This document shows positions 1-64,000 of a stretch of 64,000 nucleotides of DNA, in pieces. How positions within the stretch are numbered: position 1 is the stretch's first letter; each line of letters starts with the position of its first letter. Source of the stretch: Salisapilia sapeloensis CBS 127946 (lineage: Eukaryota > Protista > Oomycota). Location of the stretch: the NCBI GenBank assembly GCA_023334545.1, contig JAADVB010000019.1, positions 1 to 64,000 on the forward strand, given 5' to 3'. A program made the position numbers and the translations under genes. Below the pieces are notes generated by a model. That model searched no databases, was not told where the DNA came from, and saw only the letters and a list, made by a program, of their open reading frames with translations.

Positions 1-1
1 C

Positions 2-490
2 GAGAAGGTGGAGGCTCGCTACAAGGGCAAGAGCCGTCTGTATCCGGGGGTGATCTCCCGCTGCCGACTCAATGGCACGTACGACATCGACTATGATGAC
101 GGTGAGAAGGAAACCGGTGTGGCAGCGGACTTGATCCAATCGGCCCGCAAAGCGGTTGCAAACTCTCCGATTCGTAGGGCAGGATCGTTTTCGGACCGGA
201 TCGAGGCGAGGGAAGAAGTAGTGCAGTCGTATCGCGAGGGAACCCGGGTGGAAGCTCGGTATGGTGGAAAGGATCGATATTTCAAAGGGGTGATTTCACG
301 AGTGAATGGGGACGGAACGTACAGGATTGAGTATGATGATGGAGATGAGGAGCGAAAGGTACCATCGAAGTTGATTCGTCCAATAAGCTCAGCATTAAAG
401 ATGTCACCTCCATCCTTCTCTCGCGACACTTCAAAATCGATTGCACCACTGAGAGGCAAAAAAGCGGCTAGTGGCAGTAGATCGGATTGA
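2..490 (+). CDS. 3' end of tandem Tudor/Agenet-like repeat protein (5' part lies outside the window)
   Basis: Two copies of VEARY.GK.R.(Y/F).GVISR...(N/D)GTY.I.YDDG..E..V...LI. The frame is open from base 2 to TGA at 488-490. Confidence 0.8.
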   Translation, partial: EKVEARYKGKSRLYPGVISRCRLNGTYDIDYDDGEKETGVAADLIQSARKAVANSPIRRAGSFSDRIEAREEVVQSYREGTRVEARYGGKDRYFKGVISRVNGDGTYRIEYDDGDEERKVPSKLIRPISSALKMSPPSFSRDTSKSIAPLRGKKAASGSRSD

Positions 491-629
491 TTATTCGTCG
501 CCAGATGAAATATCGATTATTATAGAAATGTCTTTACAAGAGATGTCAGCGGTATTGCCTTAGTATGTCATTTTGCTGCTCTTTATAATTTCAAAATACC
601 ACAATATATATTATGCTTTTAAGCTCAGA

Positions 630-1472
630 CTAATGTCGCGCGAACATCGCGGTATCCAGTGACGATCTTACTGTACTTCGAAGAGAGACCATACTGCCCG
701 GAAGCTTCCGCACTGCTTCCTTAACGGGAGAGATACAAAAAGTATCGATCCTCTTCGCAATATTTGTCGTGGAAACATTTGGTCCAAAGCTGCCCGAACT
801 GACCAAAATTGGCCCCGAAATGTCCAAACTTCCCCTATGCGATTGGGTTTTGACATTGGAAGGGCGCTTCTTCGTCCGAGCTTTCTGAGCACGTATCAAG
901 ATAACGCTGCAGTGTGAAAACATGTGCCTCCAGGCGTTTTCGATTTCTGGAGTCCAAGCAGACCCCGAGGTTTCTTTCATTGCGTAAATAAGGGCACATC
1001 CGACTTGATCAAAGTGCTCTAGCTTGACGCCAAAACGCATATGAGTAGACGTCAGTGTATGGACACGGTCCATAAACTTTTCATGCGCTAAAAGTGTTCT
1101 CATTCCGGCACTAATATGGACGAGTACTCGACCTCTTACGTGCAATGAAGAGCGGAACACGGGTTTTAGCTCTGGATAGTTGTCTTCGAGATACGCGTAA
1201 AAGGTGTCGTACAGCTCCATGATCTTTGTGGATGACTCCTTCTTACTTGTAGCTTGAGCATTGAACACTTTCTCCCAGTGTACATGCGCCAAGTGTCGGT
1301 GCTCTTCAGTTGAATGTTCAGCGTAGACGAACGATGGCAAGTACTGACGCATGATTTTAAGCTCAGTACGATTAAACTTCTTTGGACGCTTCTTCTTCTT
1401 TGGAGGAACTTTTTGGTAGTCCGGATCGCTTGGTACGACTTGGATAGTCTTAAAAGATGGTGTATTCCCCAT
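630..1472 (-). CDS. Single-domain globin with N-terminal MGxxxS motif and polybasic stretch
   Basis: Globin features: LYDTFY..L...YPELKPVF (CD1 Phe), TLTSTHMRFGVKLEHF..VG.AL (proximal His) and WTPEIENAW. The likely ATG is at 1472 (MGNTPS); the upstream ORF extension looks non-coding. Confidence 0.8.
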   Translation of the reverse strand: MGNTPSFKTIQVVPSDPDYQKVPPKKKKRPKKFNRTELKIMRQYLPSFVYAEHSTEEHRHLAHVHWEKVFNAQATSKKESSTKIMELYDTFYAYLEDNYPELKPVFRSSLHVRGRVLVHISAGMRTLLAHEKFMDRVHTLTSTHMRFGVKLEHFDQVGCALIYAMKETSGSAWTPEIENAWRHMFSHCSVILIRAQKARTKKRPSNVKTQSHRGSLDISGPILVSSGSFGPNVSTTNIAKRIDTFCISPVKEAVRKLPGSMVSLRSTVRSSLDTAMFARH

Positions 1473-2291
1473 TAATCGAGAGGAAGGTCGAAAGCTCCTG
1501 AGTAGAGGTGATGAGGAGGCAAAATATAGTAAAATGATGAATATTAAGTCTGATCGCTTATAATAAGTTACCTTTATCGACTTCGCCAGGTTCTGATGCT
1601 GACCAGGTATAAAAATAACCGCCAATATCAAGTAGCAGGTCAGCTTTATGACGCGGATATTCTTACTCCAAAAGTAGTTCTACTACAAATAGCTATCGAT
1701 GGTATTCTTCTAGCACTCATACTTTTCTCTTTCCGAACGCATTTTAAATAATATATCAAATAGCCTTTACGAGTACAGCTTTTATTGGCGGCTGCAGCGG
1801 TAGCTTTACGACCGCCTTAAGAGATAGAAATAAACAGCACTTAAGCACTCTCTGCAGAAAACATCGAGTACTTTACCGAATTCAGTAGAGACAAAACGAC
1901 TCTTTCGTGCCATTATGCGTTGGTTATAAATCTAAAATAGGAAGTCATCGTCAAAGACTGTAGAAAAAGTTAAAGTCTGCGGCAAAATTCAGGTTTTTAC
2001 TACAATAAATTACACAATGAATACTGTCCGTTTGATCATCAAGCGATAATATTACGCAGATTGTGCGCAAAGTGCTTGAAAGCCTCAATGATAAACACTA
2101 GATCTATTTTAACTTCGATTATCATTACGTTGGAGCGATCAAATGACACATTAAGACTGACACTTATAAGCATGAAGTGCACGAGACTGAACGACGAAAA
2201 GCTGCAAAAATTGATAGTTGCAAATGAAAGGATACAGATATGTGCAACATGAAATATTTCATTATTCTGTTGATAAGCTGCTAAAACATAT

Positions 2292-5200
2292 TCAATTAAT
2301 CATAGCATTTTCATCCGATGCTTGACATCCTCCATTTCCTACATCGGCCGCCTTGGCGACATTCTCCAAACAGTCGAATCGAGGACGACTCAACGAACCA
2401 TCGTACTTGGTCACTTCAATACTTGTCTGAGCTAGTTGTAGCTCTACATTGTCTTTATTTCGGGTTGTAAGCATACTTGAACACGAGCTAACACTGGAGA
2501 ATTCCTCGCAGTCATCCTTACTGTCACACCATCGCTTGCGATCAAGATTATTCTTATGCCCCTTTGATTGTCTCGAAGTTTCCTCTTGGAGTACATGAGG
2601 CTTGACTCGGACATCATCGTGGTGTTTAGAATTTACTGTCTTCACGCTCGGGCTACCAAAACGTAAATGTGGCGAAACTTCTAGCTGCATGGATGAAACC
2701 ATGCTTACAATCGTTGCACGCTTTCTTAAATCTTCTGACATGGCATTGATTTGTAGCGCATTATTCGCTTTTTTGTCTTTGTGACTTGCGTTCGTCAAGT
2801 GGCTGATCCCTATGTTGCTTTCACCATGTATGTTTAAACGCGCAAGTTCACGCCACCAAACTTGAATAGCTTTCGCAGCGAAACCTTTCGCTTTTTGAAT
2901 GATAAAGCAGTAGTAAATAAACTGACATATCGTCCTTACCGCCCATTGGCGCCTAATATCGCTTTCATGATGGTCGATAGAAGTCGTCGAGAGTGGGGCG
3001 TTGAGTGGTATGTCGGATGTTGTCAAGCTCTCACTTGGTTCAGCGACCTTTTCAATAGTTTTCTCAATATTTTGAAGCAGTCTCTGAACACCAGGAAGTG
3101 GAAATGCTTCCAGTGATTTGATCATGTAATACCGTGCCAGTGTATAATTGTTTTTAGCAATATACTTCTTGCCCATATCTCTCATCAATGCCGCGTCTAG
3201 AGCTAATTCTTCTTTTGGTTTGTAATCATCAGTATGAGACAATGATGAATTGACGATCTGGAATTCATCAAGTGCATCATTTTCATTGCTCACTAAAGAT
3301 TGATCCTTACTTGATTGCAGTGATTGTAATAGTAAATGCGTTTGAGCGTTGCATTGAGCAAGCTGAGTCTCTTGTCGACGAATAAGCCGATCTTGCTCTA
3401 GCTCTCGTTTTTCATACTGCTCTTGACGTTGATACAATCTTTCCATATCAGCTCCGAGCTGTCGATGAAGATTTTGGAGATGTAAATAACGCTCTTCCAG
3501 CTGCAAATGACCATCTTTAGATCGATTGCATGCTGATCGAGCCGCCACAATCTCAACTTTTTGGCGCAGTCGTTGCGAATTAATAAGGTCAATATGCATC
3601 TTGCATTCATTTTCATCCGTATTTGCCGAATACACAATATCGTATATATCAGCACCATAGAGAAGTAGTGCTTCCATCATCTTCATGGAAACATCTTCGT
3701 AGAAACCCGAATTCAGGTTTTGGCAAACGATCTCTAACGGAGTCATTTTGCCGATGTCCTTGAGATCTAGACGAGCTCCTGCTGCCAATAAGACTTTGAC
3801 GCAAGCAACACGGTGCATTTTGCATGCTACATGTAACGGTGTCTCGAATCTTTCATTTCGTAGTGCCAGATATTGATGGACATTTCTTTCCTCTAGATAC
3901 TGGTTGCGAATAGCTTTTATCATGCAAGATAATACATCGTTATAACCTTTTCTCGCAGTCGTGTGAAATGGAGTATCACCTCCGACATGTGAAACTGTGC
4001 AAGCAGACGTAGAATGCGATAAGAGAGCATTCACAGCATCGATGCTTCGAAGAATACAAGCGAAGTGAAGTGGAGTCCGCCCTAGTATGTCCGTTGCATT
4101 CCTGTCCGCACCGTGCTTTAACAATAACTTGATTAGATTAGCACTATTTGGCTGAGATACTGCGTAATGTAGAGGTGTGAGATCCCAATGATCTTTGTAA
4201 TTGATCACTCTTTGAATTTGAATTGGATCTTGCTGGTAATGATCAAGAAATACTTGAAGATCATAAAGACTTCCATCTCGACAGAACGATAAAACTTCTT
4301 TAATGTCAACAACATCCGTAGATGGTAAAGGCTTCCAATTAATAGGGATTGGTCGGTCAATGACAGTCAAGTATGTAGATGCAATCGAAGGTCCCACACA
4401 GAGAACGGAAACCTCCGACTGTGCGAACTGAATTTGTCGAAACGCTCTAGCCGATACCATAATTGCTGGTATCGTTAGTTCAACAACACTCAACTTGTCA
4501 ACGGTCATGACAAATGCGGCGAATTCATCCTCAATATCATTGTTTCCGATAATTGCAGCTACAGCACCTGCGTCTTGGATGCGTCGTAGCTTATCTGGAA
4601 ATGTGCACTCACCTCGTTCTACTAGCGCTATGTTGTTACAAAGTGCTGACGCATTCTGTAAAGGTTGGTCAGCGTGGACAGGATCACACGTGATACACTT
4701 TGCTTTTATTTCTGTGTTCTCTTCGATATTAGAAAAATCAGCGAGCGGTGCATAATGCAGAACACTGGTGCTAACGGATGTTGCGTACTGAACGAATGTG
4801 AAGGTTGGAGTTGATATATGCGACTCTTTTGCAACTGTCTGGTTTGTACCGATGCATCTTTCTTCCTTTTCATCGATTGATGCAGAGTTCGCCATCGTGT
4901 TTTGATTTTGCACTGCTACAGTAGAGTTTGATTCAGTTGGAGAAATGGTCTGTGTCTCTGATAGCTGTTTTAAAGGCGCCGTGGGCTCTGCTCCGAAATG
5001 CTTAAGCAATGCAGATGTCTGCTGTGTCATTGCTGTCCACTTTGTTGAAGCCTTCTTTTTCTTTTCCTGCTTTTCTAATTTCATCCTGTGCGTTTGCTTG
5101 TCAAGCTGTCTCTGGAAATAGCACTGCTCGCTCGCCATCGCAGCCTCTTTTGTTTTACCATCAAGTAACTCCAACTGCACGCTGACATTATCCACAGCAT

Positions 5201-5540
5201 TCGAGTACTCTTTAAACATCTTACATATATCATAGAAGCAAATCATTACACATGGAATGGATATTTCCAGTCTTATGAGTGAAGAGGCGTCGTCATCTGG
5301 AGCCATCGTAAAAGTTGTAAATGGTTCCTCTTGATCGTTGTTGGCGACGATCATTGCAATAGCACCACATTCGAGGATGCGCTTTGCTTTCTGTTCAAAT
5401 GTACAGCTACCTCGAACGACTAATGCGATTGATCCACGCATCTCTGCTGCGTTGCGAAGCGGAGCATCGGCTCGAGGTGGATCTGCACACACCAGGTTAC
5501 CAGTGTATATCGCAGGTGTACGACAGCCAAATGAAGACAT
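2292..5540 (-). CDS. Multidomain protein: 2x protease-associated (PA) domain, ankyrin repeats, coiled coil, TPR-like helix pair, IQ-like motif
   Basis: PA motifs GSIALVVRGSCTFEQKAK....GAIAMIVANN and NNIALVERGECTFPDKL..IQDAGAVAAIIGNN. Ankyrin motifs LTPLHYAV, GRTPLHFAC, GDTPFHTTA, ETPLHVAC. IQ-like AAKAIQVWWR. Probable start MSSFG at 5540; possible intron at 2891-2939. Confidence 0.8.
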   Translation of the reverse strand: MSSFGCRTPAIYTGNLVCADPPRADAPLRNAAEMRGSIALVVRGSCTFEQKAKRILECGAIAMIVANNDQEEPFTTFTMAPDDDASSLIRLEISIPCVMICFYDICKMFKEYSNAVDNVSVQLELLDGKTKEAAMASEQCYFQRQLDKQTHRMKLEKQEKKKKASTKWTAMTQQTSALLKHFGAEPTAPLKQLSETQTISPTESNSTVAVQNQNTMANSASIDEKEERCIGTNQTVAKESHISTPTFTFVQYATSVSTSVLHYAPLADFSNIEENTEIKAKCITCDPVHADQPLQNASALCNNIALVERGECTFPDKLRRIQDAGAVAAIIGNNDIEDEFAAFVMTVDKLSVVELTIPAIMVSARAFRQIQFAQSEVSVLCVGPSIASTYLTVIDRPIPINWKPLPSTDVVDIKEVLSFCRDGSLYDLQVFLDHYQQDPIQIQRVINYKDHWDLTPLHYAVSQPNSANLIKLLLKHGADRNATDILGRTPLHFACILRSIDAVNALLSHSTSACTVSHVGGDTPFHTTARKGYNDVLSCMIKAIRNQYLEERNVHQYLALRNERFETPLHVACKMHRVACVKVLLAAGARLDLKDIGKMTPLEIVCQNLNSGFYEDVSMKMMEALLLYGADIYDIVYSANTDENECKMHIDLINSQRLRQKVEIVAARSACNRSKDGHLQLEERYLHLQNLHRQLGADMERLYQRQEQYEKRELEQDRLIRRQETQLAQCNAQTHLLLQSLQSSKDQSLVSNENDALDEFQIVNSSLSHTDDYKPKEELALDAALMRDMGKKYIAKNNYTLARYYMIKSLEAFPLPGVQRLLQNIEKTIEKVAEPSESLTTSDIPLNAPLSTTSIDHHESDIRRQWAVRTICQFIYYCFIIQKAKGFAAKAIQVWWRELARLNIHGESNIGISHLTNASHKDKKANNALQINAMSEDLRKRATIVSMVSSMQLEVSPHLRFGSPSVKTVNSKHHDDVRVKPHVLQEETSRQSKGHKNNLDRKRWCDSKDDCEEFSSVSSCSSMLTTRNKDNVELQLAQTSIEVTKYDGSLSRPRFDCLENVAKAADVGNGGCQASDENAMIN

Positions 5541-5755
5541 TGTACACTCCTGCCTCCCTAAATTTACATTCCATGTAAAGTAAGCACTGATTACGTTCTC
5601 CATCAGAGTGATCAAGCCAAGGGTAGAGCAAGTCGCCGACGTGTCAAGTTTGGCGTAAAGTATCTTGATGCGACTGCTCAAGATCAGGATCTTACGCATA
5701 TGGTACCGTCTACGTAATCAGATGCTACCGATCATTATTACCGCGACAGATCACG

Positions 5756-7022
5756 ATGCTGTACAAGAACCCGAATGCGATGCCCAAGCATGCCGACGGG
5801 GCGGTGTTGCATCTCGGTGTGAAAACAGGGGACGGTACGCGTTGGTTTTATTAATATAGATATTTTTATATATTTATGTGTGCGATGCCATGCGCTGCAT
5901 ATCGTGGGTAGTTGCAAATCGCATTCTATCTGTTGGCAGTTTAAGTCGAGCTGAGATGCTGTCTTCCTTTCTCGACGACAACTCTGTCAACAAATACACA
6001 TCCGAGAGAGGATTTGTCACTTTCACCGGCACTAAAGATGGAGTTTTTGTCTCCATCATTGCCACTGGAATGGTTCGAACCTTTACATCTTTTAAAAGGA
6101 ACTTTGAAGCGTAACATTTAATAAAACACAGGGATATCCAAACATGGATTTTGTCGTGAGGGAAACGAGAGCTATTGTGGAAGGTCCAATAGCCATCATT
6201 CGGTATAATTTATATCCTTTCCTTACCAATTCCAGCACCAATCGACTGTCATTCCATCTGCGAATAGATTCGGCACTTGTGGTGGTCTTAAGAGAGACGT
6301 AGCTCCTGGAAGTGTTGTAGTCAATGGTAAAGGATCCATCGCTGTGATCCGAAATCCAGACGCTTTTTTTGACGATGAAGACAAAGAAGACTCGTATCGT
6401 TTTAGTCGTATCAAACCAGCTTCCGATAAGCTATCCACTGCGGTAGGCAACACAAACAAAGTATAATAGGGACTACTCTAATCTAGCCTGCTCTTCGTAT
6501 GATAAAGCTATTCAACGACATGGAGAATAAGAAAGCAGGCTTGCATTCTCTACCGTCTCTTGCTTCTGTACAAGATATGGAGCAACTGAACGTTTACAAC
6601 GGTCTTAATGCTACTGCTTGTTCCTTCTACAGCTCCCAGGGTACTTAGAACGTCACATAGCTAATTGCATGATGAGCTGATGTTATACAGGCCGTATTGA
6701 TAGTGCTTTTGACGACCAGAACCAAGGTCTAGTCGAGAAACTCATGACGCAGTACCCCGACTTGTATACGCTTGAGATGGAAACGTTCCACTTGTACGCA
6801 TCATCCTATCCACATTCACATACGTAGGCTTCTACTAACCTCCTCCCATTCAGATTCGATCTGGCACACAATAGTCGAGGTTCTGTCTCGGCAGCAGCCG
6901 CAGCTTTAGTACTCGCTAATCGCTCAAGCGGCCAAGTCGTGGAGGAACAAGTTATGAAAGCTGTGGAACGTCATTGGGGTCAAGTCATCCTCGATACACT
7001 AGCCCAAGTCAGTCTTGAATGA
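5756..7022 (+). CDS. udp: Uridine/purine nucleoside phosphorylase (PNP_UDP family), multi-exon
   Basis: Spliced translation MLYKNPNAMPKHADGAVLHLGVKTGD|VANRILSVGS...RGFVTFTG...SIIATGM|GYPNMDFVVRE...IIR|FGTCGGL...TLEMETFHL|FDLA..SRGSVSAAAAALVLANR. GT-AG introns include 5835-5911 and 6203-6267. This gene is not captured as a single ORF in the ORF track. Confidence 0.85.
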
Positions 7023-7145
7023 AACGAAATAGCACAAGCGAATGGAGACAAATGGAATGGATCATTATTCATTGTCATACACAGTTTCTTGCTGTCAAGT
7101 TTTTCTACTTGATCATTTTCTCGCATCTACCTTGGTGCTTCCTAC

Positions 7146-10100
7146 TCAAGCATTCGACAGCGACGATGGACGGCCGACAAAGCTAAAGCCGTCAAAGTCA
7201 TTGTTCGTCTGTGCGCCCTGTGGCTGTCGAGGCATCGCAAGCGTGCCTTCTCGGTCGCGGGGCGTAATGTCATTGTTATGGCGTGGCGCGTAGTGCGTGT
7301 CAAGCTTACCGACGCCAGGGTTGAACGGCGGCTCGACTCGTTTCTCTAGTAGCTCCTGCCAGTTCATGCTTTCAAAGAACGGATGGTTGAGCACTTCATC
7401 GGCACCGGACGGTCCACTCCCGAGACGCATCATCGGGTCTCTCGTCAGCAACTAGTAGACAGAGATAAGTACATGCAAAAAACTATATAAAACAAACAAA
7501 CGTACGCCTCGGATGAGCGACACAGCCTTGTCCGAGAAACTTGGTGTGAATGTCACCCACTCCTGCTTGAGGATCGTCTGGAACATAATGTCGCGGTTAC
7601 GATGGTAGTATGGCGGCTTGCCACCGATCATCTCGTACAGCAAGATGCCAAAGCTCCACCAGTCGGCAGCTTTACCATACGAGTTACCCTTGAGCAGCTC
7701 CGGTGCAATGTACGCTGCTGTGCCACAGAACGTCGTGGCGCCCTTTAAGTCCGAGACACCGACCTTGGACAGTCCAAAGTCCGTGATACGCACGTGGCCT
7801 TCGTGATCTAAAAGAACGTTCTCGAGCTTCGCATCACGATAGATGATGTCGAGGCTATGGAGATGGGCGATGCCAGCCGCCACTTCTGCAGCATAGAAGC
7901 ATGCCCAGTCTTCGCGGAATTTGCGTCGACGACGGAGGTGGAACGCCAGAGACCCGCCGCTCAAGTAGTCCATGACTAGATACAACTTGGAGTCGCTTTG
8001 GAAGGCGTAGTGGAGCTTGACGATGAACGGGTGGTGGATCTCCGTCAAGATCTTTCGTTCCGCCATCGTCGTATTCACCAGTCCAGACGACACGACATGC
8101 TGTTTCTTGAGTACTTTCATGGCAAATGCTTCTCCTTGTCGAGGTGGCGTCAACTTGCGACTGAGAAAGACTTTCCCAAAGCCACCTTGTCCGACGACTT
8201 TCATCAGCTCAAAGTCTTTCACCGTGATCTGAGCCTTGGTCTTATCACTCTCGACCTTTCGACTTTCCTTACTCGCTGCTTTGTTCAGTGGTTTATTCGG
8301 CAAATAGTACGACGGACGAGACTTATCATCTGGGCTCACAGCAGACACCTTAGTCTCTTCCTCTGCGCCACCAGCAGACATGTCACTCGCTTCATCAGCG
8401 TCCGTCTCGCCTAGCACCAGGATATTTGATTTGCGTCGTGCACGTCCGCTCTTTCGCTTTCGTAGCTCTGCACGAACGTGCTTGACGACTGCAGTCATGC
8501 CAGGTCGCTCGGGATTCGCTCCGACGAACGCAAAGGCTGCTCGCTCTGCCTTTTCCAGCGTTGCAGGCGTGCTGTCTGCTTCTTTGTTCGGAGGCATGAA
8601 GCCAATCGAGAGGCAGACGCATCCGACACGTGCTTGGCTATCGACGATCTGTGCACCAAGCGATTCGAAGGCACATTCCCAATTGATCGCTCGACGTCCC
8701 AAGAGCTCTAGGACGCTCGGACTTTCATTCCCATCAATCTCATGCTTACTCTCGATGAACGCAATGCGATGCACTTTTTCCCGTACATCGTCTTCAAATG
8801 CTTCAACAATGGACTTGGCAAGTGTCCCACCTTGTGCAAACGCAATGATGGACACTTGTCCACGACATTTCGCGACAAAGTGTTCCCAAACGAAACGAAC
8901 GTGTTCTTCAGGCGTGTTCGAGTTCGGGATCGGCACGACACGTTCAAAGCCACCTGCTTCATACACGACAGCGCTGTTGCTAAATGGGTTGCAGACGATG
9001 ACACCATAGCCTTCTTCTTGCGCACGAGCAAAGTACGGAACCATGGACCACGGGTGTTCAATCGTAGTCGAAGCGTTCGTAGTATCCTGTCGCCAGAGAC
9101 CCATGGGACCAGAGTCCGAGAGGAAGAGGATCACCTTCTTCGCACTTGCGTACGCCATGGACGTGTAGAAACGACAGCGAACGGGCGAGTCTGGAGACGG
9201 AACGAATTGAGGCGTAAAGTCCAGCTCCTTCTCCATGTAGTGGTAAATGTCTTTCTTGGCGTCGGACGCAGGGACTTTCGACTCGAGAGACGGAACGACA
9301 GGGTCCGCGACCGGTTGTGGTTCGTCGAAGCCAGCGATACCGCGCGTATCAAGCTCCAAGGAATCTTCCGAGCTCTTCCGTCCACGCTCTTCACCAGAGC
9401 TTTCATCCTTCTCATCAGCTTCCACCGCGACGGACGGACGATTGGACTTGAGCGAACGAAGGTTGTCGCCTGCTTCTTCCTTTGCAGCTTCCTTCTCTTC
9501 TTCATCGCTACTGGATTCATTCGCCAAGTCCGCGAGACGCTTTTGCTGCGCCGACACGGTCCCTGTTAAGCTCATTCGAGACGCACTCAGAGGCTGCTTC
9601 TCTTCTTCATCGTCACTAAATGACGTGAAGCTCTTTTGCTGTGGTGGATCTTGGATCGTGAACGGACGCTGCGCTTCCTCTTCACTCGATGACTCGGACA
9701 CTGCCTTTGCTTCCACCTCCCGCGGCTCATCGACAGGTTCCAGCGCTTCCACCTCTTCTTCCGATGCTTCACTCTCATTCTCTACCACCTCTGCCTCCTG
9801 CTGTCGAGCAAGACGAGACGGATAAGCAGCGTCCTTGTCGCCACCCACATCGATGCCGTCTGGTGTCTGCATCACTGCTAAAAGCAGCGTTCGTGCGCCT
9901 TCCGACAGCGCTTCGAGCTCATCAAACGCCGTGTTCTCGTCATCCATGTCACCATCATCCATATCTTCACTCTGTCCTCTCGTCATACCCTTCTCCTCGC
10001 TTCCGTCTTGCACACTCGATGCAATGGCAGCAGTAGCACGATCATTGAGTCCCGTACCACGTAGGTTATGTCCACAAGCACCACAGAATCGAGATCCAGT

Positions 10101-11621
10101 GAGCACTGCATCACAATTCGGACAGCGTTTCTTCGCCACTTCCGGTTCATCATGCACTGCATTCAATTTGCGTAGAGCATTCATCCATTTCGATCGTTCT
10201 CGATCGTTATCCGCGTAGACGTAATACGGCACTTGCTCTGACGTCATGAACATGAAGCCAAAGGGTTCTCCATCCCACTTTTGCACATCTTCGACCGTCA
10301 CTTCAGCAAGTGGTTTCCCACGCGAATTATTCGCCATGTCATAGTCGGCAAAGTACGAGATAACATGTCCACGCAAGACGAAGTATCGCTTCTTCCAACT
10401 CTTTCGTTTATGACCTTGCTTTGTCAAGTACCCGGCACACGCGACAGGCTCTGGGATGTTAGCTGTCGCGCGCTTGACACTTGCGAGCCACTTTTGTTGC
10501 TCGCCGACAGTGTCTGCACTAGCGTAGAAGACGTTTCCGGTGAATGTCTGGAACATGAGACCGTTGCTTTCTCCGTCCCATGGCGCAACGGAGCGTACGT
10601 CGACGTCTGAGACAGCGGATTGGTTCTCTCGATACGCTTGTTGGTCGACATACTGCTTCAAGGACGTGCCATTGAGGACGTAGTAGGCCATGCGTTGACT
10701 CGGGACCAAATGGCCGCGTTTCGTCAAGTATCCTTCGCAGCTGACTTCCTCCGGTTCGTCGTAAAACTCGCCTAGCGCTCGCATCCACTTGTTCTTCTCA
10801 CTTTCCGACGCAGCGTAGACATAGTATGGGATCTGCTTGGATGTGTGGAACATGAAGCCATGTGCGACACCAGTCCATGGTGCAACATTCGCGACTGTAA
10901 CCATACCATATCGCTTACTCTTGCTTTCATCAGCAAAATACTCGAGGACGTTACCACGCAAGACAAAGTATCTTGTCTTCCAATTCGTAAAGACATGACC
11001 TCGCTTCGTCAAGTAGCCTTCACAAATGATTTCCGATGATACGTTTTCAGGGATCGAAGAGACTTCTTTATCGCCTCCTTTTAATCCCATGAGATCCATC
11101 TTAAAGAGACTTCGACGTGACGAACTACGTCGATGGCCAGAAGCATTTCCGTCGCCACTACCAGGTGCAGGCGTCGAGACGTTCGAAGAGCTCTTGGAGG
11201 GATGCCAAGCATTGTTCGGACCGAGCGAGTTGCGTTGTTGCTGCTGCGATGGTAGATTGAGAATGTCTGGCGAGCTCTGGTTCGCAACCATACCGGAGAG
11301 ACTTGGATTCGAGCTCGGGCGTGTCATGGATGGTCGAGGTGGCGGTTCTTGCGTCGATTCCGTCGGGTTGGGTGGAGGCGGAGGAGGGGCTCGGGAGAGT
11401 AGATTGCTAAAGGACATGCGGTTCGGCTGTCGGTCGTGGACTTGCTGGGCCTCTTGGAGGAAGGCTTGCGTGGAGCTGGATCCCCCTCCGGCCGACAAGG
11501 ATCGTCGCATGGATTCCCTTCGAGCGTACGAGTTCGGTGACGTGACATTCACGTCTTCGACGCTTTCATCGTCATCATACTCGTCCGACGTGCGATGTGC
11601 CGTGGATTGCTCGGTGCTCAT
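7146..11621 (-). CDS. AGC-family Ser/Thr kinase with 3 PH domains, Zn ribbon and Arb2/FAM172A-like domain
   Basis: Kinase motifs GQGGFGKV, AMKVL, YRDAKLEN, DFG, TFCGTAAYIAPE and C-terminal hydrophobic motif FDGFSF. Three PH starts GYLTK(R/Q)GH. CPNC..CGAC Zn ribbon. One intron at 7452-7505 (gtacgt...ctactag) joins IRG|LLTRDP. Confidence 0.92.
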
Positions 11622-13316
11622 GACAAATCAACTTGTGATCAAACGTCTTAAACGTTGGTCGTAAGTAGACTTCCGTTGTTGGTCGAATAACCTAATGTAA
11701 TAACGAATGAATACGTTGGTTCGAACTCTTGTTACGAGCGAGCACGATCACGGATGAAATTATTCTAGATCGAGTACTGGCTCGAACGGATCGCCTACGT
11801 ACGATCTTTATCGGATGTACACGCCGTACGTAAGTATAAAGAGTATCGATAGGAGCCTTAGATCCAGGGGTTTGCTCACAAGTGATCAGATAGAGGAAGG
11901 GCTGTACCTGGTCTACGTGGCTCGCTCCTCGAGCGCGATCTCCTGAAGAAGAACGGGCGAATCAAGTTATGGCCTCGTCGGATCGACGAGCACTATTTCT
12001 ACCCACTAACTCTGGGTATAGGAACACAAATTAGGAACACTAAAAGACGATCCGACGATCTGAAACGGATACTCGCTGCTACCTTCGGGTGACAAGTCCA
12101 CCGTCCGGCGAGCTTTCCACCTGCTCTCGAGTCGAAGCGATCGGATGTGGTAATCGATTTTTAGATGTGTGTATTACGTCGTCGAGAAGAGTTGTAGTTT
12201 ATGTAGATGTAATGTAGTCGAGTAGGATGGAAATTTTGATAAATAACGAGGATAGATATGGATACGGGTAGATGTGGATTTTTAGAAGATAGAGGATACG
12301 GCCGTGTTACATTGCTGGTCGAAGCAACACTTTTCTTCCCGCTGTGTCTATCGACGCTCGTAGCTTCCGAATGGTTACTATTAATAGATAATTTTTCGCA
12401 TAGCTATTGACAAGTGGATGACGGCATCTTGTGACACATGAAGAAGCGTTCGTTTGTACTGAACTTGCAAGGGACACAGCGGTGGAACTTTGTGCCAAGC
12501 ATAGCACAAGGATGGAAACATGTCTATTGTGCAAACCTTTTTGATTCGATCACGATTTGACTTGTATATCTGCTTTGCAATTAATCGTCTAGTCCTCTCT
12601 AGTGTCATCTTCATGGTAAGACAGCCTTGTGCTTTTGATTGCATTTTATGTGGATAGCGGCAAATTCCAGAAAGAGAAACAGCAACGAACAAATATATCG
12701 TGCTTGTCTTTCAACATGGCAACTAAGTCCATAGATAGCATGAAAATGCTATATTTGTGCTCTTACCTGCATATTTAGAGAAATAGAATGCCCTGATTCT
12801 TTGTCAAATACACTTCTTTTCTTCGTTGACATGTTGGTATCCTACGCGTATTTCTTGTAGACTACATCAATGCTGTAAAGTTCACAAGTTTTAATCCAGC
12901 GTTGATACTTATTTTGCATTATATGATGGATATGACAAACAAAGTTTTGGATGCATGCTTCAAGCTGAATTATTACGCAAATGTTTCTACTAGGATAAGA
13001 AGTATCCAAAATTGCTTTCAATCCATAAAGCTTGATCGCTTCAGTCAAACAAGGTTCTACCTTGGACATAGTTTCGGCCCAAGCTAGATGAGATAGAGAA
13101 CTCTGGGTACATTCATATTCTACAGTATGCAGATTTATATAACAAAGATGAACAAATGAACCACTGGTCATCTTATTATATGCACAGACGATGTGGGCTG
13201 AAGCGTCATACTAGTGAGTACAAGCGACTGTTCGTGCTAGCAGAGACGAAATATCAATTCCACTCAAATAGACAATATGAAAATGTATTCCTTTGTATAT
13301 TAGCTTAGATTGGCAT

Positions 13317-14069
13317 CTACGCCATTTTGCCTGCCTGGGACGATGTCCAATCGGACTGGAAGAAGCGCGTAGGTGGCAGCCGCATCCCACTGGCCTGCTC
13401 ACTACCACTATCACTGTTATCTGGGAGTTTCGTTGGAACTCGAGCTGTCAAGGTGCTGATGGGAGGCAGTCTCGGCGTCATCACGCTCGGGCCCAAATTA
13501 GGCGACAACTCCATGGATTGTCGATTTACCAGATCAACTCGATGCGAATCGGGTAGCTGGTATTCTTGGAAATAATGTGTCGGTGGCGAGTATTGCCCTA
13601 GAGAATTTGGATCTTGAAACATCGACCTCGAGCTTTGACTCATGTCAGAGTGCACGGAGGCATTGGGGGACGGCGCACTCTGTCTCCTAAGCTTAAGACG
13701 ACCCCCCATGCCCATATCTTGTAGTTTGGCATTCCGTTCCACTTGGTTCATTCGATGCTTCCGATCACTTTTGCGCTGGTGTTTATTTTGTCGGATCCGA
13801 TGAAATGTACATAGAGTATGTAGCTGTCCGTTGCGCTTGGTAGCTCGTGCATTCGTGCATTTGCCGGATTTATACTTGCACCGTTGTTCCGTAGCTTCTG
13901 GACCTCGAGGGAGTAGGAAGATGGCAGAGTCGGAAGGTAGAGACGCGGACCTCGAAGGTGTCCATACACTCGCATCTTGTTTGTTTTCCATTGGCGAGTA
14001 AATGACGCGACTCACGTGAACAAGAAGGCTATCTCTAGACTGGTGATATGGAGAAAACACTTTCGACAT
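13317..14069 (-). CDS. Oomycete-type C-x6-C-x15-C-x2-H Zn-binding/basic-helix protein, putative transcription factor
   Basis: CKYKSGKCTNARATKRNGQLHTLCTFHRIRQNKHQRKSDRKHR followed by a low-complexity S/P/Q tail containing LPPI. The start may be the later MENKQD. Confidence 0.75.
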   Translation of the reverse strand: MSKVFSPYHQSRDSLLVHVSRVIYSPMENKQDASVWTPSRSASLPSDSAIFLLPRGPEATEQRCKYKSGKCTNARATKRNGQLHTLCTFHRIRQNKHQRKSDRKHRMNQVERNAKLQDMGMGGRLKLRRQSAPSPNASVHSDMSQSSRSMFQDPNSLGQYSPPTHYFQEYQLPDSHRVDLVNRQSMELSPNLGPSVMTPRLPPISTLTARVPTKLPDNSDSGSEQASGMRLPPTRFFQSDWTSSQAGKMA

Positions 14070-14787
14070 GAGAAGTTGTAAAGTAGAAGTGTTCGCGGTA
14101 CGTTCTTCGATAATTAGCTACGCCGTGAAGTGGTAACGAGGCGAAGCTTTGAGTGCTCAATAAAGCCTTATAGACACAGTGGGAGGTAATCTCGCGACGC
14201 TGCGAAGGCGTTAGGATCGACTTTCTTCTGGCTCGGATCGTGAAACGCTGCGAGCGTGACGAAAGGAGCTAGAGAGGTGTATAAGTTGAGATGCGTGCAG
14301 TCGGACGAAGATTAAGAACTGGGAACAGAGGAGGTGGAGGCGGATTTAACGGCTACCCTACGCGTGTGTACGTTGGGCTTGAAGCCGCAGGTGAAACGTA
14401 GAAAAGAAATTGGAAGATTTAATCTGCGATTGAGGCAGAGAACGAGTGGAAAAAATAGCCGCTGCACGTTAATGGTCGATCTACTTTCGACGTGTACATT
14501 CCATGCGTCGCATGCAGGCTTTTGTGCTTATACGGAGCACGTTTGGCCGAATACTCAAGTCAGGAATAAGAAGAAACGTCCTTGGGGCCAGTAGTGAGTC
14601 GCCTATAGTTCCATCCTTCTCTTTTTCCGGCGTATGCATCATCGCGAATAAGTCGATGGCATTTCCAAAAGACGCACTCTTCTGGACGCAGAAAGCTACT
14701 TACAACCGTTTTGGGCCTCCTGAAACGCCGCTTGAGCTGGCAATCGTTTCGGCTTTATACTTCATCCTTCGAACCTCCTCTGTAGCC

Positions 14788-16793
14788 ATGGAAGATAATC
14801 TGGAAGAAGGTGATCACCCGGCTGCAATCAACTTTGGTATCCACGATGAGATGCAGCTAGCGCTCTACTTTGCGCTATTCCTTGTTCTCATCCTTATCGC
14901 TTTACTCGCGAGTAACAAGATCGCGCATCATTTCCATTGGCACTTTTTGCCTGAAGCGGCAGGTACGTTCGTCAACTTACGTGACTCCTCCGTCTATCCC
15001 ACCGTTGTTCTCCTAGTGGTCATCTTGATCGGGATAGTTGCAAGTCTATTTTGTCGATTAGAAGGAAGCATCGTCGCCATCTCCGTAAGCTACGCATTTC
15101 TTCTAAAACAGTTACCACATCTTCATCCAAGAGCTTTCTCTTAACTTTTCCCCTGTCTAGCTAATGGTATTTGATCCTAAAACGTTTTTCGTTGTCCTCT
15201 TGCCGCCCATCATCTTCAACTCAGGTACTCTATCTCTCTCTGCCTCTTCTAATTGCTTGTCATTCACTCGGACGGACGTAGGATACATGATGAAACGCCG
15301 CTTTTTCTTTGAAAACCTTCGAGCGATTTTGATATATGCTGTCGTCGGAACGCTCTTGTCCAATTTTTTCGTCGGCTCCTTGCTCTACGTGGTTGGGAGA
15401 GCAGGATTAAGTGTTGAGCTGTCATTGGCAGAGTGCCTCACCTTTGGTGCACTTATCAGCGCGACGGTATGCCTTGATAATCAGATCCGCATAGTCAGCA
15501 CTTCATCTTGTCTGTGATAGGATCCAGTGTCGACACTAGCTGTGTTCCAAGAACTACATGTGGATCCGACACTCTTTTATATTGTCTTTGGCGAAAGTGT
15601 ATTGAATGATGCTGTTGCCATCGTACTCTTTACAACATTTAGTAAGTTTGTCGGACATGAGTATACGTTCCATCGAGCAGGCATGGCTGTATTAAGCTTC
15701 ATCCTGAATTCCATCGGATCCACGATGGTCGGTATCCTCTTCGGAATCATTGCAGCTCTCCTTTTCAAGCATTTCGACTTTAAAAATTGTACCAAACATG
15801 AGGTATAAAGCTCATGATAGGCAAGTAGAAAGTGTTTGACGTGGTATGGATAGATCGGCGCATATGTTCTGTTTGCGTATCTACCATTCCTGGCATCTGC
15901 TATCATTGGCATCTCAGGTGTTGTGTCCGTCCTATTTGCTGGGATCACCATGAAGCATTACGCTAGCAACAACTTGTCTCGAGAAGCGCAAGAGATGTAC
16001 ATTTCGATAGTATCTACTCTCGATCTTGCACTAACTATACGATCGTGGTAGGTGTTCGAGTTTATTTGAGATCCTAGCGCATATGACGGAAACCACCGTC
16101 TTTCTCAGTACGTCTTTGTCGATTTAGATGAAAACGTAGATGATGTCAATTCCATTAGACTTGGGATTATGTGTCCTATCGCTGACAACCGGGTTTGACT
16201 ATCGGTTGATCCTTTGGACGTTCTTGTTCATCTTTGCTGGTCGAGCAATCAACATCTATCCTCTCTCAGCTCTACTTAACTGTAGCAAGACATTCAAGAT
16301 TTCCAGTAGTCAGCAGCACATGCTCTGGTTTAGTGGCCTTCGTGGAGCTGTCGCCTTTGCCCTAGCTACTGACTTTCCTGGTGACAATAAAAAGGTATAT
16401 TTGCTTTCTTTTAGTAGCTTAAGAATCGATTTTATCCGTTGACGACAGGAAATTATTGCAACAACGATGCTCGTGGTGCTGGTTACCGTCTTTTTCATGG
16501 GCGGTGGGACAGTCGCGATGCTACGTCGCCTACAAATCCAGCAATTAACGCCGGAAGAAGAACGGCAATTAGATAGAACTGTTCGTCCAGTGGATCGAAT
16601 GGCGATACTAAAGTTTGATGCCAAGTACCTCACGCCATTCTTCACCAAGGAGCTTGTTAGCCGACAATCGATACGACCGAGTGAAAGGAGTGATAACATT
16701 ATTAGCAGCATTACGTCCGAATGTATGATACATTCCACTTCCTACTTCCACGAGGACGACGTGATACCAGAAGCAAATCCCTACATCATGTAG
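14788..16793 (+). CDS. Na+/H+ exchanger (CPA1/NHE-NHX family), multi-exon
   Basis: [27 protein letters not shown]|[34 protein letters not shown]. About eight GT-AG introns. An alternative in-frame start lies at 14656. Confidence 0.92.
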
Positions 16794-16989
16794 CCAAGTA
16801 AATACATTCTAAAATACCATTTATCCATACGAAAACATCGTCTTTATCTTCTTACCCTCATATTGAAGTTGACGCGTTTAGCTATCTGATTCGCTGAAAC
16901 ATCAAGACAGCGCATGTAATTGGATCAAAATGACGAAACAAACTCCTTCAAAACGCACTACTTGAGCCGCTCGGTGCCAGGACGTGATC

Positions 16990-18185
16990 ATGACGCGCTT
17001 CTCCCTCCTCACGTTTAATCTATTGGCCCCGTGCTACTTTCGACATGCAGGGAGAGTCGAGAGCTCAGATCGTGGGGCGTTTCTCGCGCGTGCTCATGCA
17101 GCCATTCGTGCAATTCGGCGACAGAACTGCGACCTCGTTTGTCTACAGGAGTATTGGTTCCATCGAGAGTACCAAGCAGCTTTCCGACATGCTTTCCATT
17201 GGACACACTCACTGCATTCGATCAAACGGCCTGGTACGTTTCTTCGGTGCTAGTATCATGACATATGACGATTCTTATGGCTTTATCTAGGTCCGAAAGA
17301 AGACGGATTAGCAGTCTTTGTCGACAAATCTAAGTTTGATATACATCATGTCCAAGGTGTACAATTGGATCAGTCAGGTGACCGAGTTGCGTTGCTCATG
17401 CATCTTGCTACCAAGTGGAATCGAGAAGATTTGCCTCTGAACCAACGTGTACGCTTCTCTCCATTTTATAGCCCTCTAGTGCCTTGTATTCATCAGTATT
17501 GCTAGTCTTTCCTACTCATAAACTCTCACTTGACATTCCCCCATTCGGATTTGTATCGAGAACGGCGCTTGGGACAATTGAATCATGTCCTGGACGCTGT
17601 ACACACGTTTGTCGATCGAGAAAAACTCGATAACGTCCCAATTGTACTCTTTATTCAGTGATATTTCTGCACATTCCTTGAGCTAATGGATGGATCTAGT
17701 TGATGTGTGGTGACTTTAACGATTATAACGATCCGGTGTATCAGCAAATGACCGGCAATGGCTTCTCGAGTGTCTACCAGTACGTCCACGGTCGAGAAGC
17801 TCGTATCACCCATTGCAATCACAAGAACAGGGAAGTCGGCGTCGATTTCATCTTCGTTTCCGAGCTCGAGGCAGCACTTCGTGCTGCGAAAGCTGATCCA
17901 AACCCTCCAGTTCCATCCGCAACTATTACAAGTGAAAAGCGTACGGAGCATGCTGCTAGTCTAGGTCTCTTGCCAACGGAATCGTATCTAGTACCGCGTA
18001 ATATGGGTGACAATGCACGTATGAAACGCCCTAGTTTCGGACAGGACTGGAACGAGGTGCGGCATCCGGCGGATATGGGTCTATACGACGAAGACGCTTT
18101 AGTGAACTACTGGCGCATGGTCTCAGACCATCGTCCATTGGTTGCCAAATTCAATGTAGTCCAATCATCTCGTTCGTGGCGGTAG
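16990..18185 (+). CDS. Endonuclease/exonuclease/phosphatase (EEP; CCR4/nocturnin-like) family protein, multi-exon
   Basis: LLTFNLLAP, DLVCLQEYW, EDGLAVF, INSHL, MCGDFN, VDFIF and VSDHRPL motifs after splicing three GT-AG introns. Confidence 0.88.
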
Positions 18186-18262
18186 TATATGATAGCAAGA
18201 TGGACTGGATGCAAGGTGAACATGTAAATAGACGATCGTGAGCAAAAGAGAAGTTATATTTC

Positions 18263-21077
18263 TCAAGTACATGTCGTTGTGAAGCACTCGATGGAGCAAT
18301 TGACATATGTGTGTTTCTTTATACCATTGTTATCACAGTCGATAGTTGATTCGAAGGGGCCTGTGCATGTGTGTGAGTATATGTCTGCTTCATAGTCATT
18401 TGGACAATGCAAGGCTGATCCACTCTCTTGTAGTGGGATGTTGCCAATGCCGCATGGAGCAACGATGTCATTTGCAGGATCACCACAGGGCCCACCACAA
18501 GTAGCTGTATAGGTTAGCTCTTGGTAGACGCATGAGCGAGTAGTGATACGCCAGCGTGTACTTTGGTAGGGAAGATCAAGCACTCGGTTGGGTGTAACAA
18601 CTTGGAAGGCTACGTAGATATCAATGATTGAGTTGAAATAGTCGGAAGAGGTCGCAGCTAGTTGAAGAGTTTGTCCAGGTTGCAGCATAGCTTCTCGACG
18701 GTGATCGACGGCATCCCATGGCTTAGTAGCATCATTGTCGTTAGATAGAACGCGTAGTTGGGCTCCGTTGCTGTGCACGGAACAACAGTCGGAGCAATTT
18801 GTGTATGTGAAAGGATAGGGATAGTCAAAGACGGCACCATCACGTCCACTTCCAGAGGCGCACGATGGAGCACCAACTAGCTTGGCAACGATTGGAATGT
18901 CAGTATTCGACAACGTCACTGTCACTTCGTATCTCGTACTCAATTCGGCTTCATGAACATTAGAAAGCGTGAATGGATCAAATAGATGTATCAGTGGTAA
19001 TGTAGTGTTATAAGCAGCTCCGTTAGCATTGACAATCCAATAGTTTGCTCCACTAATATCCTGATTGGAATCTCCTGGGTAGGCATACACCAAGTTGCTA
19101 CTGATCTCTGTTTGCTTGGCGGCAACAACCATGATGCCAGCTGAATGAGGAATTTGTCGACCAAAATGATGGATTTGGTTTGAGGTGACTTTAAGATTCC
19201 GCGACAATAGCAAATGGTCCAAGACCACATTCTTAAAGGCATTCTTAAGAGAAGCGTATCTTCCGAGGATAGAGATACCATTTCCTCCAATGTACGACAC
19301 GTTGTTGTGGTCAAGCACAACATTCATACTTTCGCCTGAAACCATCAAAGCATTGCCGCCAACTTTCTCAAATGTACAATGCTGGATCCATACATCGTTG
19401 GCAGACTCTAAAAAGACTGCTGCAACTCGGGACATTGGCCAAGATGATGCAGGCATCTGCTCATCTATATGCATGAACCGATTAGCAGCTAGAAATACAA
19501 AAGAACAGACAGATCGCACAAACATTGGTGTAATCGAAACGAGTGCCGGAGAATACAAGATGGCGAAAGTGGATGCTGGAAGCGCGTAAAGACGAGTTTG
19601 TCTCAATGTACTCTTCAAGTGCATGATCCGCTTCAAGATAGCGATTTTCGTACGATCCGCGAACACGAAGGATTTGCTCAAGTCTTGGAATAGTTAACGT
19701 AATTTGGGCCATTTCGTCTATCGAGGTGTCAGCTTCTTTCGGGATAATATACAAATCTTGCGTATTTGCATCGTAAAACCATTCACCAGGAGAATCTAAT
19801 TCTTGAAAAATGTTTTCTATGCGGTAGCCTGCTTCTAACATTTGATGTGTCTCGGTGCCTTTGTTCCAAAAGTAGTCGTATCTTAATTCGGCTCCACCTG
19901 CCGCTAGTTTTATCTCTGCATTGTTCGTATCGATAGAAGAGATGCTGTAAAAGAGACTCTGCTCGGAGCTTTTATTCGGACGAACTTCGATTTGCCCATC
20001 CGCAACATTTCTCCAGGTTGATACTTTGCTAGACATATCGGATACATTGTATTGGAGGGTAGAAGAGTAAAAGATAGAAGCTGAAGCATATTGACACTGG
20101 AATGCGCTTCGTTCTGCTTCCACCGAACGAATGTCATCCCATAAATCACAATTTGGAAATCCTGCTCTAGGAAGTAATGTATCATCCAAGTATAGCTGAG
20201 AGACAACAGTATAGGCGTCTACGATACCTTCTAGTGAAGTATAAAAGATTGGATAATACATTTTCCTACCAGTACTATTGTGTACGTCGGTCAATATCAT
20301 TCCGTCAGTAGCCCAATTGACATCACTTCCCTCGACTTTGGTACTCCCAGACAACACCACACGCTCGCAACCTCGACAAGACATGGAGCAGTTTTCCACA
20401 CAGTCCTCTTCCTTTTCTAAATCTTTTCCAAATAGATGTATAAATTGTTGATAAAAGTGAGATGGATACATCTTCCTGCTTTCATGCTTCGAGCAAGCTA
20501 CCATGCATCCTGATACGCAAATATCCATCGGATCGGAGTAACAGACATGCCCAATGCCCACTTTATCCAAGCATACAGATCTCCCCGTGTCTAAATCGGA
20601 AGCATCCGTTATCGTGCTACCATCCGTGGCTTCATCCTTCTCTACTCCCATCTGACCGATAGGATCCACCGGACCTTCCCAAGCGTCTATGTTACCCACT
20701 CCATTCCACATATACCGCGGATCAACGGATGTATCCTCCTTGTATGGGTACAGAAGAACATCCATGGTATCAAGTAAGACTTGTGGGTCACAGTAAGCTT
20801 CGTAGGTAACTGGTGCATCCACTGACTCACCCGAGTCATCAACAGTCATGTCGATCGTCTCCTGTACTTCATAGGTACCTCCTCGAAGTATCACATGAAC
20901 TCCATCCGTTGCTGTCGATTTAATCTTTCGTACTTGTTCCTGAGCTCTTGTAAGCGTTAGATAAGGACTTGAGAAACTACCGTCTGCAGCATCATTTCCA
21001 TCTGTACTAACAAAGATGTCGATCGCCGACGTAGACGATAGAAACAACCAAAGAGATAGTAGGAAGGAGAAGATCAT
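18263..21077 (-). CDS. Secreted right-handed beta-helix protein (GH141/pectin-lyase-like fold)
   Basis: Signal peptide MIFSFLLSLWLFLSSTSA. Motifs IFVSTDGND..DGS.SSPYLTL.RA, VILRGGTY, DDSG...PVTYEAY, ELDSPGEWFYD, beta-helix repeats GGNALMVSG/IGGNGISILG. Intron 19465-19519 restores TNVYEQMP. Confidence 0.82.
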
Positions 21078-21132
21078 ATTCGTACGAGTGGAAAGAGTTC
21101 TGTCTTTTACTTGAAACCGATTACAGCTAGAT

Positions 21133-22029
21133 TTAGTCTGATGGTGTCTTTGTAAGTGCGACGATGGTGAAACGCATTTCATCCGGATCTCGATCCATAA
21201 AGCCACGGATCACTTTACAAGCGTCTGGCAAGAGCGTATCTGGAGACGATGGACCGTGATTAATCGGGAATTTCTTCCGACCATCCAGCTCATACAAACT
21301 GTTATCCACGCATGTAAAGGTGATAAAGTGGGTGTTGATCGGATCATCCACCGAGGATAATTGCTACAATCGACTTCGTAAATGCTATCTGAATGTCAAA
21401 GGTGATTCATATACCTCAGAATTTCCACTTTGTGCAGCTTCGCCATGCGTTTCTTCCAACCGGTCATCATTTTCAAGATGCTCTGCAATTTCCTCCGGTG
21501 CCTTGGTCTTGGTTTCATTGAAAAGCTTTTCCAAGTAACTATCAGGCTCTAGTATGAACACGTTATTATCGACAAGTATTGCCTACAAGTATTGCTATCT
21601 ACCAAATTGAACCAGGTTTCGCATGTTGCCGATAGCATGTAGGATGCCGACGGTTCCACATGCGTTTCCGATCGTCTGATGCATGTAGTAGACATTCTCC
21701 GATATTGTCTGGCCCTCTCGCAAGATCCGTTCCTCTTCTTCCTTCTTGTGAGCTTCTGACTGTATAGATATATATCAAGTTAGGTATATAACACAATGTA
21801 CTGCTTGTGATAGAGTAGGCTGTACGTGTTCTTTAATGGGGTAGAGCATGACGACAGCGACAACTGGCTGAGGAACCATGCCGAGTGCCCAGTCCTCGGT
21901 GCTGAGGACGTCCGTGAAGCTGTATTCACTAGTCGGGAAGCCCATGCGCTTAATGTAGTCGTTCATGACCTCTGGGTTGGACTCCAGAGGAAACCAGCGC
22001 TTGGACTTCGATAGCTTCTTCTCCGTCAT
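21133..22029 (-). CDS. UCHL3: Ubiquitin C-terminal hydrolase (UCH-L3/L1 type, peptidase C12), multi-exon
   Basis: [29 protein letters not shown] (catalytic Cys), THFITF (His) and [15 protein letters not shown] (Asp). Confidence 0.92.
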
Positions 22030-23994
22030 TTTTTCTCTTTCCGAGTGGTAAGTAGGTATCTTTAAGATAGTTTTATTTATACATCCACTAAATTATCTAC
22101 ATATAGTTTTAGCTGCTAAAGTCAAGGTACAATTTGTACTTTTGAATGTGATATGGAGGTGAAAATATCCGGACTTGCGATCATGAAGGGTTCTTTGTCA
22201 ACCCAGAGAAACTTGGAGCTCCTTCCATGGCCCAATCAAGTGGTCACACTAAAAAGAGTAGTAAACTTGTATGCGACTTTATTTTCTTCGTATTGGCGCT
22301 TGTTGAAGTCGCATGAAAGAGCTATCTAGCTGCTCAAATGAAATCGACGATAACTTTACGACGTAGTAGACTTGTTGATTGTGTCGTCACAGGACAACGC
22401 GAGGCAGATAAACAATTTTAGGTGACCGAGTGTGGAAAGCACTATCCAAAAGCTGCTATGATGAGAGGAATTTGGAGCACATGCAAACAAAGAAAGCTTT
22501 CGTTCGATCTACTGCAGTATTATAGAATAAAGAGCTAGGCACATCAATGGGGATGATTCCCACGTGTATATGCTGAAATCAAGCAGTAAACTGTGCTTCA
22601 ACTAATTTGCCTAGAGCATTCTAATGGTGGATATGAAAAGAAAAGAGTTGTAACTAGATCGGTCGATTGACAACTGGGAAAACTATAGAAGATTTTTAAA
22701 ATGTAAGAAACTGCAATTAAATACCGCGTCAAGTGTGATTGAAGCTAAGTACCATCGAACGCTTGGGATGGCTACATCCGGCTATATATGCACAGTGTGG
22801 TAACGTTTACTCGGCGCTGGACATGCAGCAAGTAAACTATGAACAAAATTAATTTTATATTTTCAAGATGAAACACTGCCGGGAAGTAAAGCGTAAGTTG
22901 AAAGTATCGAGCCTGAACAAGTTCTTTTATCCCAGATACAATGCAAGATTGGAATTTTCCACTCGAGCTCATCATCGTTTGTTTGATTGTTCTCTCTATC
23001 TTCTTTCCCTTTCCTTCAAATCTAACGTCACGTTAGCATAGGAGTCGACTATCACTGTAGTGCAACATCTTCAACTTAAGTACTGATGACTCGAAGCTTA
23101 TGAAAGGGACGTTCAGACAAAGACACGAAGCATCAAATATCGGCTACTCGCGTTTTCGGGCAGTACTAAACATTTCCTCTAGACATAAGCAACCCGCCAC
23201 GAGGCAACTCAAAAGCTGGTGTAAATAGGAATTACATCGTTAAATCAAATCGTACAATGTGTACCATACAACAATTCATTTCATAGACTATACTATGAAA
23301 ATAATTCAACGACTTGCATCATGATTTTCGCAACTTTGCGATGTGCATCACCCTATATTTCCCTCCGATAGACAACGGATAGATATGTAGAAGATTGATG
23401 TGTAACGACTTGCAGGTATAATAAATCGTATGGATCAGAACATCAATCTTCAGAGCTGCAGCTCTTGCATGAATTAAAACTTGCATCTTTCTGATCTACC
23501 GTTGTATCGCGCTTCTTCGGGATGATCCTGTTGTAGTCATTTTATAGGACGAAGAGTAAAAGTTCAAGTGTACGTATTATTTCAAACATCTGTCTTGGAT
23601 CTTGAAGAAACACGGTAGCTGGTAGTACTCGACTGATAGTAGTACAAAAAAGGTAAATCTGCCGTGTGTGGATGTTAACTGCGTTTAGTTATATGCTGTC
23701 GCTGCTTTATCAATAAACACTCTCTAGCATGTCATAAAAAGGTCGGTTTAAGCAAATGCATCGAATTGTGACAGGTAGTAGGATAGCGTATCAAGGTCAC
23801 TGTGCATATATTAATCCGACATCTTACTTGCATTTCTTTTCATTTAAAAGCGATGTTCTCCGTCAATTCTACATTTAGTCGAGTACTAGGTGACTGTACC
23901 CTTCTCTGAGGATCGATATCTTTCGTGCATGTAGACTCCCAAGTCGGATAGTTCGAGACGAATATAACGACCATATCTTTGCGAGTTGCCATGA

Positions 23995-24546
23995 TTAGAC
24001 CAGCGCCGCTTCCATCGAAAAGACGTCGAAGAGATAGTCAATACAGTAGTCCAAGTACTCGTCATTGCCACGGTCTTGGTCGTCCTGAGGAGTTGTATGT
24101 GGGGTAAGGCTCAGACCCGAGTGCTGGATGAACGCGAACGTATCTCCGTACGTGAGGCTAGCGGTCGGGGAGGTGACGCTATCATCATCACTGGAGACAC
24201 TCGCATCTGCTTGAAACAGGAGCTCTGCGAACCGGTCACTCGTCACCTCCAATCGATGTTCTTGGCGACTGAGACTTCGACGCTGTTTCTTCAAACCTTT
24301 CGCGTGTCTCGCCATCTTCTCAAAGTACTTTTGTGCATGCTATCATGAGCAGTTAGTTAGGGAGCGTGCCCGAGTTAGCGCGACATTAATAAAACATACT
24401 GTTTGGGTCTGGCGAGCGTTTTTTGTTCCAACAACCTTAGACATATCTTTCCAAGCTCCCCGAGGGTAGATTCGAATGGCTTCAAGGAAGCGTTCATGCT
24501 CCTCTTGTGTCCATAGTTGTTGCTTTCGATTGCACGGGGATGCCAT
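23995..24546 (-). CDS. SHAQKYF-type single-repeat Myb transcription factor
   Basis: WTQEEHERFLEAIRIYPRGAWKDMSKVVGTKNARQTQT|HAQKYFEK after removing the gtatgt...tgatag intron. The true start could be further upstream. Confidence 0.85.
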
Positions 24547-24650
24547 TGATGAGACTGGAAGCTGTTCCTGATGGTGATTGTACTAATTCGAGGAAAATTG
24601 GATTGTGATATCACGCCATCCACTTGGACCTTCATCGTCTCGTCAACCCT

Positions 24651-25217
24651 TTAAACCATGTCGCGATCGACGGAATTTAAACGTAGCTTCACATTTGGCA
24701 GCGGCTCTATGATTCGTTTGTGGTCGAGCTCGTTCCACTTTGAACATGTCCCGCGGATATCGTGAACATCAATCGCTCTTCGCCCAACCATTCATCGCCA
24801 CAAAGAAATCACATCTGATCTCGACGGCGAATCGTACTAGAAAAGTTCGCCATACATGAAGCAGGTACGAATATATAGAAGCACAATTAGGCGTCATTGG
24901 CGGGTGATCGCCATGGTTCATCAATCTGTCTTTGAGCAGTACTACGTCATGTTCCTTGGAAGGATAACTGATAAGCACACTCCATTTCACACCAAGCCAT
25001 GGCATATCGTCTATTCGATATATCAAGGATCCTTGTTACAATGTGGGCACGCATGACAATGGAATCATCGCACTGTATTATTAGATCGCATGGATACGTG
25101 GCTGCGTGTGCATGTACAAAAATTCGTGGAGGCTTGATCAAGTTCGTATATTTGACTGGCGACCTTGATGCCTGCTCGTAGAATACCGTCCATGAGCATG
25201 GCTTCATCCGTGGGCAT
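24651..25217 (-). pseudogene. Possible frameshifted remnant of an oomycete START-like domain gene
   Basis: Coding-like segments in different frames: MPTDEAMLMDGILRAGIKVASQIYELDQASTNF / CDDSIVMRAHIVTRIL / DDMPWLGVKWSVL...DVVLL. They resemble the D.PF.FLG(I/V)KW block of oomycete START-like proteins. I found no plausible-length introns that repair the frames. Confidence 0.35.
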
Positions 25218-25417
25218 TGTACCTCTATACTTTCATTCGAATGGGTCGATTGACTTGCACCCGTTCACCCGATTCAAATGATGTACAAGATATTTTTGGA
25301 TGAAAGGACAGTATACATCTGGAAATGTTGATTTCTTATCGGTATCCACAAGCTTTCTATCCGACTTGATCGAGCTGTTCGTCGCGAATGAAATGGATAG
25401 TTGTATGGCAACTACTT

Positions 25418-27565
25418 TTAACTATGCTGTCCACGAGATGGGCCGAGGAGCAAATTTTCCAGATATAAAAGAAGTTTCGAAGCCTCTTCTTGTTCTTCCG
25501 CCATTCGAACCAACTCTTCAATACTGCTTTTGCCCAACAATCGCTTCTGTAAGTCTCTCTGCATCCGCTTCAAGATCCTTTTATGCCAAACTGGCATAAG
25601 TGTACTTGCTGGTGCAGGCAGGAAGAATTGAACGACCGGACGGCAATGTGGAAGCAAGTGCCAGTCATCGAATGATAGTCGGTTCGATCTAGAGAATAGT
25701 CGCAATCGTCGGCAGTCGACAGTAAACAACGTTCTGGATTTTAAGCCGTCAATAATATCTGTCAATAGAGCAGTTTCATCGACGGATCGAATCAAGTTTC
25801 GAGCTTGAATACCAATGATTTCACCCCGAGTAGAGTAGATGACCGTGATTCTTTCGTACGCTTCCAATGCGACTGATCTGTGTGAAACTTGCATCCTTTC
25901 TCCATTTAGACTGTATAACTTGACCTCTTTGTGCATTTGCTCAGCAAGTTGCCAAGTTTCTGGATGTACCAGCACTTTCATATTATCCAAGCAAGTCTTT
26001 GCTAGTCGCCTCGTCACTTTCATCAGCTGGAAGGAAGGTCGTTCCTCTTCATTAAGTAGCCCGATAGATTTTAACAATGCTTCATCTGCTGCACTTCGTT
26101 TCCAAATTCTCGCTAAATGCGTTTTCCATATTAAGTCACTTGTAGATGAACGATGCAGTAGAGAGAACCATTGACGATTAATTAAACTCATCTTGAAAGT
26201 GGTCTTGATATCGAGAAAAGAGATAAATGTTAATAAGTTTCGCTTGCCATTGTGCTTACGACTTCCTGTAGAAAGCTCATTTGGAAGGTAGAAGCAATCA
26301 CGAAAGCATACACGGCGCGTAGGATCCAAGGTCGCGTCCAGTTTAAGCGTCGATTGACAGAAACTGGTCGGCGCTGACATGTTTGTTGAGTTGCTTATCG
26401 CAGGTAACTGTAAACCTCCAGATACTGATAGTTGAACGGAGGATGGAACTGACATGAGCTTCCGTCGGGCACGAGATGACCTGACTTTGATTTGGTTCTC
26501 TGGAGGTTGCGGCTTCTGACTTTCATGCATGCGTGCAGATGTGCTAGAAACAACCTGTAGCCCACTTGCTGATAGTGATTGTGCCTTTCGATTGCTTCTA
26601 TCAATGGAAAGAGATGTCGAAACTGATACCCGAGGAGACGGAATCGGATTCGACATTGAACACTTGGTTGGAATAGGCTCTGGATGTGCACTCATAAACG
26701 GTTTAATCGAAAAATTATTGCCTTCCATGCTCTTACGACAAACTGCTGAGCAATAAAAGCGCATCATTTCATTCTTCTTCGGTTTTAATGAGTTCATGGA
26801 CCCATGCTTCAGTCGACGAAACTGGGTACCACAAGTCCAGCATGTCACTGTTGTTTGCCCATTTCCAGCACTTGGCTTTCGATGCCCGATATGAGCTCTG
26901 GATCCAGTCGTATCATCCTTTGCAGTCGTACTGAATACACGTAATTCTGCCTGTGCTCTTTCAGAGGGTACGATGCGTCTAGGAGATTTTGGTTGAATCG
27001 AACGTCTAGTATGTGGAGTCTTTACTTTCACTTCGTTATCGGATGCTGAGCTCTTATTCGATCGAACTGACAACTTGCCTTGAGCCTCTTTATCCAATTG
27101 ACGGAGATGAGACGATAAAGCAACAAAGGATTTCCAGTCCACTTCATGAGATGTTACAGTACGTTTATAAAGCTGTTGGATCGAATAAGGTGGCGTTTCC
27201 AGTAAACGCTTCCCACTAATCTGTTCCGATATCATGAACTGGGCCAACGCCGTGAATCCATTCACATGTAGACACTGTGCCAATTCCAACGAGTCCCAAT
27301 AAGACGGTGAGAGGTCTGAAAGAACTTTTGGGATCAAAATGTCCTCCACCGGCATCGGCTTGGTATCGACCTGTTCAGTTAGCGCATTGACAAGGACTGC
27401 TGAAGGATGTGGCTTTGCAGATTTCCATTTCGTCCCACTTTTACCAGGTTTGCAACTTTGCTTCCAAGCTTGTCGTTCGACATCCATGCGCACTTGGACG
27501 CTCGTAAGCCGGTTGGCTAAAGCAGCAACTTCCTGTTCGAGCTGCTGTGTCTGTGCAGACGACAT
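25418..27565 (-). CDS. F-box protein with N-terminal coiled coil, SAM-like domain and CxxC...CxxxC Zn-finger-like motif
   Basis: WDSLELAQCLHVNGFTALAQFMISEQISGKRLLE (SAM-like), CWTCG...FYCSAVC, LLTFISFLDIKTTFKMSLINRQW....IWKTHL (F-box-like). The start is at 27565 or 27622. Confidence 0.7.
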   Translation of the reverse strand: MSSAQTQQLEQEVAALANRLTSVQVRMDVERQAWKQSCKPGKSGTKWKSAKPHPSAVLVNALTEQVDTKPMPVEDILIPKVLSDLSPSYWDSLELAQCLHVNGFTALAQFMISEQISGKRLLETPPYSIQQLYKRTVTSHEVDWKSFVALSSHLRQLDKEAQGKLSVRSNKSSASDNEVKVKTPHTRRSIQPKSPRRIVPSERAQAELRVFSTTAKDDTTGSRAHIGHRKPSAGNGQTTVTCWTCGTQFRRLKHGSMNSLKPKKNEMMRFYCSAVCRKSMEGNNFSIKPFMSAHPEPIPTKCSMSNPIPSPRVSVSTSLSIDRSNRKAQSLSASGLQVVSSTSARMHESQKPQPPENQIKVRSSRARRKLMSVPSSVQLSVSGGLQLPAISNSTNMSAPTSFCQSTLKLDATLDPTRRVCFRDCFYLPNELSTGSRKHNGKRNLLTFISFLDIKTTFKMSLINRQWFSLLHRSSTSDLIWKTHLARIWKRSAADEALLKSIGLLNEEERPSFQLMKVTRRLAKTCLDNMKVLVHPETWQLAEQMHKEVKLYSLNGERMQVSHRSVALEAYERITVIYSTRGEIIGIQARNLIRSVDETALLTDIIDGLKSRTLFTVDCRRLRLFSRSNRLSFDDWHLLPHCRPVVQFFLPAPASTLMPVWHKRILKRMQRDLQKRLLGKSSIEELVRMAEEQEEASKLLLYLENLLLGPSRGQHS

Positions 27566-27656
27566 CCCCCTGTGTACAACACACGATCGATCGGATAAGG
27601 TGGGATGAAGCATTGCAACCAAAATCTATTTTTGTATGCAAGTGCATTCAGTAGGT

Positions 27657-29942
27657 TTACGAAGAGGCTGGTGATGGCAATCGCAGTGCATGGTATAAGA
27701 ATGTAAACTCCATGGCACTATCCTGTAGCAACTCGAGCTTCCCGCCGCCACCGAAATGTCCATCCTCTTCTCTCATATCTAAAAGCACAACGTTCTTCGG
27801 GCTCTCCTGTCGTTGTGCTTGTAGTTTCCGGACGTTGTATACCCATTTTAACGGTTCCCAATACCCGACACGAGGGTCATTCAAGCTACCAGTCACAAGC
27901 ATCGATGGATACTGCTGTCCGGGTTTCATGTTTGCAATCGGACCGTAGGATCGAATGTAATCATACACATGTGGTACATTCGGATCCCCCCATTCCTCAT
28001 ACTCATGAAGCGTCAGGGGTAGAGATGGATCCATCATCGTATTCAGAATGTCGAGGAAAGGTACTTTAAAGATGAGTGCTTGGAAGAGATTTGGATACTC
28101 ATTCGCCATGACACCCATGATTAAACCACCTGCACTTGCGCCCTTCCCAGCTACAAGACGTGGCTGCGTGTATTTGGCATCGATCAAGTATTGCGTACAA
28201 GCGACAAAGTCATCGAAAGTGTTTCGTTTCTCTAGTTGACGACCAGCATGGTACCATTTAAATCCGAGCTCTCCTCCGCCTCGGACATGCGCAAGTGCGA
28301 TCACCCATCCTCTTTGTAATAGACTTAGATGTTCTAACTGGAAATCGACATCCAAGTTGGTCCCATACGCTCCATATCCTAGTACTAACGTTGGGTTTCG
28401 ACTGTTCAAAACCAGGTCTTTGTGGTGAATGAGTGTCATGGGAACTTGTATAGATGCATCAAGAGAAGGAACGAAGAGTCGTTCGCAGACGTAGTCATGT
28501 GGAACGAAGGATGTGACCTCTTTCTCGTCCGAGGAGGTAGCTGACTTGGGGACGAAAGACCTCTTTAACTCGATCAACTCTTCTGTTTCCATGTTGTAGT
28601 CGTACACAATCTCTTGGATGAGAGGGGTAGAGAGTGCGAAGCGGACGATGTGGGATCGAGGATCACGGTTGACACCAGGAAAGACGTGGCTTACGCTATG
28701 CTCCGACGGTAGTGGCACGATGTGCTCTTTGGAGATTTCACCGCTTCCTGTCAACGTGATAACACGTACGCGTGGCAAACTATGCACGCGTTCGTATAGG
28801 ACGAGATAGGTATCGAATAGGTCTACATCGTCAATTTTCACGTCGTCAGATGCGGATACGAGGGTCTTCCAAGTCTCGTCAGCATTGGATGCTGTCATGA
28901 TCTTGTAGTTAGACGCGCTATCTGCGTTTGTGACGAAGATGAAACGATCATTTGCATGCTCGGCAAAGTAAATGGTATCTTCTTCCCGTGTTCGTATACA
29001 CTTTGGACGAGCGTGTTGGTCATTGCTGTCAAGTGCCCAGATTTCAGAAGATGATTTCGTATTACAATTGATGAGTACGTAACGACCGTCTTTGGTCTTT
29101 GAAAGATCTACAAAGACAGACGGATTGGCTTCTTCATAGACAAGCATAGCAGAATGACTGGCGCAGTCGTAGCGATGAATACGAAACGGTCGAAGCTGAT
29201 GATCTGTCTGTGAAAAATAAAAGACAGGCGCTCGGTTGTCTTGAGAAGATGCCCACTCGACGTTGCGTATATTCTGGAGGACCTCGTGGTCTAGTTTGTA
29301 CGGATGCAGCTTGCCTGTTTGCAAATTTCGCATGACAAGATGGCAGCGTTCGTCGTCATCTTGTAAGACGACGAGCAGTAGTTGATCGTCGTGAGAGATT
29401 TTCATGGCTGTGACGAGGTGATATCCATCATTCGGCAGCGTCATGCTGTTTTGATCGAACACGACGCTTTCTGTCCTAGATACCACATGCCGACGATAGT
29501 ACACAGGAAAGTTATCCTTTACATCTTGGCGACTGTAGTATTCGTAATCACCAATACGTTCTGGAATTGACTGCATGTCTTGCTGCAGCAATCGCTCGCG
29601 CATTTCGAGATACAAATGGCGTTCGAGTGATCGAAGACGTGGCTTTTGGAGGAACTTGGACAAGTAGTCCTCTTCCATCTATCTCGACGAACGTATGAGT
29701 AACATTTGCACGCTGCGATCGTATGAAAATGGTAGTGGCACCTCGAGAAATTGATGCAGCTTGGGATGATCGAGCTGTTGGAGCCATTTTGGCTCCGGAG
29801 GTAGCTTGGGGGCACTAAATGCTCGATTCTGAATCCATTTCTCAGTAAAGTGGGTGCTAGGAGTCTTGAGTAAGAGGTCTCTGCCGCGTCGAACGGCTTG
29901 CTTTCCACGTAAAGCCCGCACTCTCGTCACCAGCCACTGCAT
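27657..29942 (-). CDS. ptrB: Oligopeptidase B / protease II (S9A) with putative mitochondrial presequence
   Basis: YGYGAYG-like LGYGAYG, HVRGGGELG, GASAGG nucleophile elbow, DPRV.YWEP.KW and GHFG. Intron 29679-29741 joins LHQFLE|MEEDYL. Arg-rich N-terminus MQWLVTRVRALRGK. Confidence 0.92.
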
Positions 29943-30374
29943 GCCTTTTACTTGTCCACTTTCGTGTTCGACCGGCTCGTTATGATTGGTGTAAATCAAG
30001 TTTACAAAAATATTATTGGGTATAATTCACAGAGCTTCTTCTACGACACTATGAACCTTTGTGCACCCTCTTTCTCTCTAGTATCCAGCACGTATGCTCA
30101 CATGGAGAGCAATGGGTGTGCATGTGCAAGTGGATTGTGACCTGGATTCACTCCATCCACGGCAGTGACAAGACCATCTGCAGCTTACAAACTCCAAGTC
30201 CGTTGCGCCTCGTCCAATCAGCACGTCGGAAAACTCTCGATTTGACAACGGCCGTTGATAGTACTGGAGAAAGCTCGATCATCCCCATTTTTCTCCCCTT
30301 CCTCCTCGTCTCTCGATTGCTCGTATTCGAACGTTGCATCTTCCACTACTTTGCTATACCTTATAGATACTAGT

Positions 30375-33300
30375 ATGGAAGGCGTCAAGGTACATGCTTT
30401 AGCATTTCATAGGACGTGAGCTCGATATGACTGGAGTGGATATGATGTAGGTATATGTACCTGATGAGGAACATGTTTGGCTCCCAGGCGTCGTCCGTCA
30501 TGCGACTGGGTCCAACATAAGTGTCCAGGTTGAAGGTTTAACTGGACCGGAGGATCCATCGACACTAGCTTCGTTACCAGGAGAACAAGATTTGAAAGAT
30601 TTAGTCGGGACGGCACGAGAAATCGACTTGTCCGATGCGAACGTCCGGAAGACGTTAAATGCTCGTCATGTAGCTGTGTCTAATAATGATTCAAGTGAAG
30701 ACGTCAAGGATGCGTCGTTAGCGCTTCCATTACAAAACACAAGTGACAGCACGGCCGATGGCTTTGCCGATATGATCACGATTGATCATTTGCATGAAGC
30801 TTCCATTTTATATAACCTCCGCCAACGTTTCTTTCGTAAACTACCTTATACGTACACTGGTAGTATCTGCATCGCAGTGAATCCGTATCAATGGCTCGAT
30901 CTGTACGAAGACAAGGTCATGCATCAATTTAGTGACGGCAATCGCGAATCGAAGCCTCCACACGTCTATGCCGTATCGATGGAAGCTTTCTTCCACATGA
31001 AACACGAACGTATTAACCAGTCGATCCTCGTGAGTGGCGAATCTGGTGCCGGGAAGACCGAGACGACTAAGATCGTCATGTCCCACTTGGCTACACTCGC
31101 CACAAATAGCAATTCAAAAGTCATTCAGCAGATCATCCAAGCGAATCCTCTACTCGAATCCTTTGGTAACGCCAAGACTGTTCGAAATGATAATTCGAGT
31201 CGCTTTGGAAAGTTCACGGAGCTCCAATTCTCATCCGAATGTCAGCTCCTAGGCGCTCGATCGCGTACGTACTTGTTGGAAAAGTCTCGTGTGACGACCC
31301 AAGCGCCTGGTGAACGTAACTTTCACATCTTTTACCAGTTACTGGCGGAACCCGATCGGTTCCAAGGCCTCCACTTGCCAGTGAATCAACACTTTCACTA
31401 CTTGACGGACGGTGTGTTTGATCCAGAAGAAGGTAGTTTAGGACAGACTTGTGAAGCCTTGGAGCTGATCGGTATTAGTGGTGAGTTGCAGCACGAGATC
31501 TTCCAGATCCTCGCAGCGATTCTTCATCTCGGCGAAACGACGTTTTCGAGTAAAGATGGCGACGTCGATGCGTCTCAAGTGTCGAATAAGAGTCCATTTG
31601 GACAAGCATGTGAGCTCTTGGGTGTCGAGATGAATGCGTTAGAACTTGCTGTGTGCAGTCGAAACGTCCACGTTGGTCGCGAAGTGATTCCAAAGCCTAT
31701 GACGAGTGATCAAGCAAGTGACTGTCGAGATGCACTCGCTAAGAGTTTATACTCGAAGCTCTTCTTATGGCTCGTGGATCAAATCAATGAGACGATTGGT
31801 GTCGAAACAAGTGCCATGACGAACTTTATCGGTATCTTGGACATCTTTGGCTTTGAACACTTTGAACATAACTCGTTTGAACAGTTTTGTATCAATTATG
31901 CGAACGAAAAGCTACAGCAAAAGTTCGTCCAAGATGTCTTAAAGACCGTCCAGATCGAGTATGAAGAAGAGAACATCTCGTGGTCTCATGTGACCTTTGC
32001 AGACAATCAAGACGTCTTGGACTTGATTGAAGGCAAACTAGGTGTCATTAGTTTCTTGAATGAAGAGAGTTTATTAGCTACAGGGACAGACGCTGCCTTT
32101 GCGAGTAAACTCGGTGCTGTCATGGCCGAGAATGAGCTGCTCGAGATCCCACGACTGAATAAATGCGCTTTTACCATCCAGCACTACGCTGGGAAAGTCA
32201 CGTACGACGCATCTGGTTTCCTTGATAAACATCGAGACCAGATTCTACCGGACATTAAGCTCTGCATGAGTCAATCGTCGCGTCGGATCCTCTCGAAGAC
32301 GTTTGAAGCAGAGGATCCACCGGCACCAAAGGCTCGACCAGGTGCGAGGAGGAAGACACAAGCGCAGCCGAAGCGTACGACTGTCGGATCGCAGTTTAAA
32401 GAGAGTTTATCAGAATTGATGGACAAGATCGGACTAACGGAAGTGCATTATGTCCGGTGCTTGAAGCCGAATAGCGTCAAGTCAGCATATGCGTTCCAGC
32501 ATGCGGAAGTCGTCAACCAACTTCGATGTGCTGGTGTGATTGAAGCCATTCGCGTGAGTCGAAGTGCGTATCCGAGTCGGTTGGTGCATGCCGAGTGCGT
32601 CAAGAAGTTTTACATGTTGTTGCCGGAAGGTGAGACGACGGACGATCCCGTCGCGTTAGGACAGGAACGTGATAGTGACGTGATGAAGCAGACGTGTGAG
32701 AAGATGATGGAGAAACTCTTACCGGATGGTAAGATCGTCGACTATCAAGTCGGTCTCACGCGCGTCTACTTCCGTGAAGGTATCTTAGAAAAGCTCGAGA
32801 GCCAACGTGCATGGGCACTACGTCGTCACGCGACGTTAATCCAAAAGGTCGCAAGAGGCTTCGTCGCGCGACGTCGATACGTGAAGCAAAAGACGAGTGT
32901 CGTGCGTATTCAAACGGTCTATCGACGATACGTTGCCATGCGTGACTTTATCGTGGTGAAAAAAGGTGTGACAAAATGCCAAGCACGTTTCCGAGGTCAA
33001 ATGGCTCGAAAGAACTTCCAAGCGATGAAGTTTGACTATGGCATCATCCGTTTCCAAGCATCTTGTCGCGCCTTCTTGTTCCGGCGCAAGTATTTACGTC
33101 GTAAGGATGCTGCCATTCGACTTCAACGCTTCTGGCGATTTACGCTGCTGCGTCTTGTGTTCTTGAGAAAGATGGAGAAGGAGAAGAAGTACAAGGCACT
33201 GGGGTCCAAGGTTGCCAACCTCCAGAACAAGCTCAATCGCAAGGCAAACGTCCCGTCATCATCTCCGAAGCCTGCTGCAGCCGAAACCAAGTCGACTACG

Positions 33301-34551
33301 AGTACGAGCTCGACCGTCGCGGCGGACAGTCCACCGACAGGGTCCAGCGGAAGCCGGAATTCGATGTACTACGGTAGCAACTCTAGTCGTTTTTCTCTTG
33401 CGAGTACGGGAGGTATCTTGGACGAGTCGAATGAAGTGATCAAGGAGCTTCATGATGAGAATGAAAAGCTTCGTATGCAATTGGAACAACAGGAGGATCT
33501 GATCAAGTCGCTGAAGCAAGAGAATCGAGCGTTAAAAGAGTGGCAACAGTCCAAGGAAGTGGATGATAAAGTGCAGAAGATGGCACATCGAGATCAGGAA
33601 AGTAAAGACTTGTCGTACTTGTATGCGCTCGAGAGTGAGTATGAGAAACTACGAGCGTACATTTGTGACGCGATGGAGCTACCTCCTGATACTGGTTCCT
33701 TGTTAAAGGAGCCGAGTATGGCGTCGCAAGGACCGACGAACCGACGGAGTTCGATTAGCTCCGACAAGACGACACCGAGCTCGGAGATTGGTGGTGAAGC
33801 ACAGCAAGTCGTGATGAAGAGTGCTTCGAGGCTAGCGCATGCACGGAGTAAAGTGAATGGGAAAGGCAGTGCGCGACGCGTCAAGGACTTTTGGGAAGAG
33901 ATTCGTAACTTTCCACCACCGATGCACTACTCGCTCGGGTCTGTGCCGTGGAAGCGGCTGCTAACGGACTGGGCACAGGGCAATCCGAAGAAACTGGATT
34001 ACATGACGAGGTGGTTGAAGAATGTCCTTGATGGTGGTCCGATTGTCTCGGATACGTTTCCGATGGGCGTTGAGCTCAAGTACGTCACGCCGATGATGCT
34101 CGATGGGTTTATGCAATTAATCATCCCTAAACTCGCGGAAAGATCGGACATCAAGGTGCACGTACATACGAAAGAGTTCATCGGTACGAGCATGCGCATC
34201 ACCTTGTCAGAGGCCGATCCGACGAAAGCGCTGAACGCGTCGTATTCGAGCATGCCGCCTCGACAAGGCGGATACACGTACGCTCGGCCTGGTTCCCAGC
34301 GCAAGATGGAGCGCAGTCAGCCGATGGACGCAGAGGACTTCCAACGTATCTCGATCTTGGCGAACAACTCGCCGAACGTCAGTCCAGCAGGTGGGCCAGA
34401 GCAACCTGCGACTCGACCATCGATGAGCTCTAGTCCGTCTGATTCTAATCTTACGACCGGATCAGGCAAGTCTGGCGGTCTGTTCCGTGGTAGTCGCAGT
34501 AAAGATCACGACGGTTCGGGTCGCCATTCGTTCTTCGGCTTCAAGCGATAG
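30375..34551 (+). CDS. Myosin heavy chain (motor, IQ repeats, coiled coil, unnamed tail block)
   Basis: First exon MEGVK, intron 30390-30450, then VYVPDEEHVW. P-loop GESGAGKT, NDNSSRFGK, LDIFGFE, YVRCLKPN. Several IQ..RG motifs. Confidence 0.95.
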
Positions 34552-35281
34552 GTACGGACGACAAGTCGGTAGGTAAGACACATAGGACGATTTCTTTCAT
34601 TCTTTCCTCGTTCAAGTCTGTCGTTGCTATCTTTTTATGTACAACGTGGGAACAGCTTCATGTGATGGTGCAATATGACTTGACCACAGACCAGTCTAAG
34701 ATGGTGGGTGAAGTACAAGATGAGTGTTACGTTACCTCTTCGCACCATCGTTGTCATAATTTTTAGAAAACGCACGTCCGGATGGGCTTCGGAAAGGGTG
34801 GAGCCGGACAATCTATCTCTTGTTTATTTCCAACGCTATGTAAAGACCAGTTGCTCCATGCACCGCGGTTTGGTCATGTCTCGGGCTTGGTAAAGTCTAT
34901 CGACTTCAGACCACATGTACCTCACTTTGTCGTCCTGCGTAATGACTGCTTGTCTACTCCTCTTCTGACATCAAAGAGACTGATTAATCTGATCCATTGT
35001 CCGAAGAAGTACACGAATATACATGGGAAGCCAACTCTATTCGAAGCCCGTCTCCCTGCTGAATCAGTTTCCTACAACCTTCGGTAGCTCCGTAGTATAC
35101 ATTTGGTGAGCATGATATCGTAAATTGTATGTGAACGATTCGGGTTTCTCGCTGGTGTCCAGTCCAATGATCACATGATGAGTTACCAACAAGTGGCAAG
35201 TGGCGTACTTACCCTAATGTTTGCTCTAACATTGTGATCCACACCTTTTACATTCTAGCTCCGATCGCTTGATCAAGTTTG

Positions 35282-35295
35282 TCATTTCGACTTTT
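35282..35295 (+). promoter_or_regulatory. INR/FPR core promoter element of the START-FYVE-GAF gene
   Basis: TCATTTCGACTTTT is an exact match to TCATTYBNNNWTTY, about 36 bp upstream of ATG 35332. Confidence 0.65.
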
Positions 35296-35331
35296 GCATC
35301 GGACTACGCACCACTTCTCATTTGAGATTCC

Positions 35332-37488
35332 ATGAATTCAAAGCGGTTTGATAGCTTCCGCCGATTGAAGTCGAGTGTCTCCAAGTCATCCATGGATGAA
35401 GCTTCTACTGTCGGTACTCAGTCCGTCGCGACATTCTCTGGCGACTTTTCTAGCCAGCAACTATTGTTCGATGACGTCACGGCGACTAAGGCCAAGTTAC
35501 GGGATGCTGCAGCGTCTGGTGCCCAGAGAGACCGCTGGCAACCTATCAAGCACAAGGGCGACGTGACGGTCTTCCAACTCCATCCCAACTGGAGTGAAGA
35601 CTCGGATGTCGCCGATGCCGTCGTCGGTCGCATTGACATCCAAGCGCACTTGAATGAAGTCCTCAGCATCTTCATCTCGCATGACTCGCATGATCTCGAC
35701 TCGACCATGCGAGCTTTGTATGGAAAGCAGTTTAAGCGTGCGGACGTCGTCCTCGCCCAGTGCGACGCCTCTCCGTTCACGGATGAGCCTGATGTGACCG
35801 AAAGTGCCAGGAAGACGACTTCCCGAGACGTTGCCAAGTCTGGACAATTCGGTGTCCAATTAGAAGTCCTGCGCCCGAAAGGCGTGACTGACTTTGGTCG
35901 CAGACACCGCAGGACACAAAACCTGTGCTTTGAAACGTTTACGAAGAAGTCTGCGAACGGTACGCAGGCGATCCACTTGAAGAAGACAATGCCAAAGCCG
36001 GAACATGACAAGCTTGTGGACCCGAAAGACCGATCGGCTCTGCGTAACAACGTCGACCACATCGGTGTCGGCTACGAAATGAAGGCTTTGGATGAAACCC
36101 GAGCAAGTGGACTTGGTCCCAAGACGCGCATCTTTGTCCATGCCTATGCTTCCACGACTGCGGCATCAGCAATTGAAGAATCTGTCGTTGGTATTCGTAA
36201 AGCAGTGAACCCAGAGGCGTATGAGTTGATGGAGAAGACAGTCAAGTCTTTAGACCGATTCGAATCCGTCATCCGTCGTCGTCGTCTCGGTTTCCAGACG
36301 TTCGTGTCTCAGCACCCAGATGCAAGGAAGCGATCGATGAGTGGCGCGAGTTGCAACCTTTGTAACAAGTCGTTCAAGTTCTTTACGAAGGACTACTTCT
36401 GCCAGCTCTGTGGTAACGTCGTGTGTGGTGACTGCTCTGGAAAGTATGACGTTGAGCCCAAGTACGGTGTCCTCGTGAAGCGCCGTATTTGTACCATGTG
36501 CGTCGTGCGCACGGATGCTTGCAACTACGAGGACGACCTATTGTACTTGGAGTTGGGACCGGATATCTTGCCGGTTGATGAAGACGAGTGGAATGCCAGC
36601 TTCCACTATTCGCCCACGGGCTCGGACGGGACGATTGGTGACTATGAAGAGATGCACGACCAGTTCGTGGACTTGACGCATGAAAAGGCGGAGAAGGTGA
36701 CTGAGCCAGAACTCCTTTCACTCGACTTGTTGGACACTTTGTTGTCGCCGGTGAATTACAACAAAGAGAGTCCGGTGCCAAAGACGCAGACGCGTCAGAA
36801 GCGATCGAACACGTCGATCCGAAAGGGTCTTGAATCGTACCTTGATAACGAAATTCGTGGTGCGGCCAAGAACTATCCAGTGGAAAAGTGTGAACTTGCG
36901 TCCAAGGAACGTGATTACGTTTTTGAATACGACGCGAGTAAGACGGAGTTCAAGGAGCACCCGCTCGCGCCCAAGATTGAAGAGAACAAGGACAACAACC
37001 GTGTGAAGAACTTGGAGAAGACTGGTATGTTGGATGAAACGCACGACCGAACTGCTCTGAATATGATCGCCGAGGTCGTGGCAACGCGTATGAACTGTAA
37101 CGTTGGCTTCGTCTCGATCCTTGACAAGGAGAACTTCTACGCCGCTGGTACGTACCAACTTGACGAGATCGCGTGGAAACTTGGCCGTGACGAGAGTATG
37201 TGCTCGCACTCGCTGTACGCCGAGAAGCCATTCGTGACGCAAGATGCGCGACGTGACGTCCGCTTCAGTCACAACTCGCTCGTGAACCCTGGTGCAGTTA
37301 AGTACTACGCGAGTTTCCCAGTGTACGCACCGGATGGAACGGTCGTTGCTGGTCTCTGTGCCTGTGATTGGGATGCCAAGGGCCCGATGACGACGAAGCA
37401 GTATGCAACGATGCAATCTATGAGCAAGCTAACGACCGAGTTCCTTTTCCCATCCAAGACGATCAAGCCCATTTTGCCGAAGAACTAG
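35332..37488 (+). CDS. START-like + FYVE-type Zn finger + GAF domain protein (oomycete family)
   Basis: CNLC...FCQLCGNVVCGDCS...RICTMC (8-Cys finger). C-terminal GAF motifs: MCSHSL...PFVTQDARRDVRF..N.LV...VKYYASFPV....VVAGLC. Confidence 0.85.
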   Translation: MNSKRFDSFRRLKSSVSKSSMDEASTVGTQSVATFSGDFSSQQLLFDDVTATKAKLRDAAASGAQRDRWQPIKHKGDVTVFQLHPNWSEDSDVADAVVGRIDIQAHLNEVLSIFISHDSHDLDSTMRALYGKQFKRADVVLAQCDASPFTDEPDVTESARKTTSRDVAKSGQFGVQLEVLRPKGVTDFGRRHRRTQNLCFETFTKKSANGTQAIHLKKTMPKPEHDKLVDPKDRSALRNNVDHIGVGYEMKALDETRASGLGPKTRIFVHAYASTTAASAIEESVVGIRKAVNPEAYELMEKTVKSLDRFESVIRRRRLGFQTFVSQHPDARKRSMSGASCNLCNKSFKFFTKDYFCQLCGNVVCGDCSGKYDVEPKYGVLVKRRICTMCVVRTDACNYEDDLLYLELGPDILPVDEDEWNASFHYSPTGSDGTIGDYEEMHDQFVDLTHEKAEKVTEPELLSLDLLDTLLSPVNYNKESPVPKTQTRQKRSNTSIRKGLESYLDNEIRGAAKNYPVEKCELASKERDYVFEYDASKTEFKEHPLAPKIEENKDNNRVKNLEKTGMLDETHDRTALNMIAEVVATRMNCNVGFVSILDKENFYAAGTYQLDEIAWKLGRDESMCSHSLYAEKPFVTQDARRDVRFSHNSLVNPGAVKYYASFPVYAPDGTVVAGLCACDWDAKGPMTTKQYATMQSMSKLTTEFLFPSKTIKPILPKN

Positions 37489-37614
37489 TTGGTGGACACT
37501 ACAAAGAAAAAGAGTTGTATAGTTCGATTTCGTGCGTAAGGAGATAAAAAGACTGTGCTAAACGAAGGCACGATTGAATGTTCACCGATCCATTTGATTT
37601 ATTGTTTGTTTCTA

Positions 37615-38939
37615 TCAGTGGACAAAGTCGTAGAAGTAACTACTGAGACCGAAGCGAATCCAAAAGGCAAAGACACATGCCAATGCTTGGAAGGCTAGCA
37701 AAACGATGACCAGTCGTTTCTCATGCAACGGACCGAAGATCTCTAGAGCTAGGTTAATCAGCGTCATGTTGGCCTTGGTGGAAGTTTCTGTAACGGTCGA
37801 TGGCACCATCTTGTCATGCGCTTTGTCGTATTTAGGCAGGCGATGTCGCGGGCATGGTACGATTTTAAAGAGCTGAGGGATCGAGTAGAGGAAATTGAGG
37901 ATCTGTGGTAGCACGAACAGTGCATACGTCTTGGGGAAGTGGCCTAGGACGGCTGCTACTGCTAGCGCCATGCCACTGTAGTAGCAGAACGTATCGCCCA
38001 CAAAGACTCGAGCTGGATACCAGTTGTGATGCAATAGACCGAGAGTCGAACCGAGGAATGGGAGCATGAAGAATAACGAGAGCAAGTGGCAACCACCGTA
38101 ATCTAGACCTCGTACGATCTGCACGAAGTTCTGGATAACGATGGCAAAGGCGATGACTACAGTTTGACCGGCTTCGAGACCGTTGACGCCAGCGTAGATA
38201 TTAATAGCGTTCGTGGAGAAGACTGTGATGAGCACCATGAAGAGGTAGTAGAAAGCTCCGAGTTCCACTTGGTCTCCATTGTCACTAATGACCAGAAGAT
38301 GTGGAGACAAGAGCGAATGGAGAAGACTGTTTGAAGCGAATAACGAATGCGTAAAGGAAGGGAGGAGGACCGTCGTGAGTCCCCGGTAGTGTAGAAGTAA
38401 TGGCAGAGTGGCAAGTGGAGGAAAGATGAGTTTGTATCGCCAACGAAGGTCGAATAAGTCATCGATAAAGCCAAGAGTGAGCATAGAAAGAATAGACACA
38501 GAACCCCACAGCATCATTCTCTACTAGATCAAGTCAGCAAAGCATTTTGGGTAATATAGTGCAAGCATTGGACGTACTCGGATGCCCGGATCATCGACGA
38601 CGGTGAGGACGATGATAGCAAGAACAATGACATAGACAGCACCAGAAGCCACACCCAAGGACTCGGTGCTATATACATGTAAAGTTAGACACAATAAACC
38701 ATACTTTCTACATTTTAAGAACCAATGCATTCGCAAGACACGTACATTGGTATGTCTCCAGCAGGCGTGCCTCGCTTACACAGATCCTTACCACATAGTT
38801 TATCCGGTAGACGTCGTGCTACAATCGGAATGATCCCTCTCGATGCCACGTACGCCACGCCACTCCACACGAGTGTCTGTAGTACCGAATAAACTACTTG
38901 TGGCGAAGTAGCGCCCATTTCATGCTTAAACACGTCCAT
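37615..38939 (-). CDS. ALG7: UDP-GlcNAc:dolichyl-phosphate GlcNAc-1-phosphate transferase, multi-exon
   Basis: GKDLCK, ESLGV, LGFIDDLFDLRWRYKL, NAINIYAGVNGLEAGQ, NWYPARVFVGDTFCY and CPRHRLP. The start is at 38939 or 38918. Confidence 0.93.
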
Positions 38940-39246
38940 TTGTCTCGATTTGTGTCTCCATCGCCGACTTTTCGTCGTCATGATCCGATTTAGTAGCATC
39001 ATATTACATAGTAATCAACATACTTTAATAAGACGCGAGCTACGTACGCATTTCTGATAATACTCCATGACTAAGTACCTCTCCCTCTCTGTATGCGTAC
39101 TACATACTTCCAGCAAGTAGGCATGTTATATAAGTGCTAAAAGTACTCTATTTATTTGATTGCCAAGGTATAGTAATAGGAAGATGACAGGACTAGGCAT
39201 GAGGATAGTAGATTAAATGGAACTCATGAAACTTTCGTGTTCTTAG

Positions 39247-41011
39247 CTACGAGTATGCTGCGGAAGTCCATAGGACTTGTTGAGCCGGCATGACTTCCTC
39301 CTCTCTCCTTTTCAAAATGGATTTCTTCGGAACCATGTCTTTATTCGGCACAGGTAGACTTTCATCCATCTCGCCATCATCGTCCTTGGGTTTGCTATTC
39401 GGTGCCTCCAACAGCTTGACCACTTTCGTCCGCTGCCGATAGAGCAGAATCTGCGGTCGACTGAATTGAATCGTCCCAGCAACATGCTCTTCTCCTGCAT
39501 CCGCTGCCCACACAGAATGCACTCCAGCATCCTCCTCCGTCTGCTTCTCCGACGTCGAAACGTCGTCATGATCTCGATTGATACGAGACGCTAGTGTATC
39601 AAGGAGAATCGTCTTGCGTCGCATACGTACTCGATCATGTTCTGCTCCTAATTTTCCCTTTTCTTTCGTCTCATTCACCACATGCACATCCTCTGTCGAA
39701 GCTTTCCCATGCAACAACGCTCGAAGTTGCTTCGTTCTCTCCTCTAATTCTACTAAGCGTCTACCAGATCGTTTATTCACGTATATACGTGTCTGTGCTT
39801 CCGAGATGGCAGGTAGTGTCTGCAGTGAGTGCGCATTGATGAGAGATGTTGTACTCTGGTGACCAAGTGCAGTGCTCTTGAGCTTCTTTTCCCAGTTCTT
39901 AAGGATATATGCAGCCATCTCCGCGACGGCTTGTGGGATGATCGTCGAGACGGAGCCTGCTCGCATGATATTCTTGAGCGTTTGACTCATATTCGCTTGT
40001 TGAATATGATCTGACATGACGCTCGGGAGAGTCGCCATGAGTTTTAGGATCAAGAGAGCTGCTTGGTGGGTCGAAGGAGAACGGAGCCACAAGACAAGTG
40101 CTTTCTGGAGACACACGAGTCCTTCAGCATTGACAAATCGTTCCAACGCTTTCTTGTCCTTGAGATCTGGATTCATAAGTGCAGCAGCTTGTTTATCCGA
40201 TCGAAATTTCCTCACAGCATTTTGAGAAAGCACGGACGTTAATGTCTTCCGAACGACTTTATATGCCATGGAACGAGATACGAATTTAGACGGTTCTAGT
40301 ACTGGCCATTCTTCACTGGACGTCATGTCGTCATCCGTGTCCCATCTCATTGGCTCTAGTTCTTCCTCGAGGCGCTTACGCTTGCGCGTAATGCCTAGAC
40401 TCTTGTCTCCTTCGTCGCTCGTGACCTGCTGCGCTCGTTCCACGGCTTTGACAGCCTGAAGCTCTGTCACGTCTTCAAATAAATCTTCAGCAAAGACGAG
40501 ACGATACTTGCGGTCTTCTTGGAAGTAAGAAGTGACGAAACCAGAGTAAATTTTTTCATCACTTTTGTCGTAATTCCGAACGATACGAGCGACTGGAAGC
40601 CCCATAATGGCTTGTGGATCCGATTCGTCGCATCTTTCATGCATATCGATGTCGATTGTACCATTGGTGTGCTCCGTCGAGGTACTTGTGGTGGATGCAA
40701 TCACAGGAGGTTCGGGAGTGGTGGCAGCGGCGATGTAAGCCTCGACCAGGTCCGCATTGACGATGTGGGTCGTCCCGTCATTATAGAGCAGAGTGTACTT
40801 ATCCGAGACATGGTCGTAGCGATAGATCGAGCCTGGTTTGCCATTCTCGGGCGACTGGATTGCTGTACCGATGGTGTGCTTGGGTGGCGGATTGGAATCG
40901 ACCTGTTATAGCAGCAATAAAGTAAGCTACGGATGCCTTTGCTCGATGCTATCTCCATATGTTCGAGATAGATGGTTCTGGGTGTATGCATGCAAGGTTT
41001 CGCTTTACCAT
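39247..41011 (-). CDS. Tandem Tudor-like + TFIIS N-terminal-like domain protein with C-terminal SILK and VxW motifs (PNUTS-like candidate)
   Basis: The reading frame extends upstream of the listed ORF to an acceptor at about 40893 (VDSNPPPKH...YRYDHVSDKYTLLYNDG). A second Tudor-like block follows (YSGFVTSYFQEDRKYRLVF), then FVNAEGL.CL...W...LLILKLMATLP (TFIIS-N like) and KKSILKRR...QVLW. The proposed ATG-only first exon at 41011 is tentative. Confidence 0.6.
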
Positions 41012-41299
41012 GATCAATTAGTAGCTAGAGACGACGGCAGGAAGTGGGCATATAGGTACTCGACAGGGAAAATGTGCTAGCGTACTTTATCCGGAAATGA
41101 ATTGACGGTATCCGAACGGCTGTGCAAAATTGTAAGTTTTGTTTTAGTTGATGTCGAGTATATTACTTATTCGTTTTAGTATAGATTTGATTCTACCTAC
41201 TTTTATATTTAATGTTGGAAGTTCACGAGTAATTGCACAACTTGCTGTTCATTTTTTAGATTTTACGATATGAATGTCTCTGTCTGCTTGAGTTCATGC

Positions 41300-42673
41300 C
41301 TACATATCGATCAAGATCTTGCTGGCAAGAGAGACGCCGTCGATGATTGTGCGAAGGACACTAACGAGACTCCACATGTTGGTGCCAATATTGCGCTGTA
41401 CGTGCCAGCTCCAGAACGTCCAGCCATGAGCGCGACTCATTTGATACCCCTGCGCCTCAGCGAAACGCACTAGTTGTCCATCTGGCTGGTGGAATTGGTT
41501 CGACGACGCTAGACTCCACTCGCCGATGAATATCTTGTTGAAGTTGCCCTGTGCGTTACACTTGTCGAGGACACCTCCAGTGTACGACCAGACTGCCTGG
41601 ATGAGGTCTTCTTGTGAAAGGCTTTCGTATCCCCAAATCCAATACAAGTGCCACTCGATCCAAACGTTGTAAAAGTCTGGCTCGGTCATAAAGCCGGCGA
41701 ATGTGTTGCAGTTCTGGCTGCTCAAATAGGGTTCTACCGCCAGAATACAGTCACTACCGACGTCAAAGCGAATGACTCCGTACGCGTCGTAGTAGTATTG
41801 CATCAGAACACCAATGTCTTGGTCTTCACGAGGTTCGTTCAACAAGGTCATACCTAAGAAAGCAGGTTCATCTCGGTATCTCCTCGCGAGAAATTCCGCG
41901 ACATCCTTTGTGTTCGCAACGTTCTCAGAGTAGCTACTCCAATATGCCATGCCTGACTCTGATGGAGAGCTATGATCGTTTCCATTCTGACTACCTTTGG
42001 CAGAGTGAATGCTCAAAAGTACCGCTACGTTCGCAGCTCGACACCAATTCATCAGCTGATCGACATAGGAAATCATAAGTGGCGGATAACGCTTCCACTC
42101 GGCTCTTCCCGATGGGTCATGGTTGTCAAAGCCAGTCATCCAATAGCCAACGGGTACGCGGACGAGATTAAAACCCTTGGATGCGATGTCTCGGATATCA
42201 GCTTCCGTGTAGAAACTGTTGAAGTGGTTGTACATCCTTCTCCACATTTCGCTTTCGCTAATGCCAGACTGGGTGATCGTAGCGTACATACCCCTTGAGC
42301 TAACACTTTCATCGATGCCATCCCACAGCGGGGATTCTGGATTCATCCAGTGTTCAGTTACCAGCCAACCGCCCAAATTGACACCTCGAGGTTTAACACT
42401 TCCAGCCCGAATGCTGTACTGGATATGAGCGTTTACATTGTATTCAGTCTTCACACTGCCGAGCCCAAGGATATCCTCAGAGGTATCATTGGTAGGCTTT
42501 GCATCCGCTGTGGGGATCATTGGGGTCGAAGTGGTAGGAGTATCGGCAGATGTGGGTGAGATGGCTGGCGTGTTTGTCATCGTTGCCAATGCACCAGGTT
42601 GCTTGTCAAAGGCTCTGGACATGCCTATACTAGACGATCCAAGCAGCGCGAGAGCAAGAGACAAGAAGCGCAT
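41300..42673 (-). CDS. Secreted GH5 exo-beta-1,3-glucanase-like enzyme
   Basis: Signal peptide MRFLSLALALLG, T/P-rich linker, RGVNLGGWLVTE, VRVPVGYW, SQNGNDHS, LLNEP (acid/base Glu), IGEWS (nucleophile Glu), GWTFWSW. Intronless. Confidence 0.92.
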   Translation of the reverse strand: MRFLSLALALLGSSSIGMSRAFDKQPGALATMTNTPAISPTSADTPTTSTPMIPTADAKPTNDTSEDILGLGSVKTEYNVNAHIQYSIRAGSVKPRGVNLGGWLVTEHWMNPESPLWDGIDESVSSRGMYATITQSGISESEMWRRMYNHFNSFYTEADIRDIASKGFNLVRVPVGYWMTGFDNHDPSGRAEWKRYPPLMISYVDQLMNWCRAANVAVLLSIHSAKGSQNGNDHSSPSESGMAYWSSYSENVANTKDVAEFLARRYRDEPAFLGMTLLNEPREDQDIGVLMQYYYDAYGVIRFDVGSDCILAVEPYLSSQNCNTFAGFMTEPDFYNVWIEWHLYWIWGYESLSQEDLIQAVWSYTGGVLDKCNAQGNFNKIFIGEWSLASSNQFHQPDGQLVRFAEAQGYQMSRAHGWTFWSWHVQRNIGTNMWSLVSVLRTIIDGVSLASKILIDM

Positions 42674-42708
42674 CGTGCAAGAAGGAAGCGAAGTGTGGTC
42701 GAGAGGCC

Positions 42709-42724
42709 AAAACCAGGAATGAGC
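42709..42724 (-). promoter_or_regulatory. INR/FPR core promoter element of the first GH5 gene
   Basis: Minus-strand GCTCATTCCTGGTTTT is a 16/16 match to the oomycete GCTCATTYBNNNWTTY consensus, 35 bp upstream of ATG 42673. Confidence 0.75.
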
Positions 42725-44036
42725 TCTGCCCCGAGGCAGAGTACGACTCATCCTGCAGCTCGTACGTCTATCGCTTAACAGATTGTCTCCAAAGGCAATC
42801 CATGTTGACTGGCTTGTATAAGACGCAAGCATGGACGGCAGAGCCTAGATCTGAGTTAACAGATACTGCTTCAAGATAGTTATCAGATTCTTGACTTCTG
42901 GAGTAACTGCCATAGCTTTGATGGTCGTACGCACAGATTACATTGCATAAAAGAGTCATTGAATAGTTGCTTAGATCAGGTCTAGCCACGGAAATATTAG
43001 CATAAAGTGGGTAGCGAAAGAGCTGCTTGTAATCAGACTTACGTTGGAATCCCACATCGGAAACCTTTCTCTAGACATTCAATTATCATTCAACTTTGCA
43101 AAACGATTCATACATCTAGTTACAACTTTTATGCGGTAAATTGTAGCATTGCCATAGAGGTTGGAATTAAAATTTATCATGAATGCACTTAGCTACATTT
43201 TGCTTCTTAACTTTAAGAAAAGCTACTGGAAGTGTGGGATAGCAGGTGGATGGTTTTCAAGAGTAGTATGAAGAAAGTGCAAGGTACAGGCGTTACAGAA
43301 AGTTCGATACAACTTCATGAAACTAGATATGGTGTCATTCTCTCTTCCGACGCCATGCCTGATTCTAATCTCGATAGACACTCCATTGATTCATGGCAAC
43401 GCTAGATTACTGTTTGCATCTACTGCTTGGTACGAGTTTTAGTATCAATTAGGATCGAATGTTCAGCGCACAGACCAGAAAAGTCGATAGATCATTGCGT
43501 CTGATTAAAACTAGTAGTTTGTGCAATTGCTCTGCAAAGCTATGGAGCAGCCAGGCTACCGAATTAGAGGCGGCCAATGTTCACGTTGTCCGAATTGGCA
43601 TGAATGCAAGTGAATTTTTTCTCAGGGCTCATTAGAATCAATACCTCGCTTTTCTATGAGTGCTTTAGAGCACTCTTTTGGCTCGCAAAGATATCATTCA
43701 TTTTACGGGCTGGAGGGGCTATTGTGTAGATTGCACAAATATCTTCATCTTCCCTTTATGTTATATCTGATCCCAATATAATTCTCCTATCACTATTATT
43801 GTACGCGCTGTTTGTTTATTCACTACAATATCTATTGGGTACTCCAGTATCACGCTTGACCACATATACCTGTCTCCCTCTCTACTGTCAATCGCATATA
43901 TCTCACTTTCATAGAAAAATGAGCTCTAGACCAAGTTCCAACTTGAGATTGCAGCAATGTAATTGATTTTAAGAGTATTAATTAACTTTTAATATATTGT
44001 GCATATCTACATAAACACTTCTATATCAAACTACTT

Positions 44037-45578
44037 TTAAAACCATGCATGATGTCCCACTTGCGTAATAGAAAGTCTGTTAGATGGATGTCTTGCAAGC
44101 ATTCCTTGCAGCAACTCCATTGCATTCGGAATATCTGGTATACCTCGTTTCTCCATTTCCAACTCTATCCAATCCCAATGTAACGACTGTAAAGAATCCT
44201 TTAGCTTCAGTCGTTGTCGACGAGGATGAGAGATGGCATGACTAGAGTGACGAATTTGATCAGCACCAGGCGTCTTATGGAATGGATGCTGGTTAATAAG
44301 CAGTTGCACAAGTATGATACCGAGACTAAACGTATCCACTTTGCATGTAAGCTTTTGCTCTTCGAAGGGATCGGAAATACGCTCCGGCGCGACATAGCCT
44401 GGTGTCCCCATCATAAATGATGTACGAGATGTAGCACTCTTGCTTCCGGTGTTCTTGTGTAGTTCCGATGCAGCTCCAAAGTCGATTAGCTTTACCGTGA
44501 GACCGTTGGGCGACGGTGAAACAAGTACGTTTTCAAGTTTAACATCGCAATGGAGAAACTCTTGAAAATGTAGCTCTGATAACTGATCACAGAGCGATGA
44601 AACTATTTGCTTGACATCACTAATCGAAAGTATCGATGCCTTTGCCCATTTGGACCGGTTTGCTCTTGCTTCGTTTCGCAAGTACTGCGAAAGATTCATT
44701 GAAGCAAATTTTGGCATCATAATTTGAACATCATCCCTCGTTTCAACAAGAGTGTATCGAGCGACGACATCTGAATTGACTGCTATGAGTTTCTGCACTG
44801 CTGTAATTTCGGCATTGTCTTGCTTAGCTATTCTTGCATTCGCAATGACTTTGACGACTGCATCCCGGGCTTCCGAATTCGTCATTGACTGGACATGTTG
44901 TATTTTAGAGTTTGGGGTCGACAAAACGGGCTGCTCGTTCCGTACTTGGACATTCTTAAACCATTCCAAGCATGCGATTGTATCTTGAATTACATGCAGC
45001 CAATAGGTCGCTGCCTCCAGTTTAGCAAATCGGAGTTTTATCTCGGTGCGATACTTTAATGAGCCACCACTTGTAGAAATGATGGGAATCTTAATCACAA
45101 GTTCCGCTTCCTTTCGATTCATGGATGGAGGTTTCAGGTCCATGCAAGTGTCTGGATGGAGCATATAAAATTGCTTCTGATCGTCTGACACGGAATTCCT
45201 TTTAGATCTCGTTTGCAAGATAAAAGCTCCCGTCTGACCGGCTCGAACCTCTATCTGTCCCAGTTGAAATCGACTCCAATGAAAAATGGACCTCTTTACG
45301 GATATCTCAACGTCTTCTGTTGTGTGCTGGTAGGGAAAGATGCGGTTATGCAAGTCGAGTGCAAATGCAAGGTTTGTATCAGACGTATCTGTAGATGTGC
45401 TTGGCGATATGAGCTCCGCTGGGTGGTCCAGTAGTTCATCGTCTTGCTCCAATTGCGTAAGACTCGTTCGCTTCTTCGTCTGAAGCCATGATTTCCACTG
45501 GTGCGTGAGGCCCGGCTCGGTAGCTTTCGATGTGGCGGAGATGACAGCATCAAGTGACTTTCGTCGTACTAGCGGCAT
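44037..45578 (-). CDS. Divergent Ser/Thr protein kinase with N-terminal PH-like region
   Basis: AVVKVI, HCDVKLENVL, LIDFG, GTPGYVAPE, DTFSLG, RHPSNRLS. The PH-like terminal helix is AATYWLHVIQ. Confidence 0.8.
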   Translation of the reverse strand: MPLVRRKSLDAVISATSKATEPGLTHQWKSWLQTKKRTSLTQLEQDDELLDHPAELISPSTSTDTSDTNLAFALDLHNRIFPYQHTTEDVEISVKRSIFHWSRFQLGQIEVRAGQTGAFILQTRSKRNSVSDDQKQFYMLHPDTCMDLKPPSMNRKEAELVIKIPIISTSGGSLKYRTEIKLRFAKLEAATYWLHVIQDTIACLEWFKNVQVRNEQPVLSTPNSKIQHVQSMTNSEARDAVVKVIANARIAKQDNAEITAVQKLIAVNSDVVARYTLVETRDDVQIMMPKFASMNLSQYLRNEARANRSKWAKASILSISDVKQIVSSLCDQLSELHFQEFLHCDVKLENVLVSPSPNGLTVKLIDFGAASELHKNTGSKSATSRTSFMMGTPGYVAPERISDPFEEQKLTCKVDTFSLGIILVQLLINQHPFHKTPGADQIRHSSHAISHPRRQRLKLKDSLQSLHWDWIELEMEKRGIPDIPNAMELLQGMLARHPSNRLSITQVGHHAWF

Positions 45579-45604
45579 GTTGAACGCTATCGATTGTGAT
45601 TGTG

Positions 45605-45618
45605 AAATGTGTAAATGA
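45605..45618 (-). promoter_or_regulatory. INR/FPR-like element of the divergent kinase gene
   Basis: Minus-strand TCATTTACACATTT has one mismatch to consensus and lies 26 bp upstream of ATG 45578. Confidence 0.5.
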
Positions 45619-46449
45619 AAGAGTTGGTAGCAATTGTGCAAATGTCAATTGTACGATGAGGTAAGAAGGAGTAGGTCTGCCCACCAGATTCCGACTTATG
45701 TTCGTAGAACAAATGGCAAGTAAAAGTTCAGTATTTATGCTGGCGTATTGCTAGTTGTAACCACTTCCAAGTACAGAGCAGTAGCACGACAGAGAGAAAT
45801 CCATTATAAAATTTTGGCCGAGTTCTAGGTTGTAAAGGACTATACCATTTTGTTGCAGCCTGTAGTCAAGTATCCAATGCAGAATAATGAAAATAGGAGT
45901 ACTGCGATAGAAGGCTAGTGAGCTGATCCCATAAGGTTTAAGCGTCGCACATCCGGCCAGCCAGCATTATACTACACGAGGGTGTCGAAGGTATGTGCAC
46001 GCAAAGCTTAAGAGATCGATTCACTCATCTTGATGTCCCATCCCTCGTTCTGGCTTTCTAGAACGAATTAGCTCAAACAGATCAGTCCATTCTCATTCAG
46101 ATTATGGCTATCTTGAATAGCAGGTTACGAATAAGCAAGTAGGTCTTTTGCATGTTGGAATAGATCTAATGCATAGTATTAGCGTAGACTTGAAGCCCAG
46201 TGTGAAATGCGTTGAATTTTCGTTGTGTCAGAGCGAATGAGCGGGAGTTTCATCGGTTAGCTTGAGAGATTTCTTTAAATAGATGATTCGACTTTTACTA
46301 GAGTCGAGTCGATTACGAAACGACCAAGAGAGAATAGCATAGTCATTGCGATATTTTCATATTCGTCACAGACAGAGCAATCAGGACAAAACTCTCTTTG
46401 CCACAATCCTCAGATCCTTTGTAGCAATACACATCTCTGCAAAGACAGC

Positions 46450-49400
46450 ATGGCGGTGGTCACACCTATAAATGTCGGTCCTATTCTCGAAACGACGGAC
46501 GACGTAGGTGCTGAGCTTCCAATTGATCGGACGGAGATACTTCGCAAGATAGCTCTTTTGCTCCAGCTTGGTCTTTGTAAAGATAAAGAGAGTAGTCGCG
46601 TTCCGAAGGAGACTCGGAAAGAGATTAAAGCTGCAGCAGAAACCGGATCGATACTTTCATCAAATGCAGTCTCAGCTGTCAGTGATGCCCCGCTAAGTTT
46701 TTTGCGGTCGGCACTCTCGCATACTGAAATTCGTGTTCTCTACTACTTGGTTGGACAAGTTAATGACCATCCCAGCATGGCTGACCTCCATTGCAAGCTC
46801 CATGCCCTGATCGAGGAACTAATCCGCGAGGAAGGTGATGAAAGTGAAATGCAGTCACCTCCAACTGACAGTATGATGGCTTCGTTCTCTGCAGCTTATG
46901 CTACACGCGACGAGGCTAGAGAAGCAGGACGTGCAATTTATAGCTTGTTAAAGGAATCTGGCAATCTCGCTGAAATTAGCACTGATTGCAAAAATGCACT
47001 CGCCTGGATGAAAAACTCGGGTGTGCCAATGTCTGTAGATTTCATTCAAGAACTTTATAAGTCCGAATCGTTTGCCAAGTGTCTAAAAGTAGCGACACCA
47101 GAACAGCTAGAGCACCTACGATCTCAGCTGTCTGCTGCTGCAGTATCTACTTCTCGCCAAGAGCTGTTGGCAGTATGGAGCGTTGTCAACAGCGTCGCCA
47201 TGGGAGTCATTGGAAGTCAACTAGCTCGACAGTCGCCGCTTGACTCAGATACTGTACGCGGCCCTAGTGTGACTCCACAGTCAAGTGATATGAAGATATT
47301 GGGCTCAATCCTTCAGTTCGCACTTGCCGGATCCATGGCACTATGTGCATCACTCTCGATCGAAGTGCAAGAAGAAATAAGAGAGATGATAGAGGACGGA
47401 AAACAGCTTAGTAGCAATGCTGTTCATGAACTTCAGGAAAATGGCAAGGAACTTGCCAAAACTCTGCCGATAGATAAGCTAAAAGTACTTCAAGCAAAAT
47501 GCATCGAAACCGCAATGTTTGGTGAAGCATTTGTACAAGATATAGGAGCCTTTATCGGTAAAAAAGTCGAAGCAGCTACAACTAATATCGGAGAATTACA
47601 CCAAACTGCCGTTGATGTATTTCAATCACCACCATTAAAAATTATAGCGGATACTGGAATGAAAGGTGTTAATGCATGGTTTACATCGACAAAGGAGCAG
47701 ATCGATTCAGCGGTTGACACGATCATGTACCAAACTGATATTGCTGGCTGTATATCAAGTGTTTATGCTGCGCTGCCGTCACTTCTTCGTCTAGAGATCT
47801 TTAGAGATTTTGGACAGACTGTGGGGCTATTGTTTTCTCGCATAATTGGCACAATTCTTCAAGAACAAGGCTTGAAAATCTTGCAACTTATAGATGCATT
47901 GATCACTTCGTTCTATGACATCGTCTTGCTCAATGCCATAGAGCTATGGCGTGATCACGCAGATACATTGAGAGATATAGGATTTGGACTGATGATAGTT
48001 ATCTTCATCTTGGGCTATTTCATCTACTTGTGGTTCGCGAAAAAAGGTCGATATCTTCATAGTCGAGCGGAAGAGATCCGGTTTGGACACGAGGCTCAAA
48101 GTTGGGCAACGTTGGCAAAAGAACAGAGCCGTATGGTTCGATTCGTGACATTTATCTTGACAATGTGTCTGACGATATATCTACCTTTAACTCGTCTATG
48201 CGTCGAAGTTTTATTAATAACTTTTACATCCGGTATCGCAGCTAGTACAGAAGAGGTTGAGGAGAGTGATATCTTGGTGAGAAGGTATCTTGTGGGCAAT
48301 TTAGGATACGCCCTATCAACTTGTGCATCAGTAGTACTTTTAACGTTTTCTATTCCATTACCATTGTTGCTTGTGGACTTGGTGAAGAAAAATAGACCTC
48401 GAGGGTCTCGTGAAGATGAAACAATCACATACGATGAAGAAGGAAGAAAGGTTCCTTTTACTGATAAAGAATACGCTCGTCTAGTCGCTGAAGACCCGGG
48501 TCAACGACACTGTCCGTACAGATCGTTGTACTCTGGTTTTGAACAAAAGTGGTCTCATTACAAGGTACTCATGCTGCTAGCAAAAACGTTCCTTATGTTA
48601 CCACTCGTTTTGATCGAGCGTCGTGATGCTAGAGGATGCATATGTGCTGTGCTGTATGCAGGCATCTTTGGTCTCACCGTTTGGAGCACACCTTTCTGTG
48701 ACCCTCTGAATGATAAGATGGAACTCAGTGGTAAGCTTGCAGCATTAGTGACGGCTGTAGGTGGTACTGTGCTTGCCTTCTTGGTTAGTGATGACGATTC
48801 GGAACCATCTACTATTGTGACGGTTGTCGGCTTAATCGTTCACGTAGTTAATATCATCAACCTTCTTTTCATGATAGCTTTAGTAATCTTCGGAATGTCC
48901 AAGTTCAGAGTTGCTGTCAAGAATTTATTTGGTTCGCTGACGTTTAGTGATACGACCCGTCGAATTATGGATGCTCCGCACAAGCACATCATGCGTCAGT
49001 GGGATGAAAAGCTCGAAATCAAGCGTAGAGTATGGCAAACCTTTTGGAAAGCGCTATTATTGTCTGTGGAGGAACAGCAGACTGGTGTTGTTGGTCGCTT
49101 GAAGCAACTGGAAGACGCTGTTCGTGAAAGTGGTATGGAAAATATTCGAGAGCACATTGAGGGCGAAACCCATGGTCCAACGTCACAACTTCGTCTTGCA
49201 GCGAGGACTTTGCTAGAAGGCGTGGATGTATACTGGGATGATCCAACTGGTACACGCGATGGACACTTGGACTCGCAGACATACTTTGGCAAGTTGTATA
49301 TCCATCCATATCCGTTTCATTGTGTGATGGTATACGACGACTGTAATGATGAAGCTATCCTTCGTCCCGACAAGCTCGAAGGCCTACTGGCCATAAACTT

Positions 49401-50391
49401 TTCGCCTGCAATCTGCGATAAAAGACTCGTTCGGCAGAAATTGCGCTGCCTTGATAATGCAGCAGCCTTAATTGAATGGCCGTTTGAACGCACAGAAACG
49501 GCTCGGGTAGAGGATGGAACGGAGACATATACTGTCACAGACTCTGATGGAAATTCGAAAACGAAAACAAGAACTCGGTACTCAAATGTATCGTTTACTT
49601 GTTATTACACGAATGGCGTTATCAAAGTTGGAAGTAGTTCATCTAAATTTGAGATGGCTTCCGGTTTTGACGTGAATATGACGTACCGCGATGGCCACGG
49701 CGTCGCTGTCGCGCCGCACACAGGGAAGCATCATGAGTTAAATAATCGACTTGCCACAATGCCACAAACACATATCGGTTTGACAAATGAAATGATCGAA
49801 ACGGATGTCCTTGGACAGTTTTTCTGTTCATGCCAAACTATTTGGGAACCTGGCCTTCCTGTTCTTCGCTCACAGCATCAAAAGTACCGCAATGGGTTGC
49901 TGCAAAAGCACGCTAAAGTCGAAGAGCAACTTGGAAACGGATTTTGGTACTACGTGTACAACAACGCGCTGCTATCACGCGGCGAACTTGTGTCTTACAT
50001 GGCGAAGAAGGAAACAAACCTAGTGTTGAAGCATATTTTCGAGTCCAATACCCAATTGCTTGATATATTATATCAACGGCTGAATTTTATACATTCGCAT
50101 CCTGTCCGAGCATATTGGTATGTCTTTTGGGACGATGTCTACGCTCGCAATCGCGAGATGAGTCGCTTAAAACCATACGAGAGCGAGCTGAGTCCGTACA
50201 ACCTTGACTCAATATGCTATAAACCGATGGAACGGGAACAGCTTGAAGCCTGGTTGACTGCGAGACGACTACGAGGATGGTCACCTTCTATTTTTCAATT
50301 ATTGCTGCTTCGAAAATCGCTTTTCCATGACCGGTTGCTGGATGAGCTGTACTTGCAACTAGATAACAGGAAGCATAAAGGTCTGAAGTAA
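46450..50391 (+). CDS. Uncharacterised 1313-aa protein with about 7 central transmembrane segments
   Basis: Intronless long ORF with a helical N-terminal half, seven hydrophobic segments at about 47977-48897 and an aromatic-rich C-terminal domain. No family recognised. Confidence 0.85.
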   Translation: MAVVTPINVGPILETTDDVGAELPIDRTEILRKIALLLQLGLCKDKESSRVPKETRKEIKAAAETGSILSSNAVSAVSDAPLSFLRSALSHTEIRVLYYLVGQVNDHPSMADLHCKLHALIEELIREEGDESEMQSPPTDSMMASFSAAYATRDEAREAGRAIYSLLKESGNLAEISTDCKNALAWMKNSGVPMSVDFIQELYKSESFAKCLKVATPEQLEHLRSQLSAAAVSTSRQELLAVWSVVNSVAMGVIGSQLARQSPLDSDTVRGPSVTPQSSDMKILGSILQFALAGSMALCASLSIEVQEEIREMIEDGKQLSSNAVHELQENGKELAKTLPIDKLKVLQAKCIETAMFGEAFVQDIGAFIGKKVEAATTNIGELHQTAVDVFQSPPLKIIADTGMKGVNAWFTSTKEQIDSAVDTIMYQTDIAGCISSVYAALPSLLRLEIFRDFGQTVGLLFSRIIGTILQEQGLKILQLIDALITSFYDIVLLNAIELWRDHADTLRDIGFGLMIVIFILGYFIYLWFAKKGRYLHSRAEEIRFGHEAQSWATLAKEQSRMVRFVTFILTMCLTIYLPLTRLCVEVLLITFTSGIAASTEEVEESDILVRRYLVGNLGYALSTCASVVLLTFSIPLPLLLVDLVKKNRPRGSREDETITYDEEGRKVPFTDKEYARLVAEDPGQRHCPYRSLYSGFEQKWSHYKVLMLLAKTFLMLPLVLIERRDARGCICAVLYAGIFGLTVWSTPFCDPLNDKMELSGKLAALVTAVGGTVLAFLVSDDDSEPSTIVTVVGLIVHVVNIINLLFMIALVIFGMSKFRVAVKNLFGSLTFSDTTRRIMDAPHKHIMRQWDEKLEIKRRVWQTFWKALLLSVEEQQTGVVGRLKQLEDAVRESGMENIREHIEGETHGPTSQLRLAARTLLEGVDVYWDDPTGTRDGHLDSQTYFGKLYIHPYPFHCVMVYDDCNDEAILRPDKLEGLLAINFSPAICDKRLVRQKLRCLDNAAALIEWPFERTETARVEDGTETYTVTDSDGNSKTKTRTRYSNVSFTCYYTNGVIKVGSSSSKFEMASGFDVNMTYRDGHGVAVAPHTGKHHELNNRLATMPQTHIGLTNEMIETDVLGQFFCSCQTIWEPGLPVLRSQHQKYRNGLLQKHAKVEEQLGNGFWYYVYNNALLSRGELVSYMAKKETNLVLKHIFESNTQLLDILYQRLNFIHSHPVRAYWYVFWDDVYARNREMSRLKPYESELSPYNLDSICYKPMEREQLEAWLTARRLRGWSPSIFQLLLLRKSLFHDRLLDELYLQLDNRKHKGLK

Positions 50392-50777
50392 AATGCACAA
50401 AGAAATTAGTACCACGTCATCATATCGTACATATGTTACCCATACAGTCAGTTGCTACACTATTTAACAGCTAGATTATGTGAGGTAGTTTAACATTCTA
50501 TGATCACAGAGCGCCGAATGGCTCTGTCGCCCGAGCACAACCTTAGCTTATCTCCTTTTTCTGATAGTAGAAATGAATGTCATCATTTATGTACTCCATA
50601 CGGTGTACTTTGCCACGTATTTGGTAACTTCATCACGTGTCTATTTATTACCACAAGCCCTCCTTAGCTGGAAATCCTATGATTTGCCACGTACTTGGAG
50701 AGCCACCGACGTGTCAAGTAAAGCATCCGTACTATCAACATTTTTTCACCAGGCCAGCTCAAATGTACTGCCTGCTT

Positions 50778-50791
50778 TCATTATCTTTTTC
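50778..50791 (+). promoter_or_regulatory. INR/FPR-like element of the GH17 gene
   Basis: TCATTATCTTTTTC has one mismatch and lies 23 bp upstream of ATG 50815. Confidence 0.45.
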
Positions 50792-50814
50792 GCAGTCGAC
50801 AACCGAGCAGAACG

Positions 50815-52401
50815 ATGAAGTTTCTCATTGGCTGTACCGTCATTTCGCTATTCGTTCAGCAAGCCGCCGCCGACGCCATGGGTGTTTGCTACGACCCGAA
50901 ACACGTCCAGGGCCATTCAAAGGAGTCAGTCAAAGAGGATATGAAGCTCATCAAGGATAAAGGTTTCTCGGCTGTTCGTTTTTTCACGATAAATGATAAT
51001 GGAGTCAACCTGGCCGAAGTCGCATTGGACGAAGGTCTGAATGTTGCCATTGGTGTCTGGGTTGATGCGCAAGATCCAGGTGCTGCCGAATCAGACGTAC
51101 AAACTGCCATTAAAACCGCCACAGAGTATGCTCCTAAAACGAAAGGCAAAGTAAATCAGATATTTATCGGGAACGAAAATCTTGCCGGAGCGAGCAAAGT
51201 GCCAGAAGAGATGGAAAAATACATTAAAGATGCATTAGATGCTGTAAAGGGTACAGACGTCACCGTCGGAACCGTCCAGCGTAACACTGAATACCTTGAT
51301 CCGAACGCTCAAGTAGCTGGCTTCCCTGAACTGATCAAAATGTCCACGGCTGCTGGTATTAATATTCACCCAGTCTTCAATGGTGGAAGTGCTGAACAAG
51401 GTGTTGGGATGCTACAGACGCAATGGGAACAATTATCCTCGGATAGTGTCGTCTCCATGTTCGGAGATATTGCCAGTAAAGCAGTCATGACAGAGTCAGG
51501 ATGGCCGTCAGGAGAAGACGGATCTGATTATGGTACTGCATTCCCCGATGCAGATGCGGATCCTCAATCTTGTCAAAGCTTTTTCGAGAGTACTTTAAAA
51601 TGGCAACAAGAAGCGATGGACGGTAGCCGCTTCTACTACTTTCAAATGTTCGACCAGCCTTACAAGGATCAGGCTGGAAAGTATGAGCCATACTTTGGCC
51701 TTGTGGATGCAGAAGGTACGGCTAAATTCGATTTCCAAGTTTCCGGTGGTAACTCCGACGGGAATGGTGGGACGGAAACCTATGATTTCGAGGCTGCGCC
51801 TGGCAGCGACGGTAACGATACCAGACCAGCTCATGCTCAAGGTAATTCGAATGTCGTAGAAAATGGCACTCCTGGCACCTCCAATGATCCTGATAAGATG
51901 GATAAGGGATATACAATGGGATGGGTGTCGCCAGCAGTAGGAAATCAAAATGCTGGTGGTAACGCTTTGGGCGGGAAGTCTCCATCATCTCCTGCAGAAG
52001 AAACTGCGTCACCACCGGTAGAGGATGGACGTGGTGATAATGCGTCCGACGATGATGCTTCGTCGTCTCTCGCGAAAGAGCCTTCATTAGAGTCTACATC
52101 AGCATCAGGAAATAGCCCGAGTGAAGATCCCGCCAAAGATACTCCATCGCCTTCATCGCCAGAGCCTGCTTCAGATCCTACTTCAGAGCCTGCACCGGCA
52201 TCGGATGAAGATAGCCCTGGTAATGATGGGCCCCAAAATAATAATTCATCGCCAGCAGTAGCAGGAGATAGCCCTGGTGGTGATGTTCAGACAAGTGGTA
52301 CGAAATATTGTGCCCAAAAAGATTCAACGGCGACCGATCAATGGTGTCAGGATAACTGTGATCGGGACTATTGTCCTGGATATATCTGTTTTTCATGCTG
52401 A
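50815..52401 (+). CDS. Secreted GH17 beta-1,3-glucanase/transglucosylase with S/P/D-rich linker and C-terminal 6-Cys module
   Basis: Signal peptide MKFLIGCTVISLFVQQAAA. Motifs GVCY.P, AVRFF, IFIGNENL, VMTESGWPS, YFQMFDQPYK, EPYFGL. Confidence 0.9.
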   Translation: MKFLIGCTVISLFVQQAAADAMGVCYDPKHVQGHSKESVKEDMKLIKDKGFSAVRFFTINDNGVNLAEVALDEGLNVAIGVWVDAQDPGAAESDVQTAIKTATEYAPKTKGKVNQIFIGNENLAGASKVPEEMEKYIKDALDAVKGTDVTVGTVQRNTEYLDPNAQVAGFPELIKMSTAAGINIHPVFNGGSAEQGVGMLQTQWEQLSSDSVVSMFGDIASKAVMTESGWPSGEDGSDYGTAFPDADADPQSCQSFFESTLKWQQEAMDGSRFYYFQMFDQPYKDQAGKYEPYFGLVDAEGTAKFDFQVSGGNSDGNGGTETYDFEAAPGSDGNDTRPAHAQGNSNVVENGTPGTSNDPDKMDKGYTMGWVSPAVGNQNAGGNALGGKSPSSPAEETASPPVEDGRGDNASDDDASSSLAKEPSLESTSASGNSPSEDPAKDTPSPSSPEPASDPTSEPAPASDEDSPGNDGPQNNNSSPAVAGDSPGGDVQTSGTKYCAQKDSTATDQWCQDNCDRDYCPGYICFSC

Positions 52402-52862
52402 ATGCTGTCTCTTTCCAGTCGTCCATTGTGGCGTACCCCACATTCGAAAAAACAATCTCATACGATACGTGCATTACGACGCGTGGTCTTTTATACCATT
52501 TAGTAAGTTGGACTGAAATCTATTTCCATTTCTTTCCGTCCGCATGGCGTGCTCTTCCTATCCTCTAATACAGCGTATTGATCCATTGTTCAATTTGAAA
52601 ATGCCAACCTGGTCGACTTTAGGTGGCATATGCTTGACTGTTGACACTATGAGAGGAGCCTCTTCCCTAGCTCAGATATTCTTTCATGTCTGGTAACCGT
52701 CAATTCATATGAAGTAAAGATATATATATGTGTAAAACTCCCCTGTTGGGTGTGCTGGCAGTCGGGATAGGCAAACTGACGATCCAACTGAATCTTTCAC
52801 TTCAACCGGTGCCTCCATCTATTCGTATGAGATCATATCTCAATTTGCCATCTTCGACGAGC

Positions 52863-54431
52863 ATGCAATTTGCATACACGCTTTTACTCCTTCAAGTGCT
52901 TCATGTTTTCACTGTCGTAACCGGCGAAGGTTTCGACTCTTTGCAACCTGCAAGCAGGGAACAATCGCCAGAAAGCAATCATGGACAACGTGGTGACAAG
53001 CATTATAATGATGGCTCTCACGATGCCACGCTTCTCGATGACACTTCAAGGCAAGATTCTAATCCTGGTCATTTGCACGCCTCTGATGACGGAAGGGATC
53101 CTTTATCTCAGTCCAGCAGCGATGACTCCAGTACAAGCTCAGATATGTCTGGTGGTAGCCTAGAAAGCACCAACGAATCGGACAAGGAAGGAAGTAACCA
53201 ATCGAACGGAATCGTTAGAGGAGACGAAGACAAAAATGCTGCGACTCGTATCATTAACGGGGAGGAAGAGATTCGAGGTGTCTGCCTGGGTGGTTGGCTC
53301 GTGTTTGAAAAGTGGATGGTTCTAGATACTGATCCTATCTACAGTCCTGGTGATTTAAACAAGACTGATGGAGCGAAAGGCGAGTATGACTTAATTACGA
53401 ATTCGTCTGTTAGTCCGGACATCATGCGATCTCGATATGACCAGCACATGGCCGAATTTATCACAAAAGAGGACATCAAAGCTATCGCCGATGCTGGTCT
53501 CAATGCTGTGCGCGTGCCTGTTGGGTTTTGGATCCGTAACAAGTTTGAAACGCCTCAGGATGAGCTAGCAAACGTCTACCCCACATCCACGATTGACTAT
53601 GTTGATCGTCTTGTGCTAGAATGGGCTGTAGAGTTCAACATTGGTGTTATCTTCTCGATTCATGCGGCTCGTGGCTCTCAAAATGGTATGGATCATTCTT
53701 CGCCGAACAAATTTGTCAATGGATCAGGCGTCGTGGGATGGTATACGGAAGAGAACATTGCAGACACTGTCGATCTTGTCAAGTTCATCGTCCAGCGATA
53801 CCTAAATGCTGCCTCTTTCCTCGGAATCGGTGTCCTTAATGAACCACAGCCAGATCCACATGAAAATACGACTGGTCTCCCAACAAAGCTCAGACACTAC
53901 CATAAAACAGTGGTCGAATACGTACGAGAAGAAGTTGGCAGTGACATTATTTTAATGTTAGGACCTACCTTGTATCTACAAACGCCAAATGCGACGCTCG
54001 ACCTAATTCCTGAAGGGTATACTGACGACCCAAATGTTCAATGGGAGCAGCATCCGTACTGGGGCTTCAATGGTGATGGACAGACAGCAGCGGATGTGTT
54101 CGCAGGTGTCCAGAATCAAACTAATCTTGTCACCAAGTGGAATAGTACGAACAAGATCTTCTTTGGTGAATGGTCTTTGGCTGCATCGGGCAACTTTAGC
54201 TCGACTGAAGATGATTTCCTTGTTGAATTCGCTTCGGCACAGAGTGACTACTTGAACCAATTCGGATGGACATTCTGGAGCTGGAGGCAAGGTAATAACA
54301 CTGGTCCGTGGTCCTTTCAAGGCATGATGAACGTCGAGGCCGATGGTGTGACCGTTCGAGAAGCTGTGCTTGGTAATCAATCGAGTGCAAGTGGAAGTGG
54401 TTCGCGACCGCACATCAAAGCGACGCCATAA
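52863..54431 (+). CDS. Secreted GH5 exo-beta-1,3-glucanase-like enzyme with acidic N-terminal linker
   Basis: Signal peptide MQFAYTLLLLQVL. Motifs RGVCLGGWLVFE, VRVPVGFW, SQNGMDHS, VLNEP, FFGEWS, GWTFWSW. Many N-x-S/T sequons. Intronless. Confidence 0.92.
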   Translation: MQFAYTLLLLQVLHVFTVVTGEGFDSLQPASREQSPESNHGQRGDKHYNDGSHDATLLDDTSRQDSNPGHLHASDDGRDPLSQSSSDDSSTSSDMSGGSLESTNESDKEGSNQSNGIVRGDEDKNAATRIINGEEEIRGVCLGGWLVFEKWMVLDTDPIYSPGDLNKTDGAKGEYDLITNSSVSPDIMRSRYDQHMAEFITKEDIKAIADAGLNAVRVPVGFWIRNKFETPQDELANVYPTSTIDYVDRLVLEWAVEFNIGVIFSIHAARGSQNGMDHSSPNKFVNGSGVVGWYTEENIADTVDLVKFIVQRYLNAASFLGIGVLNEPQPDPHENTTGLPTKLRHYHKTVVEYVREEVGSDIILMLGPTLYLQTPNATLDLIPEGYTDDPNVQWEQHPYWGFNGDGQTAADVFAGVQNQTNLVTKWNSTNKIFFGEWSLAASGNFSSTEDDFLVEFASAQSDYLNQFGWTFWSWRQGNNTGPWSFQGMMNVEADGVTVREAVLGNQSSASGSGSRPHIKATP

Positions 54432-54592
54432 ATACTTTTCCACCATGAACGCAGAGTTCTTCGAGTGACTCGAAAATGGATCTTTCCCGCTAACGTACTT
54501 GAGCGATGGCATGGATAATTGAAGCTTAGCTACTCTCTTTGAAGAAAAAAGGAAGAGCAAATTCATGTATCTTGTTTTTACTTTATCTTGTT

Positions 54593-55698
54593 TTACTTTG
54601 GTACTGGTTTCACCATGATCGGTAGACTGTCGATGTCACCTTCTTCTGAGTCTATGCTGAAGCAATCCATTTCTTCCGACTCGCCTTCAGGACTAAACTG
54701 GTTGCACTCTTCATCGCTTTCTTCAAATGCCGGTGGCGGTTTGCGAAAGTGGTTGACTGGCGACGTCTGGTACGGCAGTGGTACCGTCGGTTTGGATTGT
54801 ACTCGTAAAGCCTTTGCTTCTTCCGTCTGGACGCTTACCACTTCTTTGGTTTCGCAGTTCATGACAACAGTATTCCGAATCACCTTCTTAAGCTTGTACT
54901 TGTTCAGATTGCCCTGTCTTTCCAATACGACAAATTCTCCATTGCTGAAGTTTTCGAGCTGTTCAAAGTCTCGAACAGAGTATTTGAAGTATCTTGTGAG
55001 AATAACACGAATGGCAACTCCATGGGTCACAATGACAAAATTCTCCTCTGATGTTTTATCAAACATGCGGTACAAGGACTCGAGGAAAGACGAAATACGG
55101 TCGTACACGTCAGCAGGAGACTCGCCACTCGGGAAACGATAAAAGAACGAGCCGAAGCGTCGACGTTGCTGCTTACATTCTCGGATTTTCATGGGTTCTT
55201 GAAAATTGCCAAAGTCCTGCTCTCGAATACGAGGTTCTTCTGACCATGGGAGATGGACACCCGCAGGTCCCCAAGCTTTCCAAATACCTTTCATCGTTTC
55301 GATCGTTCGAACGTACGGCGAGACGATAAACCGCTATAATATAATCGATTAGCGACTCGATGTCACAAGATATAGATACAAACAGTCTTTCTTACCACAG
55401 ACTCGTCTCCAATGATCCGCTGGATGGACTTGCCAGCAGCTCGTGCCTGCTCATAGCCGAGCTCTGTTAGGTGCATGGCATTGTCTGGTCGACTCGAATA
55501 TAGTCGTGGATCAATATTTCCTTCTGACTGTCCATGTCGAACGAGAATCATTCGCTTTGGTAATCGACATCGGCGACCACGTTTATGATGCGACTGTCCT
55601 TGTGTAAAGGTCCTGGACGAGAACGAGAAACCGATCAATAGGCCCAATGCAGCTGCCGTCGCAGCGCTTGTTAGTAGAGTCGAAAGTGAATACACCAT
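54593..55698 (-). CDS. Histidine phosphatase (phosphoglycerate mutase-like) family protein with N-terminal hydrophobic anchor
   Basis: LVRHGQSEGN, intron 55334-55395, RFIVSPYVRT, EEPRIREQDFG, GESPADVYDR, VIVTHG. Confidence 0.9.
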
Positions 55699-57081
55699 CG
55701 CGTGGAAAATTTAGTTGTGAATAGGTCGTAATGGTAGACGCTAACTAACGATCAGGTTCGATTATGGGTCACGTCGTTCTTGTTGTCGGAAGATAGGGTA
55801 TATTTAGCTGTATCTAATCTACGTCGACCATCGGAGTTTCGAGGTGCGCTGAACCGATCTAGAGAATGAGGTGTGGGCATTTGACATCGCCAAAGGCTTA
55901 TAAAGTAGAAGAGAATCGAAAGCGTATTTACGAGTTATCGCTTTGGATATAGCTGCTGGTCTTGCGTGTAGATTGTGATAATTTGTGTATGTGTACATAG
56001 ATGGTACAAACTAGTACTCATTCAGGAAGTGTCTGCTTAAGAGTTTTTTACTAACGAGATGCAACTCTACGATCGATAAGGCTTTTAAATGAGTAATTAG
56101 AGAACACGCTCGGTGTAACTTGACATCAAGCGATCATCGAGGCTACAAATGAGACACGATTTAGTCAGATTGTACATGTATGGAAAATTTGAAGCAAATG
56201 TAATTGGGTGCTATGTCTGGAAATCTTGCTACTAGCTCACGTTGGCAACAACCAGCATGTGGCCGGCTTGCGGGATACATACTCTTCCTTTGCACATAGT
56301 ACTATGGATGTTTATTTGAGTACGATGCTTCAGTCTCGTAGAGCTGGTTTAATCTTTCGAAAAGCAAATACCTATGATGATATGTAGCTAGCTCGCTAAC
56401 GACCAAGGTGCAAAGTATTTCTACATAAAGCAATCTTGAGGACGAATAAAAGCAATGGAGACGACCATCTCCGCTGCATATGAAGATTAATTGCCTGTAT
56501 TTGCCTGTCATATAATCCAAATGACCTCTTTCACTATGGCTTCTAGCCTGCATATCAACTATCTCTGCAAGCCATTTTAACAACGATACAGAGACCTAGC
56601 TCTTTACCCTCACGACTAAATCTTGCCCGAAGTCCACACAATGCCCACCATTTAAAGCAGTTAAAGCGCTAGGTTCAGCAAAGTACCATATCATTACATT
56701 GACGACGAGTGTCTTCGGTCAATGTGTCTCAATTTCCCACTAGGTCGATGAGTTCTAAATAAGTTGGACTGATTCAAGCTATGTCGATCTGACCCTAAGC
56801 ACTCTATAATTTGACCATCCTACGCACAGACTACGACTATCAACCATGGTATCCAATTCTCCATCGACACAGACATGTTGACAAAACCTGTAGTCACGTG
56901 GACAGTAAAGCTCAATCATCCAAGCAGCAAACACAAGTAGTCTACAATAACACGAGTATTTGAACTTAGCTTTATGTCATTCTTAGGCTTAGCTCTATCG
57001 TTGTATTCGACTGCTATCGATAAAAGTATACTGTGCAATGATAGAAACCTCGATTCAAAGCACGCACCCAGCACTTCATTT

Positions 57082-58053
57082 TCAGTAATAGTATCGGGAT
57101 CTGAACTGTACAAGGTCGTCGGCAGTATCTTCCTATGTCATCGTTATGCGGTCGAATATAATCTTTCTTTGTCGTGTAGTAGCTAAACATACCTCAATGT
57201 TTTCGGTGTCGTTTGGCGATCCTCGATGACATAGATAGCTGTACATCGTCAAGTTCTGGTGTCGAGCTGCTTTGTGAGTTGGCGTTTCCTGTAAGACCTC
57301 GTCTTCTACAGCTTTAAGCATAGGATAATGATCAAAGAGAAACTGAGCACATCTGCTTGAATCACAACTTGCTGCCACATGCAGTACCGTAAGCCCCTAT
57401 ACTATACTGTTCACATGTACCTTAACTTGCTATCTTTCATCATATATACCTGGTTAGCTCGCTTCATGAAATCAGCTTTCTCCGACTTGCGTAAGAACCT
57501 CACCGTTTCCAATTTATCCACAGATACTGCTAAATGCAGAGGTGTATATCCCAATCTAGAATCGCCGTGATCTAGATCAAATCCTAGTTCCAGGAAGACT
57601 GATAGTACATCCGTTTGCCCTTCTAGTGCTGCAACATGGATAGCGGACCATCCCTATCAACCATAATAGTGATCAGTAGCATCGGCATTTTATGGAGTCA
57701 CAAAGGACTTACCTTAGCATTCTCGATGTACGGATTTCCTTTGATCTGGCAGAGCACTCGCACTACGTGATGGCAATTCTGAGCTGCTGCTAAGGTAAGC
57801 ATTGTTTCACCCTATGAAGAAATGAATAGCTACTTATGTCACTTCGATACAAATCATTTGAAATATTGTCTAATACCTGCTCATTCTTCGAATTTACTTC
57901 TTGTGGAAGTGAATAGGATATCAATAGTTGGCGTAATGTTTGCCACTGTTCATCTTTAGCGACAGAATCGCACGCCTCTAAAAATGTTGGGAAGAAAAGC
58001 TCCGGTCTCTCGAGGTTACAGCCAAAGGTTCTCCTAAAAGTATTTTGAATCAT
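57082..58053 (-). CDS. Ankyrin-repeat protein, multi-exon
   Basis: Spliced KNEQ|GETMLTLAAAQN...NAK|GWSAIHVAALEG...GYTPLHLAV...ANQ|...TVLHVAAS...ETPTHKAAR...ENIE|EDTADDLV...YYY*. The start is uncertain (58053 ATG or 58110 GTG). Confidence 0.7.
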
Positions 58054-58198
58054 ACTAAATGCTTGTGATAAGTATACTGTTGGTATAAGCGTATCGTTTG
58101 CACGCTTCACTCCTTTTCATTAAGTGTGAGGCCGCTCTAGGTTTTTCCTCGAACTCTCACGCTATTTTGAAATCTCGGGGTGGTCTATTCTTAGGTGC

Positions 58199-59479
58199 AT
58201 GCCTTCCTCTCCGTCGGCACTAATCATAACTTCTGTCATGGACACCACGAGAACCCCGCGAACGGCTTTTATGTCGAAACCTCGACATCATGCTTCTGGA
58301 GATTGCTCGAGCGAAAATGAAGAAAACCAGGTGATGCCATTTAATATGGATGAAGAGTTTGTGGAGGAACGGTGGATGCGGAATTTAAAAGATGAACCGC
58401 CGAACTCAAGTTGGGATGGAAAGCGGGCAAAGAAAAGTGGTAGAAGCACAAATCAAGTTCAATCAATTGGAGGAAAAGAGTTAGATGCAGCATTGTCAAA
58501 GGACGTACAACCCATTTCTAAGCTTAATCATTTACAGCTAGATGAAAAGGAAAGTAAAAACATGGATGATCGCAATAGTTCTTGTACGGAGAGTGTAGAT
58601 GGGAGTAGCACCAAAGGTTCTGGTCGCCGTGATGATGAGAATTCACTAAACGAAGCAAAAGAAGAGATATCTGCTCTCGAGAAAAGCATTGTCCACAGTG
58701 TTTCACCACGTTTGGCTCCACCTCCATTGCGTCGTCGTACTAGTCTTATCGATTGGTGCAACATGTCAAAAGTCGAAGTTGTTCCAGGATCAGAGCACGA
58801 CCGTATCTTAGGAACCATTGAACGCCAGAAATCAATGCTAAGTACTCGGTTCTACTTTTACGTTCAAGATCAGCTGATCTTAATGGCTGAAAGACACATG
58901 CTAAAGAATCGTAATCCAACCTATCGACTGTTTGATATGACGAGAAACATCGCGGGCATGAGCGGGAAATTATCGAAGAAAAGTGGCAACTACATGGGCA
59001 AGCTAATTACTAGTATATCTGGTAAGGAGTGCGTTTTACGTAGTGGTGAGAAGAAGGAAATGGCCGCGGTTGTCTTTGAGCGCACTGATCATCCTTCTGA
59101 CCCTAGGAAGATGAGTGCAATTCTGCCTATTAACGGTATCTACGATGTACCGAGGCGAAACTACCTCGCCGATGAAGATGAAGAGCTCTTTTCGAGTCTC
59201 ATCGATCGAAAAATTTATTTGAATGAAGACATTTTATTAATGAAGAACAAACAACCAACTTTCGAAAAAGGTTGCTACCGTCTCGACTTTAATGGCAGAG
59301 TATCGATGCCTTCTGTGAAGAACTTTCAACTCTTTAAGCCACCTCAATTGTCGGATGAGACAGAAGAAGTTTGTTTGCTCTTCGGTAAAGTGTCGGAAAC
59401 ACAGTTCCATCTCGACTTTAGCTCGCCGCTTGGTCCTCTACAAGCTTTCTCCATTGCTTTGGCTCAATTTAACCTGTAA
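58199..59479 (+). CDS. Tubby C-terminal domain protein
   Basis: NKQP.F..GCYRLDFNGRVSMPSVKNFQL, LLFGKV....FHLDFSSPLGPLQAFSIALAQF at the extreme C-terminus. Confidence 0.9.
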   Translation: MPSSPSALIITSVMDTTRTPRTAFMSKPRHHASGDCSSENEENQVMPFNMDEEFVEERWMRNLKDEPPNSSWDGKRAKKSGRSTNQVQSIGGKELDAALSKDVQPISKLNHLQLDEKESKNMDDRNSSCTESVDGSSTKGSGRRDDENSLNEAKEEISALEKSIVHSVSPRLAPPPLRRRTSLIDWCNMSKVEVVPGSEHDRILGTIERQKSMLSTRFYFYVQDQLILMAERHMLKNRNPTYRLFDMTRNIAGMSGKLSKKSGNYMGKLITSISGKECVLRSGEKKEMAAVVFERTDHPSDPRKMSAILPINGIYDVPRRNYLADEDEELFSSLIDRKIYLNEDILLMKNKQPTFEKGCYRLDFNGRVSMPSVKNFQLFKPPQLSDETEEVCLLFGKVSETQFHLDFSSPLGPLQAFSIALAQFNL

Positions 59480-59926
59480 AAGCTTGTAGAAAGAGAGAAA
59501 ACCGATTACACGAACTAATAAATCCATTTTATTCTCTTCCTCTTTTTAGTACAATAAAAAAGTTCCTTTACCCATTCTCGCTTTCATCAAATTTTACCCA
59601 TCGATGTTGTGTGCTACAACAGCTTTGTACTTGATCTTAAATAAAACTAAATGTATCAAATTAATTTGCTTGAATGGGAGTTAGCAACAGATTTGGCTTA
59701 TAAAAGTCGGATGGAAGCTCGTGCTAGCTTCCAAGTTGCTTACCAGCAATCGAAATGACTAACATCTTTCATAATTCTACGGCATATAAGTCAGTTATGA
59801 ACAAATGACGCTGTATTAAACGTACTCTGGATGAAACCTAGAATCAATATTCGTTTTGCTTTCAATTCTTAATTTGATTATCGACACGTAAGAACCCGAT
59901 GGCATGTGGCCATTTATAACAGAGTT

Positions 59927-62053
59927 CTAGTAATCTGACTCAGTCGACCCTTTGTTAGCGTTTTCGCTTTGATCCACAACATAAGCTTTGCTGCTGTCCG
60001 ATACATCACTCGAGTCTCCAACGTACGCTTCATTGGATTCACTTTCTGCGCCCTTGGTAGGAGGTTTCGTCTGATAGTCATCTTCACCCTCAGCTGACTC
60101 GGATCTGTTATCATATGCATCTTCAGAACTGGAATTAGCGTCGAGTTCTTCACTATCTTCAGATCCTACGCTCTTTCGAGAGTCACCAGCACTCATCTCA
60201 TCAGCATCCGAAGACTCGTCTCTTTCAGCATCCGACACCTTGCCATAATCCCCCTTATTACGATTATCTTCCGTCTTCGACGAGCTATGTTCGTCAGATC
60301 CGTCAGATCCGTCATCTCGGTCCTCATCATATTCTTCAGGTTCCTCATCAATGCTTTCATCACCCACTGCACGTTGACTACTGGCTGATTCGCTAGCATC
60401 GCCTTTGGAGGATTCATTTCTAGCGTCGGAGCCAGATACCATGTCATCCGGAAGTTCAATCGACTGTGGATTATGGAAGACATCTTCAGGGTCATACACA
60501 CCTTTGATCTTACGAAGGAGATTATAATTGTCACCATAGTATGCTTCGCCATACTTGTCTCCAATGTCCAGATCAGGATAGTTCTGGTAATTATCCTTTA
60601 AAATACCCTTCTCGATCAAGTCGTCGTAAAAGTTTGTTGCCCACTTGATATTTGCTTCGTTTTCCGTGCTTACAATGATCTGAATGGAAATCTTGGCATC
60701 CCGATGAGACCATGGCGTCATGTCATTTGGTTGCTCTGAGAACTTGCCACCGTACGACTCAAATTGCGCAGTGCCAAAATTAGCACCAGGCATCGACTCG
60801 ATCCATTCCACAACTTGAGAAATTTGATCTTCATCAAGTAACTTGTAGCCGTAACCGGACTTATTGCGGGAACTCCCACGGTCTTTATCCGTCAGCCGAG
60901 CTTTACGATCCAGGTCTTCCGAGTCCTCACAAGTCTGAGCCCAATTAAACTGCTTGGTACCGACTAGCGAGCAATCGTTGGTATCAGCAAAATGCTTTTC
61001 TCGAGCACAGTCGAGTAGACCAGACTCTTCAATGAGTTCCTTCGTCTTGGACTTGGAAGCCAGCATTTGGCCATTTATCGATGCACTGCCGTTGGTGCCA
61101 CCATCCAAGTTCAATTGCGTCGTCATTTTCTTGTCAGCATCGTAAAAGTAATCCATCCACTTCTTTAACACTTCTTCACGGTCCTTCGCATCATAATAAA
61201 GACTGAAGACGGTGATGGTTGGTATCTTGTACACATAGAGATAGTACTCGAGAACGATACCGAACGACCCAGCGCCACCACCACGCATAGCCCAGAACAA
61301 GTCAGAGTTCATGTCTTTCTTGGCATTGACCACAGTGCCATTCGCGAGCACCATACGGAAGCCTGCGACCTGGTCAGCCGCAAGACCAAAGTATCGACTC
61401 ATCATTCCGTAGCCACCTCCAGAGATGTGACCTCCGAGACCAATGCCCGGGCAGGTGCCACCATTGAAGTTGAAGCCTTCTTCAGCAATCACAGTGTACA
61501 AGTGTCCAAGACGGGTGCCAGCACCGGCGCGAACGAAGGCGACGCTTTTGTCGTCATTGTACTGTTTAAACTCGACGCTGTTCATCTCGGAGACGTCGAT
61601 AACAACAGATCCAGGCAGAGAGGAAAAACCCTCATACGAGTGTCCACCAGATCGAGGGACCGGTTGCACTTCGTTCTTCTCAGCACACTTAACAGCACTA
61701 ACAACTTGCTCTTCATTCTTCGCGAATAGGACGATAGCAGGGGTATTATTACGATAGGTCTTGGCACCCATTGCATTGGCACTAAAGTCGCCATCGCCTT
61801 CCTGAATTATCTCTGGCAAGTCGTCGCCACAATTATCTTGGATACAATCAATGAAGGACTTGATGTTGGCAAGTCCAGAATCTTCAGCATGTACTGTACC
61901 AGCGACATCTTCAAAGGAATCAAGGGAAGATCTTGAGCTGCCATCGTTGTTGAAAGCATTAACCATGATCTCCTTTGCAGTCTCGCCGAACGCACCGCCG
62001 AAGCGAGAAAGAATGAGCGTAGTGTAGAGAGTGAGGAGTTTAAAGGAAACCAT
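59927..62053 (-). CDS. Secreted FAD-linked oxidase, berberine-bridge-enzyme-like / AA7, with long acidic C-terminal tail
   Basis: Signal peptide MVSFKLLTLYTTLILS. Motifs RSGGHSYEG, GTCPGIGLGGHISGGGYG, DLFWAMRGGGAGSFGIV, and BBE C-domain NYQNYPD...YYGDNY..L..IK..YDPEDVFHNPQSI. Intronless. Confidence 0.93.
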   Translation of the reverse strand: MVSFKLLTLYTTLILSRFGGAFGETAKEIMVNAFNNDGSSRSSLDSFEDVAGTVHAEDSGLANIKSFIDCIQDNCGDDLPEIIQEGDGDFSANAMGAKTYRNNTPAIVLFAKNEEQVVSAVKCAEKNEVQPVPRSGGHSYEGFSSLPGSVVIDVSEMNSVEFKQYNDDKSVAFVRAGAGTRLGHLYTVIAEEGFNFNGGTCPGIGLGGHISGGGYGMMSRYFGLAADQVAGFRMVLANGTVVNAKKDMNSDLFWAMRGGGAGSFGIVLEYYLYVYKIPTITVFSLYYDAKDREEVLKKWMDYFYDADKKMTTQLNLDGGTNGSASINGQMLASKSKTKELIEESGLLDCAREKHFADTNDCSLVGTKQFNWAQTCEDSEDLDRKARLTDKDRGSSRNKSGYGYKLLDEDQISQVVEWIESMPGANFGTAQFESYGGKFSEQPNDMTPWSHRDAKISIQIIVSTENEANIKWATNFYDDLIEKGILKDNYQNYPDLDIGDKYGEAYYGDNYNLLRKIKGVYDPEDVFHNPQSIELPDDMVSGSDARNESSKGDASESASSQRAVGDESIDEEPEEYDEDRDDGSDGSDEHSSSKTEDNRNKGDYGKVSDAERDESSDADEMSAGDSRKSVGSEDSEELDANSSSEDAYDNRSESAEGEDDYQTKPPTKGAESESNEAYVGDSSDVSDSSKAYVVDQSENANKGSTESDY

Positions 62054-62072
62054 CCTTATCCTCACGAATGGG

Positions 62073-62089
62073 GGCAAATTTATAAATGA
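62073..62089 (-). promoter_or_regulatory. INR/FPR-like element of the BBE-like oxidase gene
   Basis: Minus-strand TCATTTATAAATTTGCC has one mismatch to the core consensus and lies about 20 bp upstream of ATG 62053. Confidence 0.55.
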
Positions 62090-63378
62090 AGACTGGTAAC
62101 TTAAACTGCGTACTCGTTTCCACGTCAACTGGCCCAGATGATATTAATCGATGACGTGTAAGGATGCAGCCAGCAAGGATGACTTCATACCAAGCAGGAT
62201 ACAAGTATAAATAATGCCATCCGACGTCGACAACGGACGACAGTGAGCTGTCAATGACGGATTGTGCTTCCATTCTGACTAATTCGGGAAGAGTAAACAC
62301 ATAATGCATCTGGGCAAGTTTTGGCACAATATGATAATGCATCTAACTTCAAACGCAGCGTGCACACATGCGAAAATAATAGACCAGATCTATAGAGAAC
62401 ATGGAGACATAAAATTTACTTATCATCCTTGGAAATCTGTCAGCAAGGCTCACAGCTAGACTAAAGGACCTTCTATCTTCTCCTTGGTCTATTATATTGA
62501 AAGATGACAGGGATAATGTAACCAGACGAGAATCGATACGGATACAATTGAAGCTCGCTCTACGGCTCATTACATTCACCAGGAGTTGATTTATCTTAAC
62601 ACATATTTGACACAACAACATATTCTCCAGCTTCCAAGAAGGATGTCGTTGCGCAAGCGTGCAGGTTTAATTAGTGTCTCACACTTTTAGTGGGCTGCTG
62701 AGGAACCTCGTGAGTCCAATCATCGCCATTCACTGCGCAGGCTTCGTTTAAATGGTATTGACGGTTAAAACGGTCTATAAATAAGCATCGAGGCTGAAGC
62801 TGTTGCTGAAGATTGCAACAAAGAAGAAGGGTTCTATCCTAGAAATCACAACGCCACCACTGCTGCCTAGAGAAAACTGAGTCGTCCATTGCATCTTTCA
62901 ATAGCTAGATTACAGGTAGTGATTTCTCATTCGGAAACTCCTGCTGTGCAGACTATAGTATGACTTATTTTCTTACTTGACTTGCTTGATCGTTAGTTGG
63001 AAAGCAAGTCAGCTGGATTATCAGGAAAGGATACATGCATAGTGTTAAAAAGGTGGACTGTCAAGGGCATGCGATGATTTGGGAGACATGCCCATTCTCT
63101 TGATGGACTCGGCTGGGTTACTACTGTAGAGAGTGCAAACTTGTGCTCTTGAGATATTTAACAAACAAAAGCAACATCAAAAGGAATATATTATTGTCAA
63201 GAAACTTGCTGCCAAAAACGTAGTGCAATACTTCAGAAGCAGCTACAGCTCTTCTTCTGACTGGTCAGCATCATGTTCGTGGAGGTGAAAGCCTCGTTCG
63301 TAGACTTCACAGATCACGAGCTTCAGATAATATTGCACAACGCTGCATTGCTGCAGGGTTTTCTTTTTTAATATGCTT

Positions 63379-63815
63379 CTAAGTAACACTCTTTCGCAGC
63401 TTTTGCCACGTTTTCGAAATCATTTCACTCTGCTGGACGTGCATCTGCTCTTGTTCAGCACGCACCTTCCTCAGTTGGTCGAGTATCTTTTATGCTTTAC
63501 ACGTATCTCTTTCTGCAGAGCATGCACCTCCTTCAGCTCATCACGTATCTCTTTCAGCTCAATGTGCATGTCGTTCTGCGAAACACTCATCGCATCCAGA
63601 TGACCACGCACCACACCTTGTTAGATACTCATTTCGCCCTGCAAAGTACTCATTTCATTCTATAGAGCATGCAGCTTGCTCTTTTGGGTGCTATTATTCT
63701 CCGTTAGGGTCTACATCCCATTCGTTTCAAAGACTTTGCCGTAAACCGACGCACACATATTCCAGGTCGCGCCAGCTGCTGCTTTTTGCGTTTCCAGTGC
63801 TTCTAGCATACGCTT
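63379..63815 (-). pseudogene. Degenerate coiled-coil (heptad repeat) gene with two nonsense codons and a frameshift
   Basis: The frame reads KLHAL*NEMSTLQGEMSI*QGVV...ELKEIRDELKEVHALQKEI with TAG at 63660-62 and TAA at 63621-23. After a frameshift near the T run at 63488-91 it continues KILDQLRKVRAEQEQM...SVT*. Confidence 0.6.
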
Positions 63816-64000
63816 TCACTCTGCTGACGATGACTGTGTGCTATAATTTTAATGGCGTAGAGGAAACAAGGATGAATTACTAGTCCCTGTGTTTGTAGTA
63901 ACATCGTCGACATTGCCACCTTCGTTTCTCTGTCCATATGAGAATCGAAAACTACGAGGCACGTTCACTCTTCTCTTCTTATCTCCTCCATCTAGCTTGT

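Follow-up and report, generated by a model that had tools for sequence, protein, structure and literature searches.

Arb2 domains have been described in oomycete kinases as well as in fungal and animal proteins. In Phytophthora infestans, Arb2 was listed as an accessory domain of two AGC kinases, PITG_06776 (Arb2-C2-FYVE-kinase) and PITG_01365 (Arb2-FYVE-kinase), and this kinase type was described as absent from diatoms, ciliates and apicomplexans (Judelson & Ah-Fong, 2010, PMC3019232). The P. sojae kinase PsYPK1 has been knocked out and localised (Qiu et al, 2020, PMC7010300); it shuttles between cytoplasm and nucleus, and its residues 2–303 are necessary and sufficient for binding of the G-alpha protein PsGPA1 and set the nuclear/cytoplasmic distribution (PMC7010300). 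In Hda1 and Clr3, a hairpin protruding from the Arb2 domain mediates dimerisation, and the domain docks Hda2/Hda3 and nucleosomes (PMC5036196, PMC7793584); that of Hda1 binds histones with micromolar affinity (PMC5036196). FAM172A forms a homodimer, binds AGO2 and governs its nuclear import (PMC10205598).

Within the window, i.e., the whole stretch of 64,000 nucleotides of Salisapilia sapeloensis CBS 127946 that was analysed, positions 7146–11621 form one expressed gene for a large oomycete signalling kinase. The coding region lies on the (-) strand, as do all features given below, and is composed of two coding exons and one intron, encoding 1,473 residues (163 kDa). An uninterrupted ORF of 1,389 residues (11621..7452) holds the PH domains, the zinc ribbon, the Arb2 block and the greater part of the kinase. 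The coding intron (7452..7505; 54 nt, phase 0, GTACG..CTAG) follows Gly1372, has GT..AG ends and contains an in-frame stop; its splicing joins the long ORF to 7451..7146, and the product ends in ...FDGFSFVGRPSSLSNA. RNA contigs from four runs, three from the same organism and one from a relative of about 96% identity, omit exactly 7452–7505 and span 7000–11693 in a single piece. An intron at the equivalent position is implied in eight ORF-called homologues, where the reading continues from ...LIRG or ...LING to Val. The loose end of the RNA contigs at 11693 maps to 11910–11939; the contigs thereby mark the 3′ end of a non-coding 5′UTR exon (11908..11939, extending further upstream) and a 5′UTR intron with GT..AG ends (11692..11907), for which run X1 uses an alternative donor at 11802. 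An in-frame TGA is located 9 nt upstream of the ATG.

The preliminary description of this locus, in which neither the coding intron nor the one in the 5′UTR was noted, had read it as a single protein with PH domains, zinc ribbon, Arb2 block and kinase in that order, and all of these elements were recovered close to where it had placed them. It had also raised the possibility that RNA-seq might reveal separate genes; PH, Arb2 and kinase parts were found in one ORF and one transcript. An artefact, with two genes or a mis-assembly behind the fusion, was ruled out and is given next to no weight: the single 1,389-residue ORF holds all three parts, spliced RNA contigs from the four runs cover the gene end to end, the domain order is identical in oomycete homologues from independent assemblies, and our search for evidence favouring such an artefact returned none.

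The N-terminal region (residues 1–190; 11052..11621) is Ser/Pro-rich, weakly conserved (identity to orthologues of about 0.2) and gave no Pfam match. It is followed by three PH domains, as had been proposed: PH1 (residues 195–290; 10752..11039; Pfam PH 60.1 bits), PH2 (residues 294–386; 10464..10742) and PH3 (residues 395–485; 10167..10439; 64.3 bits). The PH2 score of 19.8 bits (E 1.2e-3) is below the cut-off of 25.1 bits, yet the match covers the whole profile length. A basic K-Xn-[KR]-X-R loop is present in PH1, where the beta1-beta2 loop KRGHVFTNWKTRYF is conserved, and in PH3, where every aligned oomycete has the loop KQGHKRKSWKKRYF unchanged; the basic loop of PH2 is degenerate (KRGHLVPSQRMAYY). 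The zinc ribbon (C-x2-C-x10-C-x2-C, residues 497–520; 10062..10133; Pfam Zn_ribbon_3 27.2 bits), likewise anticipated, retains four cysteines that are invariant across 18 aligned sequences. Residues 566–594 (9840..9926) carry the motif FDELEALSEGARTLLLAVMQTPDGIDVGG, near-invariant in the 18 aligned sequences, which is probably an amphipathic helix. This motif was identified in 47 retrieved proteins, all from the sub-family to which the present protein belongs (hereafter the long family, 52 members), and had no true match among short-family proteins. The region between this motif and the Arb2 domain (residues 595–784; 9270..9839) corresponds to the acidic, Ser-rich linker noted earlier (27% Asp+Glu, pI 4.2) and is poorly conserved (conservation 0.13–0.4).

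The middle block (residues 785–1,059; 8445..9269) matched the Pfam family PF22749 with 57.5 bits, above the cut-off of 26.8 (E 1.8e-15, over profile positions 74–253 of 260), and its AF2 model (pLDDT 83, pTM 0.86) adopts the alpha/beta-hydrolase fold. Foldseek ranked ARB2A/FAM172A homologues closest to the model (E 4e-18 to 1.6e-15), followed by S. pombe Arb2 (1.2e-13) and Hda1/Clr3 (~1e-7), with ABHD2 as the best ordinary hydrolase (1.5e-5). VIA-align gave Z scores of 19.9 for the Clr3 and 18.0 for the Hda1 Arb2 domain versus at most 14.0 for other hydrolases. As judged from the modelled fold, the block belongs to the Arb2 domains proper rather than to alpha/beta hydrolases in general, in accordance with its proposed Arb2/FAM172A identity. 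The FAM172A motifs quoted in support of that identity were checked in stand-alone Arb2-family proteins retrieved with a profile of our Arb2 domain: EGYGVIVLNP, AHSYGG and ALTDSVH occur there verbatim, whereas SPEEHAIYVWDHF was not found verbatim. With 46 positions invariant from Saprolegnia to Phytophthora, the domain is under strong purifying selection. A hairpin at domain residues 99–113 is a conserved, long-family-specific elaboration, and long flexible linkers flank the domain on both sides.

ARB2A/FAM172A of animals and Dictyostelium and S. pombe Arb2 share the fold and Pfam family of this domain (Foldseek TM 0.62–0.71) together with the elements GYG-V-NP, EEH..VW, IAF..S.H, NW and GC..S.G. 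However, those proteins are stand-alone (~300–420 residues) with an AHSYGG elbow, whereas the present domain reads AFAQGG, contains two long-family-specific insertions and is embedded in a kinase. The best solved-structure matches are the C-terminal Arb2 domains of Hda1 and Clr3 (PDB 5J8J, 5IKK, 6Z6F/6Z6O; Z 16.6–19.9, ~200 aligned residues), which act as non-catalytic docking/dimerisation modules on an enzyme domain; they are 10–11% identical to ours and lie C-terminal to a deacetylase, not N-terminal to a kinase.

Directly behind the Arb2 domain is a conserved basophilic site with a strand-like motif, RARRKS-NILVLGETD (residues 1,060–1,074; 8400..8444). It matches the pattern R-x-R-x-x-S and likely represents an AGC phosphorylation site, perhaps for autophosphorylation; a basic cluster, RKRKSGRARRKS, is also present downstream of the domain. 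A flexible linker with a YYLP..KP..KP motif (8214..8399) leads to the AGC kinase domain, whose exon-1 part (residues 1,137–1,372; 7506..8213) scored 209.6 bits against Pfam Pkinase. The kinase motifs are complete (GQGGFGKV, AMK, YRDAKLEN at 7818–7841, DFG and APE), and the T-loop TFCGTAAYIAPE at residue 1,297 (7698–7733) is of the PDK1 type, TFCGT; on these motifs the catalytic apparatus is intact. The end of the kinase and the AGC C-terminal tail (residues 1,373–1,473; 7149..7451) were assigned from the ORF, the splice junction and the spliced translation; Pfam gave no Pkinase_C match in exon 2. FDGFSF, the hydrophobic motif at residue 1,458 (7179–7196), fits F-x-x-F-[ST]-[FY] and occurs in 34 long-family proteins; the protein ends 10 residues past it, with the stop codon at 7146–7148.

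The Akt/RSK-like assignment made earlier was upheld by the closest PDB kinases, the RSK1 N-terminal kinase, S6K1 and Akt2 (E ~1e-72 to 1e-71), which are about equally near (2.6e-72 to 2e-71) and have in common with our kinase the TFCGT T-loop and the F-x-x-F-S-F hydrophobic motif; the catalytic loop reads D-A-K-L-E-N as opposed to D-L-K-P-E-N in metazoan AGC kinases. Akt, like this protein, pairs PH domain(s) with an AGC kinase. However, in place of a single N-terminal PH directly before the kinase, we found three PH domains about 650 residues away from it, then the zinc ribbon, a 260-residue acidic region, Arb2 and a 77-residue linker. The second, C-terminal CAMK-type kinase domain of p90 RSK is absent from the protein, so the database name “RSK p90” given to orthologues is misleading.

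Those orthologues, automatically labelled “AGC/RSK/RSKP90 protein kinase”, include proteins of Phytophthora kernoviae, P. ramorum, Pythium oligandrum, Hyaloperonospora arabidopsidis and Saprolegnia diclina. They have the same three PH domains, zinc ribbon, helix motif, Arb2 domain and AGC kinase with FDGFSF, and several have an intron at the matching position. Their Arb2 domains are 45–77% identical to ours, with none closer than 77%; the P. ramorum kinase is 83% identical. The search of oomycete proteomes that had been suggested retrieved, in a first round, 48 homologues with PH and Arb2, most of which also carry the kinase. Arb2-AGC kinases lacking PH domains were found across stramenopiles, and our protein, with Arb2 N-terminal to the kinase on the same polypeptide, is a member of this stramenopile group; relatives among the ochrophytes came from Nannochloropsis, Aureoumbra and Parmales. 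In the Arb2 tree, the long family is a monophyletic group (SH-aLRT 100) that branches from among PH-less Arb2-kinase proteins; with most of the short family it forms a cluster of 56 rows (SH-aLRT 92). The unusual catalytic loop YRD[AL]KLEN occurs in both sub-families: K-L-E-N is present in all 36 loops detected in the long family (35 being YRDAKLEN) and in 17 of the 26 from the short family.

PITG_06776 and PITG_01365 also have Arb2 N-terminal to an AGC/AKT-type kinase, and their Arb2 domains group with ours. Their catalytic loop, YRDLKLEN, shares K-L-E-N, and their T-loop is T-[FI]-CGT; they are without PH domains, zinc ribbon or acidic linker, have C2 and/or FYVE between Arb2 and kinase, and are about 30% identical to our protein in Arb2 and 48% in the kinase. 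Because these paralogues place C2 and FYVE lipid-binding modules where PH would be, they fit a family of kinases directed to membranes, in which Arb2 is the partner that stays constant. The preliminary description knew of no characterised Arb2-kinase fusion; this calls for qualification, since the P. infestans fusions were published in 2010 (PMC3019232), public records of orthologues are already annotated with PF22749 and PsYPK1 is itself an Arb2-AGC kinase. The PH-Arb2-AGC kinase architecture is therefore not new, and the family is already annotated across oomycetes.

The active site of the Arb2 domain differs from that of stand-alone relatives. At the nucleophile elbow, the FAM172A/ARB2A sequence A-H-S-Y-G-G is replaced by AFAQGG (residues 927–932; 8826..8843), which lacks the nucleophile. 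Across the long family (n = 52) this position is occupied by Ala (37), Gly (6), His (5), Gln (3) or Ser (1); serine is found in 6/33 short-family members and in 78 of 120 other relatives, mostly stand-alone. Kinase-linked Arb2 domains have thus lost the elbow serine and retain Asp/Glu173, Ser174, His176, Trp197, Cys217 and Ser221 of the domain. Because the serine is absent, the Arb2 domain is probably not an enzyme. A hydrolase still working via another nucleophile could draw on the conserved acid Glu957 and His960, on the near-invariant Ser958 and Ser1005 and on the few long- and short-family members with an elbow serine, yet the elbow varies so freely in the long family that a catalytic role of the position is not expected, and we regard this possibility as very unlikely.

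Plant receptors GID1, D14 and KAI2 offer a model for another role, in which the pseudo-hydrolase would act as a small-molecule or lipid sensor whose old active-site pocket allosterically controls the tethered kinase. Such a role is compatible with the alpha/beta hydrolase fold and with the putative pocket lining, as the retained residues listed above and Asn94-Pro95 vary little or not at all in the long family despite loss of the nucleophile, most of them being common to stand-alone relatives. However, these residues are equally compatible with a structural role or a protein interface, and to our knowledge no Arb2 protein has a known ligand. In addition, AlphaFold modelling of the Arb2-linker-kinase portion of the P. 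ramorum orthologue gave well-folded domains with a pTM of 0.51 and linker pLDDT below 35, so no fixed Arb2-kinase contact is predicted. We consider a sensor function improbable.

Based on these comparisons, we favour, with moderate confidence, a reading in which the gene encodes a membrane-recruited Arb2-AGC Ser/Thr kinase of the long family, with Arb2 as a non-catalytic docking or regulatory module. The three PH domains, zinc ribbon and invariant helix motif would have been added at the N-terminus of an Arb2-AGC kinase, and the basic loops of PH1 and PH3 would recruit it to membranes with acidic phosphoinositides. At the membrane, phosphorylation of the T-loop and hydrophobic motif would activate the kinase, as it does in Akt, SGK and S6K. 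Tethered beside the kinase, Arb2 may serve as a protein-docking platform that chooses partners or substrates or dimerises the kinase. The analogy is with dimerisation and partner binding in Hda1, Clr3 and FAM172A, and with partner binding and localisation control in PsYPK1.

The preliminary description had instead proposed that Arb2 may recruit Argonaute/small-RNA or histone/HDAC complexes, so that the kinase would link phosphoinositide signalling with RNA silencing or chromatin. In structure, ARB2A/FAM172A and S. pombe Arb2 are indeed the closest relatives, the basic cluster behind the domain would suit such a role, and the related PsYPK1 moves between cytoplasm and nucleus. However, the kinase-linked half of the Arb2 tree, which includes our domain, is separate from the 29 stand-alone FAM172A-like proteins, and the AHSYGG elbow is lost. 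We know of no mapping of Argonaute binding to the Arb2 fold itself, such binding does not define the domain, and we know of nothing that establishes it in Hda1 or Clr3. The Arb2-kinase module is joined to membrane-lipid readers (PH, C2, FYVE) in every paralogue, which indicates membranes rather than chromatin, and G-alpha is the only mapped partner of any Arb2-containing region in an oomycete kinase. Even considering AGO2 binding and import control by FAM172A (PMC10205598) and micromolar histone binding by Hda1 Arb2 (PMC5036196), the link is speculation supported by nothing beyond the domain's name, and we hold it to be doubtful.

Beyond the preferred docking role, PsYPK1 suggests a specific partner. 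Its P. infestans orthologue, P0262, matched Arb2 with 131 bits at residues 133–372; placed through this orthologue, PsYPK1 has an Arb2 domain N-terminal to its AGC kinase, as in our protein, a new point that its authors did not recognise. The PsGPA1-binding fragment 2–303 would take in Arb2 positions 133–303, about 70% of the domain. By analogy, the Arb2 region of the present kinase might dock G-alpha, the kinase integrating G-protein and phosphoinositide signals and having its location set thereby. The necessary and sufficient binding by 2–303 (PMC7010300) argues for this; however, the Arb2-kinase lineage of PsYPK1 is a separate one, with the elbow serine retained (AYSFGA), YRDLKPEN, the T-loop TLAGSAEYLAPE and no PH domains. 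Its binding fragment also carries a 130-residue N-terminal extension missing from our protein and cuts the Arb2 fold, so the G-alpha contact may lie outside Arb2, and G-alpha docking by our protein seems to us a slim prospect. PsYPK1 is the sole Arb2-bearing kinase found here for which both genetics and cell biology are available.

The window gene, encoded on the minus strand at 7146–11621, was identified by ORF calling as a long ORF of 1,389 aa (11621..7452) and a second ORF of 101 aa in the identical frame (7451..7146). The coding intron at 7505..7452 (minus strand) spans 54 nt, is of the GT..AG type, reads GGC/GTACGT...CTACTAG/TTG and contains an in-frame TAG. In the spliced translation its removal joins ...AVSLIRG to LLTRDPMMRLG..., as expected for kinase subdomain XI, and gives a product of 1,473 aa and 163 kDa with its C-terminus 10 residues past the FDGFSF motif. 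RNA contigs from three runs of the same organism and one of a relative cover 7000–11693 in one piece and skip 7452–7505 exactly; the same-organism contigs contain zero differences, and the fourth run comes from a relative that is ~96% identical. Because single spliced contigs span the gene, the possibility that the fusion represents two separate genes fails, and the single gene assumed in the preliminary description is confirmed by both the 1,389-aa ORF and the unbroken RNA coverage. The position of the ATG at 11621 is fixed by an in-frame TGA 9 nt upstream. The loose 5′ ends of the RNA contigs map to 11910–11939, and in one run to 11803–11832, which defines a 5′UTR intron (11692..11907, minus strand) with two donors (11907 and the alternative 11802) whose use differs between RNA runs of the organism. 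A break at LIRG/V or LING/V was also found in eight ORF-called homologues, which implies that they share the intron position of the window gene. The long form encoded here is thus a real, conserved and expressed gene.

Downstream of the stop codon, the RNA contigs extend ~870 nt past 7000 (about 6130–7145, minus strand), which suggests either that the 3′UTR is ~1 kb long or that another transcript overlaps here; no ORF of at least 80 aa was found from the stop codon to 6000. No tandem repeats were identified within or upstream of the gene. In run X5, from the ~96% identical relative, the RNA contig repeats 36 nt at 9709–9744, corresponding to an in-frame duplication of 12 codons in the acidic linker.

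The elements listed in the preliminary description, namely three PH domains, a Zn ribbon, an Arb2 block and an AGC kinase with an FDGFSF motif, were all recovered by Pfam and motif matches. PH1 and PH3 scored 60.1 and 64.3 bits, respectively, and PH2 (19.8 bits) fell below threshold yet matched the full length of the profile. The basic β1–β2 loops read KRGHVFTNWKTRYF in PH1 and KQGHKRKSWKKRYF in PH3, the latter being invariant in 18 of 18 aligned oomycete sequences; the WKxR part is gone from the PH2 loop. Two of the PH domains therefore retain canonical basic loops. As literature on oomycete class I PI3K proved unproductive, we name no specific lipid ligand for them. The Zn ribbon scored 27.2 bits and its four cysteines are invariant in the alignment. 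The kinase domain (Pkinase, 209.6 bits) is intact: every catalytic motif is in place, the T-loop (TFCGTAAYIAPE) is of the PDK1 type and FDGFSF forms the hydrophobic motif, regulatory sites of the Akt/SGK/S6K type. The best matches among solved structures were the N-terminal kinase of RSK1, S6K1 and Akt2, with E-values so nearly equal (2.6e-72 to 2e-71) that the domain is not assignable to one metazoan sub-family. The database name “RSK p90” given to this family is misleading, since the second kinase domain is absent.

The middle block scored 57.5 bits for the Pfam Arb2 family (PF22749; cut-off 26.8). Searches of this region against PDB chains by sequence, using either the single sequence or a 23-sequence profile, gave no match at E up to 10, and its link to Hda1 and Clr3 was seen through fold comparison alone. 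An AlphaFold model built from 23 orthologues (pLDDT 83, pTM 0.86) adopts an α/β-hydrolase fold. When this model was compared with Swiss-Prot models using Foldseek, each of the first ten matches was either an ARB2A/FAM172A-family homologue or S. pombe Arb2 (E 4e-18 to 1.6e-12, query TM 0.62–0.71). Hda1 and Clr3 came next through their Arb2 domains (E 7.5e-8 to 5.4e-7), and ordinary hydrolases entered the list only at E 1.5e-5. Among solved structures the first five Foldseek matches were Hda1 and Clr3, and VIA-align gave Z-scores of 19.9 for Clr3 and 18.0 for Hda1, with other hydrolases at or below 14.0. Since the Arb2-family matches exceed those to hydrolases, the alternative that the block is better described as an unrelated hydrolase fails, and its earlier assignment as Arb2/FAM172A-like stands.

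We aligned 205 family members to the Arb2-domain profile and surveyed the residue at the nucleophile elbow. Among the 120 other relatives, most of them stand-alone, 78 have a serine at this position, in the motif AHSYGG; of the 33 PH-less Arb2-kinase proteins (the short family), 23 have a glycine. In the 52 oomycete PH×3-Arb2-AGC kinases (the long family) the position is occupied by alanine (37), glycine (6), histidine (5), glutamine (3) or serine (1); the window gene reads AFAQGG. That the elbow residue varies freely argues against catalysis by this Arb2 domain. Full-text literature searches for esterase or serine hydrolase activity of FAM172A brought up no useful information. Residues kept in the domain (Asp/Glu173, Ser174, His176, Asn94-Pro95, Trp197, Cys217 and Ser221, in Arb2-domain numbering) may line a binding pocket or have a structural role. 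With 46 columns invariant between Saprolegniales and Peronosporales, the domain is strongly constrained despite the loss of the nucleophile. The long family also has two insertions of its own in this domain, one being a conserved hairpin, AVVYEAGGFERVV.

Two conserved elements lie on either side of the Arb2 domain. The first, at 9840–9926 (minus strand), is a near-invariant helix motif (FDELEALSEGARTLLLAVMQTPDG / FDELEALSEGARTLLLAVMQTPDGIDVGG) within the otherwise unconserved acidic region. It is present in 47 retrieved proteins, every one of them from the long family; the short Arb2-kinase proteins contained no true match, and the motif had no match in Pfam. The second is a conserved basophilic site, RARRKS-NILVLGETD, at 8400–8444 (minus strand), which abuts the Arb2 domain and follows the pattern R-x-R-R-x-S then N-[IV]-x-V-[IL]-G-E-[TA]-D, an AGC/PKA-type consensus site in cis. 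Judged by this conservation, both elements may play a part in regulation.

Two AGC kinases of P. infestans, PITG_06776 (“ARB2, C2, FYVE”) and PITG_01365 (“FYVE, ARB2”), were listed in 2010 with Arb2 as an accessory domain, together with the remark that this domain occurs in no other kinase (Judelson & Ah-Fong, 2010, PMC3019232). The fusion itself has thus been on record since then. That work did not single out the long PH form (PMC3019232), and we found no dedicated study of it in the literature searched. PsZFPK1 was identified by its authors with the Arb2-bearing PITG_01365 as query (PMC10381902). The window gene is a new species’ orthologue in an annotated, published and functionally unexplored family.

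A further member is PsYPK1 of P. sojae, described as a protein of 870 aa with a kinase at 542–861 and otherwise “no known domains” (PMC7010300). Its residues 2–303 bind the Gα subunit PsGPA1 and also set the cytoplasmic/nuclear distribution, and its knockout produces fewer sporangia and oospores and has lower virulence (PMC7010300). Translating the gene-specific parts of the primers and guide RNAs (S2 Table, PMC7010300) yielded the peptides MADSRR, YILCMNADDA, LYVWDN, IISRAQ, DLIKVIG, NFDAEFT, DFTFNP and DSMRKR-stop. All eight are present in P0262, a P. infestans homologue of 875 aa, matching positions 1, 87, 298–303, 304, 548, 833, 861 and 870–875, and this protein has a Pfam Arb2 domain at 133–372 (131 bits) and Pkinase at 549–804. 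Thus, PsYPK1 is an Arb2-AGC kinase, and the earlier statement that no characterised Arb2-kinase fusion was known does not hold as worded, given this protein and the P. infestans fusions listed in 2010. Mapped via P0262, the PsYPK1 fragment responsible for Gα binding and localisation (aa 2–303) stops within Arb2, at the YVWDN helix. Its P. ramorum orthologue bears the database name “FAM172A-like”. Orthology of PsYPK1 with PITG_06776, considered because of their similar size, was ruled out, as the primer-derived peptides place PsYPK1 in a separate Arb2-kinase lineage. Unlike the window gene, PsYPK1 keeps the elbow serine and has the loop YRDLKPEN and a different T-loop; it represents a distinct lineage, and the analogy between the two is therefore suggestive only. 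PsYPK1 has been linked to G-protein signalling, sporulation and virulence, and its recognition as a member provides the family’s first experimental handle. Proteins of the PsYPK1 type outside the window include P0262, P0163 and P0084; the Pfam Arb2 domain of PsYPK1 is full-length (131 bits in its P. infestans orthologue). In several public models from Phytophthora fragariae, P. cactorum and Lagenidium (P0277–P0284, P0288 and P0289), the PsYPK1-type Arb2 region is fused with a Rho-GAP domain (PF00620), probably through merges with a neighbouring gene.

In the window protein, a folded, nucleophile-less Arb2 domain is flanked by flexible linkers. We envisage that the PH domains would recruit the kinase to the membrane, that phosphorylation of the T-loop and hydrophobic motif would activate it, and that the Arb2 module could serve as a docking, dimerisation or regulatory platform, as Hda1/Clr3 structures and data on FAM172A and PsYPK1 point that way. 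The Arb2 domains of Hda1 and Clr3 form dimers via a protruding hairpin and dock Hda2/Hda3 as well as nucleosomal DNA/H2B (PMC5036196, PMC7793584), and FAM172A dimerises and binds AGO2 (PMC10205598). In Hda1C, the Arb2 domain holds a helical insertion of Hda2 in an amphiphilic cradle (PMC7793584); that the helix motif makes an Hda2-like contact with Arb2 in cis is a testable idea. An AlphaFold model of Arb2, linker and kinase (P. ramorum orthologue, 36-sequence alignment) placed the domains at pLDDT ~90 and the linker below 35, and with this disordered linker and a pTM of 0.51 predicted no fixed Arb2-kinase contact. This model neither supports an autoinhibitory contact nor provides strong evidence against one. 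The sole basis of the coupling to Argonaute or chromatin proposed in the preliminary description is the Arb2 domain’s name. The Arb2-kinase module recurs together with readers of membrane lipids, and this pairing and the Gα partner of PsYPK1 point elsewhere, leaving a link to RNA silencing or chromatin as a remote possibility.

An Arb2-region-seeded search recovered the same architecture from oomycete proteomes: 48 proteins, oomycete wherever named, all 48 with PH and Arb2 and most also with Pkinase. They derive from Phytophthora, Peronospora, Hyaloperonospora, Plasmopara, Pythium, Lagenidium, Aphanomyces, Achlya and Saprolegnia; the PH domains, Zn ribbon, Arb2 and kinase are highly conserved, whereas conservation of the N-terminus and the linkers is low. 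An exhaustive profile search yielded 870 relatives, many of which combine Arb2 with an AGC kinase without PH domains. The named examples belong to the oomycetes (Saprolegnia, Thraustotheca, Albugo, Aphanomyces, Plasmopara and Pythium) and to the ochrophytes (Nannochloropsis, Aureoumbra and Parmales); some of the PH-less relatives have C2 and FYVE domains between Arb2 and kinase. The ESM Atlas contains an “Arb2/Protein kinase” cluster of 245 members, mainly Oomycota. In the Arb2-domain tree, the long family forms a single clade (SH-aLRT 100) that sits within the kinase-linked domains lacking PH, and 29 stand-alone FAM172A-like sequences group apart; the “stand-alone” entries examined in the kinase-linked half were truncated gene models. 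The catalytic loop is unusual, reading K-L-E-N rather than K-P-E-N in 36 of 36 detected long-family loops and 17 of 26 of the short family. These comparisons show that the Arb2-kinase module is stramenopile-wide and exists as several paralogous lineages. The simplest history would be that an Arb2-AGC kinase unit was already present in early stramenopiles and diversified in oomycetes, where one paralogue gained three PH domains and the Zn ribbon.

A broader, rather unlikely proposal is that nucleophile-less Arb2 is a common docking or localisation module of stramenopile AGC kinases (PH×3, C2-FYVE, FYVE, plain and PsYPK1 types), and that the long form brings a specific client, Gα or an Argonaute/chromatin complex, to a phosphoinositide-activated kinase or moves the kinase between membrane and nucleus. 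If true, animals, fungi and plants would lack any counterpart of such a signalling logic. Major pathogens of crops and fish are found among the oomycetes, whose kinases are under consideration as targets for fungicides; their hosts have no equivalent of a kinase family in which an Arb2 pseudo-hydrolase is always present.

Two further observations concern gene arrangement and domain content. In a divergent relative (GCA_963681725.1), contig L001:1–6919 contains two PH-Arb2-kinase genes head to tail, a tandem duplication of the long form. In the model of the Arb2-AGC kinase P0204 (1,071 aa) from Nannochloropsis oceanica, a thioredoxin match, weak at 25.2 bits, precedes Arb2 on the N-terminal side.
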